64,000 bases of DNA from a virus, in the IMG/VR virus record IMGVR_UViG_3300034121_000850, positions 18,889-82,888 of that record. One strand, written 5' to 3'. A program made the position numbers and the translations under genes. The number at the start of each line of letters is the position of its first letter. Within the stretch, counting starts at the first letter, position 1. Shown piece by piece: positions 1-64,000 of the stretch. The notes beneath the pieces are model-generated. The model saw nothing but the letters and a program-made list of their open reading frames with translations, was not told where the DNA came from and searched no databases.

Positions 1-1
1 A

Positions 2-136
2 ATAGCTGAAAGATTATTTTGGTTTAAAAATAGTCATTTATATATTGGAAAAAAGTTACAATTAGAATTTTTTGAATACACCAAAGATTTAATACCATTT
101 CATATTACAAGCGTTGTAATTAGAAATTATGAATAA
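2..136 (+). CDS. ATP-dependent DNA ligase, C-terminal OB-fold fragment (5' part outside window)
   Basis: Frame 2 reads IAERLFWFKNSHLYIGKKLQLEFFEYTKDLIPFHITSVVIRNYE*, matching the IGK..x.FFEYT.DG.P.F....RxYE end of phage ATP-dependent ligases. Confidence 0.75.
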   Translation: MAERLFWFKNSHLYIGKKLQLEFFEYTKDLIPFHITSVVIRNYE

Positions 137-160
137 TAAATTAACTAAACTTAAACAAAC

Positions 161-1348
161 ATGGAAAATTATTTTAAAGTAAGTGCAATTAGTAATAGTT
201 CTTTATCTTATATCAATCCTGCACAAGGGGGTTCACCTCAATTCTTTAGAGATTTTAGAGATGGAAGATTAGAGAAAAAAGATAGTACTGGTTTTGAAAA
301 AGGTAATCTTTTGCATACTTATATGCTTGAACCTTCTAAATTTAAAGTTCTTCAATATGAAAAACCTACTGCAATGATGGGGGAATTTGCAGAAGCTTTC
401 ATTAAAGAATTTAAAAATATAGGTATGACCTATACTGAAAGTACTGATATAGAATCTGATGAAAAGAATGCTAAGAAAAATGATGAAAATGTAAATACTA
501 TCATTGATTCTTATAATTTATTAACTGAAAGATTAACACGTTATCTTCCTTTAGGTTATTCTATGTCTAATGAAATTATTGACAATGTTGATACTTTTAT
601 AAAACTTATGCGTTATGTATATAGAAAGAATAATTTTTATAAATCACAAAAAGAACATACATGGTTAAAAGCTTTTGTTGAATCTTCATTAAATTATGTA
701 GAAGAAGCTATCAGTTCTGAAGGTATGATTGGTATTAACTCTGAAGTTAAAAACGCTCTTACTAGAATGATTGAAAGTTTAAAAAGAAAAGAACTATGTG
801 ATTATTTTCTTAATGATAACAGTTTATTACATAAGGGTAAACATACTGAAGTTTTTAATGAGTTAGAATTATTTTGGGTTAAAGAGATAGAATGTCCTGT
901 AACTAATAAAGTAATTAAAACAAATCTAAAAGGTAAAGTAGACCGTCTTATTATTGATTTTGATAATGAAATTGTTTACAATATTGATTTAAAAACAACA
1001 GGTCTTGCATTATCTTTTTATGGTAATAAATATGGAGATTATTTCAAAAGAAAACATTATAGACAAAATGCCTTTTATGATGAAGGTATTAAAAACTATA
1101 TGGTAGAAAACTATTCTGTTGACAATTTTGAAATAAAACATATCAATATTGTAATTGAAACTATGAATCAATTTAATTGTGCTGTTTATGAAACTTACGA
1201 TGAAGTATTAAATCTAGGTTTACATGAAATTAAACAATTATTAGGACGTATAGCTTTTCATGAAATACATGGATGGGATAGTACATTAGAAGAATATATG
1301 AATAAAGGGTATACACCATTAGAACAAATTTTTAACAATTCAAAATAA
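161..1348 (+). CDS. PD-(D/E)XK exonuclease (RecE/ExoVIII, DUF3799-like)
   Basis: N-terminal S.S.L and G..LH...LEP motifs; catalytic E...KGKVD...IDLKTT...Y..Q.AFY. Confidence 0.85.
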   Translation: MENYFKVSAISNSSLSYINPAQGGSPQFFRDFRDGRLEKKDSTGFEKGNLLHTYMLEPSKFKVLQYEKPTAMMGEFAEAFIKEFKNIGMTYTESTDIESDEKNAKKNDENVNTIIDSYNLLTERLTRYLPLGYSMSNEIIDNVDTFIKLMRYVYRKNNFYKSQKEHTWLKAFVESSLNYVEEAISSEGMIGINSEVKNALTRMIESLKRKELCDYFLNDNSLLHKGKHTEVFNELELFWVKEIECPVTNKVIKTNLKGKVDRLIIDFDNEIVYNIDLKTTGLALSFYGNKYGDYFKRKHYRQNAFYDEGIKNYMVENYSVDNFEIKHINIVIETMNQFNCAVYETYDEVLNLGLHEIKQLLGRIAFHEIHGWDSTLEEYMNKGYTPLEQIFNNSK

Positions 1349-1355
1349 ACTTAAC

Positions 1356-2444
1356 ATGGCACACAAATTAGATTTTCAAAGAGGTAATGATAAAGCTGCA
1401 TTTTTCAGCGTTAAAGAGGTTGCATGGCATAAACTTGGTAAAGTTGTAGAGGAAGCACCAAATAGTGAAGAAGCTATTAAATTAGCTGAACTTGATTATG
1501 AGGTTAAAATAGCACCTTTATACGCTACTGTTGGTTCTTTAACAAAAGATGACGCAATGCAAGAAAAAGCAGTATTATCTGCTAGAAGGGGTACAGTAGA
1601 AAATGCAATACCTACTGAATACTTTGGAGTAAAACAAATGCCTATTAATTTTGCTACATATCGTGATGATACAAAACACGTTTTTGGGATAGTTGGTAGT
1701 CGTTATGAAGTAGTTCAAAATAGAGATGCTTTTAATTTCTTTGATGAAATCATTGGAAGTAAAGAAGCTATTTTTGAAACAGCAGGTGCTATCAATGATG
1801 GCGCTACTATCTTTATAACAGCTAAATTACCTGATTATATTCGTGTTAATGGCGATGATGTTATTAATAAGTATTTATTATTTACTTCTTCACATGATGG
1901 AACAAATCCTGTTAGAGCATTATTTACACCTATTAGAGTTGTATGTAATAATACTTTAAGTTTAGCATTAGCTTCTTCAAATGGAGTAACAATTAGACAT
2001 ACTGCAAATGTTCATAACAAAATTAAAGAAGCTGCTAATTTATTAGGAATTGTTAATAAACAAACAGAAGAACTTAATGAATTGTTATCTCAACTTACTA
2101 AAGTTAGAATTGATGAAACTGCTTATTGTAAATACTTAGATTTTGTATTCCTTACAAAAGAAGAAAGACAACAACTTGCTTTAGGAATTGAAAGAACTGA
2201 TATTATCAGTACTAATAAACTAAACATCATCAGTTCTATTAAAGAATATAATGAAGTAGTTGTAAACAATGAATTTGAACATTGTAAAGGTACTATATAT
2301 GGGGCTTATAACTCTGTAACAGGTTATTTACAAAATGTTAAAAAGTATCAATCTGATGATAAAAAGTTTAGTAGTTTATTTTTAGATGATAAAGTTGGGG
2401 TTAAAGCTTTAAATGCAGCTTATAATACTTACCAAAGTTATTAA
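1356..2444 (+). CDS. DUF932 family phage/plasmid protein
   Basis: AWHKLG, G.VG..YE.VQN..AF.FFD, FETAG, SHDG, TPIRVVCNNTL, GT.YGAYN.VT.Y motifs. Confidence 0.9.
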   Translation: MAHKLDFQRGNDKAAFFSVKEVAWHKLGKVVEEAPNSEEAIKLAELDYEVKIAPLYATVGSLTKDDAMQEKAVLSARRGTVENAIPTEYFGVKQMPINFATYRDDTKHVFGIVGSRYEVVQNRDAFNFFDEIIGSKEAIFETAGAINDGATIFITAKLPDYIRVNGDDVINKYLLFTSSHDGTNPVRALFTPIRVVCNNTLSLALASSNGVTIRHTANVHNKIKEAANLLGIVNKQTEELNELLSQLTKVRIDETAYCKYLDFVFLTKEERQQLALGIERTDIISTNKLNIISSIKEYNEVVVNNEFEHCKGTIYGAYNSVTGYLQNVKKYQSDDKKFSSLFLDDKVGVKALNAAYNTYQSY

Positions 2445-2447
2445 TAT

Positions 2448-2483
2448 AAAAGGGGTTCTATGTAAAAGTAGAACCCCTCTTTT
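2448..2483 (+). terminator. Rho-independent terminator (possibly bidirectional)
   Basis: AGGGGTTCTA-8 nt loop-TAGAACCCCT followed by CTTTT and preceded by an A-run, just after the DUF932 stop. Confidence 0.8.
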
Positions 2484-2495
2484 AACTTAATTGTT

Positions 2496-2687
2496 ATGAA
2501 TGTAATAATAGAAGAAAGAATTAAAAAAATTAATGAATTACAAAATAGTTTATCTCAAGAATCTTTTTATGATGAAGTTGGAGATAAACTTAATATTACC
2601 GAATTTGCATTATTTTGTGATGCACAAGTTACAATAGAAACTACTTTAGACGAATTAAAAGCAATATTAACCAAAATAAATAAATAA
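2496..2687 (+). CDS. hypothetical protein
   Basis: 63-aa ORF in operon context. Confidence 0.65.
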   Translation: MNVIIEERIKKINELQNSLSQESFYDEVGDKLNITEFALFCDAQVTIETTLDELKAILTKINK

Positions 2688-2691
2688 ACAA

Positions 2692-3039
2692 ATGGAATTA
2701 CTTAGAGAACCAACCAATGATGAGTTAAAAAGATTTTTTGAAGAATTTGTACCTGTTAATAATTTTATTGCAGTTATACCTCCACAAGTTAAAGCTAAAA
2801 CAGCAGGGGGAATACATAAAACTGATTTAGAATTAAAGCAAGAACTTAATGCACAAAATAATTCTCCGATGCTTGTAATACATACAGGTGGAAATGAAGC
2901 TTTAAAAGTATTTGATAAAGTTATATTTTCAAGACACGCTGAACCTGATTACATTTTTCAACACCCAGTGCATAAAGGTTATCAGATAAGACTATATAAC
3001 TTTATATATGTAGTTGCTACTGTTAAACAAGACGCGTAA
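2692..3039 (+). CDS. GroES/Cpn10-like co-chaperonin
   Basis: PVNNFIAV..KTAGGI and LKVFDKVIFSRHA resemble GroES PLxDRVxV, KTxGGI mobile loop and VKVGDxVxF. Confidence 0.65.
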   Translation: MELLREPTNDELKRFFEEFVPVNNFIAVIPPQVKAKTAGGIHKTDLELKQELNAQNNSPMLVIHTGGNEALKVFDKVIFSRHAEPDYIFQHPVHKGYQIRLYNFIYVVATVKQDA

Positions 3040-3269
3040 TGTTAAAGATTATCAAGGTATCAAGTAAAACACCTATAAAGAAAGTAAGTAAGACTTTAGT
3101 TATTAAACCTGTAAAAGGAAATACTAACTTATTAACTACTTCGGATATATATAAAATACCATTAGATAACGGAGTTATTAGTTCTAAACATGGTTTTATA
3201 GGTAAAAGGATATTTTGTGCTAAAATATGTATGTTTAGTGGTAAATCAAGTATGCCTGATAAGATTTAA
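3039..3269 (+). CDS. hypothetical basic protein
   Basis: 76-aa ORF coupled to the previous gene (TAATG overlap). Confidence 0.5.
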   Translation: MLKIIKVSSKTPIKKVSKTLVIKPVKGNTNLLTTSDIYKIPLDNGVISSKHGFIGKRIFCAKICMFSGKSSMPDKI

Positions 3270-3286
3270 GTCAAAAAACAACGTAC

Positions 3287-3345
3287 AAAAAAAAGCCTTC
3301 TGCACCAATACCTTAACGGTTTTGATGTAGGAGGCTTAACTTTTT
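3287..3345. terminator. bidirectional terminator between convergent gene blocks
   Basis: A8 run, AAGCCTTCTGCA...TGTAGGAGGCTT stem, then a T-run, at the +/- convergence point. Confidence 0.7.
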
Positions 3346-3357
3346 GTTATAGTATGT

Positions 3358-6300
3358 TTAATTCGCGCTATACAACTTATAGTACCTATTATTATTCTCA
3401 AGATTAAACCATTTATCAATTTGATTTGCTAATGGTAAAGTCTTTATAAATTGCACTTGTACTTTCAATTCACCATGTCTTGCACCCCCGCGATAATAAT
3501 TTTTATCCTCTTGACCTGCAATAATATTTAAAGGATATTTAGCAACATTAGTTAAAAGTGTTAATATATCAGAACTAGCTTTAAAAGCAGCAGCAGGATT
3601 TTGAACTAATTTTTGTGATTCATTTATCCAACCATAAGGACTGTATGTATTTAATTCGCTTGCTATACCATCTAATTCATATAAAGCAAGATTATAAAAA
3701 GTAGAAGCTTTTAAATCTTCATCGTCATCTGCAAAAGAACGTAATAATCCTACTAATGCGAGGAATGCAACTACTGTAATCATTTCTAATAAAAACCTTT
3801 TAATTTCTCCTTTTTCTATATCAGATAATTCAAACCAATATATTTGTAAATTTTGTACAAACTCAGCATAATTATTAATTACACTACCAAGAGTTGCATA
3901 AAAATCCCTATCACCATCTTCATTCCAATGAAAATCTTTAGCTTCTTTAAAAGGTCTTGTAAGAAATTTCCAAGCAGAAATATAATCTCCAGTACTAGCA
4001 TAACCTAATGATTCATTATGTATAGTTTCACCAAAAACTTGTCCAAATCTTTTATTCCAACCAGGCATAGCCCAATGTCTAAATTGCATAATTAATTGAC
4101 CTGTAATAGTATGTTCTATCGTACCTTTATCAAAAGTATTATATATACCATGTATTCTATGATTTACTGCCATTATTTTTCTACGAAATGCACTTTCATC
4201 AAGAATACTTATACCACTATTAGGTTTTAATACAGCTAACCCATCTTTTAATTCATACATTTCTAAAACTTTTTTATAAGTTTTAAATTCTTCTTTTGCT
4301 TTTAAAACTTTTTCATTATACTCCTCCATAAGAGTAGGATTTTTTATAATTTCTTCTTTGGTAGGTTTATTTAATGATTCTTTATACATTCTAAAGTTCA
4401 TAATTTTACCACCAATTACTCTATGTGAGTGCATCATACTAAACATACCAGTCATTTGCATTTGATGTTCTGCACCATTCATCATAAAGAAACCAAAATC
4501 ATTTACTCTTTGTAAAGCTGTTTCTTTAGAAAATTCAAAATTATTATTCTTTTCAGATAATTCACGAGTATCCTGATAAATACCAAATCTTTTAATTAAA
4601 GCATTTTCTATTGAACTTGCGTTAGTAATATCGTCATTTTGCATATCTGTAAAATAACTTCCTAAACCATTATGATATGAACGCATACCACTTGCAAAAG
4701 ATTCTCTATCAAAATCTATTTCAGAACCTGATTCAATAGCCATTTGTATCATACCATAACCTTCATTTTTAATTGCAGCAAACATATTCAAATATAATCC
4801 TTTTAAAGATATAAACTGTTTTAAACCTTGTCCTAATTTAGTTTTCAAACCTTCATCTTCTAAATAATTACCTTCATAAAGCATTTCAATAAATAAATCA
4901 ATATGTTTAAGAACATTTGAATCTTTAGCGTCTACTAATACATTAGTAGAAGTTCCAGTAGCTTTAGACCTTAGTAAATCTAAAATTGAACCTTTTCCAT
5001 CTTGTCTAATAATTTTACTATTAGCTATTGCATATCTTAATAAAGTTATATCAGATTTTATATGTTGCATCATTTCATGGGAAACAGCAGCTTCAATAAA
5101 TTTAGGAAAAGTTTTACCTAAATCTAAATTAATAGAATTTTTATGTAGTTCTAAATTAGCAAGTTTTATTTCATTATTCTTATCTATAACTTCTTGTAAT
5201 GTTTTAAATTCACCAAGTTCAAGATACTCTAAATGAGATAGTACACTTGCTTCATAAGCTTCGGGAGTTTCACCTCTCATTTTTCTCCTTACAGGTAAAA
5301 GTTTTTCAGCACCAAGTAAACCTATAAAACGTAAAGGTGTTATAAGTACTTTTTCTCCTGATATATCAATTACTTGTTCATGAGGTTTTTTAGGTTTCTT
5401 TTTTTCTAATTTAATATATTCTTCAGTACCCATTGAAGGTATATTAGCTTCAGCAGCAGTTAAATTAGTATGTTTTAAAAGGTCAGCAAATTCTTTTTTA
5501 AAGTATGTATAAAATTCAAAAGCTTCGGGTTTACTTTTTAATACATCATAACCAGGATTAATCCAATTAGAATTTGGTAAAGCCATACCTTTAGCATCAG
5601 CTTTAAATTTAGGATTTATAAATTGAGATTTAACTTTACTACTTGTATAAACTCCACCAGGCATTAACATACTATCATAATATTCAACAATTTGTCCTTT
5701 TATTACAGTAGAAACAAGATTAATACTTAAATCCTTTGGCATTATAGTTGTCCATATACGAATAGGCTCAATTTTTTTAGTATAAGGATTTTCAGTATGA
5801 TTTAATTTATACCATGCAGTATCTTCAAAACCATTTTTTAATTTTTTAGTTCTTTTTGCGTAAAGGTCTATTTGCTTTGCAAGTTCAATATCGTAATATT
5901 CAGTAGTTTGAAAATCAACTAAATCTTGAAATTCTTTTAAAGCATCATCAAAATCAGCATTAGCAGGACCATCATATTCTTCTTCAGATTTAACAGAATC
6001 TTGTAATCTTCTAATTTTAAGAGCAACCTTTTCAGGAACTAAATGTCCCATAACTCTTCCTTGGTCATCAAGATAAGGTTTAGTTAACTTTTTAATTTCC
6101 TCATTAATGTCTACATTAGAGTCACTTCTAAGAATACTTAAAATTCCATTAAATTTATCCCAAAATGCAGGAGAAGGTTTAAAATTTCTTTGTATAGTAT
6201 GTTTAGATGTATCTGTATTTTTAATTGCTTTAAATTTTGCTAAATCATCTAATACTTCTTGTAATGGTACAATTAAAAATGATTCCATCATTTCAGTAAT

Positions 6301-9300
6301 ATCTTCATAATATTTAGCTAATTCTTTAGCATCTATATATTCTTGAGAAGCTACTTCAAAATTGTTAGGGTCACTATAAAATGCAGATAATGTTTTTAAT
6401 TCTCCTAATTCTTTTCTTTCTTGATATTTTATAGATTTACTATTAAAAGTTTTCTTTTTATAAGCTAATGTACCCTTATCTTTATCTAAAGTTTTTACAG
6501 TTTCTTTATTATACTTACTTAAAATTTTATTTTTAGCAGTTCTACTACTTATTACAAAATTTCTATTCTTTTCAGATAATTTTTGTTCTAAAGTGTAAAA
6601 TTCTTTAGTATATTGTTGTTGAGTATTTTCAGTATAAAAATCATTAATTATTTTTATTCTTTTTACATCATCATCTGCTAAATCAACAACAGATTCATAC
6701 ATAGCAGTTAAAGCATCATTAAAACCTTTAATATCATATTCATGAATAAGATTTTTATTCTCATCAATAAGGTCTATAATAGAATATTTTGATTCTGTAA
6801 ATTTAGCCCACCTTTTTTTAAATTGATTAATTTTTGCTATTGTTTTAGTATGTACTTTATGTTCATTTACTGCAAGAAGTTTAGCAAAATTAGCACCAAG
6901 AGCGTGTCTACTGTAAGATAAACTATCTGTTTTAAGAGCTATAGCAGTTTCATCAATAAGACCATCTTGGAATATTGTAGCAGCGTGTTTAATTACATTA
7001 GGGTCATTACTTGTTCTTGCAAAAGATTCTTGATACCTATCTAATAATACTTGAAAATTTTGTCTTAATTTATTAATTCTATTAGAATTTTTTTCAATAG
7101 TAAAAATAGTTGCATTAATAGTTTTTTTAAGAGCTTTTACTTCAGTAGTATCTGTTTCAAATATATCAATGTTTTTTAAATTTTTAGCTGCACTTGTACG
7201 GACTAAAAACTTTCTAATTCTTTCAACATATTCAGCTAATTTTCTTGCATCATCAGAATAGAAATTTTCTCCACCTTTTGCTATAAGCATTCTATTTATA
7301 AAAGTTTCAAAATCAAGTAAAGACTCTTTTTCAAATAAAACAGTTTTAGTTAAACTTCTTTTAATTTTACCTAAATTTTCTCTATTTAATAAATCAGCGG
7401 CTTCTATTTGCATTTTTTGTAAAAACCGTTCTTCTTCTAATACAGTATTAATCTTTGCAATAGAATCTTGTTGAGTTAAATTATTTCTAAATTGTAACTT
7501 ATGTAAATGTAATTGTGCTCTTTCATCTTCAAGATATTTTAAAACAGATTTAAGTTGCTCTATATCTTGAGCATCTTTTTGCCACATTAAAGTATCTTCA
7601 AGACGTTCATCAATTATTGTTTTAAGTTCCCCTGTAATTAAATCATCCGCTAATTGTTTGATTGCATCATCATTTAATCCTAGAAAATTACTTATTTTAG
7701 TAAATAATCTATTTAACCAATACTTCCATGTTTTAACTTCTTCAGCTGTATCATAAAGTTCATCAGCTTTAATTCCAATAGCAGTAGTAAGCACTTCTTT
7801 GGCTAAATCTTGTTCTGAAAGTTCGGGATAAATACGCTTTGTTTTAGTCCATAACATTGTACCTCTTAGCTGTTCTATTCCACGTTGAACAACTGGGTTA
7901 GTATAACCTAAAATGTCTATAAATAGATGCCCAAATTCATGGAACACACTATCAGTTAGACGTTTATTAGGGTCAATATTAATGGTTATATTACCATTAA
8001 CTACTTTATAATAATTCCCTTCTTCTTTCTCTGTAAAATTAACTTTAACTCCAGCTTTATTAAAAATATCTACAAGTTTTTTCTTTTTACGTTGATATTT
8101 TATATCAGAATCTATTGGTTCTGTTTTATTACCTAAATATTCTTTTTGATTTGAAACTTCTTCTTCTTCAGCTTTTACTAAAGTTACATCATTAAAAACA
8201 AAATGTCTAAAACCTTTTGCAGGTTGTTGAATTTCTTCTTTAACACTATAAGGTTTAAAATTAAAGAAATCATTTAAATCTTTCATTCTACCCATTAGAA
8301 TTTTAGCACTAATAATAGAAGTCCAAGATTGAATATTAGAATTTATATCACTACTTAAAGTATCTGCATCACTTGTAAAAATATCTATAACGTGGTCACC
8401 TATACTACCTGTAATAGTTAATGTATTATTTTTAGAAAAAACTTTTTCTACTGTATATTCAGGATATAATTTTTTTATAGCTTTTATATAATCAAATTGT
8501 TCTACAATTTTTCGTACATTTCTTTTTTTATCGCCATTTAATTTATAAGTTTTAAATACTTTTATAAGTTTATTAACATTATTATTATCAGTTAAAGATA
8601 GATTTTTAGTTAAAATAGTAAAATCTAAATCATGTAAATTTTCTTTTTCAGAACGAAATAACGTACCTTGTAATCTTAACGCTAAACTACCTGTTAAAAG
8701 AAATTTTAAATCAAAGAAGTTATTAATAATACTTTCAGCTTTTGCGTCTTTTTTAATAGTTTCTTCATAATTAGTTAACTGAACATCAGATTCTAAATTT
8801 TTAGAAAATTTATCAAAATTACTATTTATAATATCATTAGCAAAAGAATCAATTAAATTTATTACATCTTCTTTAGTAAATTCTTTTTCAACAGTTTTAA
8901 ATAATTTTTCAAATAATTGTTTTAACTCTTTTAAAATACTTTCAAGAAAAGAAAGTTCTTTAGCAGTACCTTTACCCCAATAATCAGCTTTTCTATGAAT
9001 ATAACTATCTTTAGGGTGTTCAAAATTATTTTTAATAGCATCTGCTAAATAATCTATTACAATTAATTTTTTAATTTGAGGAACACTTAAATTAGGACTT
9101 TTAGTTTTATATTCTTCAAATTTTTCATTATAATTGTCTAATTTTTCAATATTAAAAAATAAATCTGTTCTAACTTTATTTAACCTTCCAAGCATTGAAT
9201 AAGCTACATAAGCAGCTTCTTTTGGTAAAGTTTTAAAAGTTTCAGAATCTTTAATTAAAATAACTTTATATAATAAATCAGTAGCACTTAAAGCATTGTA

Positions 9301-9570
9301 ACCTGTTATGTCTTTTAAATTTTTTACAAATTCAATATCAAAACCTAATGTGTTTACAAAACTTAATAATTTATAATCTAAAGTTTCAGTATCTTGTGCA
9401 TCAAAATTTTGATTTTCAAGTTTACTTGCCCAAAATTCTATATATTCATTAACTTTACTCATTTCGGGAACTTCTTCACCATTATGAATAAATACTTTGT
9501 AAGCATTAGTTTCACCTAAAGCATTAACTAATCTAACCCATTCAGCAGAATTTTTATTTGGACATTTCAT
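3358..9570 (-). CDS. large virion cargo (injected) protein downstream of RNAP, with nucleotidyltransferase-like and zincin-like domains
   Basis: 2070 aa at the crAss position after the RNAP gene; VFHEFGH zincin motif; LTGSLAL...HDLDF NTase-like motif; C-terminal G.YN..DK..IE....GQL.MQFRHW...G...RF and a hydrophobic helix typical of this crAss family. Confidence 0.8.
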   Translation of the reverse strand: MKCPNKNSAEWVRLVNALGETNAYKVFIHNGEEVPEMSKVNEYIEFWASKLENQNFDAQDTETLDYKLLSFVNTLGFDIEFVKNLKDITGYNALSATDLLYKVILIKDSETFKTLPKEAAYVAYSMLGRLNKVRTDLFFNIEKLDNYNEKFEEYKTKSPNLSVPQIKKLIVIDYLADAIKNNFEHPKDSYIHRKADYWGKGTAKELSFLESILKELKQLFEKLFKTVEKEFTKEDVINLIDSFANDIINSNFDKFSKNLESDVQLTNYEETIKKDAKAESIINNFFDLKFLLTGSLALRLQGTLFRSEKENLHDLDFTILTKNLSLTDNNNVNKLIKVFKTYKLNGDKKRNVRKIVEQFDYIKAIKKLYPEYTVEKVFSKNNTLTITGSIGDHVIDIFTSDADTLSSDINSNIQSWTSIISAKILMGRMKDLNDFFNFKPYSVKEEIQQPAKGFRHFVFNDVTLVKAEEEEVSNQKEYLGNKTEPIDSDIKYQRKKKKLVDIFNKAGVKVNFTEKEEGNYYKVVNGNITINIDPNKRLTDSVFHEFGHLFIDILGYTNPVVQRGIEQLRGTMLWTKTKRIYPELSEQDLAKEVLTTAIGIKADELYDTAEEVKTWKYWLNRLFTKISNFLGLNDDAIKQLADDLITGELKTIIDERLEDTLMWQKDAQDIEQLKSVLKYLEDERAQLHLHKLQFRNNLTQQDSIAKINTVLEEERFLQKMQIEAADLLNRENLGKIKRSLTKTVLFEKESLLDFETFINRMLIAKGGENFYSDDARKLAEYVERIRKFLVRTSAAKNLKNIDIFETDTTEVKALKKTINATIFTIEKNSNRINKLRQNFQVLLDRYQESFARTSNDPNVIKHAATIFQDGLIDETAIALKTDSLSYSRHALGANFAKLLAVNEHKVHTKTIAKINQFKKRWAKFTESKYSIIDLIDENKNLIHEYDIKGFNDALTAMYESVVDLADDDVKRIKIINDFYTENTQQQYTKEFYTLEQKLSEKNRNFVISSRTAKNKILSKYNKETVKTLDKDKGTLAYKKKTFNSKSIKYQERKELGELKTLSAFYSDPNNFEVASQEYIDAKELAKYYEDITEMMESFLIVPLQEVLDDLAKFKAIKNTDTSKHTIQRNFKPSPAFWDKFNGILSILRSDSNVDINEEIKKLTKPYLDDQGRVMGHLVPEKVALKIRRLQDSVKSEEEYDGPANADFDDALKEFQDLVDFQTTEYYDIELAKQIDLYAKRTKKLKNGFEDTAWYKLNHTENPYTKKIEPIRIWTTIMPKDLSINLVSTVIKGQIVEYYDSMLMPGGVYTSSKVKSQFINPKFKADAKGMALPNSNWINPGYDVLKSKPEAFEFYTYFKKEFADLLKHTNLTAAEANIPSMGTEEYIKLEKKKPKKPHEQVIDISGEKVLITPLRFIGLLGAEKLLPVRRKMRGETPEAYEASVLSHLEYLELGEFKTLQEVIDKNNEIKLANLELHKNSINLDLGKTFPKFIEAAVSHEMMQHIKSDITLLRYAIANSKIIRQDGKGSILDLLRSKATGTSTNVLVDAKDSNVLKHIDLFIEMLYEGNYLEDEGLKTKLGQGLKQFISLKGLYLNMFAAIKNEGYGMIQMAIESGSEIDFDRESFASGMRSYHNGLGSYFTDMQNDDITNASSIENALIKRFGIYQDTRELSEKNNNFEFSKETALQRVNDFGFFMMNGAEHQMQMTGMFSMMHSHRVIGGKIMNFRMYKESLNKPTKEEIIKNPTLMEEYNEKVLKAKEEFKTYKKVLEMYELKDGLAVLKPNSGISILDESAFRRKIMAVNHRIHGIYNTFDKGTIEHTITGQLIMQFRHWAMPGWNKRFGQVFGETIHNESLGYASTGDYISAWKFLTRPFKEAKDFHWNEDGDRDFYATLGSVINNYAEFVQNLQIYWFELSDIEKGEIKRFLLEMITVVAFLALVGLLRSFADDDEDLKASTFYNLALYELDGIASELNTYSPYGWINESQKLVQNPAAAFKASSDILTLLTNVAKYPLNIIAGQEDKNYYRGGARHGELKVQVQFIKTLPLANQIDKWFNLENNNRYYKLYSAN

Positions 9571-9578
9571 ATTTAAAA

Positions 9579-12500
9579 TTATTTCTTTGTTTTACATTGT
9601 TCATTCTTATCTTCTGCATCTTTATCAGGAATAGAAGAAAAGTCCATACTTGTTTGAGTACCTTTTTTAGAAGTTGATTTTACAGTATTCTTAGTAAATT
9701 GAGCAGGACTTGATGGTAAATTACCTAAATCTTGAGCTCTTCTAAAAGTTAAAGTTATAGTATATTTAGTTATAACTTCTCCATTAGGTAAAGTAATAGC
9801 AGGAAAATCTAGCATTTTTTTACTATTCATAGGAGTACTATGAGTAAGTTCAAATCTACCTTTCCCATTTAAACCAAAAGTATAAATTGAACCATTTGTA
9901 GTTTGTAGTTCGTTTGTATAACCTTTTAATTTTTCATTATCAGGTAACCATTGTTTATCATATTTATTAGCAAAAGTCATTTTACCATCGTTATCGTCAA
10001 CAATACCAAGTCCAGCGTCATTACCGATAGTATATACAATTACAGGGTAATTTCTTGCTGAAACTGATTCAGTAGTATCTTTATGAGGGTAAATGTATTG
10101 ATCGTCTGTATAAATGTTACCAATTACACTATCATAAACACTCATATCAACTCCAATAGCTTTTTCAATTTCCCGAATAATTGGGTTTAATACACCTAAT
10201 GATGGTAATTGATTACCTTTTTGGTCTAAACTATGATAAGAATAATACTTAGAATTTTTATCAAAACTGTCAATTTTAACAGGCTTTGCTAAAGGGTTAG
10301 TTCTTGCCCACATTAAACCATAATGGAACATTTCATTAGCAAATTTACCTTTATTCTCTTTATAGGTTTGTGCTTTAATTTGTGGCTTAATAATATCTAC
10401 AAATTGTTGAGTTTTTTCTTTAGTAGGGGTAGTTTCTGCTTGTATAACACCATAAGCTTCTGATACAACTGTTACAGTTTGTTCTGTATTCCAATTATAT
10501 TTATTGATTAAATAATCTAAAGCAGTAGCATGAGAAGGTTCATTAGCTTTATTAGCTTTTGTATTTCCATAATAAATAGGTTTATTTTTAAATTTACCTG
10601 ATTTAATTTGTTCTCTTATCCACTCTGCTTGAGGTTCATTACTACTTAGTACAAAATCTATAAAATCAATAACATTTTCTTTAGTAGTTTTACCACTCAT
10701 ATGAAAAGGATTTTCAAAAGAAGTTGGCATTTTAGTAGATTTATAAGCTACAACTGCATTACCTTTCTTTTGCTCATCAGAATATTCATAAGGTTTTTCT
10801 ACTATTTTAACATTTTCAGATTGAGTTTTATCTCCTAATTGAGAATATATATATTCCGCTGTATTTCCATTATTAGAATCTTTTTCAAGACTTTCTATGG
10901 TTTTTATATAAACCTCTTTAATAGCAGCTTCACCTGCTGCATTAAGTTCTCTTGTACCGATACCTGCAAAATCTTTAGTAAGTATAGGAGTGCCAACTTT
11001 TATAAAATCATTTTCAGAACTATCCCATTGATACCAACCTATTTCATAATCTTGTGTTTTACGTTGATTAAATACATAAACAGGTTTATCAATTTGTATA
11101 GCCATTTCAACAGCATATCCTGTACCCCCTTCTACAACAGATTTTTTAGACTTATTAGTATAACCTTTTTTATCTACTTCATTAGGACTTAATATAGTAG
11201 AAACAGCGTAAACAGCATCACTGTTTTTAACTTGAAACCAATTTCTACCATGTAAAGGATAATATTTAGGTATATCAGGTCTACCTAAAATTTTATAAGT
11301 TTTTTTAACTCTTATAACACCTTCTTTTAATTCTTCTGTTGTTATTACTTTATTACCTTTTGGAGTTTTATCTCCATAAAAATAATGGTAATTATTAATC
11401 ATTCCAAAAGTTTCACCAATAGTATCCCAAGCACTATCTGCTCCTATTGCTCCACCAGAATGATTAATAAAATTACTTATATCAGTAGTTAACCGTTTAA
11501 CAACTTTTTTAGCAAGTTCTATTGCTTTTTCTGCTTTAGTAGCTTCTTTTTCTTCTTCTTGTTTTAAAGATTCTATTTTTAAATCAGATAATTCATCATT
11601 TATTTTATTAGAATCTAAAATACTAACATCACCTGTTTCAATTAAATTTCTACTACCTAATAAACTTAATGGAACGTAAACCATAAAACCATTTATAATA
11701 CCTACTTTTTTAATAAGTATTTCTGTACTTAAACTTAAATTCTCATTACTATTTGGTATTTTTAATATATCTTTTTGTTGGTCAGCATCTAAATTATGAT
11801 AATAATCTTCATGTATTAAAACTACATTATCTTTAGTTAAACGCCAATCAATACCTTCTACTTTTTGTGTATCCCAATCAACTTGTGTTTTAGTAAGTGG
11901 AAGTATATTAGTATTATTTCTTAAAAAAGATTCTGAAAATTCTTTATAATAATGGTTATTTTCATCAAAATTATATAATCCTAAACCAACATTAAATTCA
12001 TTTACTAATATATCTAATGATATAATTTTTGCATATGAATCAGTTACAGGGGCTAAACCCCAAGCTAAATCAGCATACAATACTAAATTTTTACCAAGTA
12101 ATGAAACATAAGGGTCATTAGAATAATACATTTCATCTAAAGACCTTCTTAATCTTTTTTCAATAGCATCCTCTTTAATATTATTAAATTGTAGTTTCTT
12201 ACCTTGAGTTTTAGTTGCAGGTTTAACTTCAATATAATTTATTATATGAGTTTCAGTTGTTTTTAATTTTAAAATATTTTTAACTACTTCTATTTGATTA
12301 AAAATAGGATATGTTAAAAAATCTTCAAAAGTTAAAGTTTTATTACTATCAACAACAGTATTATTTAATCCAAGAATTGTTTTAATTTGTACATCTGATA
12401 ATTTAAAAGCATCATTACTTCTATACAATTTTGTATTAATAAATTTATCAAAACTTCTTTTAATACCATCTATTTTATTATATTGTGTAATTGGTATATA

Positions 12501-15500
12501 AGTCCTCAAATCATTAAAAGCTTGTCTAAAGAATGCAGATTCTGTAATAAATAAAGACTCCATAGCATCAGCACCTGCTTTATTAGAATTTAAATAATAA
12601 GCTTCTATTAAAGGATGTACTGATTTTTTATCAATACCAAATAGTTTTGGAAATATAGCTTTAATTAAATTTGTTCTAGTACCATCAGACTCTTCAATAT
12701 AAAAATCATCTTTTTTAGCTAATTCTGTTATATTAAAAGTAATATCATGTGTTTTAGTTGTACTTGGACCAGCGCCAATCTTATCAACAGCAAATATAGT
12801 AGATAATTTAAGAATCTTTTTACCTAACTTATCTAATTCTTTAAAATGTTTTAAAGCAATAATTTGACTTTGTATATACTCTATACGTTCAGCAAGAGTT
12901 AAAGTTTTTTGTTTTGATTTTTGTATAGCATTGTCTAAATCTTTTATTGAAAAAACTTTATTAAGACTTCTATCAACACCAAGATATTTTTTTAATGTTT
13001 CATTTTTAACTCTAAATTTAGCATCTTTTAAACCTTGTTCAAAAAGTTTATTTTCTTTTATTTTTTTTGTTTGAACTAAAAGATTATATAAACTACCAAA
13101 TAAATATCTTTCAGTATCTTTAATAGTATCACTTAGAAATTTTTGAGATATTATATTATTAGCATTATAATAATTTTCAACCATTTCAAGTATAATAGGT
13201 TGATTTACTAATAATAACGCTAATTCAATATCCCCTGTAATGTTATTAACAGCTGATATTACATTAAAAGTAACTTCATTTATATTTCTTGGTAAAGGGT
13301 TAGCTACGGAGTCAACAGAATGGTCAGTTAATAAACCATTAATATAAGAGTATTTTTTACCATTAATATTTATAAACGTACCATCGTTATTCCAACCAAA
13401 TTTATCAAATACTATTGTAACAGAATTTTCTGATACTATAACATTATCACTTCCATGTTTTTTAATTAAATCTTCTACCGTAAAAAGAATTTCATTAATA
13501 GGATAAGTTGCTGAATAACTTTGCGAAGATTTTGCTCTAACAGTTTGTAATACAGCCCATGTTCCAGCATTAGAAGCACTTAATCCAGTATTACTTAAAC
13601 TTCCAACAGATGAATCTCTAAGATTACCATTAACATTAGGGTCTACAGGATTTGGTTCTTTTTTCTTTGTACCATTTAATTTAGCAGCTATTGCTAATGT
13701 TTCAGGGAATTGAGCAGGTTCAATAGCTTCTAATTGATGTGTACTATTAGACATAACAGACATCATAACATTAAAAGTAACATTTTGACGTTGCGCAACA
13801 GTATTATATTCTAATAAACTATCTACATATAAACTAATTAAATTATCTTTTTCTATGTTATGATTAACAGTAAGGTCATAAATAGCTTGTTTATATTCAG
13901 ATTCAGCAGCTTTTGTTGAAGTATTAATTCTTTTAATTTCATCAATATTAGATTGTAATAAAGTATTTTGAACTTTATTTAATTTATCTACAAGTTTATC
14001 TCCAATTCTAACATTTTTAATGATATCTTCTATCATATTATTAGAATCGGTAATATATTTAGATTGTAATTCAGCCATTTCTTGAATTACATCTAATCTA
14101 AATTCCCAAAATTTATCAGTATTAAAAGCAGCTTTAAGGAAAGAATCTGTAATAGTTGTAATTTTAGCAGTTTCTGTTAAACTTAAATTAGCTCTTTCTG
14201 CTGCTAAAATTTTATTAAATTCTACTAATTCTTTTTCTAAAATTTCATACTCATCTTCAAAAGCTTCATTTAATACTTCAAATTCTTTAAATTTATCTGA
14301 AAATAAAGTTTGTAAATTAACATTAGTACGGAAAATATTTTTTATAACAGTAGACTCTCTACTTAAAATAAGTTTCTTTTCTGATATAAGTTGATTACGG
14401 TCATTAAAATAATTATCATTAAATTGATTTAAAACTTCTTGAAGTTGCTTTCCACTTTTAAAAGCTTTTAAATCTTTTAAATATTCTTTATTAGTTGGTT
14501 TTCTTTTAGTATCTAATTTCTTAAAACCATCATCTGTTTTTTCATGATGTGCAACCATAACATATAAACTATCTATGTCAAAGTCCATACCTGTTCTAGT
14601 AATTAAATCTTTATTTACAACCATAGTTGCACCAATTTCTTTTGGTAAAAATCCAACTACTTCTAAAACAGCAACAGAATGTTTACCTGATGTAGGAATC
14701 CTATAAGCAATTAATCTTCTTAAATTAACATCTAATTTATTTATATCAATAAGTTCACCTTTCTCATAAAAATCTGAACTCCAAGCAGGAAGCCAAGTTT
14801 CAATAACCCAAACACCATCAACAAATTTAACATCTAATTCTCCACTATGTGCTACATCATACATTAAAGCATCAGAAGCTACAATAGCATGGAAACCAGG
14901 CATTTTCTGTTTTGTAACATTATTGCTCCATACAGATAATAATGAACTCATAAAAGTATCTTTAGTGGTATTAGCATCTAAAGGTAAATACAATTTATTA
15001 GATTTTTCATCTATTGTTAAAGCGGCTTTTAAATTGCTTGATAAAGGTTTAGAAGTATCACTTTTTAAAAAGTCTACAACAGTTTGTAAATCAATGGAAA
15101 CTTCTCCAAATTCATCGTAAGTAATACCTAACTTATCATCTACAACTTTTCTAGAAAATTCAAGTAGTTTTACTAAGTTATCTTGAAAAAGTGCAATTAC
15201 ATCAGAACCTTTTACATTTGTACCATCTACATTATAATTATGTTCAAATGGAATATTTGTTAATATAAATTTAGAAATTTGTACTGCTAATTTTGCAGCA
15301 TAATCTTCATAATCAGTAGGAGTTTCTTGTTGTAATGTCCAATTTTCATTCTTTGCTTTTTCAAAAACAAGATTATCTAAATTATCTAAAAGATTATTGT
15401 TAATATCAACAATTATATTAGTTTGAAAATGCCCAAACTTCTTACCTGATTTGTAAACAACTTCATCAGCTTTATAACCTATTGTATTATTATTTTCATC

Positions 15501-18500
15501 TTTTATTGCAATACTTTCAATAAGTTTACTAATTTGAGTTCTTTCCCCAGTTTTAGGGTTAGTTTCAAACATTTGAGGTATATATGGTACAGCAGCATAT
15601 TTGAATTGTTTAGAAACTACAATTTCTACATTTTCATCAAAATTTCTACTATAATCATGAAATTTAAAAACTCCTAATAAAGTTTTAACTTCAAGATAAT
15701 TTAATTTTTGGTTTGCTTTAATTTTAGCAAAAAGGTCTTTATAAGTTTCATATCTTCCATGCTCTTTTAAGGTCTTTTCTAAGAAATCAAGCATTATATA
15801 ACCTCCACCATCAGAAGTTTTAATTTTTTTATAATCAGCTAAAAGACTTGTTGCTAAAGCTTTAGCTTTAGTTTCTTCAACACCAGTTTCTTCCATAATA
15901 TCTTTAGTAGTATTTTCTACCATCAAATTATATACGGAAGATTCTGATATTATATCATCAACAATTAATATATTACGTGTATCTCCTATTTCTGTTAAAG
16001 AACCTTTTTCACCAGGAGAACCAGGAGCTTTTGCACGTTTATTAACAGTAACATTATTTGCATATTCGGCAGTAACTCCAAATATAAAATTTTGTAATTC
16101 AACGTTATTTATATAATAATTAAGAGAAGATTCAACAAGGAATGTGTTATAATCAGAATCTAAAAACTTTTTATTAGCAACAGTAAAAAATGGACTTAAT
16201 ATTTTTTTAAATTTATTATTTGTTTTATAAAATTCTTTATAAATTCCACTAATTTCTTTTTGAATAGCTTCTTCAGCAGCAATTGTATTATCTATACTAT
16301 TATAAACATCTTTATAAACAATACCTTGCATAAATAAACTATCAACACTATTTAATGAAGGGATATTATGAAATTCAAAAACTCTTCCTACTGGTTTTTT
16401 ATTTTGTTGATATATTCTTACACCACCTTTTATATGAAAATGATAACTTTCTAAAAAGAATGGTTCATTTTTTCTATTTATTATAAGATTTCCTTGTTCA
16501 TCCCTTACAACTCTACGAACACCATTAACTTCTTCTGTTTCATACATAAACAGTGTTGCTTGATGCATACGTTCTACTTCTTGTAAAGTAGTATTATATA
16601 TTGCATTAAATAAAGAAGAATCAGTTTTTAATTCTATACCATTTTTATTAAATGTAATATCCCCTTCTTTTACAGCAATTCTTTTAACCTGTAAATCATA
16701 TCTTGTAGGACTATTAGACATTGTTAAAAATGGACTTCTAATCAATTCAGAATTAACATCATATTTTGTTGTAGTTAAATAATTAATAGCATTATTTAAA
16801 TTCCACTCAAAAGAATTTTGGGTATTATATTTTTTACCTACACCAGTGGTTGTATTTTTTAAACCATCTTGTCCTAAAATATTAAAATAGTTAAAAAACT
16901 CACGATTAAGAGTAGCTTTTGCTACATCTTTTACGCCATCAGTTGTTAAAAGCATTCCAAATACTTCTTCTGTATTCCATAACCAATTAGAATACTTATT
17001 AGAAGGAGATAAAGCTAAACCTTGTAATCTTGTTAAAAGTTTAGATTCTGCAAGGTTATTACCTTTTTTATAACCTACTATTTCATCTATAAATGTTGTA
17101 ATAAATGAAGGCATCCTATGAGCACCCTCTGTTTTACCTGTTACATTTTTAAAAGTATTTTCTCCTAAAAATATATCATATTTTTTATAAAGTTTTGCTA
17201 AACTATTAAAAGTTTTATAACTGTCAAATCTTTCATTAACAGCGTAATCTCTAATAACTCTAGCAACAGTATTGATAAATACATTTTCTACTACTAATTT
17301 TTTATTAGGTTCTTTATTAGAATTTATAATTTTTATAATAGTTTTCTTATCAATATTTATACCAACTGCATCTAATAATTGTTCAGCTATATTAATTTTA
17401 TCTTCTAAAGAAGTATTAAGATTTTTAGCTTTATTTATTTTATTTTGTAGTATAATTAAATTTTCAGGAGTAAAAGCTTTTACTTCATCTTTATATTTAA
17501 AGGTTGTAATCCATTTATTACTAATACGATGTTCAGCTTTAATATTAGATATAGCAGTTTTAAAACTAAGATTTCCGTCAATTTCTGTAATTCTTTGATT
17601 TTCTATATCAATATCAGGAGTTGACATTAAAGCATATAACCCATCCTTAATATTTCCTTTATTTTCTATAATTTTATTATAAAAAATACCATAAAAAGGA
17701 GCTATAGTTGTTATATTATATAAACGATTCATCATATCGTCAATATTTACTATACCAACAAGTGTTTCTCTTAAATAATTAAAACTTAAATTATAGTCAA
17801 CAAACTCTACTAAACCACTTAAAGTATCTTGGTCAACAGTAACTTCAAATTTACCGACAGTAGTGTTAAATGATATATTTTTAACTAAAGGTAAATTATA
17901 TACAAGTGTTCTTATAGGGTCGGAAACTCTATCAGCAAAAGGTTTTAAACTTGTAGTATCCTCCCAATTTTTAACAAGTGAATTAGCAGTTTCTTCAGAT
18001 TCTACATCTATATCGTCTAAATCATAATTAAGTTTACTTATTAAATTTTCATTAATTTTAACCCAAATAGAATTTTCAGTATTATTATTTTCTAAATCTT
18101 TTAATGTCCTATCTAATAAATTTAATTGTTTAAGTTTAAATTCTTTTATTGTAGGATTTTCAGTCTTTTCTACTTCTGCAACTTTTAAATCTATTTTCTT
18201 TTTAATAGCATTAATAGTTGTAGACTTAAATGAATAGACTTCAATATTATCAATAACAGTTTCATCAATAGAACCTTTAAGAGAAGTATTTTTAGCTTCT
18301 TGATATTTTTGACTAAGAAATCCTGTTAAAGAGTTTAAAAGATGCTCTTCTTCTTCAATACTAAAATTATCAACAACACTTGTAAATTGGTTATTATTTT
18401 TAGCAAAATTTACAAACGTATCGTTTTCAGAAGTTGATTTAAAATCATTAAGAATACTCCAATTAGATTTTAAAATCTTAGAAAATTCATCATATAAATT

Positions 18501-21500
18501 AGACTCTTCAATTTGAGGAGCTTTTTCTGCTTTAAATAATTTATTAAAAAACTTAACAATAGAATTAATAATTCTATCAAAGAAACTATCACTTGCTTGT
18601 ATAGTTTCTTCTGAATCTATAACTTCTTTTGGGAATTGAAGTTTCTGTAATTCTTTTATTGTATTTTTATTAGAAATAGCTTCTGCAATAAATTCAAGTA
18701 AATTAATAGAAGATAAACTACTTCTATCAGAAGTTCTTTTCAAATATTCGTTAAATATTACATTAAGTTCTTTGTATAAATTATGAATATTCTTTTCAGA
18801 ACTGTTTAATTTATAGCCATCCTTAACAAGTTTATCTAAAACTTCTCCTTGCATAACAGCATCAACTGTTAATTGATGTCCCAATTCATGTACTAAAACA
18901 TGATTTGTAAAGTCATGGATATTTGTTTTAAACTTCTTAGGATTTATAAAAATAGTCTTACGTTTACGACTATAACGTGCAAATATAGAAGCCTTAGTTT
19001 TTCCAGTAGAATCTTCAAAGAATTTTGAATCATCTAAAACAACTAATTTAATACCATTATTATTAATAAAATGATTTAATATTGTTTTACCTAAAGTACT
19101 TTCAGTATTAGCTAATATGTTTTCAAAAAATTCAGAATTATTTTGAGCAGTTATAACATTCTTACTATGCTTTAAAACAACAGCATCAGTAATTTCCGGA
19201 ATATTAGCTTCATTATTATATAATGATTTTACATCAGCAAACCATAAATCATCCCCAAAAGTAGTAGGTTCTGATGAATCAGTTTTATCAGGTGTAGAAT
19301 CATCTACTTTATCTTCTTTTTTAAGTCCTGTACTGTCTAATGTTAAAACTAATGGATAATGCCCTTTTACAGCAATATTACCAACAAACTTTTTACCAAC
19401 TTTTACATCAGCAACATTTGTAGATAACACATCATTTTCAATAATCCAATCATAGTAATCTTCTTTTTTACCAGTTAAAGGATTAACAAAATTATCTACA
19501 CTCCTATAATCATAATTTCTTTTTAGTCCTTTAATAGCATCCTTAATTTTTGCTTTTGCTTTTGAACCTGTAATTAATTCATCATTTACAAGCATAGTAA
19601 CTAGACTATGCGCTTTACCAGCTTTATTAAAAGGATATATTTTATAAGAATCATTACCAATAGTAAATTCTATAATTTTATCAGAAATATTTACATTAAA
19701 ATAAGCAGCATTAACACCTTTAACATTTTTACGGAATCTACTACTTATAGGGGTAAATACACGAATCTTATCTTTTAAATTATTAATTTTATTATTAATT
19801 GTAGCTTCAGGGTCTTTATGAAATGCATCAATAATTTCTAAAATAGAATTATATACAAAATCCCTTGCTTCAAGATTATCACCTAAATCACTTCTAAATA
19901 ATTTAACAGGTATAGCTTTTCCTTTTACACCATCTATAACTAAATATTGAAAAGCGGATTCAAAATCTTTACCAAGAGTTTTTTCACCTTCTTCAATATA
20001 TCTATTATAAACAGGTTCTCCTGTTTTTAAATCAAAAAGCATTTTAGGATTTTCCCCTAATTTAGTAGATGCTATTGTTACTTTTAATTTTCCTTTTTTA
20101 AATTCTTTAATAGTTCTAAAAATGTAATTATTTTCTTTATCAACTGCAAATTGAACTGCCCCTGATGTTATTCTATTAACTTCAGTATCTACTGTTGCAT
20201 CAACTCCATTTTGTTGAATTTTACTTAAAAGTCTATTTCTTAATGTTTGAGTAGCTGCAAAATCGTTTTCTATGATAGTTTTCCACCTTGTTAAAGACCT
20301 ACGATAATCTTCACCCGTACTACTATTATCTACGTTTCTTGATAATAATTTTTGTAAATGGATTACTTTAGAAAAAGCGTTACCACTTGTTGATAATTCT
20401 AATATACTTGCTAAGTTATTACTTATACTTTTATAATTAAAATTAAAAACCTCTTTTCTTAACGCAACTAAATCTTCATTAGAATTTTTTAATAAAGCTT
20501 CAACTAATAAAGGTTCAGAAACTAAATGGACTAAACCACCTTTTGATGATACATTAGCTTCTTTTTCTTCTAAATTAACAGTATTGCCTGTTTTATTTAA
20601 ATGGGCGATAGCAACACCTTCTGTTGTTGATACTTTAATAGGTACACCTTTAATCCATTTTTCTAAATCTTCTTTAGATTTAGGTATTCCATTAAATTCT
20701 TTATTATCAGTATCAATAGATAATACTAATTTTGAACCATTAACTAATTCTTTAATAGCAGCAAGAGTTTTACCTTGTTCTTCTGTTAAAATAACATTTA
20801 TTTCTTCACGTTTTACTTTTTCTAAACTACTTATAAATACATTTACTCCACCACCTATATTAGATAGCATATCTTGAAATTCTTCAAAATCTTCTGTATT
20901 AGAATCTTTAGCAAGAAAGAAATCTTCTGCAACAACAGAGTTATAAGGAGTTTCTAAATCTGCTAAAATTTGTTTAATGGTTAAAAGATTTTGATTTATT
21001 TTAAGTTGAATTTCATATATTCTATTTAAAATAATAAGTTCATCCTCTTCTGATAAATTTTCATCATTATCTAACTTCTTTCTATAAAAAGAAAATAAAC
21101 CTAATAAACCTAATAAACTTGCTTCAGTAGGAGTATTAGGAACATTTGCAGTAGTAGGTTGAATATTACCTTCAATAGGTATTAATAATGCACCACCTGT
21201 CCAACCTTCATTATTAAATCCAGACCATTGCTTACTATCTATTTCACCATTAACAGCTTTTGGTTTAGCACTAAAAGAACCAACATCGTGATAACCAAGT
21301 ATTAAATCTTTTGGATTTAAATTATACTCTTTTTGAATTTGAATACCTTCATTTTCTATTTGATTCAAAGAACCTGCAAAATCTCTAACGATTGTATTAT
21401 CATATTTATCTTTAAATATAAATACAACAGAACCTCCACTAAATCTACTATAAGCATTTCTATCCTTATAAATTAAATAAGTTCCTGTTCCATCTTGTAA

Positions 21501-24500
21501 TAAAACTTCTCTAACAGTTTTTTTAAAACCTTCGGGATTTCTTGTTTTATCAAAAGTAATATCACTAAAAGCCATTTGACGTAAAGGGCTTATTACATTA
21601 TCAGATACTTTTAAATCATTAGCTTTCTTATATGATAATTGAACACTATTATCAGCATTCTTTTTAAATACAGGAACCCAATGATTTTCTCTTTTAGCTT
21701 TTTCTATATAATCTTTATTATATTCATGAGAGTAGTTATTAAAAGCAGAACCATCTAACATAAAATGTCCAACCCCAATAACACCTTTAACTTTTAAACC
21801 TTCCTTTGGTAAATCTTTTTTAACAGGTACAGGTATATATCTAAAACCATCAGCGTTATCCCATTGACTTCTATAAGAATATATACTATCTTTTGCTGTA
21901 TAACTATCAGGAACAGTACCAATTATTTGAAAAAATTTAGAAGGTTTTGGTTTAACAACTACAACAGGTTTAGCAGCTATAGGAACCATTTGTTCTTCAG
22001 CAACTTCTATTAAACCTTTTTTATCTAAAAATCTTTTAGCCCATTGAGCAGGGGTAGAGTACATAATATCATTAACAACACCCTCTGTAAGAACTTTAGT
22101 ATCAAAATTAGTATTAAAGTTAGTATCTATAGTAGTTGCAAAAGAAGTTATACTAAGAGTAAATACACCTGCTAATGCTAAACTGCCAATTACTTTTCTT
22201 ATAGCTAAAACTGCTTTTTGTAAAGCACTTAAAATTTCACCTATAACAGAAGGTTTTTCGGGTTCTCTTAAAGCTTCTAAAACTTTTTCTGTAACTTCTT
22301 CTTCTGTAATACCTTCTTCTTCTGCAATAGTTGCTACTACTTCAGGAGTTAAAACTTCTTCAATAACTTCTACAAGTTTAGCTTTTTCGCGTGCTTGTTG
22401 TAATATATCAGTTAATGCAACACTTTCTTGTTCTAATTGTTCATTTTCTTTTTCTAAAGCTTCAATTAAGTCTTTATTATCTGCTACTATCTGCGTTGTA
22501 TCTTCTACTATATCACTTACAGGTTCTACTGTAAATTCTATAACAGGGGAAGGAAATTCAATAGTAATATGAGAACCTATAACTTCAGCTATATCTTCAA
22601 TTACTTCCTCTTCAATTACTTCCTCTTCAATTATTTCTGTTTTAATACCTAAAGCAGATAGTTCTGCATCATATATTTTTTTAATTTCAAGATCTCCAGA
22701 ACCCAAAATAGCTCCTGATTTTATTTTATCAATACTTTTTAAAATATCAGATTTTCTTGCTTCATTATATGGTTTATTTATTTCAGCTAATTTTTGGATA
22801 GCCATAATTCTACTTTCAATACTAGAACTTGGATTATTTAATACATCTTCTGCATCATGTTTTTCCAATATATCACTACCACTAGGGATAAGTATACTTT
22901 TGCCTGTTGATGTATCTACTCTTCCTGCTATTTTAGATGCTTGTAATTTTAATTCTCTTAAATATCTTTCTTGCCCTTTTGTTTTTGCAAATTCTAGTCT
23001 TTGTTTAGCTTCTTCATCAAATGGTAAGGCTTCTAATTCCTCTTCCCTTCTTCTTTCTATATCAGCTTTAGCATCTGTAGTACTTAAAGCAGCTGGTTCA
23101 GCATCGTATTTAGCAATTATTTCTTTACCAAGTTGTTCTACATTACTTCTTAAAGTTTTTCTTGCATCTGCATTGTTTATAGCAGGAGTATAAGATAATT
23201 TTGAATTTATATAATCTTCTACTTTATCTGCTAAAGTTGTTAAAGGTCTTGATGTTGCATTAGGGTCTCCATCATTTTTAAAAGTTGCAGGGTCTGTACC
23301 ATAAAAACTATTTAACTCATCAGATACAGATTTTACAATATCTGCTACTTCTTTACCCCAATATCTTTCATAATAAGCCTCCATATCAGACTTATCTGTT
23401 TTATTAAGCCAACCATCTTTTCCAATACCAAAGAATGGATACCATCCAGCTACTAATCCTTTACCTGCTTGACCTGTTGTTAAATAGAATGGTACAATAA
23501 CACCATTTATATTTACTAAAACTTTAGCTCTATCAGTAGATGTTACTACATTCCAGTAATTACCATCTATTTCAAAACCTTCTAATTTAAAATTAGGATT
23601 AGAAAAAATTATTTCTTCTACACCATTTAGTCCTTTTCTTCTTTCTATATCAGTTTTAGCTTCTTTTATTGATTTATTAATATTAGTTAAAAAATATTCT
23701 TCATTTTTACCATCTAAAGTATAAGCATTTAATCCTGTAAATTTTACTAAATCTTTTTCAATAGACATACCTCTTGATTTAATCTTATCATTCATATAAT
23801 TAATATAATCTTGAATAAGCTTTTGAGGGAATGTACTTTCTATATTTTTTGCTAATTCTCTAAATTTATTTTCTAATGAAACTAAATATTCAGTTTTATT
23901 TAAATCAATACCTTCATTAAGAGTTCCTCTAATATCATTTAACAAAATAGTTGCTTTATGGACATCTTCACCTGTTTTAATACCTTCTTTAAGTAGTTGT
24001 CTTAATTGTTTTATTTTATTAGCTAATAAGTCTTTTCTTGTTTGCCAATGTTTTTTAAGAATTTCAGTAGTAGCAAATTCTTCTGAATTTACAACATTTT
24101 CTAATTCACTTATTTGTTCTTCTATGGTAAAAGCTTCTACCGAATAAATGACAACTTCTGCAAGAGTAGGTGTAATAACGATAGGGTTAGTATTACTATC
24201 AGGAAAGACAATAGGAGCGTCATCAGGAGTGGTATCATCAACAGCAGGAACACTAGAAAATAAAGTATCTTCATTATTGAAAATTTGTTCATCTTTAATA
24301 TCTTCTATAAAATTCTTTAAATAAATATAAGATGGGTTTTCAATAAATTTTTCATCTTGTTCTTCTATAAGTCTTAAAAATCTTTTACCTGCTTTTTTTA
24401 ATTGATAATAATCATCATTATCAATATATTTCTTCATACTTCTATAATAAGCAGGATATGCTACTGCAAAACCTTTTTGACTTACATCTGTAATTCCATC

Positions 24501-26825
24501 TAATTCTTCTTGTGTTAAAGCTTCTTTATTTGCTTTATTTCTATTAGTGTCATTAACACTTTTTAACGTTTCATTATATGTATTAATTTCACTTTTAAAA
24601 TTAGGATGGTTTATATTTAAGTTATCAATATCTTCTTGAGTTAAAGTATTATTTTTAACTTTTTCATCTACAATAGCTTTATCTTTTTCAAAAGCATCTT
24701 TTTCCTCTTGTGCTTTCTTAACTTTAGCTTCTTCTGCTTTTTCTGCTCTAATACGTTTATCGGCTTCTATAGATTTTTTATCAAAATCAGTACCACCTGC
24801 TATATCATTATATAGCTTTAAGAACTTTTTTTCAACATCTTTTAAATAATAAAATTCTTCAAATTTATTACCTAAATCTTTTTTAGAATCTTTACTTAAA
24901 TTGCTATAAGTTGTATTTACATAATTATCAAGATTTGAAAGAACATCACCTTCTTTAAGACCTTTTTCAAATTCTTTTAAAGTAAATTCATTTAAATCTA
25001 TTAATGATTTACCATCTAAACCAGCTTCAAATTCAGTTATTTTTTCCCCTATAAATTCAATATTAGATGCAGCATCATATAACGCAGCCCGCGCTAATTC
25101 ATGTTTATCTCCATAAATACTATTAATCTTATTTTCAAGAGTTTGAAGTTTATAAGCCTTACTTATCATAGCTTCAACAAAATCATCTTGAGTAGCTTTA
25201 TCAAAAATCTTTGTATTCGTACCACCAAATTCTTTAGTAAACTCTTCAAAACTTAAATCTTTGAGAAGTTTAATATCTTCTATAAAAGAGTCAAATGTAT
25301 TAGATTTATTAGCTAAAGAAACTCTTGCAGCTAAATCAGCTACACCATCAATACCTTCAAAATTACTTGTAGCTTTTGCAAAAAAGTTATTACTATTAGC
25401 TTTTACAAATGAATTATAAGACTTTTGAAAAACATCACTATCTACATAAGCATTTAATTCTTTTAATAAAGATTCTGTATATAAATCTTGTTGAGTATCT
25501 TCCCCTCTAAAAGCATCCCATATACCACCTTCCATTCTTATACCAATTTTACCTGTACCAGTTCTACCAGGAGCGCCAATACTACCAATAAGAAAACCAA
25601 TTAAAGCTTGCTCTTGTCCTTCTTTAGTACCAAAAGATTCTTTTAATGCAAAAGCAGCAGATTCTGCAGCTTGTCCTAATTTATCTAAATTTTCATTATT
25701 ATATGTATTTCTATAATAATCATCTAAATATTTTTCAACTGTATATTGACTTAACTCTTGTGCAGCTTCAGTTAAAGGATTATAAATACCTTTAGCAATC
25801 CTTTCAGCTTTTGTAGCACTAGGAGCTTTTATAAAATTCTTACCAACTCTAATAATATTATTAGGTTTAAAAGCAGCAGTACCCCCTTTTAAGATTTTAC
25901 CAAATTGTATAGCATTTGAAAAACCTACAATAGGTAAATTCATTGCAAATCTTACATTACCTAAAACTTCAGAAGCTTCTTTAATTTCTGTTAATTCAGA
26001 ACCTTCGGGAGTTCTACCATGTTTTAATATAAAATCATTAGTAGCGTTTCTAACAAAACTGTCTTTACCTTCACGTGCTTCAACAGCAGACTCCGCAACA
26101 GCTGATGCAGTATAAACTACACCTGTTTCAAAAGCAGTTAAACCAGTATAAGCTGCTCCAGTTTTACCGATAGCATTTGTAGCTTCTGCAATAGAAGTAG
26201 CTTTAACACCTCCTTTAATAGCTAATTTTGCAGCTTTAGTACTAAATTTCATAGCAGCACCAACACCAAAACCCCCTACTAAAGCCCCTGCTGTAAACCC
26301 TAAACCACCTAAAACTTTATCAGCCCAAAAATTAGCAGAAGTAAGCCCTTTTAAAAGTCCAGCATCTTCTTCTGCTTTTGTGTAATAATGAGGAAATCGT
26401 TCTTTAATATTATCTTTAATAGAATCTAAATACCTTGAAGCATCATTATCAAAAATTAGATTAGCGTCTTTATTAGCTATTGCTTTTGGTATACCATAAG
26501 TTATATCTGTAACAGTTTCAACAGCGGTAGCCCCAGCTATAGCTGCAAAATTTACTATACCATTAACCCATTTAGTAGATGTAGGAGTTCTTCTTGCACG
26601 AATCTCTTCATTATTAGCATTAACTTTAAGTTGAAAATCAAATTTAGACATATAATTTCCAGGTACATCTAAACCAGAAAATTTATTATTAGGTTTACCA
26701 AGAACAGCTTTAGCAGCTTCTATATTAAGATTAGTTTCAGTTTTTGCAGTTTTAGGTGTTGGGTCAACCTGTAAAGGTTTATTTAATAACGCGTTAGCTG
26801 CGTCTATATTTAGATTATTCTCCAT
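9579..26825 (-). CDS. virion-packaged DNA-dependent RNA polymerase polyprotein (crAss-type, two-barrel) with accessory domains
   Basis: 5748 aa; catalytic TGMDFDIDSLY (DFDID at 14571-14585) preceded by YRIPTSGKHS; TSDGGGYI; HELGH zincin; C-terminal SLOG, DUF4326-like and 2OG-Fe(II) motifs. Confidence 0.92.
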   Translation of the reverse strand: MENNLNIDAANALLNKPLQVDPTPKTAKTETNLNIEAAKAVLGKPNNKFSGLDVPGNYMSKFDFQLKVNANNEEIRARRTPTSTKWVNGIVNFAAIAGATAVETVTDITYGIPKAIANKDANLIFDNDASRYLDSIKDNIKERFPHYYTKAEEDAGLLKGLTSANFWADKVLGGLGFTAGALVGGFGVGAAMKFSTKAAKLAIKGGVKATSIAEATNAIGKTGAAYTGLTAFETGVVYTASAVAESAVEAREGKDSFVRNATNDFILKHGRTPEGSELTEIKEASEVLGNVRFAMNLPIVGFSNAIQFGKILKGGTAAFKPNNIIRVGKNFIKAPSATKAERIAKGIYNPLTEAAQELSQYTVEKYLDDYYRNTYNNENLDKLGQAAESAAFALKESFGTKEGQEQALIGFLIGSIGAPGRTGTGKIGIRMEGGIWDAFRGEDTQQDLYTESLLKELNAYVDSDVFQKSYNSFVKANSNNFFAKATSNFEGIDGVADLAARVSLANKSNTFDSFIEDIKLLKDLSFEEFTKEFGGTNTKIFDKATQDDFVEAMISKAYKLQTLENKINSIYGDKHELARAALYDAASNIEFIGEKITEFEAGLDGKSLIDLNEFTLKEFEKGLKEGDVLSNLDNYVNTTYSNLSKDSKKDLGNKFEEFYYLKDVEKKFLKLYNDIAGGTDFDKKSIEADKRIRAEKAEEAKVKKAQEEKDAFEKDKAIVDEKVKNNTLTQEDIDNLNINHPNFKSEINTYNETLKSVNDTNRNKANKEALTQEELDGITDVSQKGFAVAYPAYYRSMKKYIDNDDYYQLKKAGKRFLRLIEEQDEKFIENPSYIYLKNFIEDIKDEQIFNNEDTLFSSVPAVDDTTPDDAPIVFPDSNTNPIVITPTLAEVVIYSVEAFTIEEQISELENVVNSEEFATTEILKKHWQTRKDLLANKIKQLRQLLKEGIKTGEDVHKATILLNDIRGTLNEGIDLNKTEYLVSLENKFRELAKNIESTFPQKLIQDYINYMNDKIKSRGMSIEKDLVKFTGLNAYTLDGKNEEYFLTNINKSIKEAKTDIERRKGLNGVEEIIFSNPNFKLEGFEIDGNYWNVVTSTDRAKVLVNINGVIVPFYLTTGQAGKGLVAGWYPFFGIGKDGWLNKTDKSDMEAYYERYWGKEVADIVKSVSDELNSFYGTDPATFKNDGDPNATSRPLTTLADKVEDYINSKLSYTPAINNADARKTLRSNVEQLGKEIIAKYDAEPAALSTTDAKADIERRREEELEALPFDEEAKQRLEFAKTKGQERYLRELKLQASKIAGRVDTSTGKSILIPSGSDILEKHDAEDVLNNPSSSIESRIMAIQKLAEINKPYNEARKSDILKSIDKIKSGAILGSGDLEIKKIYDAELSALGIKTEIIEEEVIEEEVIEDIAEVIGSHITIEFPSPVIEFTVEPVSDIVEDTTQIVADNKDLIEALEKENEQLEQESVALTDILQQAREKAKLVEVIEEVLTPEVVATIAEEEGITEEEVTEKVLEALREPEKPSVIGEILSALQKAVLAIRKVIGSLALAGVFTLSITSFATTIDTNFNTNFDTKVLTEGVVNDIMYSTPAQWAKRFLDKKGLIEVAEEQMVPIAAKPVVVVKPKPSKFFQIIGTVPDSYTAKDSIYSYRSQWDNADGFRYIPVPVKKDLPKEGLKVKGVIGVGHFMLDGSAFNNYSHEYNKDYIEKAKRENHWVPVFKKNADNSVQLSYKKANDLKVSDNVISPLRQMAFSDITFDKTRNPEGFKKTVREVLLQDGTGTYLIYKDRNAYSRFSGGSVVFIFKDKYDNTIVRDFAGSLNQIENEGIQIQKEYNLNPKDLILGYHDVGSFSAKPKAVNGEIDSKQWSGFNNEGWTGGALLIPIEGNIQPTTANVPNTPTEASLLGLLGLFSFYRKKLDNDENLSEEDELIILNRIYEIQLKINQNLLTIKQILADLETPYNSVVAEDFFLAKDSNTEDFEEFQDMLSNIGGGVNVFISSLEKVKREEINVILTEEQGKTLAAIKELVNGSKLVLSIDTDNKEFNGIPKSKEDLEKWIKGVPIKVSTTEGVAIAHLNKTGNTVNLEEKEANVSSKGGLVHLVSEPLLVEALLKNSNEDLVALRKEVFNFNYKSISNNLASILELSTSGNAFSKVIHLQKLLSRNVDNSSTGEDYRRSLTRWKTIIENDFAATQTLRNRLLSKIQQNGVDATVDTEVNRITSGAVQFAVDKENNYIFRTIKEFKKGKLKVTIASTKLGENPKMLFDLKTGEPVYNRYIEEGEKTLGKDFESAFQYLVIDGVKGKAIPVKLFRSDLGDNLEARDFVYNSILEIIDAFHKDPEATINNKINNLKDKIRVFTPISSRFRKNVKGVNAAYFNVNISDKIIEFTIGNDSYKIYPFNKAGKAHSLVTMLVNDELITGSKAKAKIKDAIKGLKRNYDYRSVDNFVNPLTGKKEDYYDWIIENDVLSTNVADVKVGKKFVGNIAVKGHYPLVLTLDSTGLKKEDKVDDSTPDKTDSSEPTTFGDDLWFADVKSLYNNEANIPEITDAVVLKHSKNVITAQNNSEFFENILANTESTLGKTILNHFINNNGIKLVVLDDSKFFEDSTGKTKASIFARYSRKRKTIFINPKKFKTNIHDFTNHVLVHELGHQLTVDAVMQGEVLDKLVKDGYKLNSSEKNIHNLYKELNVIFNEYLKRTSDRSSLSSINLLEFIAEAISNKNTIKELQKLQFPKEVIDSEETIQASDSFFDRIINSIVKFFNKLFKAEKAPQIEESNLYDEFSKILKSNWSILNDFKSTSENDTFVNFAKNNNQFTSVVDNFSIEEEEHLLNSLTGFLSQKYQEAKNTSLKGSIDETVIDNIEVYSFKSTTINAIKKKIDLKVAEVEKTENPTIKEFKLKQLNLLDRTLKDLENNNTENSIWVKINENLISKLNYDLDDIDVESEETANSLVKNWEDTTSLKPFADRVSDPIRTLVYNLPLVKNISFNTTVGKFEVTVDQDTLSGLVEFVDYNLSFNYLRETLVGIVNIDDMMNRLYNITTIAPFYGIFYNKIIENKGNIKDGLYALMSTPDIDIENQRITEIDGNLSFKTAISNIKAEHRISNKWITTFKYKDEVKAFTPENLIILQNKINKAKNLNTSLEDKINIAEQLLDAVGINIDKKTIIKIINSNKEPNKKLVVENVFINTVARVIRDYAVNERFDSYKTFNSLAKLYKKYDIFLGENTFKNVTGKTEGAHRMPSFITTFIDEIVGYKKGNNLAESKLLTRLQGLALSPSNKYSNWLWNTEEVFGMLLTTDGVKDVAKATLNREFFNYFNILGQDGLKNTTTGVGKKYNTQNSFEWNLNNAINYLTTTKYDVNSELIRSPFLTMSNSPTRYDLQVKRIAVKEGDITFNKNGIELKTDSSLFNAIYNTTLQEVERMHQATLFMYETEEVNGVRRVVRDEQGNLIINRKNEPFFLESYHFHIKGGVRIYQQNKKPVGRVFEFHNIPSLNSVDSLFMQGIVYKDVYNSIDNTIAAEEAIQKEISGIYKEFYKTNNKFKKILSPFFTVANKKFLDSDYNTFLVESSLNYYINNVELQNFIFGVTAEYANNVTVNKRAKAPGSPGEKGSLTEIGDTRNILIVDDIISESSVYNLMVENTTKDIMEETGVEETKAKALATSLLADYKKIKTSDGGGYIMLDFLEKTLKEHGRYETYKDLFAKIKANQKLNYLEVKTLLGVFKFHDYSRNFDENVEIVVSKQFKYAAVPYIPQMFETNPKTGERTQISKLIESIAIKDENNNTIGYKADEVVYKSGKKFGHFQTNIIVDINNNLLDNLDNLVFEKAKNENWTLQQETPTDYEDYAAKLAVQISKFILTNIPFEHNYNVDGTNVKGSDVIALFQDNLVKLLEFSRKVVDDKLGITYDEFGEVSIDLQTVVDFLKSDTSKPLSSNLKAALTIDEKSNKLYLPLDANTTKDTFMSSLLSVWSNNVTKQKMPGFHAIVASDALMYDVAHSGELDVKFVDGVWVIETWLPAWSSDFYEKGELIDINKLDVNLRRLIAYRIPTSGKHSVAVLEVVGFLPKEIGATMVVNKDLITRTGMDFDIDSLYVMVAHHEKTDDGFKKLDTKRKPTNKEYLKDLKAFKSGKQLQEVLNQFNDNYFNDRNQLISEKKLILSRESTVIKNIFRTNVNLQTLFSDKFKEFEVLNEAFEDEYEILEKELVEFNKILAAERANLSLTETAKITTITDSFLKAAFNTDKFWEFRLDVIQEMAELQSKYITDSNNMIEDIIKNVRIGDKLVDKLNKVQNTLLQSNIDEIKRINTSTKAAESEYKQAIYDLTVNHNIEKDNLISLYVDSLLEYNTVAQRQNVTFNVMMSVMSNSTHQLEAIEPAQFPETLAIAAKLNGTKKKEPNPVDPNVNGNLRDSSVGSLSNTGLSASNAGTWAVLQTVRAKSSQSYSATYPINEILFTVEDLIKKHGSDNVIVSENSVTIVFDKFGWNNDGTFININGKKYSYINGLLTDHSVDSVANPLPRNINEVTFNVISAVNNITGDIELALLLVNQPIILEMVENYYNANNIISQKFLSDTIKDTERYLFGSLYNLLVQTKKIKENKLFEQGLKDAKFRVKNETLKKYLGVDRSLNKVFSIKDLDNAIQKSKQKTLTLAERIEYIQSQIIALKHFKELDKLGKKILKLSTIFAVDKIGAGPSTTKTHDITFNITELAKKDDFYIEESDGTRTNLIKAIFPKLFGIDKKSVHPLIEAYYLNSNKAGADAMESLFITESAFFRQAFNDLRTYIPITQYNKIDGIKRSFDKFINTKLYRSNDAFKLSDVQIKTILGLNNTVVDSNKTLTFEDFLTYPIFNQIEVVKNILKLKTTETHIINYIEVKPATKTQGKKLQFNNIKEDAIEKRLRRSLDEMYYSNDPYVSLLGKNLVLYADLAWGLAPVTDSYAKIISLDILVNEFNVGLGLYNFDENNHYYKEFSESFLRNNTNILPLTKTQVDWDTQKVEGIDWRLTKDNVVLIHEDYYHNLDADQQKDILKIPNSNENLSLSTEILIKKVGIINGFMVYVPLSLLGSRNLIETGDVSILDSNKINDELSDLKIESLKQEEEKEATKAEKAIELAKKVVKRLTTDISNFINHSGGAIGADSAWDTIGETFGMINNYHYFYGDKTPKGNKVITTEELKEGVIRVKKTYKILGRPDIPKYYPLHGRNWFQVKNSDAVYAVSTILSPNEVDKKGYTNKSKKSVVEGGTGYAVEMAIQIDKPVYVFNQRKTQDYEIGWYQWDSSENDFIKVGTPILTKDFAGIGTRELNAAGEAAIKEVYIKTIESLEKDSNNGNTAEYIYSQLGDKTQSENVKIVEKPYEYSDEQKKGNAVVAYKSTKMPTSFENPFHMSGKTTKENVIDFIDFVLSSNEPQAEWIREQIKSGKFKNKPIYYGNTKANKANEPSHATALDYLINKYNWNTEQTVTVVSEAYGVIQAETTPTKEKTQQFVDIIKPQIKAQTYKENKGKFANEMFHYGLMWARTNPLAKPVKIDSFDKNSKYYSYHSLDQKGNQLPSLGVLNPIIREIEKAIGVDMSVYDSVIGNIYTDDQYIYPHKDTTESVSARNYPVIVYTIGNDAGLGIVDDNDGKMTFANKYDKQWLPDNEKLKGYTNELQTTNGSIYTFGLNGKGRFELTHSTPMNSKKMLDFPAITLPNGEVITKYTITLTFRRAQDLGNLPSSPAQFTKNTVKSTSKKGTQTSMDFSSIPDKDAEDKNEQCKTKK
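22594..22638. repeat. 15-bp tandem repeat (about 3 copies) encoding an acidic EEEVI linker in the RNAP polyprotein
   Basis: TCTTCAATTACTTCC repeated; protein IIEEEVIEEEVIED. Confidence 0.85.
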
Positions 26826-26826
26826 T

Positions 26827-29127
26827 TTATTTTACAGGTTCTTTAGTATATAACGCATTAACATATTTTTCTAAATCTTCAAGATTTCCAATTAAATTAT
26901 CCCCCATACCATTAACATTAACTAAAAATCTAGGTACACCACTATTACCTGAAATACCTTCAGTATAAGGATTAGCTAACGTAACTTTTATATTATCAGC
27001 AGGGTCACCAACAAAACCAGAAATAGTTTCTCCATTTAATATTTTTTGTACTTGATTATTAATCATAATATTACCTTTAGGACTTCCTGTTCTATGTTTT
27101 ATATAAAAACCTTCTTGTCTTTCAGGAGAAACAGGTATTGTGTAAACAATATCATCTGTAGAATTTTCATTTACTATATGAAATTGCATTGTATTTTCAT
27201 TTTCACTAAGAGGTATAATATCAGTTTGTTTAATAATTGCTGGTACTGTATTAACTTCTACTCCATCTAAAGTTCTTACTTGTGTAGAAGGTAAACTTGC
27301 CCTAATAAAACCTTGTGCAACTGCAACAGCTTTAGGATTTGTAATAGTTTTACTTTCTACTTTTGCAATATTAGATTCAGACATTTCTTTAGCAGCTTTA
27401 TCTAATTTTTCTTTTTCTACATTAGAAGTATTAGATACTAAAGATAATTTATTATTATGAATAGCTCTACCTTTAGCAACACCACTTAAACCATTCCAAG
27501 CTTTAACACCATCTTCTACAAGTGGACCTAAACCCTTTCTAAATAGTCCTTCACTAGCAGTCATAACTAATGCAGCAGATTTATCATCACCTTTTTGTTT
27601 AAAATATAAAAAAGCTTGCATACGTTGTTGTTCAGTAGCCCCTAAAACATCTGTTTCAACTAATTTTGCAAGTCCTGCAAAATCAATAGTTATACCAGCT
27701 TTTTTAAATATATCTTTAACGTAATTATCTTTTTTAAGCTTTTCTTCATGATTTTCTCTAGCTTCTAATTGAAGTCTATATAAAATAGGGTTATCCCCAA
27801 TATTAATATTTTCCCCATCTTGTGTAACATTTATAACAGGATAACCTTCTGAATCATAAGTAACATCTTCTACTTTATAAGCAGGTTTTCCTTTTAAATC
27901 TTTATTTAAATTAGTAACATAAGCACTAACCGCTGTTGCAGTTTTAATAGCTTTAGCGTCAACATTTGCAACATTCTTTTCTGCTTGTTCTACTGTTTTA
28001 GGAGCAGTATTTACATGAGCTACTATATCAGTAACTGTTTCTACACTAGCAGTTTCACCTTTAGCAGCTGCTAAAACCTTACCAACTCTTGCAGAATCTT
28101 GTAATACATTTTGTTCTAAACTTTGTTGAACATAATCTGCTTTCTTACTACCATATTGCATTAACTCTGTTGTTATATTAGCTTTATGATATTCTTTAGC
28201 AATAGCATTATTTATTTCTTGGTCTGTTGCAGTAGGATTTGCATTTTTATACAAATCAAACATTTTTTGATACCCATTTTCTCCTTTAGGGTCATCTTTA
28301 GTTATAAAATTAGAAGCAACATCTTCTTTAGAAAAATCTACATCCATTGTATCGACATGAGCTCTATAATTTAAATGCTCTTGATAACCCCCATTATTAT
28401 CTAATGCAAGTTTAATTGATTCTGCGACTTCACTAGCACGAATAGTTTTAATAGTATTTTTTCCATGAATTACAAAAGTAGCTTCTCCAGTAAGAGGGTC
28501 AGGTGGACCTTGATTATAACTTACATAACCTTCAACACCTTGGTCAAAAGCATAATCTTTAATTACTGTTTCAACAACAGCTATTGCATCAAAAGGAGTT
28601 GCAGGTACTTTATAAGGATTATAATGACTAACATATTTTCCTGTTACTTTATCTACATGATCATTTCCGACATTCTTTTGAGCATTAGCTACTAATTTTT
28701 GTTGGTCTGCATGAGGTATTTTAGCAGCTTCTAAACTTTTAATATATTCTTCATTTTTAGTAACATTACCTAAAACTCCTTGTAACATTTGGTCACTTGA
28801 GTAATCTCTAACAATACCAGAAATCTCTATTTCAGCATCTTCATAATTTCCTCTATTTTTTAAATCTTCAAGTTGTGCTTTAGCTTTATTAGTAGCTTCA
28901 AGTAAATGAGGTTCATTACCCTTTAAAGCACTAAAATTAGCAAGCATTGTTGACATTTTATCTGTTTCACGTTTGTTTGCGATAAATTTATCTTCTTGTG
29001 CTTTATATGCAGTAGCGTATTCTTCAACAGGTATAGATTTTTTAGCCGTACCTTGATATAGGGCGTTCTTTTCTTCTGCAAAAGAAAGAGTAGGAAAAAG
29101 ATTATTAGTAGCTGCTAAAGTTTCCAT
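26827..29127 (-). CDS. virion cargo protein upstream of RNAP (putative)
   Basis: 766 aa, helical, at the syntenic position between the Gly-rich cargo protein and RNAP. Confidence 0.6.
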   Translation of the reverse strand: METLAATNNLFPTLSFAEEKNALYQGTAKKSIPVEEYATAYKAQEDKFIANKRETDKMSTMLANFSALKGNEPHLLEATNKAKAQLEDLKNRGNYEDAEIEISGIVRDYSSDQMLQGVLGNVTKNEEYIKSLEAAKIPHADQQKLVANAQKNVGNDHVDKVTGKYVSHYNPYKVPATPFDAIAVVETVIKDYAFDQGVEGYVSYNQGPPDPLTGEATFVIHGKNTIKTIRASEVAESIKLALDNNGGYQEHLNYRAHVDTMDVDFSKEDVASNFITKDDPKGENGYQKMFDLYKNANPTATDQEINNAIAKEYHKANITTELMQYGSKKADYVQQSLEQNVLQDSARVGKVLAAAKGETASVETVTDIVAHVNTAPKTVEQAEKNVANVDAKAIKTATAVSAYVTNLNKDLKGKPAYKVEDVTYDSEGYPVINVTQDGENINIGDNPILYRLQLEARENHEEKLKKDNYVKDIFKKAGITIDFAGLAKLVETDVLGATEQQRMQAFLYFKQKGDDKSAALVMTASEGLFRKGLGPLVEDGVKAWNGLSGVAKGRAIHNNKLSLVSNTSNVEKEKLDKAAKEMSESNIAKVESKTITNPKAVAVAQGFIRASLPSTQVRTLDGVEVNTVPAIIKQTDIIPLSENENTMQFHIVNENSTDDIVYTIPVSPERQEGFYIKHRTGSPKGNIMINNQVQKILNGETISGFVGDPADNIKVTLANPYTEGISGNSGVPRFLVNVNGMGDNLIGNLEDLEKYVNALYTKEPVK

Positions 29128-29132
29128 TATTA

Positions 29133-30890
29133 TTATTTAGTATCCATTAAAAGTTTTTGTAAAGCTTGTTCAAAACTTACATTAGAAGTCATAGACATTT
29201 TTTTAGCTTTTTTAATAACATCTTTAGATATATCTTTAACCCCGTTTTCAGCAGAAGTATAATCTTTAATTACAGTTTCATCTTCTTCACTTAAAGGAGT
29301 ATCATCATGTGTAGTATAACCTGTAAGATTAGAATTGGCAAGAGTGCTTGGAACACTTGGAACACTTGGAGTATTTGGAGTATTTGGAGTATTTGGAGTA
29401 TTTGGAGTATTTGGAGTATTAGAACCACCATTAGTAGAAGCATTAACAGGAGCAACAGCTTTACCACCATTAGTATTTAATTTAGCATCAAATCTTTCAG
29501 AAGTACCATGACTACCATAAAGAGTTCTCCAAATATCTAATTGTTTTCCTTGATATTCTCTATCATAAGCTTCTTGTTTTGCATCTACTTTAGCTTTATT
29601 AGTTTCAGAAATCATTTGATTTAAGTCTTGTCCAACATCAGCAAGATTTGCAGAATGTGCAGCCAACTTATTAGCATTCCTTGTAGCAGTATCTGTATTA
29701 AACTTGTTTATTTTTTCTGTATTTATATTAGCAATACCTTGTGCATTAAGTCTATTTTGATTTTGCAGTTGCAACTCTGCATTAGTTTTATAAGCGTAAA
29801 CTTTATTTTTAGCATTAATTCCAGTTGCAGTGCCTAACATTATTCTACCTAAAGCGTCAGAAGAACTTGAAGTATTACTTGTAACAGCTCTTTCATAATT
29901 TTTTAAACCAGAATTAATAGAACCAATTTGGTCACCAACTTCAACCCTTGTATTAAGAGGAACTGCATGACTTAAAAGAGGTGCAGGTACATCAGGAGTT
30001 TGTTCTGTTATAATAGCATTAGCAATATTATCAGCAAACATTGATAAATATTGAGGATTAAATTCTCCACCACCCGCAAATTTACGAAAATTTCCAGCAG
30101 TACCACCACTTGCTTGTTTATAAGATTCTTGCATATCATAAATTTCATTTAAAGGATTTTTTAAACCTTTAAGAGTACCTTCAGCTTTTTCAGCGTTACG
30201 TTTATTTGTATTATTCGCATGAGAATCACTTGATTTTACTTTAGCTATTTCTGCCATTTTAGTAAACTCAACTTCAGCATTTTTATAATTATCATGTAAA
30301 GCTTTAATTTTAGGATTTTTAAGCATTTCTTCTGCTATTTGAGCAAAACCTAATTTACTTGATATAACTCTTTTACCGTCTAATATTATCTCTTTTTCAT
30401 CTACATTAGTCCCATTAGATAAAGCAACAGTATCTTCTTCAGGGCTGTCACTTTGTACTTTTTGAACACCTTTAGCTATTGTTTTTAAAGCGCCTCCTTT
30501 TACAGCAACAGGTTTTCTAAGATTTGTAAATATATCTAAAGTAGACATTTCACCACCTAAAGCTTTATAACCTGCAGTCATATCACCTGTTGTAGTTTCT
30601 CCCTCTATTTGGGCATAATCTGCTTTATATCTGTTTTGTCTTGCAAGTCTATCTCTTATATCTCTAGCTTTTTTTTCTTCTTCTGCTTTATCCTCTCCAG
30701 TAACCCAACCATAAATACCACCACCGATAGCACCAACAGCGGCACCAATACCTGTACCAATAGGTCCAAAAAAACTACCTAAACCTGCACCAACAGAAAC
30801 CCCTGTACCTACCCCACTTAAAACATCCATTCCAACGTCATAAGTATCTTCTTTAACTTTTGCATTACCTACTGCTTGTCCTATTGCCAT
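29133..30890 (-). CDS. virion cargo/ejection protein with Gly-zipper membrane segment
   Basis: N-terminal GVGTGVSVGAGLGSFFGPIGTGIGAAVGAIGGG; directly follows the muzzle gene as in crAss-like phages. Confidence 0.7.
   Translation of the reverse strand: MAIGQAVGNAKVKEDTYDVGMDVLSGVGTGVSVGAGLGSFFGPIGTGIGAAVGAIGGGIYGWVTGEDKAEEEKKARDIRDRLARQNRYKADYAQIEGETTTGDMTAGYKALGGEMSTLDIFTNLRKPVAVKGGALKTIAKGVQKVQSDSPEEDTVALSNGTNVDEKEIILDGKRVISSKLGFAQIAEEMLKNPKIKALHDNYKNAEVEFTKMAEIAKVKSSDSHANNTNKRNAEKAEGTLKGLKNPLNEIYDMQESYKQASGGTAGNFRKFAGGGEFNPQYLSMFADNIANAIITEQTPDVPAPLLSHAVPLNTRVEVGDQIGSINSGLKNYERAVTSNTSSSSDALGRIMLGTATGINAKNKVYAYKTNAELQLQNQNRLNAQGIANINTEKINKFNTDTATRNANKLAAHSANLADVGQDLNQMISETNKAKVDAKQEAYDREYQGKQLDIWRTLYGSHGTSERFDAKLNTNGGKAVAPVNASTNGGSNTPNTPNTPNTPNTPNTPSVPSVPSTLANSNLTGYTTHDDTPLSEEDETVIKDYTSAENGVKDISKDVIKKAKKMSMTSNVSFEQALQKLLMDTK
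29348..29420. repeat. 9-bp tandem repeat encoding an (NTP)6(SVP)2 linker
   Basis: (TTGGAACAC)2 followed by about 6 copies of TTGGAGTAT. Confidence 0.95.
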
Positions 30891-30899
30891 AATTTCTAA

Positions 30900-33800
30900 T
30901 TATTTACGATACGGTTCATATTTATAATCAACATCTAAAAGATTTATAGTATTTTGGTCAACATTGTCATACTCAAACCTTACGGTCACAAAGTTACTAA
31001 TAAATTTCGACTTTTCAAAAAAAGTTTTATTTGCATCAATATTTGTAATAATCAAGTCAAAAGTATCATCTAAAAAAGGAAGTAAAGCATTTGCAACTAA
31101 ATTCCTAAATTTACTTACAGACCAACGTCCTCTAATATTTCTATTTACAGGGTTAAACCAAGTTAAGTTTTGATTCAATAATATTCGACCTGAACATTTA
31201 TTATTGTTGTATATCATAATACTTGTAAAAGTTTCATTATGTAATTCAACATTACTACTATTTCTAACTTCAGTTTCCCAATTTACAGAACGAAATAATT
31301 TTATAATATCTATAGGATTATTAAAAACTATATCAATATATGAAGGGTATACAAAACCTCCAATATATTGTGCTTTATTACTTTGATTTGTTTTATAAAT
31401 TTGTGAAGTAGATACAGCAAAAACACCATTACGTTGACTATACATCATATGAGGATAATAATCATGAAAACTATTAAAACCTTTTATATTAAAAGAATAA
31501 CTTAAAGTAAATGGTAATGTTTCACCTTCAAATCTATTTTTAGCAAATATAATTCTTTTATATTTATCATCATAAACAATAAAAGAACCTTTTATAGTAA
31601 AAGGGTTATCATCGTTATTTGATGCTAAAGATGAACCCCCGTAAGTTAAAAAATAATCTTTATATCCATTGTCTGATATAATTTCAGCTTTCGCCCCTTC
31701 TACTACTATAAGTTGTTTTCTGTCTTTATCATAAACTACATAACCATTAGGTATTATAATACTTGCAAACATATCTCCACAACCTATATAACCTTCATCA
31801 ACTGTTATAACTTCTTTAGGAGGTCTTTCAAATAAATCAGAACTTTTAAGATAAGCAACAAGTTCATCAGTTTGTATTACGTCCTTAGTGCTTGTATAAA
31901 AAAGAGCATTCCTCATCTGTATATATAAGTTACTGTCAGCCCCTCTAACAGTCCATATAACGCCTTTATTTCTTGGCATCTCATAATAACTGTCTAATAA
32001 AAAGATACGCCATGCAACCTGCTTAGATTCATCTTGTTGAGTGTTCGACAAATAAACCCTAAAACGTAATTTATCTACATAATCAATATAAGGATTATAA
32101 GGTATAGGTACTTTAAGTCTATTTACAGAATTATAACTATAATCATAAGGATATAAATGTCCAACAGAAGCATCTAATTCAATGTTTCTTTTTTCCGCCT
32201 CTCTATAATATAAATTAAAATAACTATACTCTCTATGTTTTATTCGTAAAGCAAATCTTACAGCAAAACCACTAGTTTGTGTAGGAGTTACTACATTAAA
32301 TTTAATAAATTGAATACGCTCGCCATTAAAAATATCCCAATTATAAACTTCATCAATAGGGTTATATAAATTAACACCAGTTGTTGGAAAAAAATAATTA
32401 GAAGATATTAAATCTTGACCATAAAAACTAACATATAAATCATAAGCTAAAACTTTTAATGTAGCATATCTTGGATTTAATAAACGTGTTACAGCTGCTG
32501 TATCATGCGCACCACCAGCAGATACAATATCAGAATTTAAAGCACTTAAAGATTCATAAGCGCCAAATGCAGTAAAAAGGGAAAAATATATATAATCAAC
32601 ACTTAAAAAAAGACAAGCTTCTCTACCTTGATTGTTGTATAAAGTATGAGCAACATTATCTTCTTCTAAATATTCATAACCTGTTACTGGAATATTTTTT
32701 TCACTTGCAATATCAAAACCCCCTATTAAAGATGTAAGTTGACTATCGAGCATATAACCATTAAAACCATTCCAAAATTCTGATTTTAAATAATGTACAC
32801 CAATAGCAGGTTTATCTACTAATAAATGAAAAGAATACATTCTAAATCCATGCTTTGTTACAGCTGTATTAAGATTAGTATTAGATACACCAGGTAATAT
32901 AAAAGAACCTCCTAATACAGTAGAATTTCTTACACCTCTATCAGCGTGCATAAAATAAAAACTTTGTACTAAATCTTCAATTTCAGTAGGAATGTAAATA
33001 TCACTAAAAACAATACCTAAAGAAAATTTAGCATAAAAATCTCCTGTATTATGGAATAATTCTGTACAAGGTAATTTATGATGTCTTACCTTTTCATTCC
33101 TAATACTATCAATTAAACCAGTTCCATCCCAAACATCAAAAGCATCTAAATCAGGATATGTTTCTGTTGCATTTTCCCAAAAACCCATAACACCTCCAAC
33201 ATCAGCAGTTTCTCTTAAATGGAAATATTTAAGGTCATCAGCCATGTCTAATTCATATTGGTTAATGCTATAAAAATCCGAAGCATTAGCATTTTCAAGT
33301 AAAGGAGGTGGGATAACAAAAACAAAAGTAGCAGGAGTTCCTGTTATAGCTGCTATTAAAGCAGGACTACAAGGTACATCTAATATAAAATTTTGAAGAA
33401 TACCAAAAGTAGGGGGTGCAGATGAAGGTGATGTTGATATAATATTATATGTAATACCTAATATAGTCACTGTTGGTAAAGGGTCATTAGTGACATAATA
33501 ACTACCAGGAATATAACCAGGAGTTAAAGGGAACTCTATAATAATAGTAAGATTCCCTGTCATAGTTCCCATATCCTCACAACCTGCTCCAAGTACATCC
33601 CCTATCAAATCAGGAAGAGTATTATCAATATCAACAATAGCAGGTCTTCTACCAGGAATATGAAAACCTTCACTATAAGTACCATCTTTAAATACAAATC
33701 CTATATATAAAGCAGATATTTCATCAGGCATTACACCTTTAAGAGAGTATATTACAGAAGCTGATGCGCCATCAGAAAATTCATTAGATATTTGACTATC

Positions 33801-34856
33801 ACTAACTTCTGTAACCCAAGTTGTTTTAATGTTATTTGCATACTTTTGATAATTTATTTTAGGTTTTACATCAACATTACCTACAACTAATTTATTAAGA
33901 GTTTCAGTACCTGTTTTAACTTTTTCAAAAGAAGTTCTTAAACCTATTAACTCTTCAGTAGTTTGTATATCATTTTCATGTAACCCTGTATATATAAATT
34001 CATCAATCCCTGTTAATGTAATTGGTCTTGTTATAACGTCATGTGCAGTATAAATATTACCAGCTCTTCTTAGTGTTGATATTTTATATTTTTGATATCT
34101 TATATCTAAATTTGTAATTCTTAAATGAATAGTTTGACTGACTATTTGATTTGCCCCGTGACTTAAACCTTCAAATGCATCAACTAAATTAAAAGGTAAA
34201 CCTATAGGAATAGGGTTACTAAATTGAGTATAATTAGTTTGGTCAAATTCATTTAAAAGGTATGAAATAGTAAAATAATAAACACCACTAGGAATTAAAC
34301 CCCCTCCCTTAACAACTTTAATAAGTTCAAAATTAGGTAAAATAAATTCAGGAAATAGATAAGATAATACTATTTTATCGGCATCAACTAATTCAAAAAC
34401 CCCATCAACAGCAAAAGGTAGAGTATTTATATTTAATATTTTTGGTTTTTTAGAAAGTGTATTTACACCATCCCACCATGAAATAATAATCTCACCTTTA
34501 TAATTTTTAAAATACTTACCTTCAATAGGATTTTCAATTAAAAACCCAAATAAAACAGTCCTAACAATAGTAGTATAAGCCCCTGTTTCATCTAAAAAAC
34601 CAATTTCAGATATAGTGTCATTTGTGCTAAAAATTACTGTTTCATTACCAACAGGGATAATACCGTTAATTCTATAAGGGGTAACAGTTGCTGGATTTCC
34701 ATTAACTGTATTGATATACAAATTAAAACCTTCTTCATTCTTAATAGAAGTTAAACTATGATTATGTACAATATTTCTAGCAGCCCTCCAAGAACCTTGT
34801 TCTTGAAGGCTTTGTGAATTATCTAATTTACTACCTTTATTAAACTTTGTTGCCAT
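30900..34856 (-). CDS. tail muzzle / stabilization protein (P22 gp10-like)
   Basis: 1318 aa; A.N...NEEG N-terminus, E....Y..F...DG..S.GFHIPGR, VRHHK.P and TLSYS.....SFHDY.P motifs conserved in crAss muzzle proteins. Confidence 0.85.
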   Translation of the reverse strand: MATKFNKGSKLDNSQSLQEQGSWRAARNIVHNHSLTSIKNEEGFNLYINTVNGNPATVTPYRINGIIPVGNETVIFSTNDTISEIGFLDETGAYTTIVRTVLFGFLIENPIEGKYFKNYKGEIIISWWDGVNTLSKKPKILNINTLPFAVDGVFELVDADKIVLSYLFPEFILPNFELIKVVKGGGLIPSGVYYFTISYLLNEFDQTNYTQFSNPIPIGLPFNLVDAFEGLSHGANQIVSQTIHLRITNLDIRYQKYKISTLRRAGNIYTAHDVITRPITLTGIDEFIYTGLHENDIQTTEELIGLRTSFEKVKTGTETLNKLVVGNVDVKPKINYQKYANNIKTTWVTEVSDSQISNEFSDGASASVIYSLKGVMPDEISALYIGFVFKDGTYSEGFHIPGRRPAIVDIDNTLPDLIGDVLGAGCEDMGTMTGNLTIIIEFPLTPGYIPGSYYVTNDPLPTVTILGITYNIISTSPSSAPPTFGILQNFILDVPCSPALIAAITGTPATFVFVIPPPLLENANASDFYSINQYELDMADDLKYFHLRETADVGGVMGFWENATETYPDLDAFDVWDGTGLIDSIRNEKVRHHKLPCTELFHNTGDFYAKFSLGIVFSDIYIPTEIEDLVQSFYFMHADRGVRNSTVLGGSFILPGVSNTNLNTAVTKHGFRMYSFHLLVDKPAIGVHYLKSEFWNGFNGYMLDSQLTSLIGGFDIASEKNIPVTGYEYLEEDNVAHTLYNNQGREACLFLSVDYIYFSLFTAFGAYESLSALNSDIVSAGGAHDTAAVTRLLNPRYATLKVLAYDLYVSFYGQDLISSNYFFPTTGVNLYNPIDEVYNWDIFNGERIQFIKFNVVTPTQTSGFAVRFALRIKHREYSYFNLYYREAEKRNIELDASVGHLYPYDYSYNSVNRLKVPIPYNPYIDYVDKLRFRVYLSNTQQDESKQVAWRIFLLDSYYEMPRNKGVIWTVRGADSNLYIQMRNALFYTSTKDVIQTDELVAYLKSSDLFERPPKEVITVDEGYIGCGDMFASIIIPNGYVVYDKDRKQLIVVEGAKAEIISDNGYKDYFLTYGGSSLASNNDDNPFTIKGSFIVYDDKYKRIIFAKNRFEGETLPFTLSYSFNIKGFNSFHDYYPHMMYSQRNGVFAVSTSQIYKTNQSNKAQYIGGFVYPSYIDIVFNNPIDIIKLFRSVNWETEVRNSSNVELHNETFTSIMIYNNNKCSGRILLNQNLTWFNPVNRNIRGRWSVSKFRNLVANALLPFLDDTFDLIITNIDANKTFFEKSKFISNFVTVRFEYDNVDQNTINLLDVDYKYEPYRK

Positions 34857-35578
34857 TATGCTATAATTAAACTACCTTCTGTACTTTCAAATATATTAGA
34901 ATCTGTACTTAAAGCAAATGTTGTATCTTCAAAGAATCTTTGTACTTTTCCAGTATCAATAATAACACTATTCCAACCACGCATAAATAATTCCATATCA
35001 TCAATATCAGGAAAATCAACAGAGTTCTTAGCCCTCCATCTTTTATCTTCCCAACGGGCTTCTGCTTTTTCAAAAGGTATTTGAGATATATCACCACGTA
35101 ATGTTAGCAACATTACGATATACCATTCTACTGCACCAATAAATTCAAAATTATCGGGTATAAGAGGAAAACCTTTACAATCTAAAGGTATAGTCTTACA
35201 ATAAACAACAATACACCCCTCTTCAAAAGAAGTGTGTATATAACCAGGATTTAATGTATAACTATTATTAGCATCAACAGGAAGATGGTCTGTAAATTTA
35301 CATGGGTTATGAAATCTAAGAGAACCATTACGGGGTAATCTACAACCTTTATAACTAACCCCTAATACAGTATCTAAATGACATGGTAAAGCTACTTTAC
35401 CTTCTTCTACATTTAATTGAATACCTGTTTCAACACTTGCAAAATAAGAACCAATACCTCTAATAGCCTCACCAACCATCTCATAAGCATCCCCTGTCCA
35501 TGAAGTATTAGTAGGTCTAAAATCTCTTATAATTTTGGCTATAACAGCACTTGATGATATTGTTTGAACAGCGGGCAT
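34856..35578 (-). CDS. tail ring / tubular protein (P22 gp4-like)
   Basis: I.KI.RD, EA...IG, LPC, YI.TSF..G.I...Y...P.D..G.P.IPD motifs; adjacent to muzzle gene. Confidence 0.8.
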   Translation of the reverse strand: MPAVQTISSSAVIAKIIRDFRPTNTSWTGDAYEMVGEAIRGIGSYFASVETGIQLNVEEGKVALPCHLDTVLGVSYKGCRLPRNGSLRFHNPCKFTDHLPVDANNSYTLNPGYIHTSFEEGCIVVYCKTIPLDCKGFPLIPDNFEFIGAVEWYIVMLLTLRGDISQIPFEKAEARWEDKRWRAKNSVDFPDIDDMELFMRGWNSVIIDTGKVQRFFEDTTFALSTDSNIFESTEGSLIIA

Positions 35579-35581
35579 CTT

Positions 35582-36307
35582 TTAAAAGTTAGTTATAGAA
35601 TATCTTTGTAATTTATCTGTATAAGGAATACTATTTAAAAGAAATACACCATCTGAAACAGTTGTTGTTTCTAATTTAGAAGTACTTGCTTTTTTATTAG
35701 AAGGCTTGTATTGATAATTTAAAGTAGTATTAGAATGTATGCTTTTACAACTCCAATACCACCAAAACATATAACGCTCTGTATGGTACATTAACCACTT
35801 CTCACCGTTATTATGTTTTATAATATTATTATCTTTATCTCGTTCTAAAACTTCGTAAGGAGTAACACCTTCTTTAATTAAGCGTGCTTTATTAGCATTA
35901 CTTGCACCCCAATTAATTCTTAGCTTATTAGTTTTAACTTCTTCTCTTCTAATGTAAAAACTTCCACATGAAGTAGAAGGGTACATAGAATAGTTATAAC
36001 CTTTTAATATAGCTAATGATATTTTGTAAAAAAACTTTTTAATAATAAAAGTAAAAATTGGTATAGGAACGTCTAATACCTTTTTTAAAACTTCAGCTTT
36101 TTGTTTAGTATAATTAAACTTAACAGCTATTTTAGCAATAATTACTTCTTTATCTTCTTTTTTACTTGATTTAAGATAATCTGTTGAAGTTTGTAATTTT
36201 GATAATAAATTATCTAAAATACTTAAATCTTTTTCAAGTAAAATTTTATAGACATCATAATAATCACTTAATTTTATTGTATCACTCTTTAAAGTTAATC
36301 TCTTCAT
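35582..36307 (-). CDS. crAss conserved IHF-like family protein
   Basis: II..F...I...IL.G..Y..P...G.F.I and INWG.S...K...W..Y motifs; position next to the tail tubular gene. Confidence 0.6.
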   Translation of the reverse strand: MKRLTLKSDTIKLSDYYDVYKILLEKDLSILDNLLSKLQTSTDYLKSSKKEDKEVIIAKIAVKFNYTKQKAEVLKKVLDVPIPIFTFIIKKFFYKISLAILKGYNYSMYPSTSCGSFYIRREEVKTNKLRINWGASNANKARLIKEGVTPYEVLERDKDNNIIKHNNGEKWLMYHTERYMFWWYWSCKSIHSNTTLNYQYKPSNKKASTSKLETTTVSDGVFLLNSIPYTDKLQRYSITNF

Positions 36308-36908
36308 TTTCTGTTACAAGTTTAAATTCATTTGCTAATATACTTTGAACCATTAAAGGTATTAAATCTAATGCTATTGGAAACTCTGAATTATCATCAT
36401 AACATTCAGAATCACAATAATTTATAAGACCTTCTAAATCTTCAAAATAATGTATTACTTCTAAATAGGCAAGCTTAGTTTTATTAAACACGTAAATATG
36501 ATTATCAATATAATCATATCTTCCTATATTAAAAGTATATTTATTATGCTTAGTAAATTTTAATTCTTGTAAAGTGGTATAAGTTAAATCTTCAAATCCA
36601 GCAAGAAGTCCTACATGAAGAAAAGGTGCACCACCTTTAATTCTTATAGGACGGGGAAAAGGATTTTTAGTCTTTAGTATTTTACAACCTACATCAATAT
36701 AACAATTATCTGCTTTATCAACTTTAACTAATTCAACTACAATACGTTGTCTAAGTGTTTTCTCAACACCATCTTTTTCAACGCTTCTGCGTAATTCTAA
36801 AGCTCTGTATTGCTTAACAGCAAACTTAGCTTGTTGAATTACTGCGTAATCATTAGCTTTATTTAATTTCCTTGCAATATAACTACTAATCTGATTCAGG
36901 CTTGCCAT
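36282..36908 (-). CDS. tail ring protein (structural)
   Basis: MASLNQI, YRA..LRR, C.ILKT..P.P.PIR, Y.Y...IYV, CYDD.SEFPI..D motifs of crAss ring proteins. Confidence 0.75.
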   Translation of the reverse strand: MASLNQISSYIARKLNKANDYAVIQQAKFAVKQYRALELRRSVEKDGVEKTLRQRIVVELVKVDKADNCYIDVGCKILKTKNPFPRPIRIKGGAPFLHVGLLAGFEDLTYTTLQELKFTKHNKYTFNIGRYDYIDNHIYVFNKTKLAYLEVIHYFEDLEGLINYCDSECYDDNSEFPIALDLIPLMVQSILANEFKLVTENEEINFKE

Positions 36909-37386
36909 CTTTTATAGTAGGTTTAGTAATAAAATCTATTAATTTATCTTTTATAATAATAAGTAAATCGTTTTGTTTAGTATTTTTAATTATGGAATAA
37001 AATTGAATTAAACCATAATAACCTGCGGTCATTTTAAAAATACTTAAATCAATTTGAATTATATATCTTTCTAAGATAAATGCACTACATAAAGATATAA
37101 GATAAACTGCAATAGTTATACCTGATTTAGATAGACCAGCAGTACTTATACCTTTTTTATTACCTTTATCATCTAAATCCCCATATGATTTAGTTATACC
37201 TGTAAATATATTAAGTCCGATTAAAAGCCCTAAAGCTATGAAAACTTCTTGATATGATGTAATAATACTTATTAACATTGTTAACAAAATTACTAACAAT
37301 CCAGTGAATGCCATTTTTATCTTAATGCCTAATATCATTAAGAAATCCAAGAAATTATTATCTATATTATTAAAATTTAAGTTCAT
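36886..37386 (-). CDS. holin (phage holin_4_1-like)
   Basis: Multiple TM helices; FTGI.K....IS..GL.K...Y.......F..E and SII.N motifs. Confidence 0.75.
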   Translation of the reverse strand: MNLNFNNIDNNFLDFLMILGIKIKMAFTGLLVILLTMLISIITSYQEVFIALGLLIGLNIFTGITKSYGDLDDKGNKKGISTAGLSKSGITIAVYLISLCSAFILERYIIQIDLSIFKMTAGYYGLIQFYSIIKNTKQNDLLIIIKDKLIDFITKPTIKDGKPESD

Positions 37387-37736
37387 TTTTTTAAAAGTAT
37401 TGCAGATGTTATTAAAAAAGAATCAAAGGCATTTTTACTATAATTATATGTATATATAGCAATAAATTTATAAGCTTTTAACCGCGTTACATTTTGACCA
37501 AAAAATATTATCTGTTTTGTATCACTTAAATCAAATACAGCACCCCATTCAATAGTAAATGTAAAACCATCATATACCGCTTCATTTGGAATATCTGCAC
37601 TAATTTCATAATCAAAAGAAGGAGCATTTACAGTACCTTGTATAGTATATTTTTCAATACCTAAAGATAAATCTACTAATATAACAGGTTCATAATCTGT
37701 TAATGTTATTCTTTGTATTCTTGTTAACTTAGACAT
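37383..37736 (-). CDS. hypothetical (probable tail-associated) protein
   Basis: 117-aa beta-rich ORF coupled within the structural operon. Confidence 0.6.
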   Translation of the reverse strand: MSKLTRIQRITLTDYEPVILVDLSLGIEKYTIQGTVNAPSFDYEISADIPNEAVYDGFTFTIEWGAVFDLSDTKQIIFFGQNVTRLKAYKFIAIYTYNYSKNAFDSFLITSAILLKK

Positions 37737-38721
37737 TAGCGCGTTTAGTTATAGTTACCATCGTTCTACGTAAATTTAAATCACCAGCACTTACAATTTT
37801 TCCATAAAAATTAAATACAGTAGCGTTGTTATCCATATCAGGTACAGTAATTACCCCAGTACCAACACCTGTTGAAGGGTTGTCAAAAAATTCTCCAAAA
37901 GTATTAAACTCAGTAATTAATGGTTGAAAACCAATCGTATATAGTAAAGAACTAATTTTTGAAAATTTATAACTAACAAAAATTGTTGTAGCATTTATTT
38001 TAGTAATACGTGCAACCATTCTAAATCTATCAAAAAAATCGTAAGAATCAACTTCTGCAACAACTATACTATTATTAATAGCAAGTTTAACTGTTTTTGG
38101 GGATGCTACTACAAATCCATAAAGAGTAATAAAAGTGTTAAAAGTTTTATAAAAATCAGCTTCTATTTCAATAAATTCAGTATTAGCAAGTAATCCAGCA
38201 GGTAAAGTATATTGATGATTAATATTACTATACGGTACAAAAAATCCACCTGTATCACCTGATAAATTAGAATTAGTAATTCTATGATGTAAAATACCAT
38301 CACTTTGAATTTCATAAGTTTGTCTAGTAGTTCCACTAACAATTTCAGTACTCTCAACAACATTATTTCCAATAACACGAGGAATTTGCCCAGGTTGAAC
38401 AAACCTAATCATTTGGTCAAGATAACTTGATGTAACATTTCTATTTAATACATCAAAATCAGATGCTGTTTTAGCTAACCCCTGTAAAGAATTAGTAGCC
38501 CTATCAGCAGGATTTAATTTAAAAGTAATACTTTCTAATAACTTCCTATAAACATCTTCACTAGGAAAATCGTCCCTTAAAAGTCTATTATAAACTAAAG
38601 TAGCTACACCATTTTTAATAATAGTATATTGTAAAGCAAAACCAGTTTCTTGGTCAGGTACAGTACCACTATTAACTTGGGTATGTCTAAAGAAAAATTC
38701 TCTAAATTCTTTTAGTGCCAT
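37729..38721 (-). CDS. putative tail fibre/spike-like structural protein
   Basis: N-terminal PSEDVYRKLLESITF and QGLAK.A motif like fibre N-termini; beta-rich C-terminus. Confidence 0.5.
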   Translation of the reverse strand: MALKEFREFFFRHTQVNSGTVPDQETGFALQYTIIKNGVATLVYNRLLRDDFPSEDVYRKLLESITFKLNPADRATNSLQGLAKTASDFDVLNRNVTSSYLDQMIRFVQPGQIPRVIGNNVVESTEIVSGTTRQTYEIQSDGILHHRITNSNLSGDTGGFFVPYSNINHQYTLPAGLLANTEFIEIEADFYKTFNTFITLYGFVVASPKTVKLAINNSIVVAEVDSYDFFDRFRMVARITKINATTIFVSYKFSKISSLLYTIGFQPLITEFNTFGEFFDNPSTGVGTGVITVPDMDNNATVFNFYGKIVSAGDLNLRRTMVTITKRANV

Positions 38722-38722
38722 C

Positions 38723-39310
38723 TTATAAATATTTAATTAACATGGAATTAATACATATATTAGATTTTGTAAAATCTACATTATCAGCAACAGCAAGATA
38801 TTCATCAACAGCTTCTTTAACACCAGGAAAATCAGGATTAGCATAATCATCAAAACCTAAATAACCCCCACTTTTAATCTTATTACACCAAGCAGCTATT
38901 TCTTTTTTTGTAGTTTCATAAGAATGGTCAGTATCAACCATTACAAAATCTAAACTTTTATCATCATATAATAAAGAAGCTTTTGAACTATCAACTTGTA
39001 GTACATTTATACAGCTAATAAACCCTGCTTTCTTTATATTATTGATACATACATCTACTATATTACCTTCATTCTCTTTAACAAAAGGATGGTCAAACTT
39101 CCAAATATCAATTAAATCTAAAGTACAAGTTTTATCTTCAATAGCTGTTTTTTCTAATAGATATACAGCACTTCTTCCTTGCCATACTCCTACTTCAATA
39201 GCTTTAAAATTTAAAGGCATTCTTTTCACTACATAATCATACACTTTTTCAAATGTAGTAAACCCTGATACTTCTTTATAAAGTGTTGGTACTGTTAAAA
39301 TATTTTCCAT
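38723..39310 (-). CDS. class I SAM-dependent methyltransferase (Methyltransf_24-like)
   Basis: IEVGVWQGRS, IDIW, SLDFVMVDTDHSYE, KSGGYLGFDDY, FPGVKEAVDE. Confidence 0.9.
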   Translation of the reverse strand: MENILTVPTLYKEVSGFTTFEKVYDYVVKRMPLNFKAIEVGVWQGRSAVYLLEKTAIEDKTCTLDLIDIWKFDHPFVKENEGNIVDVCINNIKKAGFISCINVLQVDSSKASLLYDDKSLDFVMVDTDHSYETTKKEIAAWCNKIKSGGYLGFDDYANPDFPGVKEAVDEYLAVADNVDFTKSNICINSMLIKYL

Positions 39311-39422
39311 TCAATTATGTTTATGTAAATTAAATTTATGCCAAAAAAACTCGTCAAAACAACTATAAAATATTAAATTAGGATATTTCCAATTAACAAG
39401 GAACTATAACTACTTTTCTCAT
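39311..39422 (-). pseudogene. possible remnant of a deleted gene
   Basis: Coupled ATG gives MRKVVIVP; another frame gives VNWKYPNLIFYSCFDEFFWHKFNLHKHN* ending right before the next ATG. Confidence 0.3.
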
Positions 39423-40699
39423 TTTATGTGAGAACCCCTAATATCACTTAAACTCTTAGGATTTTGTAATGCAAGTGTTGGAAAGAAAGAATATTGTTTA
39501 AGATTAGGAATATTCCTTGTAATCTCTATATCAACATCAGCATCTATAGTTTTATTATTTAAACGATTTACAATCTTTTCAATTCCACTTTTAGACAATA
39601 TCATACAATGTGTCCCCCACACATCTTTAGGAACATAAATAGTACCTGCTATATGTTTACCAGGTTTTCCATATCTTTCATTACCTCCAAGCCAAACAAT
39701 ATCCCAATCATTGGGAACATTTTTCCAACCTTCTTTTAATAACTCTTTAAAACCATGTTGAAAAAGTACATCATCTTCAAGCATTAATACAGTTTCATAA
39801 CCTTCTGCATAACACATATTTAATATCCCAAGCCAAGATATATAACAAGCAGCAATTCCAGGATTAATAACCTTTTCACATTGAATACCTAAACCTTTTC
39901 CATTAATAGCAGGAATTGTTTTAACATCTCTAATATTAAGGTAATTTAAAAGAATATCTACTTTTTTCTTTTTATCAGGTCTTGTTTGAAGATTAAGTAA
40001 AAATCTTTTATCTACTTTAATATCAGCATAATCAAAAGGGTCTTGAGTACCTGTATTATCTAATTCAACACAAGTAGGAATTAACTTCCAATCATAATTT
40101 TCTGTTCCTACACTTTTAATCTTTATATCAGATATTGTAGACATAAAAAATTCACATTGTAATCTTTTACGTTCTTCTTTAATTAAGTTTTTATCTATAA
40201 TATTAGGTTTAGTTTTAAATGAGTTAATATCTCTTGTTTTATTTATAACAGAAGCGTTAGCCCACCAAAAATTACCACTAAAATGATTATTACACCAATT
40301 ATAACCTACTAAATCAACGTCTTTAATATACTCAATACAGGTTTTCCAATTAGTAATAGTATGTTTAACTAAAGCTTTTCTCCAATATTTTTCATGAATA
40401 GTATTTTTAGAAGCCCCTTTACTATGACAATACAAAACAATATCTAAAGGACTATTTTTACAATGATTTTGTAATAGCTTAATAGTAGGATATTCATACT
40501 CTTTTACATCACCAGAATAAATTAATACTACATTTGCAATAGGAAAATGTAATTTATTAAAATCTTCTAATTTACCTACAAAAGATATAACAATTTTATC
40601 AAGTTCTTTTATTAAATTAGAAGAAGTTACAGCAGCAAATATTTCAGCAGTAATTGCTTTATATTCTCCCATACCCGCTAAATGATAAAATAAGGTCAT
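39419..40699 (-). CDS. two-domain glycosyltransferase (N-terminal phage GT-like domain + C-terminal GT25)
   Basis: N-term YEYPT..LYCHSKG..HFSGNFWWA; C-term LNL..RPD.....PAING..ACY.SW..LMLEDDV..W..VP.DWDIVWLG..GTHC. Confidence 0.85.
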   Translation of the reverse strand: MTLFYHLAGMGEYKAITAEIFAAVTSSNLIKELDKIVISFVGKLEDFNKLHFPIANVVLIYSGDVKEYEYPTIKLLQNHCKNSPLDIVLYCHSKGASKNTIHEKYWRKALVKHTITNWKTCIEYIKDVDLVGYNWCNNHFSGNFWWANASVINKTRDINSFKTKPNIIDKNLIKEERKRLQCEFFMSTISDIKIKSVGTENYDWKLIPTCVELDNTGTQDPFDYADIKVDKRFLLNLQTRPDKKKKVDILLNYLNIRDVKTIPAINGKGLGIQCEKVINPGIAACYISWLGILNMCYAEGYETVLMLEDDVLFQHGFKELLKEGWKNVPNDWDIVWLGGNERYGKPGKHIAGTIYVPKDVWGTHCMILSKSGIEKIVNRLNNKTIDADVDIEITRNIPNLKQYSFFPTLALQNPKSLSDIRGSHIK

Positions 40700-40700
40700 A

Positions 40701-41330
40701 CTAAAAGATTAATTCTCCTTCTAAAAGCGTTATAGTTTGAGTACCACTAGTTAAAGGACTTGTTGTCATTATATTAATAGTACCTGATGTAAAAGGATAT
40801 ATACCATCTAATACACCTGCTGTTATTGTAACAGTCCAATAATTAGGTAATGTTTGTGTATAACTACCTGAGAAAATTTGAATATTACGCATAATAACAC
40901 TTACGTCTGATACAGAACTAAAAACAATAGTAGAAAAAGTAAACATATTAGGGGAAATTTCTAATGGTTTACCGATATAAAAATCAGTAACTACTCTAAG
41001 TTTTTGAAATATAAATATACCATCTTGTTCATCAGGAGGAAGTCCTGAACTAAAAGAACTACTAGAACTAAATGAACCACTTGGTTCACCAGCCATATAT
41101 AAAGCAGCTACACTAATTTTACTAACTAATTGCCCTGCTTTTCTACCATAATTTATAATAGGAATATAAAGTTTAGTAAGAGGATGATTACTTACATCAT
41201 CTCCTGCATAATATTTACTAGCAAAATCTCTCATTATTTCAACAAATCTTTCACTATCATCAATAGTAAGAGCATTAAATATTTTAGTAAACTCTATAAT
41301 ATTGTTAGAATTTTGATTTCTTCCGTTCAT
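40701..41330 (-). CDS. hypothetical structural protein
   Basis: 209-aa ORF with Ser-rich linker and beta-rich C-terminus in the tail operon. Confidence 0.6.
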   Translation of the reverse strand: MNGRNQNSNNIIEFTKIFNALTIDDSERFVEIMRDFASKYYAGDDVSNHPLTKLYIPIINYGRKAGQLVSKISVAALYMAGEPSGSFSSSSSFSSGLPPDEQDGIFIFQKLRVVTDFYIGKPLEISPNMFTFSTIVFSSVSDVSVIMRNIQIFSGSYTQTLPNYWTVTITAGVLDGIYPFTSGTINIMTTSPLTSGTQTITLLEGELIF

Positions 41331-41333
41331 ATC

Positions 41334-41801
41334 TTAATTTATTAAAGTCGTATAACAAATGTTAACACCATTTATATAATCTTGAATATCTACAATTACA
41401 ATATTAGGATTATCAACTGTAGTTGGTTCTACAATATTATCATATTCAATATCTATACATTCAATCCCCCCATCACAAGGAATAAAAGGGTATCCAAATA
41501 TCTTAAAAACATCTTGTAGTTTTATACCTTTACAGGCGTAACATTTAGAGAGTCTTTCTAATTCATATTTAGTTACATAGTAACTCCATTCTTTTACAGA
41601 GTTTTCTAAAATATCTTGATAGATAAAACTAACAAGATAAAAAGCACTATAATAATCTAATACTTTAAACTGTAAACAACTTTTATCATATAAAGATTCT
41701 TCTTTAAACTCTTTAGTATGTAAAGCAAAAATAGTTTCCTTGTATTTAACAAAGAAACTATTTAATTTAGCTTGTAAATCATTATTACCCATTACCCACA
41801 A
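41334..41801 (-). CDS. putative tail hub/fibre attachment protein
   Basis: Cys-rich; CYACKGI and GIE.I.IE motifs resemble crAss hub-type proteins. Confidence 0.5.
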   Translation of the reverse strand: MWVMGNNDLQAKLNSFFVKYKETIFALHTKEFKEESLYDKSCLQFKVLDYYSAFYLVSFIYQDILENSVKEWSYYVTKYELERLSKCYACKGIKLQDVFKIFGYPFIPCDGGIECIDIEYDNIVEPTTVDNPNIVIVDIQDYINGVNICYTTLIN

Positions 41802-43360
41802 TCTTTACAAGGTGTATCACATTCTTCACAAAACTCTAATGCTTTAGACATTAAATCTTTTGCAGTAAATAAATTATTGTTTAAATCAACAGGTAAAACA
41901 TCATAAAGATAATTAAAACTGTATATACTATTTACAATATTCATATAAGTAAATAGTAATGCTTGTAAAGCTACAAAATTATAATAATCTTTATGATTAC
42001 AGTCATTACAATCATGACAATCTTTACCTCCACCACAAGCTATTGTTTTTATATAATAATTAAAACAGTCTTTAATTTTACAATCATTAAACATAATTGT
42101 AGAATTTTCGATAGGTTCTCCCCCATTTTTATCAATACTTACCCCTGTAAATTTAAAAACATTAGTTGAATCTATTGTAACTGTAACGCATTCGCATGGT
42201 TCAATAGTTAATTCACCAACATCTTCAAATACATTATCTGAATTTAAACTTGCATAAGTAATTGTAGTAGGCTGAAATGATTTATTACAAATAGTATATT
42301 CATTACAATTATCTGTTTTCTTTATAGACCACCAATTACAACCTTGTACTTTTTCAAATGTACAACATTTATGTAAAATTTGTGTTGAATCGTTAGGATT
42401 TCTAATAACTAAACAAGCTTGAATAATATAATCGCCTGTTTCAGGAATATTAAAATAAAATGGATATGATGCAGCATTATGAACATAAGGATAAGATATA
42501 CCTGTAATTGAATTAATTTGTGTAGCAATTACAGTTCCATTATAATCAATTAAACTGAACTCAATTTCAAAATCGGTAAAACAATATTCAAGAGTACCAT
42601 TATTAGGATATTTTTGAATGTATGTAAAATCTAAAGCTAATACTGCATAATTGTTTGAAAAAATACTTATACAATCTTCGTTAGAACAACCTGTATTTGT
42701 AACTTGTAAAATACCACTAGGTATAGTTTTAAGTATAAGATCATTAGGTCCTTCAATACAACTTAAACCATTAACATCAAAAGTAATAACATTTGCAGCT
42801 AATAAAGGGTCAGCATAAGAAATTATACCTTTTTTATTAGGTATAACAGATGTAACACCATTTTGTTCAAAATATGTACTAAAAGCAGGATAAGAACTTA
42901 CTAAATAATATGTAAGACTAGAATTTACAAAAGGTGTATAAAAGCCATAATACGCATAAAATGGTGTAGTACGAATAGTATCAACAATAACTATATAAGG
43001 GTCAAAATCAAGTCCAAAAACTTGAAAAATATTTTGGTAAGAATGATAACCACCTCTAACAAGTTCTAATTCAATATCAATAGATTCCCAAGGATTTAAC
43101 CCTATAATTTCAAATTGAAAAATTTCACCACTAACCCCTGTTGATACGAAATTATCAACAGATATAGTATTAGTAGGAGCGTTAACTATAATTGGAATAG
43201 CAGGTAAAGAAAATCCAAATTCAGGATAATCTACTACAACTACACCATTAACAGTAAGTTTTATTCCAGGTGTTGTAGAATCAAATGCTAGTAGAGGGTT
43301 AGAACAATCTTCCCCTCCACTAGCATCAATACTATAAATTTGAAATTTAACTAAAGACAT
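41792..43360 (-). CDS. putative tail hub protein (Cys-rich)
   Basis: 522 aa with beta-sandwich domains and a C-terminal C..C..C cluster, downstream of the capsid genes. Confidence 0.55.
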   Translation of the reverse strand: MSLVKFQIYSIDASGGEDCSNPLLAFDSTTPGIKLTVNGVVVVDYPEFGFSLPAIPIIVNAPTNTISVDNFVSTGVSGEIFQFEIIGLNPWESIDIELELVRGGYHSYQNIFQVFGLDFDPYIVIVDTIRTTPFYAYYGFYTPFVNSSLTYYLVSSYPAFSTYFEQNGVTSVIPNKKGIISYADPLLAANVITFDVNGLSCIEGPNDLILKTIPSGILQVTNTGCSNEDCISIFSNNYAVLALDFTYIQKYPNNGTLEYCFTDFEIEFSLIDYNGTVIATQINSITGISYPYVHNAASYPFYFNIPETGDYIIQACLVIRNPNDSTQILHKCCTFEKVQGCNWWSIKKTDNCNEYTICNKSFQPTTITYASLNSDNVFEDVGELTIEPCECVTVTIDSTNVFKFTGVSIDKNGGEPIENSTIMFNDCKIKDCFNYYIKTIACGGGKDCHDCNDCNHKDYYNFVALQALLFTYMNIVNSIYSFNYLYDVLPVDLNNNLFTAKDLMSKALEFCEECDTPCKDCG

Positions 43361-43399
43361 TAAGTGTTAAATAAATAATAGTTAAATAATAATTAAATA

Positions 43400-44377
43400 T
43401 TAATCAAATATCTGTAAAATAGCGTTAACAGCAGTCTGAACAGTATTAGCAGGAGCGTTAGGAATAACTAACTCTACAATCATATCATCAGTATCTGCGC
43501 TACCACCAGTATTATTATCTCTATCTTTTCTGAATTGAATACCATACATATCATAAGTTTCACCTACAACAGCAGGGTTAGCAAAACTAAACATTTGATT
43601 AGCTAAACAATCTTGTGAAGTATTACCAAGTTCAGTAGAGTATTCTTGCCAAATAGTAACAACATCAGAGTAAGTACCTGAACCAAATACAACAGCAACA
43701 GTTACAGCATTTAAAGTTTCATCTATTGTAGCATCTGTTGCAATACCGCTAACACCTACACTAATTTGAGTATCTACAGGAATAACAGTAAGAGAAATAC
43801 CAACACTAAGTGGACCTGTAACAGTAGCAACAGCAGTTACAAGTTGTGACAATTGTGGGTGGTTATTAATACGAACTACTAAATCATTAATAACAGAAGT
43901 TGCAGTAGAAGAAGCGTTTACAGTTGATTCTACACGATAAATTTCAATAGCAGGTAGAGTACCAGCACTCATATTTTGAATACGAATATGAGCAGTTTCA
44001 CCAACTACAAGTGTTGGAAAGTTCATATCACCAATACCAGCACCATCATCACCAATTAAAACAACTTGTGCAACAGGAGCTACATAAGCACGTAGTGAAT
44101 ACTTAGAACCAAAAGGTATAACCATACTACGTTTTACAGTAGTACCAGTAGTTGCAGGAACACCTTGATAAATAATATAACCTTGTCTTGTAAGGTTTAA
44201 AGGAGTAACGGCAGCAAGCAAAGCAGCAGCAGTAGCAGCTGTTACGAATGTACCATCATTTGTAAATATAGCACAAGCGCCATCGGCAAGTAAGCCAACT
44301 TGGTTTATTGTAGCTATCGTACCACCACCTGCTAATAAGCCATAGTTTAGGTCTTTAAAAACGAGCATTTTTCTCAT
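43400..44377 (-). CDS. auxiliary/minor capsid protein (putative)
   Basis: Ala/Thr/Gly-rich; Y.APVAQV, G.GT...V...E..T..G, Y..Y.I and ELVIP motifs; position downstream of MCP. Confidence 0.65.
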   Translation of the reverse strand: MRKMLVFKDLNYGLLAGGGTIATINQVGLLADGACAIFTNDGTFVTAATAAALLAAVTPLNLTRQGYIIYQGVPATTGTTVKRSMVIPFGSKYSLRAYVAPVAQVVLIGDDGAGIGDMNFPTLVVGETAHIRIQNMSAGTLPAIEIYRVESTVNASSTATSVINDLVVRINNHPQLSQLVTAVATVTGPLSVGISLTVIPVDTQISVGVSGIATDATIDETLNAVTVAVVFGSGTYSDVVTIWQEYSTELGNTSQDCLANQMFSFANPAVVGETYDMYGIQFRKDRDNNTGGSADTDDMIVELVIPNAPANTVQTAVNAILQIFD

Positions 44378-44380
44378 GAT

Positions 44381-45460
44381 TTATTCTATTTTTAGATTTT
44401 CTGTTAAGAATTGTTTGTAAGTATTTGAATTGATTAAACTTTTTATTGTTGTAATTGTATTATTTAGAATCTCATGATGTACATTTTCATCTAAATCACT
44501 TGTTATATTCAAATTATGATTAACTTTCATTGGTTTTTTATAATACTTAAAACCTACATTTTGAATATAAAATTGTTCATTATGGTATAATCTTAATAAC
44601 CCTTTAGTAATCTCACAAACAACAGATATTGGAGAAGTTTTAGTAAAAGAATCTCTTAGTCTATCATTGATTACTTCTGAATTATAAACTCTACCTTCTG
44701 CTACTTTTAACTTTTTATTTGCTAAATTATATTGTTTAGCACTTACTGCACTGAAAGGAATAGTAGATACACTTGCCGCTGTTATTCTTATATTAGTATA
44801 ACTTGAATTTGAACTTAAAAAATATAATCTACCAACTCCAAATGTTCCTGCTAATTGTTCCCAATAAACTTCTAATCCTGTTAGATTAGTATAACTAATC
44901 ACATCACGTATTAAATCTTTTATATAAAACCAATATTCAATATTAATACCAGCGTTTATATATGGATAAGTAGCACTTGTAAAAATAGTAATATAAGTTC
45001 CATTTACTTCTAATTCAATTCTAAAAGGAGAATAATCATAATTTGTAGGTAAACTATATTCAGCAATACCAAAACTTGTTGCAGTTTCAACATAAGAATT
45101 AATATTACAATTATAATATACTTCGGGGTTTATTTCTATTTTATGTAAATAATCAGAAGGTAAAAAAGCAAAGACATTACTATTATATGCAGTAGTATTA
45201 CCTATACTTAAAACATCCCAAGTATAAGTAGGAAGATATTTCTCTTTTTTAAGCGTATGTAAATCATCTAATCTTTTAGTAGTATCTTCAAAACCAACTC
45301 CTTTGAGATTAGATTTAGGGTTTAATCTTTGAGAAACAAATTTCTTTATTTCTTCATTGATTAAATAATCTTTTTCTTCTACTCCAAAATCATTTTCAAG
45401 AGCAGAATTGATTTCTTGTAACCCTAAATCTAATCCTATATGGAACTCATTAATAGTCAT
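44381..45460 (-). CDS. head-tail ring/connector protein
   Basis: MTINEFHI..D..LQ.I.S, E.D..IN, GFE...KR.DDL..L, Y.K.P..V, DL.E..H.EI motifs. Confidence 0.75.
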   Translation of the reverse strand: MTINEFHIGLDLGLQEINSALENDFGVEEKDYLINEEIKKFVSQRLNPKSNLKGVGFEDTTKRLDDLHTLKKEKYLPTYTWDVLSIGNTTAYNSNVFAFLPSDYLHKIEINPEVYYNCNINSYVETATSFGIAEYSLPTNYDYSPFRIELEVNGTYITIFTSATYPYINAGINIEYWFYIKDLIRDVISYTNLTGLEVYWEQLAGTFGVGRLYFLSSNSSYTNIRITAASVSTIPFSAVSAKQYNLANKKLKVAEGRVYNSEVINDRLRDSFTKTSPISVVCEITKGLLRLYHNEQFYIQNVGFKYYKKPMKVNHNLNITSDLDENVHHEILNNTITTIKSLINSNTYKQFLTENLKIE

Positions 45461-46389
45461 TAACTAATCTTCTCTTTTACTGCTTTAGTTTTTGGTCTAA
45501 TAAAACCAATTAATTCAGCTTCTAATTTATTTCTAATTGCTTTAAAATTATCTGCATTAGAATTTAAATTAGCAACAACTTCTCTATCGTTTACACCAAG
45601 AACTACTGAACCCATCATAACAGTTTCACTGTTAGGCATACGGTCTAATAGGTTATTTCTTAATGCTTCATGTAATAAAGCTTTTGTATCTAAATCAGGG
45701 TCTTTACAAAGTTTAAGGAATGAAGTAGGATTCTTTTCAACTAATTCATCTAAAAGAATATCCATATCATCATTATCTAAATCATCAAGATTTAAAGATA
45801 AATCATCAACTCTTAAAATATATTTAATAGTATTTCTATCACCTAGTATTTCAAGATAAGCTGCTTTAGCTTTATTTTTAACATCAATCTTTTGTTTAGC
45901 TGCTTTTACTTCCAACTCTTTAGTATGCAAGTAAAACCTAATTTTAGGTGTAGCAAACCGTTCTTCAAAAGAATTAGCAACACGACCATAAACCAACGCG
46001 TATCTATATAGAATATAATCTGCAATGTTAATAGGTCTGCCTTTAATTCTTTCAGATAAAGGTAACTTACTTTCAACATCCATATCAGCTTTAGTACCCC
46101 ATTCCCAACCTGTTTCTAATTTCAAACCTTCATCTTCAGGAATATTAACTGATATATTGTTCCAATATCTACGAGCAGCTTCTGTAAACTTTTCACTTGA
46201 AGCAGAGATACCTAAAATAGGAGGTAAATAAATTAATTCTTCTGCTAATGATAAACCTCTTAAAGGTCCATTATTATTAAGAGAAGCACCAATTTTCCAT
46301 AAACCTACTTGTTTATCACCACTATGATGTAACTCATAAAACTTTTCAACCCTTCTAATAAATACTATTTTACTTTGTACGTTTTCCAT
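45460..46389 (-). CDS. conserved crAss protein downstream of MCP (gene 75-like)
   Basis: KIGAS, E...YLP.ILGIS, YW.NIS..IP...LE.G, PIN..DY.LYRY.L.Y..VAN, KIRFY. Confidence 0.8.
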   Translation of the reverse strand: MENVQSKIVFIRRVEKFYELHHSGDKQVGLWKIGASLNNNGPLRGLSLAEELIYLPPILGISASSEKFTEAARRYWNNISVNIPEDEGLKLETGWEWGTKADMDVESKLPLSERIKGRPINIADYILYRYALVYGRVANSFEERFATPKIRFYLHTKELEVKAAKQKIDVKNKAKAAYLEILGDRNTIKYILRVDDLSLNLDDLDNDDMDILLDELVEKNPTSFLKLCKDPDLDTKALLHEALRNNLLDRMPNSETVMMGSVVLGVNDREVVANLNSNADNFKAIRNKLEAELIGFIRPKTKAVKEKIS

Positions 46390-46418
46390 TTTTTTTTGTT
46401 ATTTGTTTTTATTGTTAA

Positions 46419-46447
46419 ATCGGGGAGTACACTACATACCCCCCGAT
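46419..46447 (-). terminator. stem-loop after the major capsid gene (terminator or mRNA stabilizer)
   Basis: ATCGGGGGGTATGTAGTGTACTCCCCGAT followed by a short T-run on the minus strand. Confidence 0.6.
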
Positions 46448-46469
46448 ACATTATAAACCGACCTTTAAA

Positions 46470-47927
46470 CTACGATAAATCACAAGTTAAATTAAAGCAA
46501 TGTGTATTTCTACGAATACATATACTTTTAGCAGAGAGGAAGTGAATTTTAGATTCATCTTTTTCAGTTGCTACATTCTCAAAATTATTACCAGTAAAAT
46601 GATAAGGTGTGGAAGCCATACCTTGCAAAATACCTGTTACCATACCACGACCTTTTTGAGTTGCCATTTGTACGTTAGGAAGCCCATCATACATACTCAT
46701 ATCAAGGAAAGTCATTCTATAAGACTCAAGTGGACGACCAGTGATAGGATGTTTAGGAGAGTTTTCAGCACGACCACCAAAATCTAAAAGAGGAAGTTTT
46801 TTAAGAGTGATAGTATGACCATCAACGTGCTTATAACTTGTAAAATATCCTCCGAACATTAGATTATGAGAATTAGTAGCACCACCTACAAATTTATCTC
46901 CAACATTAGAGTTAGAAACCATTGTAAATCCATTACCTTCTTCTTTCATAGCATTGTCAAATTCTTCTGCACCACCATCACCTGTAAATAAGGCAATGTT
47001 CATAACACCAGTATCAGTAGCACCATAAAGTACATCAGAAACAGTACGCTTAATTTTATCAGCAGTTAATTGACCATAAGTATCATTGTTATCAATTTGG
47101 TCAAATACACCTGCACAATAAGGAATAGGAAGTCCTGTATCTTCATCCATCAAATCAATAGTACCATCAGGGTTTCTATTGTATTCTGAATACCACAAAT
47201 GTTCTTCTAAATCTTGTTTCCAATTAAGAGAATGTTGCCATTTCTCAAAGTCCATCCACAAGCTTGTAGGTTTACCATCAACTTTAAACTGTACTTCAAC
47301 TGTTTTACGAGCAATATTACCACGAAGAGCATAAGACTTACGAAGGAAGCTTATTTGATTCTTCATTTTTCCAGGCATAACAACATTACTTGCATTACCC
47401 ATAGAACCTGATTCAGATACGTTAGCACCTGCACCCATAGACCACTGTTGACCAGCTAATAAATCCGCAGCAGGAATAGCTACACCATTATTCTTAATTT
47501 TAACTAATTCATAACGGTAAAAATTACCTACTTTTTTTCCTGTCTTTTGAATCCTACAAAGAACACCACTTGGAGAGAATACGTTATGTTGTACTTTCAA
47601 CCAATTAGTACGGAAATCAAGAGTAAAATAACTGTTATTTAAACCAACTCCAGTAGTTACAGCAGGTGTAACAGCAATAGAATCAGACCTACGCAACTTA
47701 CGAAACGTACTATAAAAGTATTGAACATCATTAAGTTCAACAGTTTTAATTCCATTGTTTTGTCCTTCTGTTAAGAAAGATAGTGGAAACTTTAAATCCT
47801 CTCTACCTTGTAGGTGAGTTAGAACAGGTACAATTTGTTCAGGATTAGTTAATAAAGCAGAAGATAAAGAATTTTCATCAGTAAACCCTTTACCATCAAA
47901 CTTATCGTGATATATTACTCTTGACAT
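46470..47927 (-). CDS. major capsid protein
   Basis: 485 aa; FPLSFLTEG, PGKMKNQIS.LRKSY, LW.D.E.WQ, LFTG.GG..EFD.A, GYFT.Y.H.DGH.IT, HP.TG.PLES. Confidence 0.93.
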   Translation of the reverse strand: MSRVIYHDKFDGKGFTDENSLSSALLTNPEQIVPVLTHLQGREDLKFPLSFLTEGQNNGIKTVELNDVQYFYSTFRKLRRSDSIAVTPAVTTGVGLNNSYFTLDFRTNWLKVQHNVFSPSGVLCRIQKTGKKVGNFYRYELVKIKNNGVAIPAADLLAGQQWSMGAGANVSESGSMGNASNVVMPGKMKNQISFLRKSYALRGNIARKTVEVQFKVDGKPTSLWMDFEKWQHSLNWKQDLEEHLWYSEYNRNPDGTIDLMDEDTGLPIPYCAGVFDQIDNNDTYGQLTADKIKRTVSDVLYGATDTGVMNIALFTGDGGAEEFDNAMKEEGNGFTMVSNSNVGDKFVGGATNSHNLMFGGYFTSYKHVDGHTITLKKLPLLDFGGRAENSPKHPITGRPLESYRMTFLDMSMYDGLPNVQMATQKGRGMVTGILQGMASTPYHFTGNNFENVATEKDESKIHFLSAKSICIRRNTHCFNLTCDLS

Positions 47928-47965
47928 TTTTTTTAATGATTTTTAGTTGTTGTTTTTATTTATTT

Positions 47966-49321
47966 TTATTGTATATTACTTATTGATAAATTATTTAAAT
48001 TAACTTTAGTACTATGATATTCAGGGTTTGTAGTTATAGTTAAAGCTTTCTTAGGTACAAATCTTTGCTTAATAGTTTGAACATTTTGACGTTTTACTAA
48101 CAAATCAGCAACGTCTTTAATATTAAAACCTTTATAACGTAGATAAGCATAACCAAGCCTAGTGCTTAAATCTTCTTTACTCCTGTCAATCATTTCTTGA
48201 CTTTTACCATTTTCAACATTAGCAGAAAAATACTTATAAAAGCCTTCTTTATCTTTTGTAGGTATTTGTATATTAGATACATCAACCCCTTTACTGTCTT
48301 TAATATTTAAAACTCCTGTTTTTACAATAACATCTTCAACAGAGTTCCAATACGCTATTTCATCATCTTGTCTTGCTTTAATTGAATCAGCTATTTGTTT
48401 AGCTTTAGTCAATTCATTTGCTTTTTGATTATCTTGAAGTTCTTTCAAAATAGCAGAAGCATCATTATATAATTCATCAGTTGATGAATCTTTAGACCTT
48501 ACAGCAATAGCTTCTGCCATATCAGGTTTAATACCTTTAGCTACAAGTCCTTGCTTTAAAACATTTACTAATTGAGTTGTATTATTTTTATTTAATACTT
48601 GACTACTCCAATCATTATTTACAGGGTTACTAAAAAAAGATTCTTCTGTACCACCTAATAACAAATGATTTAAAAACTGTTGAACACGTGGTATTTCTTG
48701 AAATACATTAGTTCTAATCTCTTCTTTTTTAAGTTGAATTACATCTTCAACATATTCTTTTAAACCATCCTCTGTATCAGAATATTTTTTAACAGCTCCT
48801 GTTTCATCAAAAACCTGTAAGTTATTATTAACTTGGAAGTTTTCAATAAAATCACTTGTAGTATCATTACCTCCTGCTGCTGCAAGAACAGATTTTGTAG
48901 CTACAATATTTCCAGCAGCATCAACAGCATCACCATTAGTATTTAAACTATAAGAAGCTTCTTTACCATTTACTATTAAATTAATAGTTTGTGGTTCTAC
49001 AACACCTTCTTTAAGTTTAGTAACATCATCTTTAGAAGCAATTACAGCACCTTGTGCATCTAAAACTTCTCCATTTGTGTTAACACTTACTCCACCTTCT
49101 ACTTGACTTAAAATTGTAGTAACCTCATCTGCTGTATAATTAACAGGTTCAAGTGTTGGAACAATAGGGTCAACAATAGGTATTGCAGGTACAATAGGAT
49201 TTGGAACACCTCCTCCTAATATATCTTTACCATCTTCAACAATGACACCTTCAGGGTCAGATAATACTTCATTCAAATAATGCAATGTAGGTTCAGCAAA
49301 AGCACCTTTATTATGATTCAT
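47966..49321 (-). CDS. putative scaffolding / gene 77-like protein
   Basis: Acidic Pro-rich N-terminus, G.AVDA.G repeats, YW..V...I..G; located between portal and MCP. Confidence 0.7.
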   Translation of the reverse strand: MNHNKGAFAEPTLHYLNEVLSDPEGVIVEDGKDILGGGVPNPIVPAIPIVDPIVPTLEPVNYTADEVTTILSQVEGGVSVNTNGEVLDAQGAVIASKDDVTKLKEGVVEPQTINLIVNGKEASYSLNTNGDAVDAAGNIVATKSVLAAAGGNDTTSDFIENFQVNNNLQVFDETGAVKKYSDTEDGLKEYVEDVIQLKKEEIRTNVFQEIPRVQQFLNHLLLGGTEESFFSNPVNNDWSSQVLNKNNTTQLVNVLKQGLVAKGIKPDMAEAIAVRSKDSSTDELYNDASAILKELQDNQKANELTKAKQIADSIKARQDDEIAYWNSVEDVIVKTGVLNIKDSKGVDVSNIQIPTKDKEGFYKYFSANVENGKSQEMIDRSKEDLSTRLGYAYLRYKGFNIKDVADLLVKRQNVQTIKQRFVPKKALTITTNPEYHSTKVNLNNLSISNIQ

Positions 49322-49433
49322 TTGTTTATAATTTTAGTAGTTAATTCTGTTGTAAATATACCCTTTTTTTCATGTATAATAGCCTTGTTAATCACTCCAA
49401 TTTGCAAAGCCTAAATTTATACCGTAAAAATAG

Positions 49434-51845
49434 TTAGTCGTATTTATTCTTATTTGCTTTAGCAATAGCTAAATCATTATCAATCTTTTTATTCTTTAAC
49501 GCCAATTCAATACGCTTATTTACATTATCTAATTGTTTAGAAGATTCATCAAAATCTTGTTTACGTCTTGCTAAACTTGATTGTATATCAGATTTTTCTT
49601 GTTCTAATAAAAGCTTATTTTCAGCGTGTATATCAGGTGTATTTAAACCTGCTTGAATATCACTTAATGTTTTAGAATCAGCGTTTATCAATGCTACATC
49701 AACACCTTGTTGATAACTCTTATCAGCTACATATTTTGTAGTTTCAATTTTTAATTTATCCGCTTCACCTTTTAATTGTTGTGTTTGAAGTGCAAGTTGC
49801 TCTTTTTCTAATGATATAGATTTTTCATACTGCTTTTCAATCTTATCGTATTTAATCATAACATCAGTTATTTTACTAATACTATTAGCATCTATAATTG
49901 AAGCAATCATAGCAGGATTTTTATCATTCTGCGCTAAACTAAAAGCATAACCTTTCATAGCAGCAACTTTTTCTTTTTCTTGTATTGTGTTTTTAACAAA
50001 TACACCATAAGAACTATTTGCAATTTTTAAAGCATCTATTTCAACATTTTGAACTTCTCCAAGACGATTAATGTATCTACCTTTTTTACCATTTCGGAAA
50101 GCAACTTTACCATTATCTACTAAACCGTTTAAATCTGCTTCTATCCCATCATCAAACTTTCTACTAATTTCAGCAGTCATAATTGAACTACGTTGTAAAG
50201 CACTATCAACATTACCTTTCTTTTCAGAAGCTTTAATATCTCCTAAACGCTGTCTATTAAAACCAATAGAATCATAAGCTTCTATTTTAATAGATTCCAT
50301 TAAATTTCTTGTTTGTTCAATATAATTACCAAGACCTAAATCAACACCTTTAAGATATTGTAATGCTTGTGCTACTTTAGGGTTAGTTTCATCAAACCAT
50401 GATATACCTGTTGCTTCTACATAGTACATCCATTTTTCCATCTTCCAATCTTTTGGTATTAAACCAAAAGGCATCATCATCAACTTATCTTTATTCTTTG
50501 CCATTAACATTTCAAACCTGTAATGGTAAACATTGTACAACAACTGGTACGCCAATACTTGTTTCATTAAAGAGTACCTTCTACGAGTTCTTGTATAACC
50601 TATTTTACCATTATAAGGTAACTTACAACGACTGCTATTATTAATATCATTTCTTTGAACAGGTATCGGACCCCAATCAAAGTATAAAGCATCATATTCA
50701 GTACCTACTTTAAAAACTTGCCATACTTCATTAATGTATTCCCAATTTATAGAAATATCACCATTTAAAGTATCGAGTTTATAATTTTCATCAACCTCCA
50801 TTTCATCAGGTTGACCTAAAAGATTTATATATTGTAATACACCAACCTTCTTAAAAGTCTTCCAAACAATATGAAACAAATCAATATTACCATCACCAGT
50901 ATTAAAACTACTTAAAGCTTGTCTATCACCTAAAGCCATATGAGCAGCATCAGGTGTTGTAGAAACTCTATTATAATATTGAACAGAACCATTACTTATA
51001 GATTGTTCTGATATGGTTGTTAATCTTGTAATATCTTCTTCACCTAAATCTCCTCTCCATCTATCAACAACACTGTTAATAGTTGTAGTAGATTTACGAA
51101 CTACAGCACCAGCATCTTCTATTAGATTATGTTGTTTATCAAAATCAAACACAAAAATATCTTCGGGCATACAAACTTCATAATTAACATCATCATGCAA
51201 TACTTCTTTATATGTTACATATTCTCCTACTGCTACATAATCGCCCCAAGCATCTTGTATTTTATCTTTTAAATTTACAGTATATTCTATAAGTTCTAAT
51301 ATAGTTTGTCCGTCTTTAGCTTGTTCATCATCAAATTTACTACGCAGGGTAGCAACAAGATTTTCTAAACTATCAGTTTCTTCACTTGGAATACCTGTAT
51401 CAATACCTTTCTCATTGACACCTTTAATAAATTTCTTTTGTAAAGTCTTATCTATAGCCTTATCTAAAGCATCTTTAAACTCATTAATGATATCTGCGTT
51501 AGTTGCAACAACAGAATAATCAACAGGTAAATCAGAACGTTCACCAACTAAACTTCTATAAATTGTAGAAATGAAATCATAATTTCTTAGTTCAGCAGGA
51601 CGTTGTAGATACTTAACATCAGAAACTTTATAAGGATTTAAAACATACTCATAAAGCTTTTTATCTATAATACCATCAACAGCATCTCTAAGCATTCCCA
51701 TCTCTGCTCTATCTTCATCAAATGATGACATATTACTTGTATAGTAATCAGCGACTGCTTTTATAAATTCAGGTATTACATCACCTTCTTTAATAGCAAG
51801 TTTTTCAGCAGTAGAAATAGTTTGTTGAGGATAATTATTATTCAT
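49434..51845 (-). CDS. portal protein
   Basis: 803 aa; Y.YVLNPY, PA.LRNYD.I, W..INEVW, KLPYNG, YQ.LYN..HYR.E...AKNK, G..RQR.G. Confidence 0.92.
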   Translation of the reverse strand: MNNNYPQQTISTAEKLAIKEGDVIPEFIKAVADYYTSNMSSFDEDRAEMGMLRDAVDGIIDKKLYEYVLNPYKVSDVKYLQRPAELRNYDFISTIYRSLVGERSDLPVDYSVVATNADIINEFKDALDKAIDKTLQKKFIKGVNEKGIDTGIPSEETDSLENLVATLRSKFDDEQAKDGQTILELIEYTVNLKDKIQDAWGDYVAVGEYVTYKEVLHDDVNYEVCMPEDIFVFDFDKQHNLIEDAGAVVRKSTTTINSVVDRWRGDLGEEDITRLTTISEQSISNGSVQYYNRVSTTPDAAHMALGDRQALSSFNTGDGNIDLFHIVWKTFKKVGVLQYINLLGQPDEMEVDENYKLDTLNGDISINWEYINEVWQVFKVGTEYDALYFDWGPIPVQRNDINNSSRCKLPYNGKIGYTRTRRRYSLMKQVLAYQLLYNVYHYRFEMLMAKNKDKLMMMPFGLIPKDWKMEKWMYYVEATGISWFDETNPKVAQALQYLKGVDLGLGNYIEQTRNLMESIKIEAYDSIGFNRQRLGDIKASEKKGNVDSALQRSSIMTAEISRKFDDGIEADLNGLVDNGKVAFRNGKKGRYINRLGEVQNVEIDALKIANSSYGVFVKNTIQEKEKVAAMKGYAFSLAQNDKNPAMIASIIDANSISKITDVMIKYDKIEKQYEKSISLEKEQLALQTQQLKGEADKLKIETTKYVADKSYQQGVDVALINADSKTLSDIQAGLNTPDIHAENKLLLEQEKSDIQSSLARRKQDFDESSKQLDNVNKRIELALKNKKIDNDLAIAKANKNKYD

Positions 51846-51854
51846 AGTATTATG

Positions 51855-54038
51855 TTAATTAAAATATTCATCAAATTGTCTTGAATGTTCAGGACTTGAA
51901 GCTACAACACCTGATACAAGTTCTTCTTTATAATCAAACATTCCTACTATCATTGTAGATATACGGTCAAAGTTACCCTTATTATTGAACTTAATAAGTT
52001 CACGAACTAAACCCAAATCAAATATATAGTGTAAATTTAAAATTGAATTACCATTTATATCTTTTTCTACTTCTTCAAGTAACCAATCCTTTAAATAAAT
52101 GATACCTGTTTCCTTACGTGCAGTATTAATATGTATACCCCAGTTTCTACCAGTCTTACCACTTAACTCTTTTTTCCATACAATCTCAGGTTCAGCTGCA
52201 AGATATTCTAATAGTTTATATCTCTTAGCATAAGGTATAACTTCTCCTCTATCATTTTCAAACTGTAAACCTTCATATGTATTATAGTATTCTGCTATTA
52301 AAAACAACTGTTCATTATATTCATCAGTTCTTGCAGGACGACCAGCATATGCAGCTACAATTCTATTACCTTTAGTTTTAGTAAAATTATTAGGTTTTTC
52401 AAAAACATATGTAACACCAAGTGAATCTCTTGTAGTAATATTCTCTTTAGTTTTATCTACTGCAAAAGGGTCATGCCAAACTCTATATAAATTTTTAGGA
52501 ACTACACCACCAACTTTAAAAGGAGGACTCCATTCTACAAATGCACCATTAAGGTTATCTTCGGGTTTAGTAGGGTAATGTATCAAAGGACTTACATTAG
52601 CTTCTATATTTAATCTAACTCCTGTTTTAGTTCTTACTAATAAACCTACTCTACCAAGATTATTTAATTTAACATTCTTCATTAAATGCTTTTCATGTTG
52701 TGAAAGCATCTCAACAGGAAAGATATTATTACCACTACGTTTAAAAGCTTCTGATGGACAATTAGGTTTCTCCATCATATAATCATCTAAATCCGTAGTA
52801 GATTGACTAGTTTTCTTTATTCTTTCTTTTTGTTTCTTCTCATAATCAAAAGCTTCTGATTTTAAACTATTACCATCCTTATCAATAAAACCAGGCATAT
52901 TAAGATATTGTGGAACAAAGAAACCACAATCAGTACCTTCAAAACCTTCATCCCAAATATTATTAAAAGATATACATTTATAAGTAGATGGATTATAAAA
53001 TATTTGTTCAAAGTTAGCCCAGTTAGTATCTTTACCACCACCTGTACCAAATATAAGAATCTGTCCTGTACTATAAATACCATCTTCAATAGTAGGTTGT
53101 GTAGAAGCTAATGATTGTAATAGATTAGCCCACTTACCAGCTTCTTCAAATAGTATTAAAGTTCCATCTTTACCACGAGCAGCGCCAGGTCTATTAGGCC
53201 CAAATGATACAGCTATAACTTGACTCTTATTACCTCTTTCAATTTCCGGACTATCAGTTAGCTTATAACCAATCTTAATATGGTCCATACTATCAATTAG
53301 CCTTCTCTTACTCCAATCAGTATGTTTATTAAGAAACTGTAAATAATTATCAGTCATAGACATAGTACCCTCAGGATACAGATATGCACTATCATATGCA
53401 CCTACAACAGTAATTGAATCTTTATATAAATCAGCTCTATTAGCAGCTATGAAACCATTTTTATAACTATAACCACCTCTACGTTTTTTACCTACACAAA
53501 CATTTAAACCAAGACCTCTTGCAACTTCTTTAACTGTAAAATAATAAAAATCACCATCCCAAAAATCAGGGAAAGTGATTTGTTTAGTAGCAGATAGATA
53601 AGTATTTTTTACAACTTTTTCTCCACCTGTTTCATTAAATTTACGCTTCTCAAATTTACTTTCTCTTGGGTCTTTAGTAACTTTAATTTGTCCATAATTT
53701 AAATACCCATAATGTTCCCCTGTAATATGAATCTTTTGGATTTTAGCTTCTTTACCATCATAATACAATTTACCATTTAATGTAATTCCTTCTCTTCGTT
53801 TATGTTCTTCTCTATCCCAAAAGTCTTTATAATCTTTAGAATTTTTAGGAGCTTTAGTATATACACCATGCTTCATAAAGTATTGTGCAGCTTCTGTTGC
53901 TTCTGCAGTATTAACAAAAGCAATATCCTCAAACGTAAATAGAGGTGTATCATCATTAACACTCTCTTTTAGTTTGAGGATACCATCTGCAACTCTATCA
54001 TGTATAATAGGGTTGTATATACTTTGACTTATGAACAT
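51855..54038 (-). CDS. terL: terminase large subunit
   Basis: ITGEHY.YLNY, Walker A-like KKRRGGYSY, Walker B LFEEAG, FGTGG, nuclease DPF..D, FENDRG, GNFDRIS. Confidence 0.95.
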   Translation of the reverse strand: MFISQSIYNPIIHDRVADGILKLKESVNDDTPLFTFEDIAFVNTAEATEAAQYFMKHGVYTKAPKNSKDYKDFWDREEHKRREGITLNGKLYYDGKEAKIQKIHITGEHYGYLNYGQIKVTKDPRESKFEKRKFNETGGEKVVKNTYLSATKQITFPDFWDGDFYYFTVKEVARGLGLNVCVGKKRRGGYSYKNGFIAANRADLYKDSITVVGAYDSAYLYPEGTMSMTDNYLQFLNKHTDWSKRRLIDSMDHIKIGYKLTDSPEIERGNKSQVIAVSFGPNRPGAARGKDGTLILFEEAGKWANLLQSLASTQPTIEDGIYSTGQILIFGTGGGKDTNWANFEQIFYNPSTYKCISFNNIWDEGFEGTDCGFFVPQYLNMPGFIDKDGNSLKSEAFDYEKKQKERIKKTSQSTTDLDDYMMEKPNCPSEAFKRSGNNIFPVEMLSQHEKHLMKNVKLNNLGRVGLLVRTKTGVRLNIEANVSPLIHYPTKPEDNLNGAFVEWSPPFKVGGVVPKNLYRVWHDPFAVDKTKENITTRDSLGVTYVFEKPNNFTKTKGNRIVAAYAGRPARTDEYNEQLFLIAEYYNTYEGLQFENDRGEVIPYAKRYKLLEYLAAEPEIVWKKELSGKTGRNWGIHINTARKETGIIYLKDWLLEEVEKDINGNSILNLHYIFDLGLVRELIKFNNKGNFDRISTMIVGMFDYKEELVSGVVASSPEHSRQFDEYFN

Positions 54039-54341
54039 CTATACATCACTTATATTGAGCCTTAGTTTACTAGCAAGTTTTTCATCATAAACAAGTAACA
54101 TTTGTTTATGTCCTAAGTCAATTACAATCTCTTTACTTTTAGGTCTAAAAATTGCATCTATAACTACTCTTGGACTAAAATGATATTCTTCTAATCTATA
54201 CTTTGGTTTTAATTCAGCAGGAGCATTATCTACACGATATAAAGCATCCCCACTATTTAGTCTAGCAAAGTGTTCTGTACGTTCATTATAATTTCCTTGT
54301 AATTCTGCACTATTTGCAATCACTTTTAATTGAGCTTCCAT
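54039..54341 (-). CDS. hypothetical protein
   Basis: 100-aa ORF abutting terL. Confidence 0.65.
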   Translation of the reverse strand: MEAQLKVIANSAELQGNYNERTEHFARLNSGDALYRVDNAPAELKPKYRLEEYHFSPRVVIDAIFRPKSKEIVIDLGHKQMLLVYDEKLASKLRLNISDV

Positions 54342-54375
54342 TGTCTTTAATTTTAGGTTATTTATTTGTTAATTA

Positions 54376-54834
54376 TTATACTACGTGAAAAGCATTTATT
54401 ATTTCCCAAGTTACTGCCTCTTTTCTAGCAATAGCTTCTTGTACTTTTTCTAATAGGGCTTTTTCAGCTGTACCCCATATTTTTTTATTATCAGTATTAA
54501 AAGCAACTAAAATACAACCTTCTGTATTTAAAGCTGTATTACCCCCATGTGCTCTAACACCTGCAAAAGTTACACCTTTATGATTAATAGTATAATCGTT
54601 TTGATTATACAAAAGAACCATAAGTCTTTTAAACCTTGCAGACATAGTAACTGTTACATTATACTTTAATGCAGGTATTGCAGTCATTTTAGCTATTTTA
54701 ACTCCATCAGGTCTAACAGTATCTTCTAAAGCACTGCAAAAATAAAAGCCATCAATAACAACTCTGCTAATAACGTTACGTTCTACTTCTGTAGCACCAT
54801 CATTATAAACTTCTCTGTATTGTTTAATTTCCAT
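54376..54834 (-). CDS. DUF5675 family protein (putative cell-wall peptidase/endolysin)
   Basis: FCSALED..R...KI...TAIP...Y....S.RFKR, F.GVRAHGGNT..NTEGCILV. Confidence 0.85.
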   Translation of the reverse strand: MEIKQYREVYNDGATEVERNVISRVVIDGFYFCSALEDTVRPDGVKIAKMTAIPALKYNVTVTMSARFKRLMVLLYNQNDYTINHKGVTFAGVRAHGGNTALNTEGCILVAFNTDNKKIWGTAEKALLEKVQEAIARKEAVTWEIINAFHVV

Positions 54835-55384
54835 GTCTACCGTTATTAAAATTTATTTCTACAAAACGAGTATTTGTTAAATCATCAATATGTTTCATAA
54901 CTACATCAATATCTTCTTCTTCTATTTTCAAAAATTCAGCAATATCAAAATAAGTACCAATACCTGAAAATGCAGCAAAACTTCTATCACTATCTTTAGA
55001 ACCTATCATAAGACTTCTAAGTAAAGATAGTTCTAACTTTAAAGCACAAGCATAAGCCATTCCAGGGTCAGGCTTACGACTAAAGTTTTCTTCAACATAT
55101 AAACTAAATCTATAAAATGGTTTAAAATTTGTAACCTTTTCAATCTCATTTGCAATCTTCTCTAACTTAATATTAATTTCAGATTCTCTTACTAGCCCTT
55201 TTTCAATACCTCCTTGATTAGTTACAATACAAATTCTAAATCCTTTTTTTGAAAATATTCCTAATACATCTAAAATACGTCCATTAAATTTCCAATCATT
55301 AACATCTTTAGGAAACTTATCACCACTTGCAGTAGTTATAATTGTTCCATCTAAATCTAAAAATAAACCTTTCTTACTTACCAT
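54824..55384 (-). CDS. HAD-IIIA phosphatase (polynucleotide 3'-phosphatase/GmhB-like)
   Basis: FLDLDGTII.T.SG..FP....DW, IVTNQGGI, RKPDPGM. Confidence 0.85.
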   Translation of the reverse strand: MVSKKGLFLDLDGTIITTASGDKFPKDVNDWKFNGRILDVLGIFSKKGFRICIVTNQGGIEKGLVRESEINIKLEKIANEIEKVTNFKPFYRFSLYVEENFSRKPDPGMAYACALKLELSLLRSLMIGSKDSDRSFAAFSGIGTYFDIAEFLKIEEEDIDVVMKHIDDLTNTRFVEINFNNGRHGN

Positions 55385-55404
55385 CTTATATTAATTTTAA
55401 TTAT

Positions 55405-55647
55405 TTACCATTTACCTATTGGACAAGTTTTATCTACTGCTCTTACTACTGCACTTAATGAAGGACAACCACAAAGAGTACACTTTAAATTTTTAATTGG
55501 AGTTTTATCAGGAAGATGTAAAAGAGTTTCTACTGAAAATTCACAAGGGGCACATATAGCAGCACGTTCTTCTGCCATCTTTTTAATTGCAACACTTGGA
55601 AACATATAATTTTTCCAACCATCTAATATAACTGATAACTTATCCAT
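55405..55647 (-). CDS. small Cys-rich Zn-binding protein
   Basis: R..IC..C, C..CGC, CP.GKW. Confidence 0.75.
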   Translation of the reverse strand: MDKLSVILDGWKNYMFPSVAIKKMAEERAAICAPCEFSVETLLHLPDKTPIKNLKCTLCGCPSLSAVVRAVDKTCPIGKW

Positions 55648-55648
55648 C

Positions 55649-56278
55649 TTATTCTCTATTACCTACTTCACCCCCACCCCAAACTTTAGAAGTCTTTTCA
55701 GTCAAATCTCTTAAAGCTTGTTCTACTGCTTTCTCTGTTGTATTAATAGCTTTAGGAAGTGTATCAGCAATCTCCATTAAAGCTTTTAAATCAGCAACAG
55801 CAGCTTTTGCTAATGCACGTCTTTTAACTTTATCTTCTTCAGAAGTACTACAATTTTTTAGTTCTTCTATATCAGTCATAATAGAATCTTTTAAAACATC
55901 TATTACTTGTTTTGAACCTTGTAATGTTTGCAATAATGTTCTTGCATAACTTGTAGAAACTCCACCATAAAACTTCTTACATTCAGCAATAGCACTTTGA
56001 ACAGCATCATCAGGTTTCCATTGGTCATCTAGTCCAGCAAAATGAACTCCTTCATTATGAAGAGCGTTATCATTATATCCTTGACGAATTCCAGGGCTAT
56101 TAAAATTAAACATAAACCAAACATAACGCAACTCGCTATCAGTTCTTTTTTTAAATACCCGTCCTTTCTCAACAACCCCATTATCTCTTCTAATAAGTTT
56201 TAATATTGTTGGGAGTGCTTTAAGTTCATTAATATCAAACTCAATATCTCCATCTCTATTTACATTATAAATCTGCAT
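55649..56278 (-). CDS. conserved crAss protein, candidate terminase small subunit
   Basis: L..RD, EL.YV.F.....SP, GL...WKPD..V..AI, C-terminal K..GG; upstream of terL. Confidence 0.5.
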   Translation of the reverse strand: MQIYNVNRDGDIEFDINELKALPTILKLIRRDNGVVEKGRVFKKRTDSELRYVWFMFNFNSPGIRQGYNDNALHNEGVHFAGLDDQWKPDDAVQSAIAECKKFYGGVSTSYARTLLQTLQGSKQVIDVLKDSIMTDIEELKNCSTSEEDKVKRRALAKAAVADLKALMEIADTLPKAINTTEKAVEQALRDLTEKTSKVWGGGEVGNRE

Positions 56279-56579
56279 TTTTCTTAATCTTTTTCTTAAT
56301 GAATAAAGTTACACCACTTGATGTTTTAGTAGGAACTTCAACTGTTTTAAATTTACTATTCTCCATTTTAACTGCATATACTTTATATACAGAAGGCATC
56401 AATTTTCCGAGAAAACCTAATCTAACAACAAGTCTATTAATAATAGCGTAATTAATTACAAGTCCTATTTTAATTATTATAATCTCAACTAACTCTGTTG
56501 ATATTTTATAATTAAACTTCTCCTCTACTTCTATTACAATTTCACGCACTATTCTATGAAAGATGCGATCTTTTTGCAT
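56265..56579 (-). CDS. HU/IHF-like DNA-binding protein
   Basis: Two N-terminal helices then VRLGFLGKL (HU V.L.GFG.F-like); basic. Confidence 0.55.
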   Translation of the reverse strand: MQKDRIFHRIVREIVIEVEEKFNYKISTELVEIIIIKIGLVINYAIINRLVVRLGFLGKLMPSVYKVYAVKMENSKFKTVEVPTKTSSGVTLFIKKKIKKNADL

Positions 56580-57042
56580 TATCTAAATCTATATCATTTT
56601 TAACATTAATACTAATCTGATTCAATATATGATGTTTTGCTATTGTAGTAAATACAGCTATACACTCTTTAAAGAATGTTTTAATAACTTTATCAATAGC
56701 ATTTGATTTGAAGAACTTTTCTTTACCTTCTATTTCGTGTTCACAACTAAATAGAATTAATTTTTCTTCATCTAAAGCAGTGTCTAATATAAAGAAATTA
56801 AAGACAATAACTTCTGCCATTTCAATTCCTTCACGACCTTCCCCTGCTTTTACTATAACTTTTGGACGTATCTTAACTTCAAAATCTATTGTAAATGCAA
56901 AACCACTTTTAATGTTTTCAGTGTTAATAGCATTGACAACTGCACGTAAGGCATTAATTAGACCTTTATCCGCACCATCATAATCTTTTAAAACTACACC
57001 ATCTTCAACTTTATCATAACCCTTATCTTTAATCTCACTCAT
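56554..57042 (-). CDS. hypothetical protein (first gene of the minus-strand block)
   Basis: 162-aa ORF with A-rich leader. Confidence 0.7.
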   Translation of the reverse strand: MSEIKDKGYDKVEDGVVLKDYDGADKGLINALRAVVNAINTENIKSGFAFTIDFEVKIRPKVIVKAGEGREGIEMAEVIVFNFFILDTALDEEKLILFSCEHEIEGKEKFFKSNAIDKVIKTFFKECIAVFTTIAKHHILNQISINVKNDIDLDNAKRSHLS

Positions 57043-57092
57043 AATTTTAGTTTCTTTAATATTAGTAATTTGTTTTAACCTATTGGTTTCAG

Positions 57093-57100
57093 CAAAGATA
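57093..57100 (-). promoter_or_regulatory. Bacteroidota-type -7 promoter element driving the minus-strand block
   Basis: Minus strand reads TATCTTTG(C), matching TAnnTTTG, about 50 bp upstream of the first late-block gene. Confidence 0.6.
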
Positions 57101-57231
57101 ACTAAAAAAACATAGCAACCTAATCTTTTAACAAAATTTTTTATTCACCATTAAACCACTATCATTAATGCTATTAACATTTTACCCTGTAATTATAACA
57201 ACCAACTATTATTAAAAAATGTTTATTATCA

Positions 57232-57263
57232 TTTGTATATATGGAATTCAGTTTTTATATTTA
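57232..57263 (+). promoter_or_regulatory. Bacteroidota-type promoter (-33/-7) for the plus-strand small genes
   Basis: TTTG-N20-TATATTTA(CA); one mismatch to TAnnTTTG with typical spacing. Confidence 0.55.
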
Positions 57264-57452
57264 CAGGGTTAAATACATTATTATAAATATACTAATATTA
57301 ATACTTCAAGATTTTCCTATGTCCACGCGTGTATATGCGTACATATAAAGGGCTGAAAAGCTTTATACTAATTTTAATACTATAACAGAATTAAACGCTG
57401 ATAGTACAATGCAAATAAACTCATATAACTAAAAACAACTAAATTTAATAAG

Positions 57453-58193
57453 ATGGAAAAAGACGCGTCTAATAGTACCAAAAAAGTATATTTTACAATA
57501 GAGAATAATTTAACTTATAAAGATATAATTAAATATATTTTTTTAAGAAAAAGTATTCTTAATATTGAAGCAGATATTAATACTGAATATCATATTACAA
57601 ATATGAAATTAACTTTAGAAGAATTTTATACATGGAATATATTATATACTTATATTAAAAATAAGTGGAGTAGATTTAAAAATAGAAATAATAAAAATGA
57701 TACTTGTTCATTAATGGAAGCACCAATAAAAGATTTACCCGAAAGAAGATTCTCTGATGATGTTGATGCTAAAGCACAAAAAGATAAACAAGAAAATTAT
57801 ACATCGTTTGATAATAGAATTTTAACAATAAGTCAAGCTGTTGAAGAACGTATAATACTCCCTATTAATATTCGTGCAGGAGATTTTGAATATAAGTACG
57901 CTTTCTTAAAAACATTTTATTCAGTTAAAGAAATTAATTCTGCTATAAACAATTTAATGTTAAATGCTAATAATGGAGTACATTATATTTTTGAAGTTAC
58001 AGTAGATGCTCCTGTATATCAAGAAATTGCACAACAGTTTTACTTTATAAGAATATCACCACAAAGACCTTTATCAGCTACTCCTTTAATACCTTGTTGG
58101 CATATACGTCCTAATGTTTATGTTGAACTCTATACTAATCTTAATTTACAAAAGAATGACACAACTACAACAAACAATACACAAATACAATAA
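57453..58193 (+). CDS. hypothetical protein
   Basis: 246-aa ORF. Confidence 0.7.
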   Translation: MEKDASNSTKKVYFTIENNLTYKDIIKYIFLRKSILNIEADINTEYHITNMKLTLEEFYTWNILYTYIKNKWSRFKNRNNKNDTCSLMEAPIKDLPERRFSDDVDAKAQKDKQENYTSFDNRILTISQAVEERIILPINIRAGDFEYKYAFLKTFYSVKEINSAINNLMLNANNGVHYIFEVTVDAPVYQEIAQQFYFIRISPQRPLSATPLIPCWHIRPNVYVELYTNLNLQKNDTTTTNNTQIQ

Positions 58194-58398
58194 TACACTA
58201 TTACATGAAATGTTTACTGAAATAGTAATCATAGGTAAAAGTGAAATTCCAGCAGAAGTGATATGTAGTCCTAATATGGATTTTTTATTTACATTTGCAA
58301 AATTTGAAACTACATTATGGATTAGACATTACTACTTAATATTAGAAACATTAAAAACAGAAATTCTTAAACGATACTTAAAAGGAAGAATAAAATGA
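58114..58398 (+). CDS. hypothetical protein (true start probably the ATG near 58156)
   Basis: ORF coupled to the downstream gene by ATGA overlap. Confidence 0.55.
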   Translation: MFMLNSILILIYKRMTQLQQTIHKYNNTLLHEMFTEIVIIGKSEIPAEVICSPNMDFLFTFAKFETTLWIRHYYLILETLKTEILKRYLKGRIK

Positions 58399-58712
58399 GT
58401 CAAAAGATATTATTTAAAGATTGTAAGTATCGAGAAAGATTCTATAATATAGAAGTTCATGTTGATGCTATAACTAGTAAAAATATTGAAGGTCAGAAAT
58501 TTCATAGAATAGTAGGAACTTATAAGAATGCAATATCTCAACTTGATTGTACTACATCATTATTATTTAAATGTGTAGAAGAAATGCATTGGACTATTAA
58601 TCAGTATATTGATAGAGAGTATGAAGCAGAACTTATTAAAATTTATAAAGGATTGAGTGAAGCTGAAAAGACTTTACTTAAGATTGGTTTTACAATGAAA
58701 GAAGTTAAATAA
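58395..58712 (+). CDS. hypothetical protein
   Basis: 105-aa ORF in operon. Confidence 0.7.
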   Translation: MSQKILFKDCKYRERFYNIEVHVDAITSKNIEGQKFHRIVGTYKNAISQLDCTTSLLFKCVEEMHWTINQYIDREYEAELIKIYKGLSEAEKTLLKIGFTMKEVK

Positions 58713-58727
58713 CTAAAATTAAAAATA

Positions 58728-59117
58728 ATGGAAGATACTAAAGGTAAATCTGTATTAGAACAGATACAAGAGAATAAAGAATATCAAGTATTAACTAAAG
58801 AAAAAATACTTGAAGCTTTAGAATGTTTAGCATCTAAAAAACCTTATAGAGAGCATAAAGTATTTACAAGTTGGTATGACGCTAAAGTTATAAAAGATAC
58901 AAGTGAAGATAATGCGATAGGTGGAGCTATGAGAAGTTTAATGACTGAAAAAGCTTTAAATCTTGTAATGTTAGCCATAGAAGTTGGAATAGAATTTAAA
59001 CTAAGAATAGAAGGTGATGTAGTTGCAGCATCTATTGATTTAAGTAATGAGTCTTTATGGATGAATTATGAAACAAAAACTAAATTGGACGAATATCTTA
59101 AAGAAATAAAAAGATGA
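58728..59117 (+). CDS. hypothetical protein
   Basis: 129-aa ORF with A-rich leader. Confidence 0.7.
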   Translation: MEDTKGKSVLEQIQENKEYQVLTKEKILEALECLASKKPYREHKVFTSWYDAKVIKDTSEDNAIGGAMRSLMTEKALNLVMLAIEVGIEFKLRIEGDVVAASIDLSNESLWMNYETKTKLDEYLKEIKR

Positions 59118-59356
59118 CATTAGAACAGTTTATGAAGAAGTATATGAAGTATAATCAAAATGTATCATTATATAGTTATAGTGTAGCAGAAGGTTATAAA
59201 GAGTTGAAAGTATTAGGGCAAGTATGTGCATTTCAGAATGGATACTATGGTAATTGGGAGATGTATAAAATACTAAGAGTATTAAAAGGTGATAGTAGTG
59301 GAATAGTTAGGATTGCTATTAAGAAGCCTAGAAAGAAGTTGTTTGGATTGTTTTAA
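59114..59356 (+). CDS. hypothetical protein
   Basis: 80-aa ORF, ATGA overlap. Confidence 0.65.
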   Translation: MTLEQFMKKYMKYNQNVSLYSYSVAEGYKELKVLGQVCAFQNGYYGNWEMYKILRVLKGDSSGIVRIAIKKPRKKLFGLF

Positions 59357-59391
59357 TTAAAGGTATAAGTAATAACATAAAATTAGAAATA

Positions 59392-59571
59392 ATGGAAAAA
59401 GATGAAAGAAAGTTCTTTATAATGAAGAAAAGAAGAAAGGGTTTAACTGAAATGAATAATAAGGCAGTTATTAAAGACTTTACTGATACTGAATTGATAA
59501 TAAGTAAGATGAGGAGAGCAGGTTTTAGTGCAATTCCTTATGATAGGAGTGAAAATGATGATAATGTTTAA
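59392..59571 (+). CDS. small hypothetical protein (59 aa, below ORF-track cutoff)
   Basis: MEKDERKFFIMKKRRKGLTEMNNKAVIKDFTDTELIISKMRRAGFSAIPYDRSENDDNV*, with an A-rich leader like its neighbours. Confidence 0.55.
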   Translation: MEKDERKFFIMKKRRKGLTEMNNKAVIKDFTDTELIISKMRRAGFSAIPYDRSENDDNV

Positions 59572-59730
59572 GTTATTATGTATAAAAAATATAGTAAAAA
59601 ATTTTATATAGAAAAAATTTATAAGAGAGTGTTCCACCCTGATGAAACCCCCCTCTGATTTTCGAGCGAGTTGTAGCCCCGTACCTATAACTGCTCATTT
59701 ACAATTTAAATACTTAAAAACTTAGAAAAA

Positions 59731-60429
59731 ATGGCAAAAGCTATTCCTGTTAAAGTGAGCTCTACTGTAAGAGCAATTGTTGCACTTGACGTTGACCGTG
59801 AGGTTACTAATGGTAAGGGCAACACAAGTGTATACACTCATCGTATGCACCTTAACCAATCTCCATCCTTAAATGCTGCTCATAGTGAGTTAAGCAAAGT
59901 AAAGAACGAGAATGGTAAACCTTTATCCTTTGGTTCATTGACTAGCAATGGTACATTTGCTGTTGATTTGAAGGCAGGTGAAGCTAAGCGTCTTGCTAAT
60001 ATGGCAGGAGCAATGGGTATTAATCAGCTTGTTGGTGCTTCTTATCAAGGCACTATTGTATATAGACCGAAAGGTTCTACGTATGAAACAAGAGATGGTG
60101 AAACCCTTGAAGTTGGTTCTACACACGTAGCACGTGAAGATGAACAACTTAAGCTTACTATGGAGCAACTTAATGCAATAGCTTATGCTTCTGCAATGAT
60201 TGCTTCATCTACTGCTAAGAAGGAGGATGAAGTGATTCAATCATTTGGTTTCGGCTCTATTGCTGATGCTGGTAATGATGATGATGAATCACTTGATACA
60301 GGGTTTCAAGATGGTGAAGGTGCAGATGATGATTCGCAAGAATCTGAAACACCTGAAACAACAGAAACACCTGTTGATGACTTAGCTGATGTAGTAGCCA
60401 ATAAAAAGGCTGCTAAGGCAGGTAAGTAA
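59731..60429 (+). CDS. hypothetical protein with acidic C-terminal tail (possible ssDNA-binding protein)
   Basis: 232 aa, beta-rich N-terminus, D/E-rich tail, higher GC than flanks, followed by its own hairpin. Confidence 0.8.
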   Translation: MAKAIPVKVSSTVRAIVALDVDREVTNGKGNTSVYTHRMHLNQSPSLNAAHSELSKVKNENGKPLSFGSLTSNGTFAVDLKAGEAKRLANMAGAMGINQLVGASYQGTIVYRPKGSTYETRDGETLEVGSTHVAREDEQLKLTMEQLNAIAYASAMIASSTAKKEDEVIQSFGFGSIADAGNDDDESLDTGFQDGEGADDDSQESETPETTETPVDDLADVVANKKAAKAGK

Positions 60430-60436
60430 GGAATAT

Positions 60437-60484
60437 GATGGAGGAGTGCAGGTCGGGCTGCATTCCTTCGTCATAATTCTTTTG
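60437..60484 (+). terminator. terminator-like hairpin
   Basis: GATGGAGGAGTGCAG-GTCGGG-CTGCATTCCTTCGTC followed by ATAATTCTTTT. Confidence 0.6.
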
Positions 60485-60493
60485 TAAGAAGGG

Positions 60494-60546
60494 ATATCGA
60501 CAGAAAATGTCGATGTTTTAATAATATCGACAGAAGATTGTCGATA
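60494..60546. repeat. tandem pair of palindromes ATCGACA-N5/6-TGTCGAT
   Basis: Copies at 60496-60514 and 60525-60546, about 30 bp apart. Confidence 0.85.
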
Positions 60547-60677
60547 AAGGTAGACGGCATAAATAATTGGCTTAAATAGTTGAAAATATACTATTCGCAC
60601 CAGTTTAAATCGCTGCTCCAAAACTTGGTGTTAACAAAATTACAAGCGAAATTATAACTCAAATAACAACTGTAATC

Positions 60678-60911
60678 ATGGATGCTAATACAATTACACT
60701 AAAAATTAAAAGTAGTAAAGTTATGATTCATAATCATACTCTTCATGCTACGAGAGTAAAACATTGCGCAACGCATTCTATAAGTGATGAATTTAAATCA
60801 CAATATAGTCAAGTGTATTCAGTTGCTTGTCAGCAAATAAATGATGCCCTTATGCGTCAATATCAGCTTGAAATGTTATTATTTAAAGAACATCAAGATG
60901 ATATCAGGTAG
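60678..60911 (+). CDS. hypothetical protein
   Basis: 77-aa ORF with A-rich leader. Confidence 0.55.
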   Translation: MDANTITLKIKSSKVMIHNHTLHATRVKHCATHSISDEFKSQYSQVYSVACQQINDALMRQYQLEMLLFKEHQDDIR

Positions 60912-60990
60912 TGGATTACTAATAATCCTTGTTGTTATTGCAGTTGTTATAGTAGCTGAACAACGATACAAGGGAAGAAGAGGTTGGTAG
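60898..60990 (+). CDS. small single-pass membrane peptide (30 aa)
   Basis: MISGSGLLIILVVIAVVIVAEQRYKGRRGW*, overlapping the end of the previous ORF. Confidence 0.4.
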   Translation: MISGSGLLIILVVIAVVIVAEQRYKGRRGW

Positions 60991-61189
60991 TGCTGGTCTT
61001 GTTGCTTATAGTCTATGTGTGGTTAGTGCATATGATGATTTGTCTTATGGTTAGGGGTAACTAAGATGAAAGACTGTAAGAGAACGAGCCAGTACTACTA
61101 ATACCCTTATTGTTATTATTACTATTTTAGTTGCCCAAATTATACCGTAATACTTCAGTATTAACTAATTCATATAACCCCAATAACAG

Positions 61190-61800
61190 TAATAAGCAAT
61201 TATAATAAGGTAGGAATACCGCAAGTAACCATATAATCATGGGAAGTTGTATAGAATAAAATCTCTTGACTTATATTAAAGTTAATGTCTTAAAAGCAGA
61301 GAGTAATACAGGCTAAAATGCTGTTCTATATGATGGTGGAATACTATTATAATTGTATAATACTTTAATCAATGTATAACTCATGTAGTTAATATCTTAA
61401 ATGGTTGACTGAAGAAATATAGGTCGTAGAAATGCAAGTACATTTAAGATATGAAACTACCCTGATTAATATGACTCCTATACTTGAGATATAACATTAG
61501 TTATAATCAAAACAGTTAGAAATCAGTCTAAGCTTGTATGCTAAATATTAATCAGTATAAATGAGTAGTTGTAATAACCTAAATACGATGAATTAATATA
61601 TTCGTAATATGGTCTATGTTCTAAGATAAAGATATTATCAAGGATTATTACAACTAAGTACATTAATTATTAGTAAAAGGTTATAATACTTAGGTGGTTT
61701 CATAAGTATTATGTAAAACTGTTTAACGCAGTTTCCTTTTATTATATAATAAAGAATAACTCTTTTATGTTCCTGACATAGAGTATAAAGAATGTTAAAT
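61190..61800 (+). ncRNA. candidate large structured non-coding RNA (~600 nt)
   Basis: No credible ORF; nested 11-12 bp helices 61196-207/61345-356, 61392-403/61441-452, 61462-472/61545-555 and 61566-577/61645-656, plus GNRA-capped hairpins; strand inferred from GNRA loops and G-U pairs. Confidence 0.65.
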
Positions 61801-61811
61801 ACAAGGAGTGC

Positions 61812-62039
61812 ATGGTAGCTCAAACTCAAAAAACTTTAATCATGAATTTAGTTATTATTGATGACTTTGCTTTATCTCTTATAGATAAGGTAAATTTAAA
61901 AGAACTTAATAGAGAACATCATCCTGTAATAGTAGTTGTAGTAGATTCACATGGTTATTCCAAAAGATATAAACTAAGAGAAGATACTATTGAAACTTTT
62001 ATTGCTGATATTCCTACTAAATATCTTATGATAAGATAA
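61812..62039 (+). CDS. hypothetical protein (start may be the ATG at 61842)
   Basis: 75-aa ORF. Confidence 0.55.
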   Translation: MVAQTQKTLIMNLVIIDDFALSLIDKVNLKELNREHHPVIVVVVDSHGYSKRYKLREDTIETFIADIPTKYLMIR

Positions 62040-62133
62040 ACACTTTGAGTTCGGGGGAGATAACATCAAACCTGAACTTATAATACAAACAATTACTAAT
62101 TTTAAACATTACTAACCTTTAATAATTAAAACC

Positions 62134-63030
62134 ATGTCTTTATTGACCAATTCCAAAGTATCTGTAATATCAAATTTTATCAATGGTACTGATAGCAGTA
62201 TTACATTAAAACAAATACATGACTTTAATAGTCTTATGTATGGTTTAGCTGTTCATTATCAAGATGAAAAACTAACACCTTCATATACAATTATGTATGC
62301 ATTACATAATGAAGATTTACAAGTTACTCTTTCTGAGTATATGTATGAATATATGAATAGGCTTAATCAATATACTGATGTTCGATTAGTTATTCTTACA
62401 AAAAATAACAATCCTGATGTATATGATTATAATCAACCTACTTCAATTTGTGATGAATCATGTACTGATACAGTTCCTGCTCCTATAATTGAAGTTCCTG
62501 CTCCAATATATGATGAAGAATTTTTCAAAGATTTAGAACAAAGTGATGATGAACCAACAGCAATATCAACTAATAAATTTACTGATTCTGATTTTAAATC
62601 AGAAGATGAATTTATACCTGCTGTTGATAATTTTGATGAATTTGTAGAACCTACTGTTCAAATAGAAACTGATGGACCAATAGTATTAGGTACGATTGAT
62701 TTGAGAAATATTAGTTCTAATACTCTTGATGAATATTTTAAAGATATAAATGGTTTAGTGTATAACATTAGTTTTAACCCATTACCTGTTCATATTTATC
62801 AAGTTGTTGAACCTATATTTGATGAAACTGCTAATCAATCTCGTAATACTGTACAACTTCTTATGAATTGTATATCATTACAAGAAGCATTTGAAAGAGG
62901 ACAAAATTTAGAAGAACGTCGCAGTACATCTGTTGGTGATGTAATAAATGTTAAAGATAAATATTTCATGGTTTGTGGTCGTGGTTTTAAAGAGATAACA
63001 TACCATGAATGTCTTGGAATTGCTTTCTGA
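62134..63030 (+). CDS. hypothetical protein with acidic linker and C-terminal YodL-like domain
   Basis: C-terminal L.EAF...Q....RSTSVGDVI.....YFMV...GFKEI matches the YodL-like RSLSVSDVV motif. Confidence 0.7.
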   Translation: MSLLTNSKVSVISNFINGTDSSITLKQIHDFNSLMYGLAVHYQDEKLTPSYTIMYALHNEDLQVTLSEYMYEYMNRLNQYTDVRLVILTKNNNPDVYDYNQPTSICDESCTDTVPAPIIEVPAPIYDEEFFKDLEQSDDEPTAISTNKFTDSDFKSEDEFIPAVDNFDEFVEPTVQIETDGPIVLGTIDLRNISSNTLDEYFKDINGLVYNISFNPLPVHIYQVVEPIFDETANQSRNTVQLLMNCISLQEAFERGQNLEERRSTSVGDVINVKDKYFMVCGRGFKEITYHECLGIAF

Positions 63031-63054
63031 TTCTCAATAACATATTAAAATACT

Positions 63055-63212
63055 TAGACATTGTCCTTTTAAGTTAAGGCTTGCATGAAATGTCCGTCAG
63101 GTGAGATGCCTAATTCTTGTAGGAATACAAGGTCATAGCATAAGTGATTATGAAACAATGCAGGTTATATGTTCACTAGAAAACATAATGTAGGTGAAAA
63201 TCCTATAAACTA
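63055..63212 (+). ncRNA. candidate structured ncRNA
   Basis: Hairpins GACATT/AATGTC, CTTGTA-GGAA-TACAAG, CATAA-GTGA-TTATG, TATGTT/AACATA, AGG-TGAGATG-CCT, TAGG-TGAAAAT-CCTA. Confidence 0.55.
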
Positions 63213-63359
63213 AAAACTTAAATAACTTTCCAAGTTGTTGAGGACAGCATAGTTCTTTTTATAATTCAATATGATACTACCCAGAGTAAACAACTACTCG
63301 TATTAATTGATTATATAAAGTTTCTGCTGTAAAACACAAACTAACTAAAACAATTACCC

Positions 63360-63497
63360 ATGAAATTCTACAAGTTTAAAATTACGATTGATGGTATCCA
63401 ATATGGATATACAATGCGTGCTGTTTCATTCCTTAAAGCAATGAAAGAACTATTAACACGTTATGAGTACAAGTGTATTCATTTCGTTATGAATTAA
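63360..63497 (+). CDS. small hypothetical protein (45 aa)
   Basis: MKFYKFKITIDGIQYGYTMRAVSFLKAMKELLTRYEYKCIHFVMN* with an A-rich leader. Confidence 0.55.
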   Translation: MKFYKFKITIDGIQYGYTMRAVSFLKAMKELLTRYEYKCIHFVMN

Positions 63498-63528
63498 CCT
63501 TTTAATTAACCTGTAAATAATAAAACAA

Positions 63529-63741
63529 ATGCGTGTTCAAGTCCTCGATAATCAAACCTTTAACAAAGGTGGTAATGTTGCTGCTTTAAGAGCAGAAGTT
63601 GTTGCATCTAGTAATGCAAATAAAATTGATACTAAATCAATGTCATTTGAAAAGTATGCAAAAACAGCTGAAGATAAATTAGATTTAAAAGAAATGAAAG
63701 TTTCATTTAAATTAAACCCATTGGTATTCCCAATGATGTAA
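63529..63741 (+). CDS. hypothetical protein
   Basis: 70-aa ORF with an A-rich leader. Confidence 0.7.
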   Translation: MRVQVLDNQTFNKGGNVAALRAEVVASSNANKIDTKSMSFEKYAKTAEDKLDLKEMKVSFKLNPLVFPMM

Positions 63742-63748
63742 TTAATAT

Positions 63749-64000
63749 GGGGGCGACTGGTTTTGATTGCAATACGAATATTACTAACAAGCATGAGAAT
63801 GATATTATACTCATTAAAAATGTATATCACCAACAAACGGCAAAGTTAAGAACTTGTCTAATCATGTTGGGTTTGTAAACTATGCTGCACCACGTGTGCA
63901 GTATGGTATTGCTGCCTAAGTAAATGATATGAGCATCTATGCTTGGAAACAGAAAATAGAAAGCGTGAAGTAACTATAAAACTTAAATTATAGCAGTTCT
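63749..64000 (+). ncRNA. ssrA: tmRNA (5' part; 3' end beyond window)
   Basis: 5' GGGGGCGACTGGTTTTGA, CAAGCATG, PK1-like ATGAG/CTCAT pairing, and tag ORF 63839-63919 GKVKNLSNHVGFVNYAAPRVQYGIAA*. Confidence 0.88.

Follow-up and report, generated by a model that had tools for sequence, protein, structure and literature searches.

The described RNA nearest to the element reported here is the twister self-cleaving ribozyme of type P1 with auxiliary stems (Roth et al. 2014; RF03160 and its permuted forms), whose core features are taken in what follows from the sections that treat them in three reviews (PMC5408937, PMC6154101, PMC11662667). The chemistry of twister is well understood, but its biological role is called still open in the relevant part of another review (PMC6765202). 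With regard to setting, the Cellulophaga crAss-like phage phi14:2 has similar gene-free stretches among its small early genes, and in the portion of the preprint that concerns them the long stretches are described as transcribed in the direction of the genes and very abundant (Drobysheva et al., bioRxiv 10.1101/2020.03.07.982082). The GOLLD and ROOL RNAs of Rfam are also phage-borne, multi-helix and several hundred nucleotides long, and they often lie near tRNA genes.

The window considered in this study is a stretch of 64,000 nt (positions 18,889 to 82,888 of IMG/VR record IMGVR_UViG_3300034121_000850) from the 82,888-nt (82.9-kb) genome of a lake-water member of the Crassvirales, with a G+C content of 28% and with Crass_capsid present in the same genome. 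The region 61190-61800 of the window is the largest of only three ORF-free gaps in that genome (at least 200 nt, no ORF of at least 60 aa); the ORF-free stretch here comes to about 750 nt and sits inside a block of small + strand genes. An initial annotation, made from the sequence alone, had called the region non-coding, and it is: no ORF appears under table 11, TAG=Q or table 4, and since the latter two are both empty, ORFs hidden by an alternative genetic code are ruled out. The same annotation had placed such RNAs near tRNA genes. No tRNA gene adjoins the region within the window, and a tmRNA lies 2 kb downstream.

A tmRNA in the same island is common to this phage and phi14:2, but the phi14:2 stretch has no sequence similarity to the RNA of the window, none of the family motifs described below was seen in it, and its positions 2905-3589 fold no better than shuffles (z -0.32). 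Homology with the intergenic transcript of phi14:2 was rejected for lack of sequence similarity, and homology of the early proteins was rejected after comparison. In Rfam 15, no model matches the window at gathering and none matches 60400-64000 at E<=10, GOLLD and ROOL included. The hatchet ribozyme (RF02678), which differs from the element in fold and motifs, likewise has no match in the window. Where GOLLD and ROOL have a large conserved architecture, the element here has a small conserved core of ribozyme-like kind, with arms that vary.

The long helices proposed in the initial annotation are all present at the positions given there, and the minimum-free-energy fold of the 611 nt recovers every one (-135.1 kcal/mol, z -3.49; none of 20 shuffles does as well). 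For the central domain of 300 nt, 61368-61667 on the + strand, z is -5.20 and 0 of 200 shuffles are as good. The 5'-most long stem, H1, joins 61196-61207 to 61345-61356 as proposed, with one terminal G·U beside 11 Watson-Crick pairs rather than 12 perfect pairs; apart from that G·U, the four long stems are perfectly Watson-Crick and fold on both strands. The H2 arm (61392-61452, + strand) has a 12-bp stem, 61392-61403 with 61441-61452, and inner hairpins at 61407-61425 and, as GUA-GAAA-UGC, at 61426-61435. The H3 arm (61462-61555, +) consists of an 11-bp stem, 61462-61472 with 61545-61555, around a variable interior of 72 nt, and the H4 arm (61566-61656, +) of a 12-bp stem, 61566-61577 with 61645-61656, extended by 61578-61580 with 61641-61643, also around a variable interior. 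The helix list of the predicted fold adds three shorter helices, with + strand 5' arms: P1 (61371-61377 with 61658-61664), P2 (61379-61384 with 61561-61566) and P3 (61385-61390 with 61455-61460). The two long-range closures of the annotation, ACTCAT/ATGAGT and AATGTA/TACATT, are among them, and the closing pairs P1-P3 outdo 392 of 400 linker shuffles.

These helices are real and not the product of chance. The 82,888-nt genome contains 22 perfect inverted repeats of at least 11 bp (loop at most 200 nt), 4 of which fall within 61197-61656; 1000 dinucleotide shuffles of 61065-61811 gave a mean of 0.19 such repeats, and none reached 4. In a GC-corrected ranking of 549 genome windows the region comes only 17th. 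Inside the four long stems the sequence folds no more stably than shuffles do (z -0.90 for domain 1, -0.26, -0.94 for H3 and +0.28 for H4), and for that reason the proposal that each long helix closes a multibranch junction finds no support.

Pattern scans of IMG/VR gave 12 loci and then 34, and altogether 37 distinct loci have the same six-helix layout. The helices follow one another in the fixed order P1, P2, P3, H2, H3, H4, nested so that P1 encloses P2 and H4, P2 encloses P3 and H3, and P3 encloses H2. The stems CUGAUUAA/UUAAUCAG and AGUUGUAA/UUACAACU are conserved in sequence, the junctions between helices are strongly conserved, and the window copy aligns at all anchors of the layout. 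By blastn, 61378-61471 is 92% identical to loci L039 and L045 (E 1e-31 to L039) and 80% identical to L027. In relatives the element measures about 225-411 nt, ends 3' at GUGCA-GAGGG, and has arm interiors that vary from 29 to 151 nt and from 31 to 94 nt. The carriers are Crassvirales, uncultured and mostly aquatic crAss-like phages; Crass_capsid was found in three of the five records searched, the two without it being 54% and 64% complete, and 10 of 31 family loci contain tRNA or tmRNA genes.

The initial annotation could assign the structure to no known family, and the relatives in which it is conserved have no match in Rfam either. No family element was matched at gathering on 11 member loci, none at E<=10 on L076 or on the smallest member, L084, and RF03160 alone at E<=10 matched none of five member records; inserts of 100-300 nt may explain why the models miss the members. 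No description was found in the literature on crAss-like non-coding RNAs or on twister in crAss phages, the terms sought in Yutin et al. 2021 (PMC7886860) do not occur there, and a canonical member had no blastn match among GenBank phages.

The covariation analysis that the annotation had called for was based on an alignment (A5) of 22 unique complete members and the window copy, 23 sequences in all, the alignments having 456-457 columns. The remaining 15 of the 37 loci stand outside it as duplicates (L045 of L039, L081 of L078), as truncated after H3 (L074), as carrying an insert in the 3' anchor (L086, L101, L104), as cut by the locus end or lacking an anchor (L089, L093, L097), as having 5' parts unfit for the anchor expressions (L085, L087, L092, L099, L102), or as fitting the first anchor and not the second (L096), and the pair counts therefore come from members that fit the chosen anchors. 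Of 1068 cells, 92.1% are paired; sliding the 3' partners lowers the share to 30.2-44.3%. In 34 cells both sides have changed, compared to 15.9 +/- 2.9 in shuffles (0 of 500 reach 34), and the covariation score is 0.113 compared to 0.075 (again 0 of 500); for pairs, as opposed to cells, in which both sides changed, the control is weak, since 28 of 500 shuffles reach 9. An alignment of 10 sequences gave the same picture.

Compensatory changes are seen in P2, P3, H3 and H4. P1 (UGCAC/GUGCA) and P2 (CUCAC/GUGAG) are each 99.1% paired, P2 with a covarying pair (CG:17, UA:4, UG:1); the third pair of P3 (AU:14, GC:8) is unbroken in 22 sequences. Across the 23 sequences, H3 is 87.7% paired, with a variable ninth pair (UA:9, CG:4, GC:2, UG:1), and H4 is 97.2% paired, with covarying tenth and eleventh pairs. 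In a separate alignment (A3), the pair 61393U-61451A of the H2 arm becomes C-G in L027, and 61408A-61424U of its inner hairpin becomes G-C in L039 and L045. Most core pairs are invariant in the family, so the covariation rests on the roughly nine pairs that vary. The family has G·U pairs on the given strand only (UG:4, UG:4, UG:7, GU:2), and the fold of the window has 20 G·U pairs on the + strand and 9 on the - strand. Pairing at 92%, compensatory changes and one-stranded G·U pairs together indicate that 61368-61667 acts as an RNA read from the + strand, and the nested model of 61371-61664 is borne out by the covariation among its Crassvirales relatives.

The motif comparison was made with the twister consensus. 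The canonical junctions of the family read N↓AAUGCACC ... (C/U)UCCCAAG(G/A)(G/A)-GUGAG ... GUGCA-GAGGG, the arrow marking the predicted cleavage site. UCCCAAG and GAGGG are both kept in 20 of 22 relatives, the exceptions being L039, with UUCCAAAG and GAUGGG, and L083, with UCCCAAG and without GAGGG. AAUG, that is AA before UG, is invariant in all 23 aligned sequences. Canonical members thus show, in twister order, N↓AA, a P2 of 4-5 bp, CC and P4, then UCCCAAG before the 3' strand of P4, the 3' strand of P2, GAGGG and an optional flanking P1. Such a flanking stem, at least 4 bp long and differing in sequence, occurs in 7 of 21 members (12.6% in cross-pairings), and 13 of the 21 have no flanking P1 of 3 bp or more. 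A further likeness is a family stem at the position of P5, in a family found in phage genomes. The family differs in its 100-300-nt two-arm insert in loop L4, which is not described as bearing an auxiliary stem, in that Rfam models miss every member searched, in the window copy, which is without UCCCAAG, GAGGG and CC, and in that cleavage by its members is predicted.

The canonical layout is that of a type-P1 twister, with the cleavage site before the invariant A. The UGCA(C)/GUGCA helix, P1 of the family, corresponds to twister P2, and the CUCAC/GUGAG helix, P2 of the family, to twister P4; both stems are upheld by pairing/covariation in the family, and both are present in the window. CCC and GG of loop L4 would form the two pseudoknots, a 3-bp CCC/GGG and a 2-bp CC/GG, H4 stands at the place of the optional P5, and the extra insert of two arms (P3-H2 and H3) lies inside L4. 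The putative pseudoknot UCCC/GGGA (helix 6) is paired in 92%; in the 23-sequence alignment it shows no compensatory change, two of its pairs varying on one side only. As judged from sequence, the RNA of the relatives most likely cuts a polycistronic transcript at the N↓A site, before AAUG.

The window copy keeps only AAUG of the conserved junctions. UCCCAAG, GAGGG and the CC partner are gone: seven columns nearly invariant in the family (9-11 and 307-310) are gaps, GAGGG has become UUAAUU, the loop is 5 nt instead of 9-10, and both pseudoknot partners are absent. Because the AAUGCACC, UCCCAAG and GAGGG junctions are missing, the copy is classed as a diverged member of the six-helix family. Its P1 is lengthened to 7 bp, and the invariant AA is predicted to pair with UU, where the highly conserved A of the twister N-A step lies unpaired in loop L1 next to P2. 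The loss of CC, UCCCAAG and GAGGG, together with the pairing of AA in the lengthened P1, makes it most likely that self-cleavage has gone, and the window copy is probably unable to cleave itself.

All six helices are nevertheless intact, with stems longer and more perfect than those of the relatives. Against its nearest relative, L039, the copy shows no helix-breaking change and five compensatory pair changes, read from the alignment by eye, while the loops of the two are unalignable. The changes are C-G to U-A in P1 (also read by eye, MAFFT having placed the three bases of the window elsewhere), C-G to U-A in P2, A-U to U-A in the eleventh pair of H3, and C-G to U-A in the first pair of H4 (C-G in 22 relatives), with the eleventh and twelfth pairs of H4 changed as well. 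That every helix remains intact through such changes suggests that the fold is still under selection.

I consider it fairly probable that 61368-61667 is a + strand RNA and a diverged, probably non-cleaving member of a twister-like family of crAss-like phages, its fold apparently maintained by selection. Its role would most likely be that of a cis-acting structure that sets a boundary of processing or of stability within the transcript, for example as a substrate of a double-strand-specific RNase. It is possible, and I suggest it only tentatively, that in this AT-rich crAss lineage a ribozyme has turned into a purely structural RNA, the six helices having been kept and lengthened by selection and the catalytic loop and both pseudoknots lost. 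If so, the new job of the scaffold might be that of a processing site for a double-strand-specific RNase, a docking platform for phage or host proteins, or a transcript-stability boundary in the small-gene operon, which is presumed to be early. A core-deleted variant with maintained helices would, if it holds, separate the scaffold role from the cleavage role and provide a case in which a structural RNA was made out of a ribozyme.

How far the RNA extends bears on the initial annotation's proposal of one multi-domain RNA of about 600 nt, GOLLD/ROOL-like or of a new class. On such a reading the three parts of 61190-61800 would work together. Folding would suit it, as domain 1, a long-stem hairpin domain at 61196-61356 (+), and the 3' set reach z -2.70 and -3.54 (the latter for 61665-61800) beside the z of the whole stretch, in which no ORF is found. 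So would the abundant long non-coding early transcripts reported, in the portion of the preprint on them, for phi14:2, the closest studied crAss-like phage (bioRxiv 10.1101/2020.03.07.982082). However, blastn against 39 family loci found matches within the stretch only for 61378-61476, apart from a gene-start block, and none for domain 1 or the 3' hairpins; the element of the relatives ends at GUGCA-GAGGG within its 225-411 nt; and no large RNA in Rfam matches at E<=10. The further hairpins that had been proposed downstream do exist, at 61666-61780, with a Y-shaped set at 61666-61755 (+) that includes a 16-nt palindrome at 61738-61753 and a sigma-70-like site at 61723-61750, the latter a consensus match only. 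From 61756 there begins a conserved block (61756-61832, +) of AAGGAG and the start of a 75-aa gene, 93.5% identical over 77 nt to L092 5628-5552 and found with unlike flanks in contigs of lake-water runs X2 and X5; it belongs to the gene and not to the RNA. Homologs thus back a central domain of about 300 nt, its canonical relatives carry twister motifs with extra arms, domain 1 and the 3' hairpins are flanks specific to the lineage, and a single large RNA deserves little credence. An active window copy, with pseudoknots and loop rebuilt from A and U to suit a 28% G+C genome, deserves equally little. AAUG and the helices are intact, by eye the shortened loop offers an AUAA to which a UUAU of the 3' tail could pair, and twisters are described as tolerating many imperfections in that part of PMC11662667 which also reports mutations of conserved L1 residues as deleterious. 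Against this stand the deletion of the seven columns, the shortened loop, the sequestering of AA in the extended P1, and the fact that, in such a composition, chance alone would be expected to supply an A-U match of 4 bp.

A dead relic, drifting without its core and with helices intact only for lack of time, is unlikely, if slightly less so. The hallmark motifs are all lost and the arm interiors fold no better than shuffles, and contigs from four lake-water DNA runs, of low coverage and without covariation signal, come from strains so nearly identical here that they are uninformative on constraint; but drift would hardly give compensatory double changes beside unalignable loops, stems longer and more perfect than those of relatives, or 750 nt kept in a compact genome with only three gaps of at least 200 nt. 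That the element works as DNA, as an inverted-repeat cluster for replication or packaging or as hairpin promoters on ssDNA for a virion RNA polymerase, is quite improbable, though a DNA-level role keeps some probability for this one copy, its long stems being perfectly Watson-Crick and folding on both strands. Perfect stems in an AT-rich context, a - strand that also folds better than shuffles (z -2.87 for the 611 nt; -3.12, -4.38 and -3.20 for the arms) and a 5748-aa virion-polymerase-like ORF in the phage would accord with it; the one-stranded G·U pairs of the family would not, nor would the GC-skew turn, which lies elsewhere, at about 57,300. The stem arms, moreover, are 37-137 nt apart, too far for cruciform extrusion. 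DnaA boxes do not exceed chance and none lies inside the stretch, iterons are absent, and the relevant part of the preprint reports no upstream motif shared by the early transcripts of phi14:2 (bioRxiv 10.1101/2020.03.07.982082). A mobile or invertible cassette, MITE-like or an inverton, is barely credible, even though four adjacent units are each bounded by inverted repeats of 11-12 bp and a contig of run X2 carries the H2 unit alone with unlike flanks, for that contig is an L045-type family member and not a transposed copy. No second copy was found in the genome, no joints were seen in lake-run contigs, the order of units is fixed across the family, and no resolvase, tyrosine recombinase or reverse transcriptase was found on which such an element could depend.

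The diverged, probably non-cleaving RNA preferred here means, for annotation, that the "empty" 750-nt stretch of this phage is mostly not junk, with the evidence backing its middle part only. A large family invisible to Rfam, whose members join a twister-type core to two or three big extra arms, would also offer many natural settings for studying what purpose the cut serves: small early genes, tRNA/tmRNA islands and neighbouring conserved RNA modules.

Other routes to homologs gave little. There was no homolog of 61000-62100 by blastn among GenBank phages, and no related locus when the flanking proteins of 298 aa and 232 aa, singly or in two-sequence alignments, were compared with viral, metagenome and genome contigs; tblastn of the two against phages had one match, in a phage of 595 kb, with 31% identity across 38% of the protein. 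A search for homologous proteins gave one relative for each, P0002 (51%) and P0004 (61%). Relatives reached through a 726-aa protein (L002-L006, 37-46% identity) were either too short or too far removed; G001, at 58% G+C, lacks a comparable gap, and a scan with the tmRNA 3' end returned five unrelated phages. Promoters of Bacteroidota or sigma-70 type were dropped as evidence, their counts being at chance level. Among the lake runs, the spacer just 5' of domain 1 (61112-61192, +) varies between strains: 14 substitutions are listed for the 2-kb contig of X2 in 61112-61153, along with 2 indels, and X3 has 5 changes in 61158-61192. In the family carrier L039, a hatchet ribozyme (2006-2161, 82.6 bits) shares the gene-poor region with the element and lies about 1 kb upstream of it.

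The stretch at 61190-61800 lies among small genes on the + strand, a block continuing into the start of the 82,888-nt IMG/VR virus record of which the window is the final 64 kb. The phage is crAss-like, with a 484-aa protein that matches Pfam Crass_capsid (E 5e-67) and a 5748-aa ORF in the same genome, and the sequencing runs that contain the sequence are lake-water metagenomes. The lineage is a deep one, its capsid protein sharing no more than 38% identity with any GenBank phage. Both contig ends carry the same 312 nt with one mismatch, so the genome can be taken as essentially complete. The window has no tRNAs; elsewhere in the record a tRNA-Leu(TAA) occupies genome 3624-3710.

The initial annotation read the stretch as a non-coding RNA of nested long helices. 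That observation is confirmed, while the interpretation placed on it is partly supported. All of the named helices are present, their nesting is reproduced by the minimum-free-energy fold, and no ORF occurs in 61065-61811, whether read with table 11, TAG=Q or table 4; just three gaps of at least 200 nt in the genome are free of ORFs, and this one is the largest. The 611-nt stretch folds better than its shuffles (z -3.49, 20 shuffles), as does the central 300 nt (z -5.20, none of 200 as good), though among all 549 genome windows the region ranks only 17th after G+C correction. Four of the genome's 22 perfect inverted repeats of at least 11 bp with loops up to 200 nt lie adjacent in 61197-61656; dinucleotide-shuffling the stretch 1000 times gave a mean of 0.19 and never as many as four. 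The excess stability resides in the closing stems: inside the four long stems the sequence folds no better than shuffles (z -0.90, -0.26, -0.94 and +0.28), at odds with the claim that each long helix closes a multibranch junction. The - strand folds well too (z -2.87). The strongest-folding part of the genome after GC correction is 59713-60900 (ranks 1-5 of 549), which spans a G+C-rich 232-aa gene (40% vs 28%) and an 18-bp terminator-like hairpin at 60434-60475. Between a 77-aa gene and the non-coding stretch, at 60898-61064, two very small hydrophobic ORFs were found by eye, one of 30 aa from an internal ATG at 60898 and one of 26 aa at 60984-61064; from their sequences they may be real membrane peptides.

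The initial annotation suggested an RNA of the GOLLD or ROOL kind, or a new class in Crassvirales. Rfam 15 at gathering thresholds gave no match over the whole window, and at E<=10 over 60400-64000 it gave noise only. Searches for related loci by flanking proteins found none in any collection searched. The successful query was a DNA pattern built from both arms of hairpin H2 (61392-403/61441-452), which returned 49 stretches, three of them (L027, L039 and L045) 80-92% identical to 61378-61471 and showing compensatory changes when aligned with the window. A second pattern, of conserved junctions, gave 12 loci and a third, of the 3' core, 34, for a distinct total of 37. A Crass_capsid protein is encoded in three of the five carrier records searched, the other two being 54% and 64% complete. 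The family is absent from Rfam, blastn against GenBank phages detected no member, and no printed description of it was found in literature searches on crAss-like non-coding RNAs or on twister in crAss phages.

Members are about 225-411 nt long, with a fixed order of elements. In the notation used here, [P1a]/[P1b] and the like are the two strands of one helix, and bracketed arms are variable. From the 5' end, the P1a strand and its link (UAAUGCAC, then CA(C/U)(AA/U)) are followed by P2a (CUCAC) and by P3a (GU(A/G)G, then AUAUAAAG), which leads into the variable [H2 arm]; after this come GAAA, P3b (C(U/C)AC) and a C. The [H3 arm], CUGAUUAA ... UUAAUCAG with an interior of 29-151 nt, is directly followed by the loop (C/U)UCCCAAG(G/A) and P2b (GUGAG), and P2b directly by the [H4 arm], CAGUUGUAAU ... 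AUUACAACUG with an interior of 31-94 nt. The 3' end consists of A, GUGCA (P1b) and GAGGG.

Covariation was assessed in an alignment of 22 unique complete members and the window, scoring six helices and one candidate pseudoknot; the 15 of 37 loci left unaligned are duplicates, truncated copies, or copies with inserts or variant 5' parts. Of 1068 cells, 92.1% are paired, as compared to 30-44% with slid partners. Cells changed on both sides number 34 vs 15.9 +/- 2.9 in shuffles, and the covariation score is 0.113 vs 0.075 (in both cases reached by 0 of 500 shuffles). For pairs changed on both sides, the count stays within the control range (28 of 500 shuffles reach it), and most remaining core pairs are invariant. 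The clearest cases are a pair in P3 (AU:14, GC:8, unbroken), one in P2 (CG:17, UA:4, UG:1) and the ninth of H3 (UA:9, CG:4, GC:2).

At the level of motifs the family fits the twister ribozyme. Twister (PMC5408937, PMC6154101, PMC11662667) has essential stems P1, P2 and P4, of which P1 was later found unimportant for cleavage, optional stems P0, P3 and P5, and two pseudoknots of loop L4 with L1/L2, one of just two pairs. At least 10 nearly invariant residues lie in L1 and L4, and the scissile step runs from a less conserved U to a highly conserved A adjoining P1. The family likewise has an invariant AA before a 4-5-bp stem (23 of 23 sequences) and CC after that stem, a covarying CUCAC/GUGAG stem with UCCCAAG immediately 5' of the GUGAG strand, and a return strand of GUGCA then GAGGG. 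UCCCAAG and GAGGG are both kept in 20 of 22 relatives, and the candidate pseudoknot UCCC/GGGA is 92% paired in the alignment, where the proposed pseudoknots show no compensatory change. A flanking stem of at least 4 bp, differing in sequence between members, occurs in 7 of 21, vs 12.6% in cross-pairings. H4 occupies the place of twister's rare optional P5, and the P3-H2 and H3 arms lie inside L4, where no auxiliary stem is described. Against membership, the Rfam twister models matched no member searched, including RF03160 alone at E<=10. I consider descent of the family from twister quite probable.

No other member has diverged as far as the window's copy, in which AAUG and all six helices are retained. 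Gaps fall at seven nearly invariant positions of the alignment (columns 9-11, CAC, and 307-310, UCCC); in this copy the loop before P2b is 5 nt (UAUAA) vs 9-10 in relatives, and UUAAUU stands in place of their GAGGG. It has thus lost the conserved loop and both of the pseudoknot partners. In the predicted fold the invariant AA is pulled into a 7-bp P1 (61371-77/61658-64), and under the twister model no cleavage is expected of this copy. Even so, the copy has longer, more perfectly paired helices than its relatives. Compared to the nearest relative, L039 (92% identical in H2), my reading of the alignment finds compensatory double changes in P1 and P2 (61379-84/61561-66), in the eleventh pair of H3 (61462-472/61545-555) and in the first, eleventh and twelfth pairs of H4 (61566-577/61645-656), and no change that breaks a helix, while the arm interiors are unalignable, a pattern in favour of selection on the fold having continued past the loss of the core.

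The stretch might instead act at the level of DNA, as a cluster of inverted repeats. DnaA boxes, however, are not enriched and number zero within it, no iterons were found, the GC-skew turn lies at about 57,300, the genome has no second copy of the stretch, and neither a recombinase nor a reverse transcriptase was found. Repeat arms separated by 37-137 nt readily pair only within a single strand, and the family's G·U pairs are confined to the aligned strand, which indicates selection on the structure in RNA of that orientation, the window's + strand. Together these points make an RNA much the likelier reading.

The RNA is probably shorter than the single molecule of ~600 nt first envisaged: in 39 family loci nothing matches domain 1 (61196-61356) or the 3' hairpin set (61666-61755), for which thermodynamics gives the only support. 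Sequence from 61756 on belongs to the next gene: 61756-61832 shares 93.5% identity with a block ahead of a homologous small gene in L092, a relative's locus, and two lake runs have contigs in which this block recurs in different surroundings. Pieces of 61177-61722 in four lake runs are identical to the window, with changes clustered just upstream (61112-61192), a pattern compatible with constraint that proves little. One lake strain has 14 substitutions and 2 indels in a 42-nt patch (61112-61153) and differs at a single site in the flanks (59700-61111 and 61154-61499); the patch looks like a local replacement or a hypervariable spot.

In phage phi14:2, the best-studied relative, transcription of two long intergenic regions between early genes is reported to exceed that of most genes and to persist through infection (bioRxiv 10.1101/2020.03.07.982082). 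Rfam identifies the second as a tmRNA (NC_021806, 4031-4502, at the g005-g006 junction; E 3.6e-16, 46 bits vs a cut-off of 47), which the record leaves without annotation. The window's phage has the same kind of island, made up of the element, modules at 63134-63269 and a complete tmRNA of 400 nt, called by both ARAGORN and Rfam (70 bits) on the whole record. The tmRNA, with a 26-aa tag (GKVKNLSNHVGFVNYAAPRVQYGIAA), lies at window 63748-64000 and continues at genome 61-460, being cut in the window because of the 312-nt terminal repeat. The two short conserved non-coding modules, 63134-63207 and 63211-63269, share 76-87% identity with sequences that immediately follow the twister-like element in L091, L092, L102, L090 and L099; L077 and L074 match 63211-63269 too, but elsewhere in the locus. 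In the window's phage two protein genes intervene, and the modules may represent additional RNA components of a single island. Twisters of bacteria and phages have been suggested to process polycistronic transcripts (PMC6765202). In the relatives, the element would cut the early transcript; the window's phage would have kept the helical scaffold alone, its structure serving to signal processing or stability.

Other RNAs were seen in these loci. A tmRNA with a 26-aa tag lies at 8424-8818 of L084, 6 kb downstream of its element, and another (95.9 bits) at 50967-51333 of a distant relative, G001, so that tmRNA genes recur in this phage group. A hatchet ribozyme (RF02678, 82.6 bits) is found at 2006-2161 (-) of L039, about 1 kb upstream of the family element. 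By eye, "mini" copies comprising the P1 strands and an H4-type hairpin (AGUUGUAAU ... AUUACAACU, then GUGCAGAG) adjoin full elements, upstream in L085, L087 and L090 and also at 1190-1040 of L065, which suggests that the H4 module may recur alone. At about 10150-9700 (-) of L074, a family copy breaks off past H3, and the ORF behind it might, from its sequence, encode a homing endonuclease.
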